A stretch of 16,554 nt of DNA from contig JAYENL010000038.1 of NCBI GenBank assembly GCA_034722055.1, positions 97,844 to 114,397 of the forward strand, in the 5' to 3' direction. Below the pieces are notes generated by a model. That model made no database searches, was not told where the DNA came from, and worked only from the letters and a program-made list of their open reading frames with translations. This document shows, piece by piece, positions 1 to 16,554 of this stretch. Source of the DNA: Armatimonadota bacterium. GTDB lineage: Bacteria > Armatimonadota > Zipacnadia > Zipacnadales > UBA5352. A program made the translations under genes and the position numbers. Positions within the stretch are counted from its first letter, which is position 1. Every line of letters begins with the position of its first letter.

Positions 1-13
1 GGACTGAACGACA

Positions 14-30
14 GTCGCCCTTCGGGCGAC
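14..30. repeat. GC-rich hairpin GTCGCCC-TTC-GGGCGAC next to a REP
   Basis: Perfect 7-bp inverted repeat with a 3-nt loop. It lies just after a possible upstream stop (GAC TGA at 2-7) and has no U-tract. Confidence 0.5.
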
Positions 31-58
31 GGCCGGCTTGGGAAAGCCGGCCCTCCTG
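31..58 (-). repeat. GGAG-headed REP-like palindrome (TTTCCCAAG family), copy 1
   Basis: Minus strand reads CAGGAG-GGCCGGCTT-TCCC-AAGCCGGCC: tetranucleotide head, 9-bp perfect stem, 4-nt loop. An inverted partner lies at 156-183. Confidence 0.8.
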
Positions 59-155
59 GAAGACGGATCTTGGGCGGCCGGTGAGCGTGCCCGTCAGGTG
101 GGGGGCTTTCCTCGACACGGCGCAGGAGTCTCCAGGCAACGGGGCCCCTGCCGTT

Positions 156-183
156 CAGGAGGTTCGGCTTTCCCAAGCCGAAC
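156..183 (+). repeat. GGAG-headed REP-like palindrome (TTTCCCAAG family), copy 2
   Basis: CAGGAG-GTTCGGCTT-TCCC-AAGCCGAAC has the same head, loop and stem length as 31-58, with two compensatory base-pair swaps. Confidence 0.8.
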
Positions 184-366
184 GTGGGCCGCAGGCCCAC
201 TGCCGTTGCCCAGCCCTTAGATGTTGATACGGAGCCGTCTGATGCCGAAGCATCCAAGGGCTGGGATTGCGATGCCGCAGGCAGAGGTGCCGCCGGCGAG
301 GTGGCGAATGCACTACGACAGGACGAGACCGCTCAGTTGGCGCGTCAGCGAGGAGGTCGCGCAGAG

Positions 367-3300
367 ATGGCACGTCGCCCCCTCGTCAGGTCGATTGTGG
401 TTGCCGCACTGATCCTCGCCACAGGGCTCACCGCCGCCGCTCAGCAGACGCCATCGGAGTATCTTGCGATCCCCGATCCCGCCGGCGAGCCGGCCGTGAC
501 ACAACCGGTTACCGGCGAGGAGTTCATCCAGGAGCAAGGCGGGGCGCACGAGGGGCATCGCGTTCTGCTTGCGCCGGGTCCGCGCTTTGCGATCGGTAGC
601 CCCAGCTACGGAGTGTCGTACCACGCCTGCCTGGATACGGAGAAGCATGGGGCGGGCGGCGAGGTGGTGCCCAAGGAGGGCATGTCGGGGATCGGGGTCA
701 ACGCCCCGACCGGCGCAAACTGGTACGGCGGCGGCTGCATCGACGTGAAGCTGGACGGCCAGTCCGTCGGCGCCTGGCGTCCCGAGCTGCTCTACCAGAG
801 ATGGCCCGACCAGGAGCGCTTCACGGCCGTATACCAGGCGCCGCAGGGCAGCGTGCGGCTGACCTTCGCGCAACTGCGCGACGACGACCGGCTGCTGATC
901 GAGGGGCGCGTGGAGGACGCCGGGTGGGCGCGCGTGGAGGTCGTCCTGCGCTGCTTCCCGGGCGGCTTCCGCGGCGAGCGGCAGCGCTTCGCGGTCCCCG
1001 CCGAGCGCCGCCAGCCGGCCCGGGGGAGGCTGATGCTGCGGCCGGCTGAGCCGTGGGTGCTGTTCGCCGATGAGGCCATGGACCTGGCGGTGGATGAGGG
1101 CAGCCGGGGCTGCGGCGCCGCCATGTTCGCTCCCGCCCAGGTGCAGTCGGCCACGGCCCGCGTCGAGGAGTACCCGACCTATCTCGAGATCACCTACCCC
1201 GCGGGGACCAGCGCGTTCCACCTGGCCCTGTGGGAGTTCCCGGAGAGCACCAACGCAGAGGCCCTGGCGCACATGCAGGAGGTGGACGGTATGTTGGACA
1301 AGAGCGCCAGCGTCCTGCTGCCGGCAGCGGAGCCCGTGCAGATCGAGGCCGATCCTGGGATGCTGGCCACCGGCGGTGAGGCCGCGGCCACCATCGTCCT
1401 CCCGGACGACCCCTCAGATGAGCTCCTCTACGCCGCGCGCAAGCTCCGGCACTACCTGGAGCAGATGAGCGGCGCCCTCCTGCCGGTGGCGCTGGAGGGC
1501 GAGGAGGTGCACGGCAATCGCATCCTGCTGGGCGCATCCGGGGCCGCCGCCCAGGCCGGCGCCCAGGTCCCGGAGGACCTGCAGGACGAGGAGTACGTCA
1601 TCCGCACCGCCGGAGGCGACCTCGTGATCGAGGGCGGCTCGGACCTGGGCAGCTTCTACGGCGTCTGCGGCCTGCTGGAGGACCATCTCGGCGTCCGCTG
1701 GTACGTTCCCGGCGATCCCCTCGGCGACTGCGTGCCGAGGGTGGAGGACCTTGCGGTGGAACAGATCGACGACCGCCGCGGCCCCTCCTTCCCCATGCGC
1801 TGGATCGGCAACGGCCTCTGGGCGAACATGAACCGACAGAATCGGGGCGGCGACGGCCTCGAGGCGGGCTTCAAGATCGAGCCCGGCATCTATCACACCC
1901 AGAACCGACTCCTGCCCCACTCCGAGTACTTCGACGAGCACCCGGAGTACTTCGCGCTCATCGACGGCGAGCGGTCGGAGAAGAGGCACTGCAAGCTCTG
2001 TTACTCCAATCCTGACGTCGCCAAGGCCGTGGCCGGGAGCATGGCGGAGATGCTGGAGGCCGACCCCAGCATCGACCTCCTCTCATTCTCCCCCACCGAC
2101 GGCCAGATGTGGTGCGAGTGCCCCCAGTGCACCGCCATGGACGAGGAGGACGTCCCCAGGGACCAGAGCAAGTCGCGGCGGAGCCTCATCTTCTACAACC
2201 GCGTCGCCCAGGAGCTGCGCAAGACCCACCCGGAGGCGAGGATCCTGGTGGGCGCCTACAACGACTACAACTGGCCGCCGGCCGACGAGTCCATCACGGC
2301 CGATCCCATGCTGTCGGTGATCATCACCCACTACGAGGACTACTGCATGGCCCATCCGGTGCCCGATCCCGATTGTCCCCGCAATCAGCGCTACGTCGAG
2401 CTGGTCCACGCATGGCAGGACCTGGGATGCGACGTCTACTACTACGAGTACTACAACAAGAGCAACTGGTCCAGCCTCCCCTGGCCCATCGTGCACTCCA
2501 TCAAGGAGGATATGCCCTGGTACGACGAGCAGGGCCACAAGGGCGTCTACACCCAGTTCACCACCCACAACGCCTGGACGCTCTACCCCGCCTACTACGT
2601 GGCGGCCAAGCTCATGTGGGACGTCGATGCCGACGTGGACGCCATCTTCGACGAGATGTGCAACCGCCTCTACGGCCCCGCCGGCCCTCACATGCGCGAG
2701 TACTACCGCGTCCAGGAGGAGCAGATGGCCACCTGCGGCCAGCACTTCCCGGGGCACAGCGTGACCGCCGGCCGCTGGGTCTTTACGGCTGAGGTGCTGG
2801 CGGCGATGGGGGAGGCCCTCCAGCGCGCCCACGCCGCCACCGACGATGAGCTCATTCAGCGGCGACTGGCGAAGATCGACCTGTCGTACGAGTACACGCG
2901 GCGGCTGATCCAGTTCGCCACCCTCCGGCACGCCGCCTACAACGAGGAGGATCCCGCGGACGCCCTCGCGGCGCGCGAGCGGGCGCTGCAGACCTACGAC
3001 AGCCTGCTGGCCGACATGACCGAGGACCCCGGCCGGTGGCGAGGGGTGGTCAACGGCAAGGCCACGCTCAACTACCCCTTCGTCAGGAGGCGATACGAGT
3101 GGCTGCAGCAGCACCTGGAGGGGCTGCGGGCCCGGCAGGCCCAGCAGCTTCAGGACCTCGCCGGCGGCTGGCGCTTCCGCCTCGACCCCGAGGACGTCGG
3201 CGTGGATCAGGAGTGGTTCGCCCCGGACCTCGATGACTCGGGGTGGGAACCGATCGAGATCGGCAAGCCCTGGGAGGAGCAGGGCCATCCGGCCTACGAC

Positions 3301-3579
3301 GGCTTCGCCTGGTACCGCCGCGACCTGACGATCGAGGCCGAATGGCTGGAGAGGGAGGCCGAGATCACCTTCTGGGGCGTTGACGGTGAGGCCTGGGTGT
3401 ATCTCAACGGGACGCTGCTGGGCCATCACGAGGGCTGGCATGAGCCCTTCAGCGTCCCGCTGAAGCCGGATGTGGCCCGGGCGGGCGAGCAGAACGTGCT
3501 GGCCGTGCGAGTCTGGGACGGCTCCAACCAGGGCGGCATCTATCGCAAGGTGGCGATCACCGCCCCCGCCGGGGACTGA
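367..3579 (+). CDS. Secreted multidomain DUF4838-family protein (putative glycoside hydrolase) with C-terminal GH2-type sugar-binding jelly roll, 1070 aa
   Basis: AGGAGGT RBS at 351-357 precedes ATG 367, followed by a signal peptide (MARRPLVRSIVVAALILATGLTAAA). GH20/GH67-N-like domain (ATIVLP...AARKLRHYLEQMSG...EEYVIRT...GSFYGVCGLLEDHLGVRWY). DUF4838-like motifs (HPEYFALIDGER, LCYSNPDV, SPTDG..WCECPQC). C-terminal WRFRLDP...YDGFAWYRR...GVDGEAWVYLNG...LAVRVWD..GGIYRKV. Families recognised by eye. Confidence 0.85.
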   Translation: MARRPLVRSIVVAALILATGLTAAAQQTPSEYLAIPDPAGEPAVTQPVTGEEFIQEQGGAHEGHRVLLAPGPRFAIGSPSYGVSYHACLDTEKHGAGGEVVPKEGMSGIGVNAPTGANWYGGGCIDVKLDGQSVGAWRPELLYQRWPDQERFTAVYQAPQGSVRLTFAQLRDDDRLLIEGRVEDAGWARVEVVLRCFPGGFRGERQRFAVPAERRQPARGRLMLRPAEPWVLFADEAMDLAVDEGSRGCGAAMFAPAQVQSATARVEEYPTYLEITYPAGTSAFHLALWEFPESTNAEALAHMQEVDGMLDKSASVLLPAAEPVQIEADPGMLATGGEAAATIVLPDDPSDELLYAARKLRHYLEQMSGALLPVALEGEEVHGNRILLGASGAAAQAGAQVPEDLQDEEYVIRTAGGDLVIEGGSDLGSFYGVCGLLEDHLGVRWYVPGDPLGDCVPRVEDLAVEQIDDRRGPSFPMRWIGNGLWANMNRQNRGGDGLEAGFKIEPGIYHTQNRLLPHSEYFDEHPEYFALIDGERSEKRHCKLCYSNPDVAKAVAGSMAEMLEADPSIDLLSFSPTDGQMWCECPQCTAMDEEDVPRDQSKSRRSLIFYNRVAQELRKTHPEARILVGAYNDYNWPPADESITADPMLSVIITHYEDYCMAHPVPDPDCPRNQRYVELVHAWQDLGCDVYYYEYYNKSNWSSLPWPIVHSIKEDMPWYDEQGHKGVYTQFTTHNAWTLYPAYYVAAKLMWDVDADVDAIFDEMCNRLYGPAGPHMREYYRVQEEQMATCGQHFPGHSVTAGRWVFTAEVLAAMGEALQRAHAATDDELIQRRLAKIDLSYEYTRRLIQFATLRHAAYNEEDPADALAARERALQTYDSLLADMTEDPGRWRGVVNGKATLNYPFVRRRYEWLQQHLEGLRARQAQQLQDLAGGWRFRLDPEDVGVDQEWFAPDLDDSGWEPIEIGKPWEEQGHPAYDGFAWYRRDLTIEAEWLEREAEITFWGVDGEAWVYLNGTLLGHHEGWHEPFSVPLKPDVARAGEQNVLAVRVWDGSNQGGIYRKVAITAPAGD

Positions 3580-3706
3580 GGCCCCCGCGGCTGCGAATTC
3601 CGAGTGTCGGTAGAATGCGCGGGCGAGGGCGCCCGGGCCCCAGTACTTACCTGGGTTGCAGGCGCTCCACCCGCGACCGGCAATCTAAGGCGAGACCCAT
3701 CCCCGG

Positions 3707-6016
3707 CTACAGCTCTGCGCTCCACAGATGCGAGCCCACCGCGAAGTACACGCGGCCGTCCAGGACCGCGATGCCTCCGCCGATGGCTCCCGGAGCATCG
3801 GCGATCTTCCTGAGACTGCAAGCAGTCTCCATGTGGTACGTGCCGGGCTCGATCCTGAGAACCGCCTTGCGCAGCACCAGATAGATGCTTCCGTCCGGGC
3901 CGGCCGTCATGGGGCGGTAGGGAACTGAGCCATAAACGTCCAGGCTGCGGCTGTGGATGACCTCGCGCGTGCGCGGGTCGAACACAAAGAGCGTGGAGTC
4001 CGAGCCGACGCAGTAGAGGTTGCCATCAGGCCCCGTCGTCACCGCGTTGATCGTGGCCAGCCCCGGAATGGGTGTTACGCGCCACTGGACCTGCTTGGTC
4101 TCCCAGTCGAGGAGGTAGAGGACGGCCTCCTCGGCCACGGGCGTGGTGCCGTGCCCGCCGCTGATTGAGGTGCAGCCGATGACGTCCCCACTCGGCAGCG
4201 CTGCCATGTCCCGGGTCATCTGGTTCTCCACCAGGTCCGTGTGTCGCAGCAGCAGGTTCTCGCCGCTGCTGAGGCTGTGGATGGCGACGCCCCCGCCAAT
4301 GAAGCCGTAGCCGGGGTTGCCGGAGATGAGCACATGATCCCCGTCGGGATGCGCCAGCGCCCCCCAGGGCACGTTGATGTCCGGCGCGAACGCTCCCACC
4401 AGTCGCGGGTTGGGCGTGGGTGGGGCGAGGGCCTCATCGTCAGGCGGCTCCTCGGTCAGCGCAACGGCCCGCACCGAGAGCCACGGATTCTCGCTGCCGC
4501 CATCCACGGTCCGAATCGACACCCGGTGCTCGCCGGCCGCGACGTCGAATGGCCCCAGGCTCAGGATCGGGCCCGGGCCGACGGCCGGAGCTCGCGGGTC
4601 GAAGGGCTCCCCCACCTTCTCGCCGTCCAGCAGCACCTGGCCCCTGCAGTAGCTGGGTGCATGGTACGTGCCGATCAGCAGGTAATACCGCCCCTGCTGC
4701 GGCACGCCGACCGGGAGATGAAGCTCGCTGCCGTAGTCCTCGCCCTTGAGGAAGACCACCTCGTGACCGTCGAGGTAGATGGCTCTGCCCCCGTCCGCCT
4801 CCGCAACGGCCGCCAGGGACTCGGCGTCGAGCGCACCCTCGATTCGCGGCGCCCCCGGGTGCATATTCCACGGGCGGGTGGTGTCGAAGACGTAGAGCTT
4901 CCCGCCGCCGTAGTGGCCGCCGAAGACGTACTTCCCCTGCACGCCGAAGCCCTTCAGTGCGATAGGATCGGGCTCGTGGTGCAGCTCATCCGCTTCCGGA
5001 TCGTAGACGATGAAGCGTGACGGGTGGGCGGAGTTGGCGTAGACGCGCCCGTCCGGCCCGGCAACGACGACGCGGATGGCGCTGCCCTCGGACTGGTAGT
5101 CGAAGTCGATCCTGGCGGTCTCGGCGGCCTCAGGGTCCCGAACGGTCAGATAACGCTCCACCATGTTGTAGGCCGCGACCTCTCGGCCGTCGGGGAATGC
5201 CGCCTTCACATCGCCCCAGTAGATGTCGCCCATGTCCAGCTCGGTGGCGACCTCGGACGCCTCGATCTTCACGCCCTCCCCGCCGCTGAGGCGGTACCAC
5301 TGCTCGCCGGCGCGGCCGTAGGCGTTGCCATCGATGCCGGTCTGCACGTAGGCGGTGCCGATACCCAGCTCATCCTCAGGGACGATCTGACGCTTCTCTC
5401 CGGCCTCGGGGTTATAGGCGACGATCTTCCAGGCCCCGGTGCCGATGCCGCAGTAGAGCCAGCCGGCGTCGTCGTAGGCCAGGTGGGAGAGGTACTTCTC
5501 CCTCTCGTCCATCGGCCCGTGATCCGCCGTCTCGCCCGTCGCCGGATCATAGGACACCAGCCCGGCGCGGTAGACGTCGCCGGCCCAGATGACCCCGTCA
5601 GGCCCCTCGATGATGCGCAGGAAGGAACTGGCCGGCTCGAACCTGTGCTGGAAGGTCCACTGCCGCGATGTGGGGTCGAACTCCAGCAGAACGTCGCCCA
5701 TGCCGGTATAGAACCTGCCGGAGCGGGCGACCAGGCTCCCGTAGGGCGCGGAGGCGGGGACGCCCTCCGGAGCGTAGATCTGCTCCGTCTCCCCGCTGTC
5801 GATGTCGGTGACCAGGATCCATCCGCGAGGCGAAAGGTCGGTGCTGCAGGCGATGACCAGGTTCCGGCCATTCGCGTCCTGCACGCCCACCACGCCCCGC
5901 CTCTCCGCCAGCGGCGTGCCCACCCCATGGTCGATGAGGTCCTGAGCGCCCGCCGCCGTGCTCAAAAGCAGCAGCATGGCGACAACTGAGCATGTGGTCC
6001 CGATGGCGTCGTGCAT
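3707..6016 (-). CDS. Secreted beta-propeller protein with an internal carbohydrate-binding-like jelly-roll insertion, 769 aa
   Basis: GGAAGGTG RBS-like sequence upstream and a signal peptide ending ...STAAGA-Q. Repeated blade motifs (GPDGVIWAG, SYDPATGE, GPDGRVYA, GPDGNLYC, VFDPRTRE, GPDGSIYL). Confidence 0.8.
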   Translation of the reverse strand: MHDAIGTTCSVVAMLLLLSTAAGAQDLIDHGVGTPLAERRGVVGVQDANGRNLVIACSTDLSPRGWILVTDIDSGETEQIYAPEGVPASAPYGSLVARSGRFYTGMGDVLLEFDPTSRQWTFQHRFEPASSFLRIIEGPDGVIWAGDVYRAGLVSYDPATGETADHGPMDEREKYLSHLAYDDAGWLYCGIGTGAWKIVAYNPEAGEKRQIVPEDELGIGTAYVQTGIDGNAYGRAGEQWYRLSGGEGVKIEASEVATELDMGDIYWGDVKAAFPDGREVAAYNMVERYLTVRDPEAAETARIDFDYQSEGSAIRVVVAGPDGRVYANSAHPSRFIVYDPEADELHHEPDPIALKGFGVQGKYVFGGHYGGGKLYVFDTTRPWNMHPGAPRIEGALDAESLAAVAEADGGRAIYLDGHEVVFLKGEDYGSELHLPVGVPQQGRYYLLIGTYHAPSYCRGQVLLDGEKVGEPFDPRAPAVGPGPILSLGPFDVAAGEHRVSIRTVDGGSENPWLSVRAVALTEEPPDDEALAPPTPNPRLVGAFAPDINVPWGALAHPDGDHVLISGNPGYGFIGGGVAIHSLSSGENLLLRHTDLVENQMTRDMAALPSGDVIGCTSISGGHGTTPVAEEAVLYLLDWETKQVQWRVTPIPGLATINAVTTGPDGNLYCVGSDSTLFVFDPRTREVIHSRSLDVYGSVPYRPMTAGPDGSIYLVLRKAVLRIEPGTYHMETACSLRKIADAPGAIGGGIAVLDGRVYFAVGSHLWSAEL

Positions 6017-6103
6017 GGCAGTCGCACCTTCCCTGGATCGCGGTCGCGCCGACGCCGGCCGTGGAGGCGTTCTCTCGCCCTACCGACTTGGGCATTAAAC
6101 ATG

Positions 6104-6172
6104 CCGTTCAGTGGCACGGACACTCCTGTCCGTGCGCCGTTCCCGTTGTCGGGCTGGAAGCCCGACCTACGC
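6104..6172 (+). repeat. 69-bp composite REP doublet, copy 1 (GTGG-REP on +, GTAG-REP on -)
   Basis: GTG-GCACGGACA-CTCC-TGTCCGTGC (9-bp stem, 6114-6135) followed by GTCGGGCT-GGA-AGCCCGAC-CTAC (8-bp stem, 6148-6170). 67/69 identical to 6316-6384. Confidence 0.9.
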
Positions 6173-6186
6173 GAGGGATGGAGCTG

Positions 6187-6224
6187 ACGGCGGGCCGGAC
6201 AGTGGTCCGGCCCCTCCATACGGC
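6187..6224 (-). repeat. GGAG-headed REP-like palindrome (38 bp), copy 1
   Basis: ACGGC-GGGCCGGAC-AGTG-GTCCGGCCC-CTCCATACGGC with a 9-bp stem. An identical 38-mer lies at 11884-11921. Confidence 0.9.
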
Positions 6225-6315
6225 GCCGACGACAGCGCCGCAGCAGCCAGTCACGCCCCCATGCGGTCAATGCTCTTCCAGGCCGGCGCCGCTTGCCGTC
6301 CTCCACTGCCGGCAT

Positions 6316-6384
6316 CCGTTCAGTGGCACGGACACTCCTGTCCGTGCGCTGTTCCCATTGTCGGGCTGGAAGCCCGACCTACGC
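6316..6384 (+). repeat. 69-bp composite REP doublet, copy 2
   Basis: Direct repeat of 6104-6172 at an offset of 212 bp. The two mismatches are both in the linker between the hairpins. Confidence 0.9.
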
Positions 6385-6483
6385 CAGTGCATCGTTTCCC
6401 GGCTGTCCGAACGATGGACCACTCTCAGCAGTACTGTTTTCGGATCCCGCGCCCCGGTGTCTCCGGGGAGGAACAGACGCTGG

Positions 6484-7128
6484 CTATCGCTCCTCCAGCG
6501 CGACGGCCCGAGCGAAGCTGCTGTCCATCGCGAAGGCGACCGGCAGGGACATGAAGAAGCATCGATCGCGCCGCAGCTCGTCGAGGACCGCGAACTCCAC
6601 GATGCAGATGTCGCGTGACATTACGACGTCGTGCAGCTCGCGCGTATGCGGCACGTCCTCGCCGAGGCCGAACCAGCAGTCGATCACGAGCAGCTTCACC
6701 TCGTGCTCGACCATCCAGTGCGCTGCGTCCGGGGTCAGCGTGGGGATGCCCTCCATGGTCTCACGAGTGTCATGCACGCCGTTGCGGCACAGCAGGATGT
6801 ATCCCGGCTCCAGGACGTCCGAGAGGTGGCGGTCCAGCACCTCGCCGGTGACCACGCGCTCCGAGGCGTCATCGATTGACAGCAGCGCGGCGGGGCCGAA
6901 GAAGCGATCCAGCGGCACCTCCGTGATGGACGCGCCCTGCTCGTAGAAGTGCGCGGGGGCCTCCACGTGCGTTCCCACGTGGGAGTGCAGCCTGGAGATG
7001 TCCGTCTTGAAGGTGTCGTCGGCCAGGCGGCCAATCGTCACCTCCAGGGGTCGCTCTTCGGTGCCGGGCGGCTCTATCGTCACAGAGAGATCCACCAGCC
7101 GATAGCGCTGCAGGTCGAGGCTGAACAT
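6484..7128 (-). CDS. Cyclase family (kynurenine formamidase/KynB-like) metal-dependent hydrolase, 214 aa
   Basis: AAGGAG RBS before ATG 7128 (MFSLDLQRYRLVDLSVTI). HVGTHVEAPAH matches the HxGTHxDxPxH family motif with D replaced by E. Also VPLDRFFGPAALL, LTPDAAHWM and C-terminal IVE...LP...D.S..RAVA. Confidence 0.85.
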   Translation of the reverse strand: MFSLDLQRYRLVDLSVTIEPPGTEERPLEVTIGRLADDTFKTDISRLHSHVGTHVEAPAHFYEQGASITEVPLDRFFGPAALLSIDDASERVVTGEVLDRHLSDVLEPGYILLCRNGVHDTRETMEGIPTLTPDAAHWMVEHEVKLLVIDCWFGLGEDVPHTRELHDVVMSRDICIVEFAVLDELRRDRCFFMSLPVAFAMDSSFARAVALEER

Positions 7129-7285
7129 GGTCGAATGCTCCTTTCCGCAGGCGCGGGCGCTCGTGCCGCTCCGTTCGACGCCCCGCGGGGCTGGACCTGC
7201 GACCGGAGGGGTAGGGGTGGCCGGTGGGTCAGCCCGAGAGCAGAGGGAACATCTCGCCAGAGCATCGGGCGTACAGGAGGCCGTC

Positions 7286-8215
7286 ATGCTGGACAGAGAG
7301 CAGCTCACCGGCCCGTGGGCAGGGTTGCCGATCGCGTGGACCGAGGACGACGAGTTCGACGAGGCCACCTACCGCACGGACGTGGCGCGATGCTGCCAGG
7401 CCGGGGTGCCTGGCGTCTACACCTGCGGGACGACGGGGGAGTTCTATGCGCTGGAGCTCGAGGAGTTCCGCGCGGTCACCGACGCGACCATCGAGGAGTG
7501 CCGGAGCGCCGGCACGCCGGTGATGATCGGCTGCACCTCCACCTTCACGCGAGGCGCCATCCGCCGCGCCCGCTATGCCGCGGAGCGGGGCGCCGACGCT
7601 ATCCAGCTTGCCCTCCCCTTCTGGATGGAGGTTCCGGACGCGGAGGTGGTGCCGTTCTTCGAGCAGGTCTCGGCGGCGGTGCCGGGCATGCCCATCACCA
7701 TCTACGAGACGCTGCGCTCCAAGAAGGCCATCAGCCTCGAGATGCACCGGCGGATCCATGAGGCGGTGCCGGCGGTCATCGGCGTGAAGGCGAATGCCGG
7801 GACGGTCGGGCGCACCCCGGAGGGCTGCGCCGCCATCAGCGAGCTCTGCAACGTCTTCGTGTCGGAGAGCGCCTGGACGGAGCTGGGGCCTCACGGCGCC
7901 ATCGGCTCCTGCAGCGCCCTCGTCTACCAGAACCCGCGGATCATCCTGCAGGCGTTCGACCTCCTGCGCCAGCAGCGGTGGGAGGAGCTGCGGGTGTGGA
8001 CGGACAGGTTCGACCGCCTGGTCGCCGAGGGCCTGAAGCCCGTCATCGATGCGGGCTGCACCGACAGCGCCATCGACCGCCTGCTGGGGCGCAGCGCCGG
8101 CTTCCTGCACACCAGCCTGCGCTGCCGGGGGCCCTACCCCGCCGCCACCCCGGAGCTGCTGGAGGGCTTCCGGGAGTGGCTGCGGGCGAATATGCCCGAG
8201 TTCCTGGAGCTGTGA
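7286..8215 (+). CDS. Dihydrodipicolinate synthase/N-acetylneuraminate lyase (DapA/NanA) family class I aldolase, 309 aa
   Basis: AGGAGG RBS at 7275-7280 and ATG 7286. GTTGE pyruvate-binding motif, GADAIQLALPFW, catalytic Tyr in ITIYET and Schiff-base Lys in IGVKAN. Context does not suggest true DapA. Confidence 0.88.
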   Translation: MLDREQLTGPWAGLPIAWTEDDEFDEATYRTDVARCCQAGVPGVYTCGTTGEFYALELEEFRAVTDATIEECRSAGTPVMIGCTSTFTRGAIRRARYAAERGADAIQLALPFWMEVPDAEVVPFFEQVSAAVPGMPITIYETLRSKKAISLEMHRRIHEAVPAVIGVKANAGTVGRTPEGCAAISELCNVFVSESAWTELGPHGAIGSCSALVYQNPRIILQAFDLLRQQRWEELRVWTDRFDRLVAEGLKPVIDAGCTDSAIDRLLGRSAGFLHTSLRCRGPYPAATPELLEGFREWLRANMPEFLEL

Positions 8216-8262
8216 GACGCGATCCATCGTCGTGCGGCCTGCACTGACGAGGGGAGACCGTC

Positions 8263-9009
8263 ATGTGGAAGGACGGAAAGCGCTGGGTCTACTCCATCAC
8301 CTATGACGAGGGCTGCCAGGCCCTGCTGGAGCACGCGCTGAAGGCGCACCGCACCTACGGCATCCCCGGCCACGTCTGCCTGGTGGCCAGCCAGGTGGGC
8401 GTGCCGCGGGACGTCCCCGGCAGCAGCTACGACGGCATGATGATCCTGTCGCGGGACGAGATCGACATGCTGCGGGGCGAGGGCTGGGGCGCATCCTGCC
8501 ACGGCATGACTCACGGGACGATCACCGAGGAGAACTGGCGAGAGGAGCTGGTGGAGAGCCGCGAGCTGCTGGAGGAGACGCTGCAGACGCCCATCAGCAT
8601 CTTCTGCCTGCCGGGCAGCAACGATCATTACCCGGTGGTCCGAGAGCACGCCGCGGCTGCGGGCTACAGCGGCATCATGACCATCTACGATGACATCAAC
8701 CGCTGGCCGCCGGAGCCGATGCGGCTGTGTCGCGTGCCGCTGCACACCGAGTATCCTCCGCCCTTCTACTCCGCCTTCGATCCCTTCAAACGCATCCAGC
8801 AGGCGCAGGAGGCCGGGGGCTGGATCATCGACTACTGCCACTGCCCCATGCCCGGCAAGCCGATTCATCCGTGGAAGGACTGCACGCTGGAGCAGCTCGA
8901 GGAGCGCTTCGCCACGGTCCGCGAGCTGGGCGGCGACGAGGTCTGGCTGGCGGAGCCGAACGAGGTCCTGCGCTACGCGTCGGGCGCCGAACGCGGCCAG
9001 CACTCATAG
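8263..9009 (+). CDS. Polysaccharide deacetylase (NodB/CE4-like) family protein, no signal peptide, 248 aa
   Basis: GAGGGGAG RBS. SITYDEG is a TFDDG-motif variant, SCHGMTH is the HxxxH metal motif, followed by EELVESRELLEETL..PISIFCLPG and a C-terminal VWLAEPNEV. Confidence 0.82.
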   Translation: MWKDGKRWVYSITYDEGCQALLEHALKAHRTYGIPGHVCLVASQVGVPRDVPGSSYDGMMILSRDEIDMLRGEGWGASCHGMTHGTITEENWREELVESRELLEETLQTPISIFCLPGSNDHYPVVREHAAAAGYSGIMTIYDDINRWPPEPMRLCRVPLHTEYPPPFYSAFDPFKRIQQAQEAGGWIIDYCHCPMPGKPIHPWKDCTLEQLEERFATVRELGGDEVWLAEPNEVLRYASGAERGQHS

Positions 9010-9050
9010 CCAGCGCGTCGCCGCCGGGCGACTGAAGGAGGAGGTCCCGC

Positions 9051-10316
9051 ATGAGGCGCATCAGCATCATCTACGCACTGGCAGCTTCGGTGGCGCTGGT
9101 GGCTGCGGCGCGCGGCGCGGCCCAGCAGATGCACGTGACCGTGGAGGTTGGGAGGTCGAAGGGCATGGCTACGAACGTCGAGATACAGACGGCCATCGAC
9201 GAGGCCGCCGTACAGGGCGGAGGCGAGGTCGTGATTCCGGCCGGGGAGTACCTCTGCCACAACTCCGTGATGCTGCGGGACAACATCGTCCTGCGCGGCG
9301 ATGGCGAGGTGATCCTGCGCAAGTCCGACGGCTTCAGCAGGCCGCTGGTCTCCGACTGCGGCTTCTATCATGATCGCGTGAAGGTCGAGGACCCGTCCGA
9401 GTGGCGCGTCGGCTGGGGCGTCGCCCTGCAGGCCGCACCGAAGCCCCGTGGCTTCTTCGACGACGTGCGGACGATCGCCGCCATCGAGGGCGATGACCTG
9501 GTCCTCGATCGGCCCGTCGATCACTCCGATTTCACCGTCCGCGGCGGCGCCACCGTCCAGAACGTCTTCCCCATCATCGCAGGATACGGCGTGACTGACG
9601 CGGCCATCGAGGGCATCATCTGCGACGGGAACAGGGAGGGCAACCCGCCGCTGAACGGCTGCCGGGGCGGCGCGATATACCTCTTCCAGTGCGAGCGCTG
9701 CCGGATAGAGGACTGCGTCGCCCGCAACTTCAACGGCGATGGGATCAGCTACCAGGTCAGCCCCCATACCGAGGTCTCGGGATGCACCGCCTACGGCAAT
9801 GCCAACCTCGGCCTGCACCCCGGCTCCGGCAGCCACCACACGCGGATCACCGACTGCGAGGTCTACGAAAACGGAGGCGTGGGGCTGTTCCTGTGCTGGC
9901 GCGTCACCCACAGCCGCCTCGAAGGCAACCACATTCACGACAACGGGTCATTCGGCATCTCCGTCGGCCACAAGGATACCGACAACACCTTCGTGGACAA
10001 CGTCATCGAGGGCAACGCCCGGCACGGTGTCTACCTGCGCGACGAGCCCGACTACAACTCGGGCCACCGCTGCACCTTCCACCGCAACCTCATCCGCAAC
10101 AACGGAGGCCCCGAGGACGCCGCCATCTGGATCGACGGCCACACGGAGGGCACGCGGATCCTCGGCAACCGCATCATCGATGACCGCCGGCAGCGGGCGG
10201 CCTGCGCCCTGCACGTGGGCGAGAACGTGGTCAGCCTGACGTGGAAGGGCAATGAACTGAACGGATTCGAGACCGCCATCGTGAACGAGTCGCCGGCGGT
10301 GGAGCTCGGCGACTGA
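9051..10316 (+). CDS. Secreted right-handed parallel beta-helix protein (pectin-lyase-like fold), 421 aa
   Basis: GAAGGAGGAGGT RBS and a signal peptide. N-terminal IQTAIDEAAVQGGGEVVIPAGEY, then PbH1-type repeats (IEDCVARNFNGDGIS, ITDCEVYENGGVGLF, LEGNHIHDNGSFGIS, FVDNVIEGNARHGVY). Confidence 0.88.
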   Translation: MRRISIIYALAASVALVAAARGAAQQMHVTVEVGRSKGMATNVEIQTAIDEAAVQGGGEVVIPAGEYLCHNSVMLRDNIVLRGDGEVILRKSDGFSRPLVSDCGFYHDRVKVEDPSEWRVGWGVALQAAPKPRGFFDDVRTIAAIEGDDLVLDRPVDHSDFTVRGGATVQNVFPIIAGYGVTDAAIEGIICDGNREGNPPLNGCRGGAIYLFQCERCRIEDCVARNFNGDGISYQVSPHTEVSGCTAYGNANLGLHPGSGSHHTRITDCEVYENGGVGLFLCWRVTHSRLEGNHIHDNGSFGISVGHKDTDNTFVDNVIEGNARHGVYLRDEPDYNSGHRCTFHRNLIRNNGGPEDAAIWIDGHTEGTRILGNRIIDDRRQRAACALHVGENVVSLTWKGNELNGFETAIVNESPAVELGD

Positions 10317-10338
10317 TGCAGAGCACGGCCGCGTGGAA

Positions 10339-10531
10339 GCGTACCTTCACCCCATCGTGGTCAGCGGCGATTCGCCCCGTGTGTCGGTGGGAGAGGCCGC
10401 CTGACGCTCCAGGTCGTTTGCTGGAGCCGAAGCCGGCCCGGCCGTCGCTTCGCCTGTAGCCCGCGGGCCGACTTCGCGCGACTGCTGGGCAGTCGCCCTC
10501 AAGCGGCCCCTCCAGGCAAGCCACCCTCGCA
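10339..10531 (-). other. Structured repeat element (four-way junction; candidate ncRNA or REP-derived MITE), copy 1, core 10389-10514
   Basis: Inverted homolog of 11948-12156. Shares exact 26-nt (10420-10445 vs 12050-12075) and 18-nt (10463-10480 vs 11999-12016) blocks, and the four stems are conserved. Confidence 0.75.
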
Positions 10532-10565
10532 CCACCTATGGGGATCGCGTGGAGATCGCGCCCGT

Positions 10566-11651
10566 TCAGTCCCGCTCCAGCCACAGCTCAAAGGGCCGCG
10601 CGTCGGGAGGCGGCGTGAAGGGCAGCTCCACCTTTCGGCCCGTGCCCGCGGACTCGTAGGCGGCGAAGATGATCTCCATCACCGCCCTGCCGTCCTCGCC
10701 GGTCTCCAGGGGCTCCTCATCGTTCAGGATGCAGTCCACGAAGTGCTGCATCTCCTGCGGGAAGCCGTAGTTCCAGGACTCCTCGTACATCGTGAAGCTC
10801 CAGCCCCGCGTGGTGGCGGCCTTCTCCACCGCGTAGTCATAGCCGGTATCCGAGTAGGTCAAGAATGAGCTGCCCCGCAGCAGGTCCGCGAAGATGACGC
10901 CCTCGGAGCCGTAGATCTCCGCGCGGTCGTCCATCCCGCCCTTCTTGATCCAGGACTCCTCGGCGATGCCGCGGGCGCCGCCCTCGAACTCCACGATGAT
11001 GGTGGCGTTGTCATCTCCGCGGGTGCGATCCCCGCGCAGGTGCGTGTCCATGTCGGCGTAGACGCTCACCGCCCGCGGCTTGTCCAGCATCCAGCGGAAG
11101 AACTCGAAGCCGTGGCAGCCCATGTCCAGCGTCACGCCTCCGCCCGACAGCTCCAGGTCCCAGAACCAGTCCGCGTGGGGGCCATCGTGCTTCTCGCACT
11201 GCTTCAGCAGGTAGACCTCGCCGAGAGCCCCCGCATCCACAAGCTGCTTGGCCCGAACGTACTTGGGCGCGAAGCACAGCTCCTCCGCGTAGCAGAGCGT
11301 GACGCCGGCGTCAGCGCAGGCGCCAATCATCCGGTCCGCCTCCTCCATGGTGGTGCACAGCGGCTTCTCGCAGATGACGTGCTTGCCCGCGGACGCGGCA
11401 TCGCAGCAGGCCTGGCAGTGCAGGTAGTTCGGCAGGCCCAGCACCACGGCATCGACCTCCGGCAGCTCCAGCATCTCCCGGTAGTCCGTGAACCACCGGT
11501 CGATGCCGTGCCGCCCCGCGAACTCCCGCACATGCTCCTCCGTCGGCGATGCCACCGCGACGATCTCCGCGCTCGGTATGCGTGCGAAGGACTCCGCGTG
11601 TATCTCCGCCACGAACTGCGAGCCGATCATGCCGACGCCGAGTCTGTCCAT
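10566..11651 (-). CDS. Gfo/Idh/MocA family NAD(P)-dependent oxidoreductase, 361 aa
   Basis: GGAGGG RBS before ATG 11651 (MDRLGVGMIGSQFVAEIH, Rossmann start). Motifs DYREMLELPEVDAV, PNYLH, GKHVICEKP, SGGGVTLDMGCH and TGEDGRAVMEIIFAAYESA. Confidence 0.92.
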   Translation of the reverse strand: MDRLGVGMIGSQFVAEIHAESFARIPSAEIVAVASPTEEHVREFAGRHGIDRWFTDYREMLELPEVDAVVLGLPNYLHCQACCDAASAGKHVICEKPLCTTMEEADRMIGACADAGVTLCYAEELCFAPKYVRAKQLVDAGALGEVYLLKQCEKHDGPHADWFWDLELSGGGVTLDMGCHGFEFFRWMLDKPRAVSVYADMDTHLRGDRTRGDDNATIIVEFEGGARGIAEESWIKKGGMDDRAEIYGSEGVIFADLLRGSSFLTYSDTGYDYAVEKAATTRGWSFTMYEESWNYGFPQEMQHFVDCILNDEEPLETGEDGRAVMEIIFAAYESAGTGRKVELPFTPPPDARPFELWLERD

Positions 11652-11739
11652 ACTGCACCCTCCCTGCCCGTCCAGCTTCACACGTCGCGCGCTGGGAGCC
11701 TTCCCCACACTCGCGACGACTCCTGCCGATGCCCCAGCA

Positions 11740-11775
11740 ACGGCGGGCGGGCTGGGCAGCCCGCGGCTCCGTACG
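11740..11775 (-). repeat. Variant GGAG-type REP-like palindrome
   Basis: ACGGCGG-GCGGGCT-GGGC-AGCCCGC-GGCTCCGTACG. Its flanks (ACGGCGG..., CTCC.TACG) resemble the 6187/11884 REP, but the stem differs. Confidence 0.6.
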
Positions 11776-11832
11776 ACATGACTGCAAGGGCGGCCGACCC
11801 AACACCATTCATGGAACGAGAACGGCAACGAC

Positions 11833-11858
11833 GGGCGGGCAGGGAAGCCCGCCCCTCG
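11833..11858 (-). repeat. CGAG-headed REP-like palindrome
   Basis: GGGCGGGC-AGGGAA-GCCCGCCC-CTCG: 8-bp stem followed by the reverse complement of a CGAG head. Confidence 0.6.
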
Positions 11859-11947
11859 GAGACCTCCGGTCTCAACGGCATGAACGGCGGGCCGGACAGT
11901 GGTCCGGCCCCTCCATACGGCCTTACCTTTGGAGACCTTCGGTCTCA
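11858..11947. repeat. Two copies of the short hairpin GGAGACC-TYC-GGTCTCA (11858-11874 and 11931-11947)
   Basis: 6-bp stems GAGACC/GGTCTC with TCC or TTC loops, 16/17 identical, bracketing the 11884-11921 REP. Confidence 0.75.
11884..11921 (-). repeat. GGAG-headed REP-like palindrome (38 bp), copy 2
   Basis: 38/38 identical to 6187-6224, same orientation, 5.7 kb away. Confidence 0.9.
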
Positions 11948-12156
11948 TGCGGAGGGCTGTTGGCCGTGGAGGGGCCGTTTGCGGGCGCTTCTCAGGAGCG
12001 CGCGAAGTCGGCCCGCTGCACGCGAAGCAATCGGCGGCGTGGACGGCCAACGGCCGGGCCGGCTTCGGCTCCAGCGAACGATGCTGGAGGGTCAGACGGC
12101 CCCTCCAGACGGCACACATCGAATCGCCACTCGCCACGATGTGGGCGGAGGTAAGC
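11948..12156 (+). other. Structured repeat element (four-way junction; candidate ncRNA or REP-derived MITE), copy 2, core 11967-12107
   Basis: P1 11967-11981/12093-12107, P2 11985-11991/11995-12001, P3 12003-12015/12055-12067, P4 12069-12075/12083-12089. Homologous to 10339-10531 in inverted orientation. Confidence 0.75.
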
Positions 12157-12277
12157 CGTACGACGTCACTGCAATGGATCACCGCAACAGCCGGGGCGCA
12201 GAGGTCTTGCGCCGCTTGCACGCGAAACCGGCTGCGCCGGCCTGACATCGGATGGCGCACAGGAGGAGGACAACAGC

Positions 12278-15007
12278 GTGCCGAGCTACCGGCGATGGCT
12301 TGTTGCTCTCGCGCTCGGTACCGTCTGCGCGACCATGAGCGGCGCACAGATGACTCACCCGCTGATGCCGGGCGTCCGCTGCCAGGATGTGTGGGACCCC
12401 GACTGGCCGCGGGTGCTGCACGACCGCCAGCTCACGGGCTTCTCCCCGCTCGTCCTGGGGATGGAGGAGGCGCCGGAGGTCTGGGCCACCATCGAGGTGG
12501 GAGGCGAGCTGTCCTGGGTCAGGCAGGTACGGGCGGCCGACGGCACTGATCTGCTGCTGGTGAATGACGGCCGCCTGCGCCTGGTGACCATGGAGGGTAA
12601 GGTGCTCTGGACCGGCGCCGACTCCGGCTCGCTGGCCTTCTTCGGCGACCTCCGCGGCGACGGCCGCGATTACGTGGTGCTGACGGCGGGCGCGCGGCTG
12701 TCGGTGCTCGACGCGGCCACGGGAGAGCTCTACTGGCGGCACGCCTTCGAGCCGCCACACGTCTACCTGCGATGCCAGGTCGGCGACGTGCTGCCGGACA
12801 CGCCCGGCATGGAGGCGGCGGTCTTCCAGCAGTACGGCCAGGAGGGCTGCCTGATAAGCTTCCCTCCCGATGCAGAGCCGCGGTTCGTCTGGCGCCGCAC
12901 CGTGGTGGAGCCGGGCGAGCACCCCGAGCGGGCAGACCACGGCTGTGACATCCGCCTGGACCTGCGCGTCCCCGGCGAGCCGGTGATCTGGAACGTGAGG
13001 CATCATCGGTGCCGGGGATTCGAAGCACGCACCGGGGAGACGATCAGCTCCCTGGTCTACGACATCGGCGGCGCTCACCGGCGGAACTACGGCCCGTGGG
13101 CGCTGGGGACGGCGCGCGACGGTCGGCCCATCATCTGCGTCGCGGGCGAGGCCATCCAGCAGCACGTGCACGGGATCATCCTCAACCGCGACGGGCCCTC
13201 GGACCTGGCGTGGCAGCACTACTACGGTGAGGTCTACCAGACGCCCGGCGTCGCCCTGGAGTGCATCAGCATCAGCGACATCGATGCCGATGGCGCCACT
13301 GAGATCCTCTACAACGTGCGCGATCCCGAACATGAGTTTCGCCCATTCGTGCGGGTGCGGGACGGGAGCACGGGCGAGGTCGAGATCGAGCTGCGCGACT
13401 GCGTCTGCGAGGGCCTCTGCCCGGCAGTCGGAGGGGAGAGCGGCGGCGGGCTGATCGTCCGCCGCCTCTCGGGTGAGGGCGAAGCGCGGCTCGAGGTCCA
13501 TCGCATTGCCGGCTCCGGCAGCGTCGAACGCATCGCGGGCTTCGACGCCGCGCGTCTCTACGGCGTGGTCGCAGCTACGGACGCCGGGCCGGGAGAGCTG
13601 CTTCTGCTGCATGGTGACGAAGAGGGACCGGAGCTCGTCCGCTACCGGCTCGTGGAGGATGGTCTTGAGCAGGTCGCGGCGACCCGGGAGCGAGTCCTCA
13701 CTGAGGCGGACATTCGCCTGGCGATTGGGCGCGAGGGCCAGCCGCTGCGGATGCTGGTGACCGGCGCATCGGGGAGTCTGGAGGCGGTCGATTGGCCGGG
13801 CGCGGTGCAGTGGAGCCTGCCGCTGGCGGGCGGCCGGCCGGCATCGCTGTCGGCGGCCGACCTCACCGGCGACGGCCGCGCCGAGCTCATCGCCGCCGTC
13901 CCCGGCGACGCCGTGTGCATCTACTCGCTCAGCGACTCCGGGGACTCCCGGGTGCTGGCGGAGCACGAGTTCGAGGCTCCCAGAGGTCGCCTGGGGCCGC
14001 TGCTGTATGACCTGGAGGGCGACGGGAGGCTGTGCCTGATCGCGCCTGGACGCACCCCCACCGGCAGGCTGTGCATCAGGGCCTGGCGCGCGGACCACAC
14101 GCTGCTGTGGAAGAGCGTCCTCGAGGACCTGCCCGCCAGCGAGGACATCGAGGTCGTGGCCTGGAACGCAGGCGAGTTCCTCCCCGGGCCCAGGGCCGGC
14201 GTGGCCATCTCAGTGGCGAGCCCGGACCGAACGGTGGAGGGGACCTTCCTTCTGGACGGGCGAGACGGCACCGTCCTGTGGTTCCGCGATCTCTATCACA
14301 ACCAGGGGCGATGGCGCGGAGTCCGGCCCATCGGCATCCCCGGGGCCTTCGACATCGACGGCGACGGCGTCGAAGAGGTCCTCATGGACATGTACAGCTA
14401 CATGGCATTCCTGCGCGGCGAGGACGGGAGCTTCGCCCGCATTCACCACACTGCCAACATCACGGCTGAGGACTCGCTCTACGCCGCGCTGCTCTACAAC
14501 AGCTACTGCCCGGTCTACCGATCGCCCGACGCCACCGAGCCGCACTGGTTCGTGCCGCTGGGCCACGGCCGCTTCGGGCTGATGAAGCCCGACCCGGCGG
14601 AGGGCATCTGGCGCGAGGTCGCGGGCTACGACGTTCCGGACAAGGCCGGGCTGATTGACGTGGACGGTGACGGCTCGCTGGAGGCCGGCTATTCCCTGCG
14701 CAACAGCCGGACATTCGTCTGCCGGGACCTATGGAGCGGGGAGGTGGAGTGGGAGCTGGAGCTTCCCTCGCCGCCCGCCGGACCGGTCCTGTGCGCCGAT
14801 GTTGACGGCGACGGCAGGGGGGAGTTCCTGGTCGGGCCCTTCTGCATCGGCACCAACGAGGACGGGGCCGGCGAGGTCCGCTGGCAGGCGCCGCTGTGGC
14901 TGAGCTGGGCCGTCATCGCGGACTTCGACGGCTGCGGCCAAGGAGAGATCGCGACCGCCACCAGCGGCAGGATCCTCGTGCTCAAGGCCCGGACACAAGA
15001 GCAGTAG
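12278..15007 (+). CDS. Secreted FG-GAP/VCBS-repeat beta-propeller protein, 909 aa
   Basis: AGGAGGAGGA RBS at 12261-12270, GTG start and a signal peptide (MPSYRRWLVALALGTVCATMSGA). About eight DxDGDG-type Ca-binding loops (DLRGDGRD, DIDADGATE, DLTGDGRAE, DLEGDGRL, DIDGDGVEE, DVDGDGSLE, DVDGDGRGE, DFDGCGQGE) plus PQQ-like LDAATGELYW and LDGRDGTVLW blades. Confidence 0.85.
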   Translation: MPSYRRWLVALALGTVCATMSGAQMTHPLMPGVRCQDVWDPDWPRVLHDRQLTGFSPLVLGMEEAPEVWATIEVGGELSWVRQVRAADGTDLLLVNDGRLRLVTMEGKVLWTGADSGSLAFFGDLRGDGRDYVVLTAGARLSVLDAATGELYWRHAFEPPHVYLRCQVGDVLPDTPGMEAAVFQQYGQEGCLISFPPDAEPRFVWRRTVVEPGEHPERADHGCDIRLDLRVPGEPVIWNVRHHRCRGFEARTGETISSLVYDIGGAHRRNYGPWALGTARDGRPIICVAGEAIQQHVHGIILNRDGPSDLAWQHYYGEVYQTPGVALECISISDIDADGATEILYNVRDPEHEFRPFVRVRDGSTGEVEIELRDCVCEGLCPAVGGESGGGLIVRRLSGEGEARLEVHRIAGSGSVERIAGFDAARLYGVVAATDAGPGELLLLHGDEEGPELVRYRLVEDGLEQVAATRERVLTEADIRLAIGREGQPLRMLVTGASGSLEAVDWPGAVQWSLPLAGGRPASLSAADLTGDGRAELIAAVPGDAVCIYSLSDSGDSRVLAEHEFEAPRGRLGPLLYDLEGDGRLCLIAPGRTPTGRLCIRAWRADHTLLWKSVLEDLPASEDIEVVAWNAGEFLPGPRAGVAISVASPDRTVEGTFLLDGRDGTVLWFRDLYHNQGRWRGVRPIGIPGAFDIDGDGVEEVLMDMYSYMAFLRGEDGSFARIHHTANITAEDSLYAALLYNSYCPVYRSPDATEPHWFVPLGHGRFGLMKPDPAEGIWREVAGYDVPDKAGLIDVDGDGSLEAGYSLRNSRTFVCRDLWSGEVEWELELPSPPAGPVLCADVDGDGRGEFLVGPFCIGTNEDGAGEVRWQAPLWLSWAVIADFDGCGQGEIATATSGRILVLKARTQEQ

Positions 15008-15046
15008 GAGGAGGAAGACGCAACGGGCCCATCGCCCAGCGATCCC

Positions 15047-16504
15047 CTACTCCACGGGCCTCCATCGGAGTATCGGCTCGCGAGCGGCCTTCACCTCATC
15101 CACCCGCCTCACCGGCGTGCGGCGCGGCGCGTCGTGCAGGCGTCGAGGCTCCTCTCGGGCCTCATCCGCAATCTGCAGCATGACCGCGATGAAGCGCTCC
15201 AGCGTGCTCCGGCTCTCCGTCTCGGTCGGCTCGATCATCAGCGCCTCGTCCACGATGATCGGGAAGTACATCGTCGGCGGATGGATACCGAAGTCCAGCA
15301 GCCTCTTGGCCACGTCCGCGGCCCTCACGCCCGTCTCCTGCAGCATCGCCTTTGCCGACAGGACGCACTCGTGCATGCACGGGCCGGGATAGGGCAGGTC
15401 CCACTCATCCTGCAGCATGTGCATGACATAGTTCGCGTTGAGGACGGCATCCTCGCTGACCCTGCGCAGACCCTCAGCGCCCATCGAGAGGATGTAGGCC
15501 CACGCCCGCACCGCCACCAGGAAGTTCCCGTAGAAGGCGTGCACCTTGCCGATGCTCTGGGGCCTGTCCCAGTCCCACGCCAGGCGGCCGTCGCCGCTCT
15601 CGATCATCCGCGGGACCGGCAGGAAGGGCGCCAGCTCCGCCGTCACAGCCACCGGCCCCGAGCCGGGCCCGCCTCCTCCGTGGGGCGTGCTGAAGGTCTT
15701 GTGCAGGTTCACCTGCACGGCGTCGAAGCCCATGTCCCCGGGCCGGGCATGGCCCATGATGGCGTTTAGGTTCGCCCCGTCGCAGTAGAGAAGGGCGCCC
15801 GCTTCGTGGACGAGCCGGGCGATCTCCAGCACCTCGGTCTCGAAGAGGCCCAGCGTGTTGGGGTTGGTGAGCATCATGGCGGCTACGTCGTCATCGAGGG
15901 CGTCTTCCAGCTCCCCGAGGTCCACCCGACCGTCATCCCCGGATTGGAGCGCAGTGACGGTGTAGCCGCAGCGGGCCACCGAGGCCGGGTTGGTGCCGTG
16001 CGCGGTATCCGGGACGATGACGCGCCTGCGCGTCTCGCCGCGGCTGTCGTGGCAGGCCCTGAAGATCCGCAAGGAGGTGAACTCGCCCGCCGCCCCCGCC
16101 GGCGGCTGCAGCGACACCGCCTCCATGCCCAGGATCTCCGCCAGCCAGCTCTCCAGTTGGTGCATCAGCCGCATGGCGCCCTGCGCGGCCTCCTCCGGCA
16201 TCTCCGGGTGCAGCCGCGTCCAACCCGCCTCCGACGCGATGCTCTCATGCACCTTGGGGTTGTACTTCATGGTGCAGGAGCCCAGCGGGTAGAAGTTGGC
16301 GTCCACGTTGAAGTTCTCACCGGCCAGTCGCGCGAAGTGCTGCGCGATCTCCGGCTCGCTGACCCGCGGCAGATTCGGTGGCTCATCCCGCAGATGCGCC
16401 GCGGGGATCATCTCGTCCGGCGCGGCGGCCGGGACGTCGGGCTGGGGCATGCGCGTGCAGCGCTTGCCCTCCTCAGAGATCCCGAAAAGCGTCGGCTCCG
16501 GCAT
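15047..16504 (-). CDS. gcvPB: Glycine dehydrogenase (decarboxylating) subunit 2, glycine cleavage P protein beta, 485 aa
   Basis: Hallmark motifs FYPLGSCTMKYNPK, AHGTNPAS, MLTNPNTLGLFE, DGANLNA, PLP-lysine LHKTFSTPHGGGGPGSGP, AVLNANY, DVAKRLLDFGIHPPTMYFP and MIEPTETES. Confidence 0.97.
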   Translation of the reverse strand: MPEPTLFGISEEGKRCTRMPQPDVPAAAPDEMIPAAHLRDEPPNLPRVSEPEIAQHFARLAGENFNVDANFYPLGSCTMKYNPKVHESIASEAGWTRLHPEMPEEAAQGAMRLMHQLESWLAEILGMEAVSLQPPAGAAGEFTSLRIFRACHDSRGETRRRVIVPDTAHGTNPASVARCGYTVTALQSGDDGRVDLGELEDALDDDVAAMMLTNPNTLGLFETEVLEIARLVHEAGALLYCDGANLNAIMGHARPGDMGFDAVQVNLHKTFSTPHGGGGPGSGPVAVTAELAPFLPVPRMIESGDGRLAWDWDRPQSIGKVHAFYGNFLVAVRAWAYILSMGAEGLRRVSEDAVLNANYVMHMLQDEWDLPYPGPCMHECVLSAKAMLQETGVRAADVAKRLLDFGIHPPTMYFPIIVDEALMIEPTETESRSTLERFIAVMLQIADEAREEPRRLHDAPRRTPVRRVDEVKAAREPILRWRPVE

Positions 16505-16540
16505 CGTCGTCTCGTCCCTCTCTGTGGCTGGACCTGCTGT

Positions 16541-16554
16541 CTACAGCCCGGCGA
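16541..16554 (-). CDS. Possible 3' end of an upstream gene (gcvPA expected)
   Basis: Minus strand reads ...GCC GGG CTG TAG ending 36 nt before the gcvPB start. gcvPA normally precedes gcvPB, but only four codons are visible. Confidence 0.3.

Follow-up and report, generated by a model that had tools for sequence, protein, structure and literature searches.

The window analyzed here, a stretch of 16,554 nucleotides from an Armatimonadota genome, carries two non-coding elements that differ in sequence and fold in the same way. What are these elements, and is their common fold the structure that selection maintains? A first-pass annotation had described a duplicated element forming a conserved four-way junction of stems P1 to P4, with covariation and a G-U bias on one strand, and had proposed either a novel structured RNA or a mobile element with a single-stranded DNA fold. 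The second part of this proposal comes close to what we find, i.e., mobile DNA with a selected single-strand structure, whereas the novel junction RNA does not hold. We identify two known systems nested in each other, namely a REP doublet, of the type that is a substrate of RAYT enzymes, inside a MITE of the IS50 type. We give this reading a probability of about 0.88.

Two copies with a common fold

Both copies lie where they had been annotated (inverted pairs I3 and I23 of the window sequence) and have 73% identity over 209 columns. The features of the two loci are listed below, with positions counted from the first nucleotide of the window.

10331..10339, + strand: 9-bp near-duplication flanking copy 1, one copy, GCGTGGAAG (7/9 identity to 10547-10555)
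10340..10546, - strand: MITE copy 1, 207 nt, the older copy, eroded at its ends, in the space between the beta-helix and Gfo genes, which are convergent
10390..10439, + strand: REP monomer B of copy 1, inverted
10465..10513, - strand: REP monomer A of copy 1
10547..10555, + strand: 9-bp near-duplication flanking copy 1, other copy, GCGTGGAGA (pairs with 10331-10339)
10566..11651, - strand: Gfo/Idh/MocA-type oxidoreductase gene, flanking, outside the element
11889..11914, - strand: target REP, from another GGAG-footed hairpin family (88 copies in the genome; the same type flanks a RAYT gene at C256)
11913..11921, + strand: left 9-bp target duplication of copy 2, CCATACGGC (7/9 identity to 12156-12164)
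11922..12155, + strand: MITE copy 2, 234 nt, a head-to-head REP doublet enclosed by the IS50-type ends CTTACC...GGTAAG
about 11932-11947, + strand: small extra hairpin that makes the left end of copy 2 a variant
11968..12014, + strand: REP monomer A of copy 2, with GGAG foot, GGGCCG stem and an inner hairpin that is P2 of the junction
12056..12106, - strand: REP monomer B of copy 2, inverted, with an inner hairpin that is P4 of the junction
12156..12164, + strand: right 9-bp target duplication of copy 2, CCGTACGAC (pairs with 11913-11921)
12278..15007, + strand: FG-GAP repeat protein gene, flanking, outside the element

In both copies the P1-P4 junction, with the stems as previously drawn, is the minimum-energy structure on the strand that had been chosen. 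On this strand, the folding z-scores of the two copies are -5.49 and -5.20 for RNA and -5.38 and -4.59 for DNA, and on the opposite strand they range from -3.5 to -2.6. When the complete copy 2 element is folded as DNA, the minimum-energy structure is the junction and the centroid of the ensemble retains the own hairpin of monomer A. The homology reported over about 50 nt on the 3' side was also confirmed, and corresponds to the right arm of the MITE and its terminal inverted repeat. The first-pass annotation had recognized no known riboswitch, ribozyme or tRNA in the element. This agrees with an Rfam covariance-model scan of the whole window at E-values up to 5, which gave no match in the region and one chance match elsewhere. 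A hammerhead ribozyme was considered and rejected: the likeness of CTGAG...CGAAG to its core is superficial and the GAAA, which is part of the core consensus, is missing. The number of copies had been underestimated, since 123 merged BLAST loci were found in the 6.1-Mb genome where two copies had been described.

The junction is a pair of REP hairpins

Read as a reverse complement, the 3' half of the junction repeats the motif of its 5' half. This monomer spans about 50 nt and consists of GGAG, GGGCCG, 1-2 nt (x), CTGA, an inner hairpin, CGAAG, one nt (z), and CGGCCC. P1 and P3 arise where monomer A pairs with the reverse complement of monomer B, and P2 and P4 are the inner stems of the individual monomers. 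Hence, the near-identical outer parts and the differing inner hairpins of a doublet produce a four-way junction by construction.

We searched the source genome for this motif with a strict pattern, which was used in place of a loose regular expression that gave 229 matches and 33 in a shuffle. The strict pattern identified 179 monomers in the genome, and 0 and 0 in two shuffles. The foot is GGAG in 167 of the 179 monomers, although the pattern did not include these letters, and conservation drops immediately upstream of it. In monomer folds, the foot is unpaired. Among 177 monomers, each position of the 6-bp foot stem has the same pair in 163-176 of them, and x/z is always a mismatch of the pyrimidine type. 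The tandem mismatch combines a G·A, found in 173 of these monomers, with an A·G, found in 175, and is present only on the GGAG strand. The inner hairpin occurs as 101 distinct sequences, of which 89 form at least 5 pairs, as compared with 5.8% of shuffles. Only 2 of the 177 monomers lie within called genes.

When monomers are found in close pairs, they are nearly always head to head (50/54). The single-strand signature reported for the junction is thus real, but it is a property of the individual monomer, each on its own strand, and in a doublet the second monomer lies on the strand opposite to the first. We conclude that the selected structure is each REP hairpin of about 50 nt, and that the whole unit moves as a MITE. 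The exact monomer pattern is present in 12 of the 67 genomes of the order, all from the same family, with 29 copies in one of them (G017). An assignment to the CGTC-tagged REP families was rejected: the conserved letters are GGAG, and the upstream CGT is loosely kept.

A candidate cognate RAYT gene

RAYT/TnpA-REP enzymes, in E. coli and in other bacteria, recognize a hairpin on one DNA strand. The source genome encodes six Y1_Tnp genes, each flanked by its own hairpin family. One of them, on another contig (C100), has copies of the monomer family on both sides, one of the flanking types being a variant (CTGCAG...). Its product scores 77.3 bits on the NF047646 profile (REP_Tyr_transpos), for which the cut-off is 80 and a paralogue scores 94, and the best PDB match of its clade is the E. 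coli TnpA-REP (4ER8). The closest homologue among the 67 genomes of the order, G017 C249, has 59% identity with it and is its sister in the tree with 100/98 support. This second gene is bracketed by exactly the monomer described above, with the feet outward. The HxH, W and YxxxNP motifs are invariant in 25 homologues.

We counted GGAG-type feet at 30 RAYT loci across the order, and found one on one side of 28 of these loci and on both sides of 23. In the control, made of the 3753 called genes of the source genome, 756 genes have such a foot on one side and 56 on both. This strict count supersedes a looser test (34/35 near RAYT genes and 23/102 in control tiles). The REP type tracks the RAYT subclade, as judged by eye. 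Neighborhood and tree together suggest that the RAYT at C100 is the candidate cognate enzyme of the monomer.

A MITE shell with IS50-type ends

Copy 2 matches the inverted repeat of the family at both termini, with internal changes, and the left end of copy 1 is eroded and does not match it. A scan of public genomes revealed that the 16-nt family end is identical to the ends of a 1,465-bp insertion sequence in an Alphaproteobacterium record. This element encodes a 466-aa transposase with the Pfam domains Tnp_DNA_bind and DDE_Tnp_1, its best PDB match is the Tn5 transposase, and its target duplications are of 10 bp. The CTTAC end is also present in two Ca. Zipacnadia records, and on MITEs lacking these REPs, with unrelated interiors, in Chloroflexota and Parabeggiatoa records. 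A relation with IS66, whose ends are GTAAG, was rejected: the CTTAC-type ends are in the reverse orientation.

We found 36 pairs of ends, of which 17 delimit elements under 400 nt that contain a REP foot and whose flanks are complete. Among these 17 elements, 10 have a 9-bp duplication (at least 7/9 identity, cross-locus null of 0.086). There are two cases of 10 bp and one of 8 bp, and otherwise no signal at 6-8 or 10-12 bp. When head-to-head doublets were catalogued with looser criteria, 59 were obtained: one CTTAC-type end or more borders 28 of them, for a chance rate of 7% per flank, a second and unrelated type of end borders 13, and 18 have neither. The CTTAC shell also holds doublets built from GGAG-REPs of other types, behind similar linkers, in four other genomes (G009, G013, G015, and G017). 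A search of the source genome (92.7% complete, 330 contigs) with one query gave no IS50-like transposase, and none of its four DDE_Tnp_1 genes has CTTAC-type ends. Such transposases were found in 3 of the 18 genomes of the family, with ends that are related, not identical, to those of the shell.

The shell has a marked target preference. A GGAG foot is found just outside 25 of the 57 CTTAC-type ends of the source genome, at an offset of 7 in 17 cases and of 6 in 5, where the background is 0.4% and each element can reveal a foot at one end only. Outside the second type of ends the count is 0 of 35. Among relatives, 10 of 34 ends, some of which are chance matches, have a foot at offset 7-8, and these include two autonomous IS50-like elements. 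Copy 2 itself is an example, as it lies 5' of the REP at 11889-11914 and at 7 nt from its GGAG foot. Hence, the preference of the shell for a fixed position before GGAG feet is established statistically.

Empty sites reveal that the elements move

In a genome of the same genus (G001), whose genes are about 90% identical, the distance between the two genes that surround copy 1 is 10 nt, as compared with 249 nt here; synteny with this genome breaks upstream of the Gfo gene. At 8 further orthologous sites, the doublet is missing at seven and a different doublet is present at the eighth. Contigs from two (X2 and X4) of four brine metagenome runs of one study, whose samples may be those of the source genome, join position 10332 to position 10560 with 11 letters between them. 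They are 216 nt shorter than the window, which corresponds to the 207-nt copy 1 plus one 9-bp duplication. The 9 bp at this site match the duplication of the window at 6 of 9 positions, which indicates the empty allele of a related strain and not a fresh excision. This is a clean case of REP doublets moving as cargo of a DDE-type MITE, with target duplications and empty alleles.

Proposed mechanism

From these observations we infer the roles of the enzymes and the succession of events that joined shell and doublet. The building block is a REP hairpin composed of the GGAG foot, the GGGCCG stem, the pyrimidine mismatch, CT/AG, the tandem G·A, and a variable inner hairpin. Hairpins of this type serve as substrates for domesticated HUH tyrosine transposases (RAYT/TnpA-REP), and here such an enzyme would recognize them on one strand. 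Two head-to-head monomers form a doublet similar to a REPIN or BIME, which sits within a non-coding shell bearing inverted repeats of the IS4 family, IS50 group. A DDE transposase acting in trans, the nature of which is suggested by the identity of the ends, would move the shell by cut-and-paste and duplicate 9 bp. This enzyme would favor sites 7 nt 5' of the GGAG foot of a resident REP, such that the duplication ends within the foot. Targeting of feet would keep insertions intergenic and build mosaics of REPs and MITEs, of which the region 11737-12164 is an example. Effects on neighboring mRNAs, if any, would be secondary, and some copies may have one.

A more elaborate hybrid of the two enzymes is conceivable, even if we regard it as unlikely. 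The DDE transposase would read GGAG REPs, either directly or through a bound RAYT, and cut at a fixed register inside the foot, while the RAYT would swap REP bodies within the shell by strand transfer. The junction, by burying both GGAG feet in P1, would be an off state limiting cutting by the RAYT. If this were true, the shell would carry the local REP type of each genome, and transposition of the MITE would spread RAYT substrates.

Could the RAYT move the whole unit?

One might have expected the RAYT alone to move the whole unit of 210-280 nt as a long REPIN, in which case the inverted repeats and the 9-bp duplications would be products of its own chemistry. The existence of two unrelated end types wrapping the same kind of doublet fits this idea, especially as the second type, (G/T)GCAGCATC..., is also associated with 9-bp duplications (11 of 14, null of 0.000). 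Yet this second type surrounds unrelated interiors in the genomes G006, G014, and G072, and the CTTAC end is found on MITEs that lack REPs and is letter-identical to the end of a Tn5-like insertion sequence. No autonomous insertion sequence with either end was found in the source genome, as would be the case if the RAYT sufficed. An autonomous partner of the second type was also not found among 38 metagenome matches or among 30 loci that came from 79 genomes in the class. The CTTAC-type ends start with CT, which is the dinucleotide cut by the E. coli TnpA-REP as described in PMC8266576. An origin of the ends by RAYT cutting at CT was nevertheless rejected, since the terminal C is part of the element and lies outside the duplication. 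These results make movement by the RAYT alone improbable. To our knowledge, no HUH transposase of the RAYT family produces target duplications.

Is the junction selected as an RNA?

The nested REP doublet and MITE leave the status of the junction to be explained. Its fold is stable on one strand, with z-scores of about -5, and an action at the RNA level has been proposed for doublets of other species (in PMC3733652). The four-way junction could thus be the conserved fold of a novel structured RNA, or of a ribozyme, produced by transcription of many loci. The absence of Rfam matches noted above does not favor this explanation, and the covariation does not either. In an alignment of 11 doublets, RNAalifold recovered the junction, and all 7 pairs with double-sided changes were in P2 or P4, with none in P1 or P3. 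The covariation that had been claimed is therefore present in the inner stems, but not in those that join the two monomers.

We then analyzed the head-to-head doublets of the strict scan, a set of 49 from which copy 2, being too diverged, is excluded. The x nucleotides are equal in only 13 of the 49, hence P1 is usually broken there without covariation, and a bulge is found within P1 in 15. Both G·T and A·C occur on one strand in 21 of the 49 doublets, and over the whole set P1 has 19 A·C and 11 G·T; as doublets were oriented by one P3 letter, only the count of 21 is independent of orientation. In the two window copies the wobble positions are indeed G-U on the chosen strand, as reported, but this bias is particular to them and does not extend to the family: both carry changes that remove the usual C·A of P1.

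Each copy had also been placed on the sense strand of the adjacent transcript, which would favor an RNA. In the strict set, the orientation relative to tandem genes is indeed 7:0 in favor of sense (7 cases). In larger sets, which rest on rough gene calls, the ratios are 6:2 for the right ends of MITEs, and 18:8 (p = 0.076) and 9:12 for two types of monomers. The sense-strand tendency is weak at most. Furthermore, 76 of the 179 monomers are outside close pairs, the partners of monomers are varied, with some pairs tail to tail, and copies are missing at orthologous sites within the genus. Overall, a novel RNA is very improbable. The four-way junction arises as a by-product of the head-to-head REP pair and is not what selection maintains. 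It probably forms when the stretch is single-stranded, because it is the lower-energy fold of the doublet. This removes a high-scoring RNA candidate and illustrates a trap of fold-based scans, in which two inverted hairpins whose outer arms are alike and whose inner stems differ mimic a covarying four-way junction.

The hairpins might also be an intrinsic terminator or mRNA-stabilizing elements of local origin, given the position of copy 1 between convergent genes and the known stabilization of mRNA by REPs (PMC3184786), but this is hardly credible for a dispersed family with target duplications, since the empty sites refute a local origin and the doublets are not enriched between convergent genes (6 convergent, 10 divergent, and 17 tandem).

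Relation to known systems

REPs, their head-to-head dimers, and RAYTs are described in several sources (PMC3733652, PMC6006769, PMC8266576, PMC4690160, and PMC3116915). As in the REP/BIME/REPIN-RAYT systems of E. coli (REPtron, 4ER8) and P. fluorescens SBW25 (PMC3116915, PMC8266576, PMC6006769, and PMC3733652), we find intergenic hairpins of the kind known there at 20-50 nt and in hundreds of copies, with an unpaired 5' foot tetranucleotide, conserved stem mismatches, head-to-head doublets, and a single-copy HUH-Y1 gene with these hairpins on either side. For a doublet, long-hairpin and clover folds had been put forward earlier (PMC3116915, legend of Fig. S11). The mechanism by which REPs spread is presented in PMC8266576 as yet to be elucidated.

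The present family differs from canonical REPs in its foot, which is GGAG and not GT[AG]G; a GTGG or GTAG directly upstream is found only in a minority of monomers. Feet starting with GGAG are present in at least two rows of Table S1 of PMC6006769, among rows 1-32 of 61 GGAG matches. The GGAG foot may derive from the GTRG-GA-stem type of subclass 2.5, since the latter contains the same letters. In contrast to known REPINs, the inner hairpin is hypervariable, which results in a four-way junction and not in one rod, and most doublets are within MITE shells. A search of the mainly open-access literature gave no paper on this REP family or on an IS50 MITE with a REP doublet.

The shell shares with the IS50 subgroup of the IS4 family (Tn5), and with MITEs of DDE insertion sequences, inverted repeats starting with CT (5'-NT ends) and a duplication of 9-10 bp (PMC2266710 and PMC3184786). 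Its ends are identical to those of an insertion sequence with a single DDE transposase and a YREK-type motif, and it is a non-coding derivative of 200-280 nt. Unlike in these known elements, the interior is a REP doublet, the body of which varies by genome while the linkers of the shell are alike. The features peculiar to the present case are the IS50-group shell, the targeting of GGAG feet at a fixed register, and an apparent exchange of REP bodies within a common shell. Tn5 has a loose target preference, whereas that of the shell for a fixed position before GGAG feet is strong.

Insertion at a fixed REP position is also known for IS1397, IS621, ISPpu9/10, ISPa11, ISPsy8, and ISRm22, the last being the one IS4-family case reported in these sources (PMC1525189 and PMC3184786). 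In our case, it concerns an IS50-group element and its MITE, the insertion is just outside the hairpin, and the duplication ends inside the foot, leaving one intact REP. That an IS50-group transposase would insert at a fixed 7 nt before GGAG feet is easily tested, and may be of interest to the field of transposase targeting.

RAYT genes and REP types of the source genome

The source genome (G000) encodes six RAYT genes, on contigs C61, C193, C100, C256, C30 and C324 (loci L001-L006), and every one of them has a REP type of its own at its flanks. The foot GGAGGGGC(C/T)G is common to five of these six types. The reading frame of the C100 gene (L003:1414-2433) continues upstream without a stop codon, across the REP doublet and into the frame of the preceding gene, covering 422 codons from stop to stop. 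Hence, this REPtron may have inserted into the preceding gene.

REPs in the window

Hairpin repeats of the window
7-58 and 156-207: two hairpin repeats in inverted orientation, arms 81% complementary
6104-6175 and 6316-6387: composite element, present twice, made up of a GTGG-footed REP and a GTAG-footed REP, the latter on the minus strand
6187-6224 and 11884-11921: identical 38-nt stretch with a GGAG-footed REP
11737-11769 and 11825-11875: one degenerate hairpin repeat each

In the composite, the GTGG-footed REP has 86 copies genome-wide and the GTAG-footed one 101, while the GGAG-footed REP of the 38-nt stretch is found 88 times. Two of these types also flank RAYT genes, i.e., the GGAG-footed type at C256 and the GTGG-footed type at C324. 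The inverted pair is probably a further REP doublet; in its first repeat, the minus strand carries a foot of GGAG type. The whole intergenic stretch around the degenerate repeats is a REP mosaic. A small GAGACC/GGTCTC hairpin, which resembles that of the left end of copy 2 (the MITE at 11922-12155), also lies there.

REPs within other mobile elements and arrays

Elements outside the window
L146:1801-3265 (CAVPVB01, uncultured Alphaproteobacterium): IS50-group insertion sequence of 1,465 bp, multi-copy, with 10-bp duplications
G000 C10:5717-5988, with 13 further loci like it: a second family of MITEs, ends (G/T)GCAGCATCCAGATTC, with 9-bp duplications
G000 C47:1-533, C299:58-420 and C12:15415-15590: tandem arrays

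MITEs sharing the ends of the Alphaproteobacterial insertion sequence occur in Chloroflexota and Parabeggiatoa records, often with local palindromic repeats inside. The interior of the second MITE family is the same kind of REP doublet as in the CTTAC-type MITEs. No autonomous partner of this second family was found among 38 metagenome matches, or among 30 loci from 79 genomes of the class; the genome G007 contains 65 of its ends. The C47 array repeats a unit of MITE plus target REP head to tail, and those on C299 and C12 are BIME-like, with alternating monomers.
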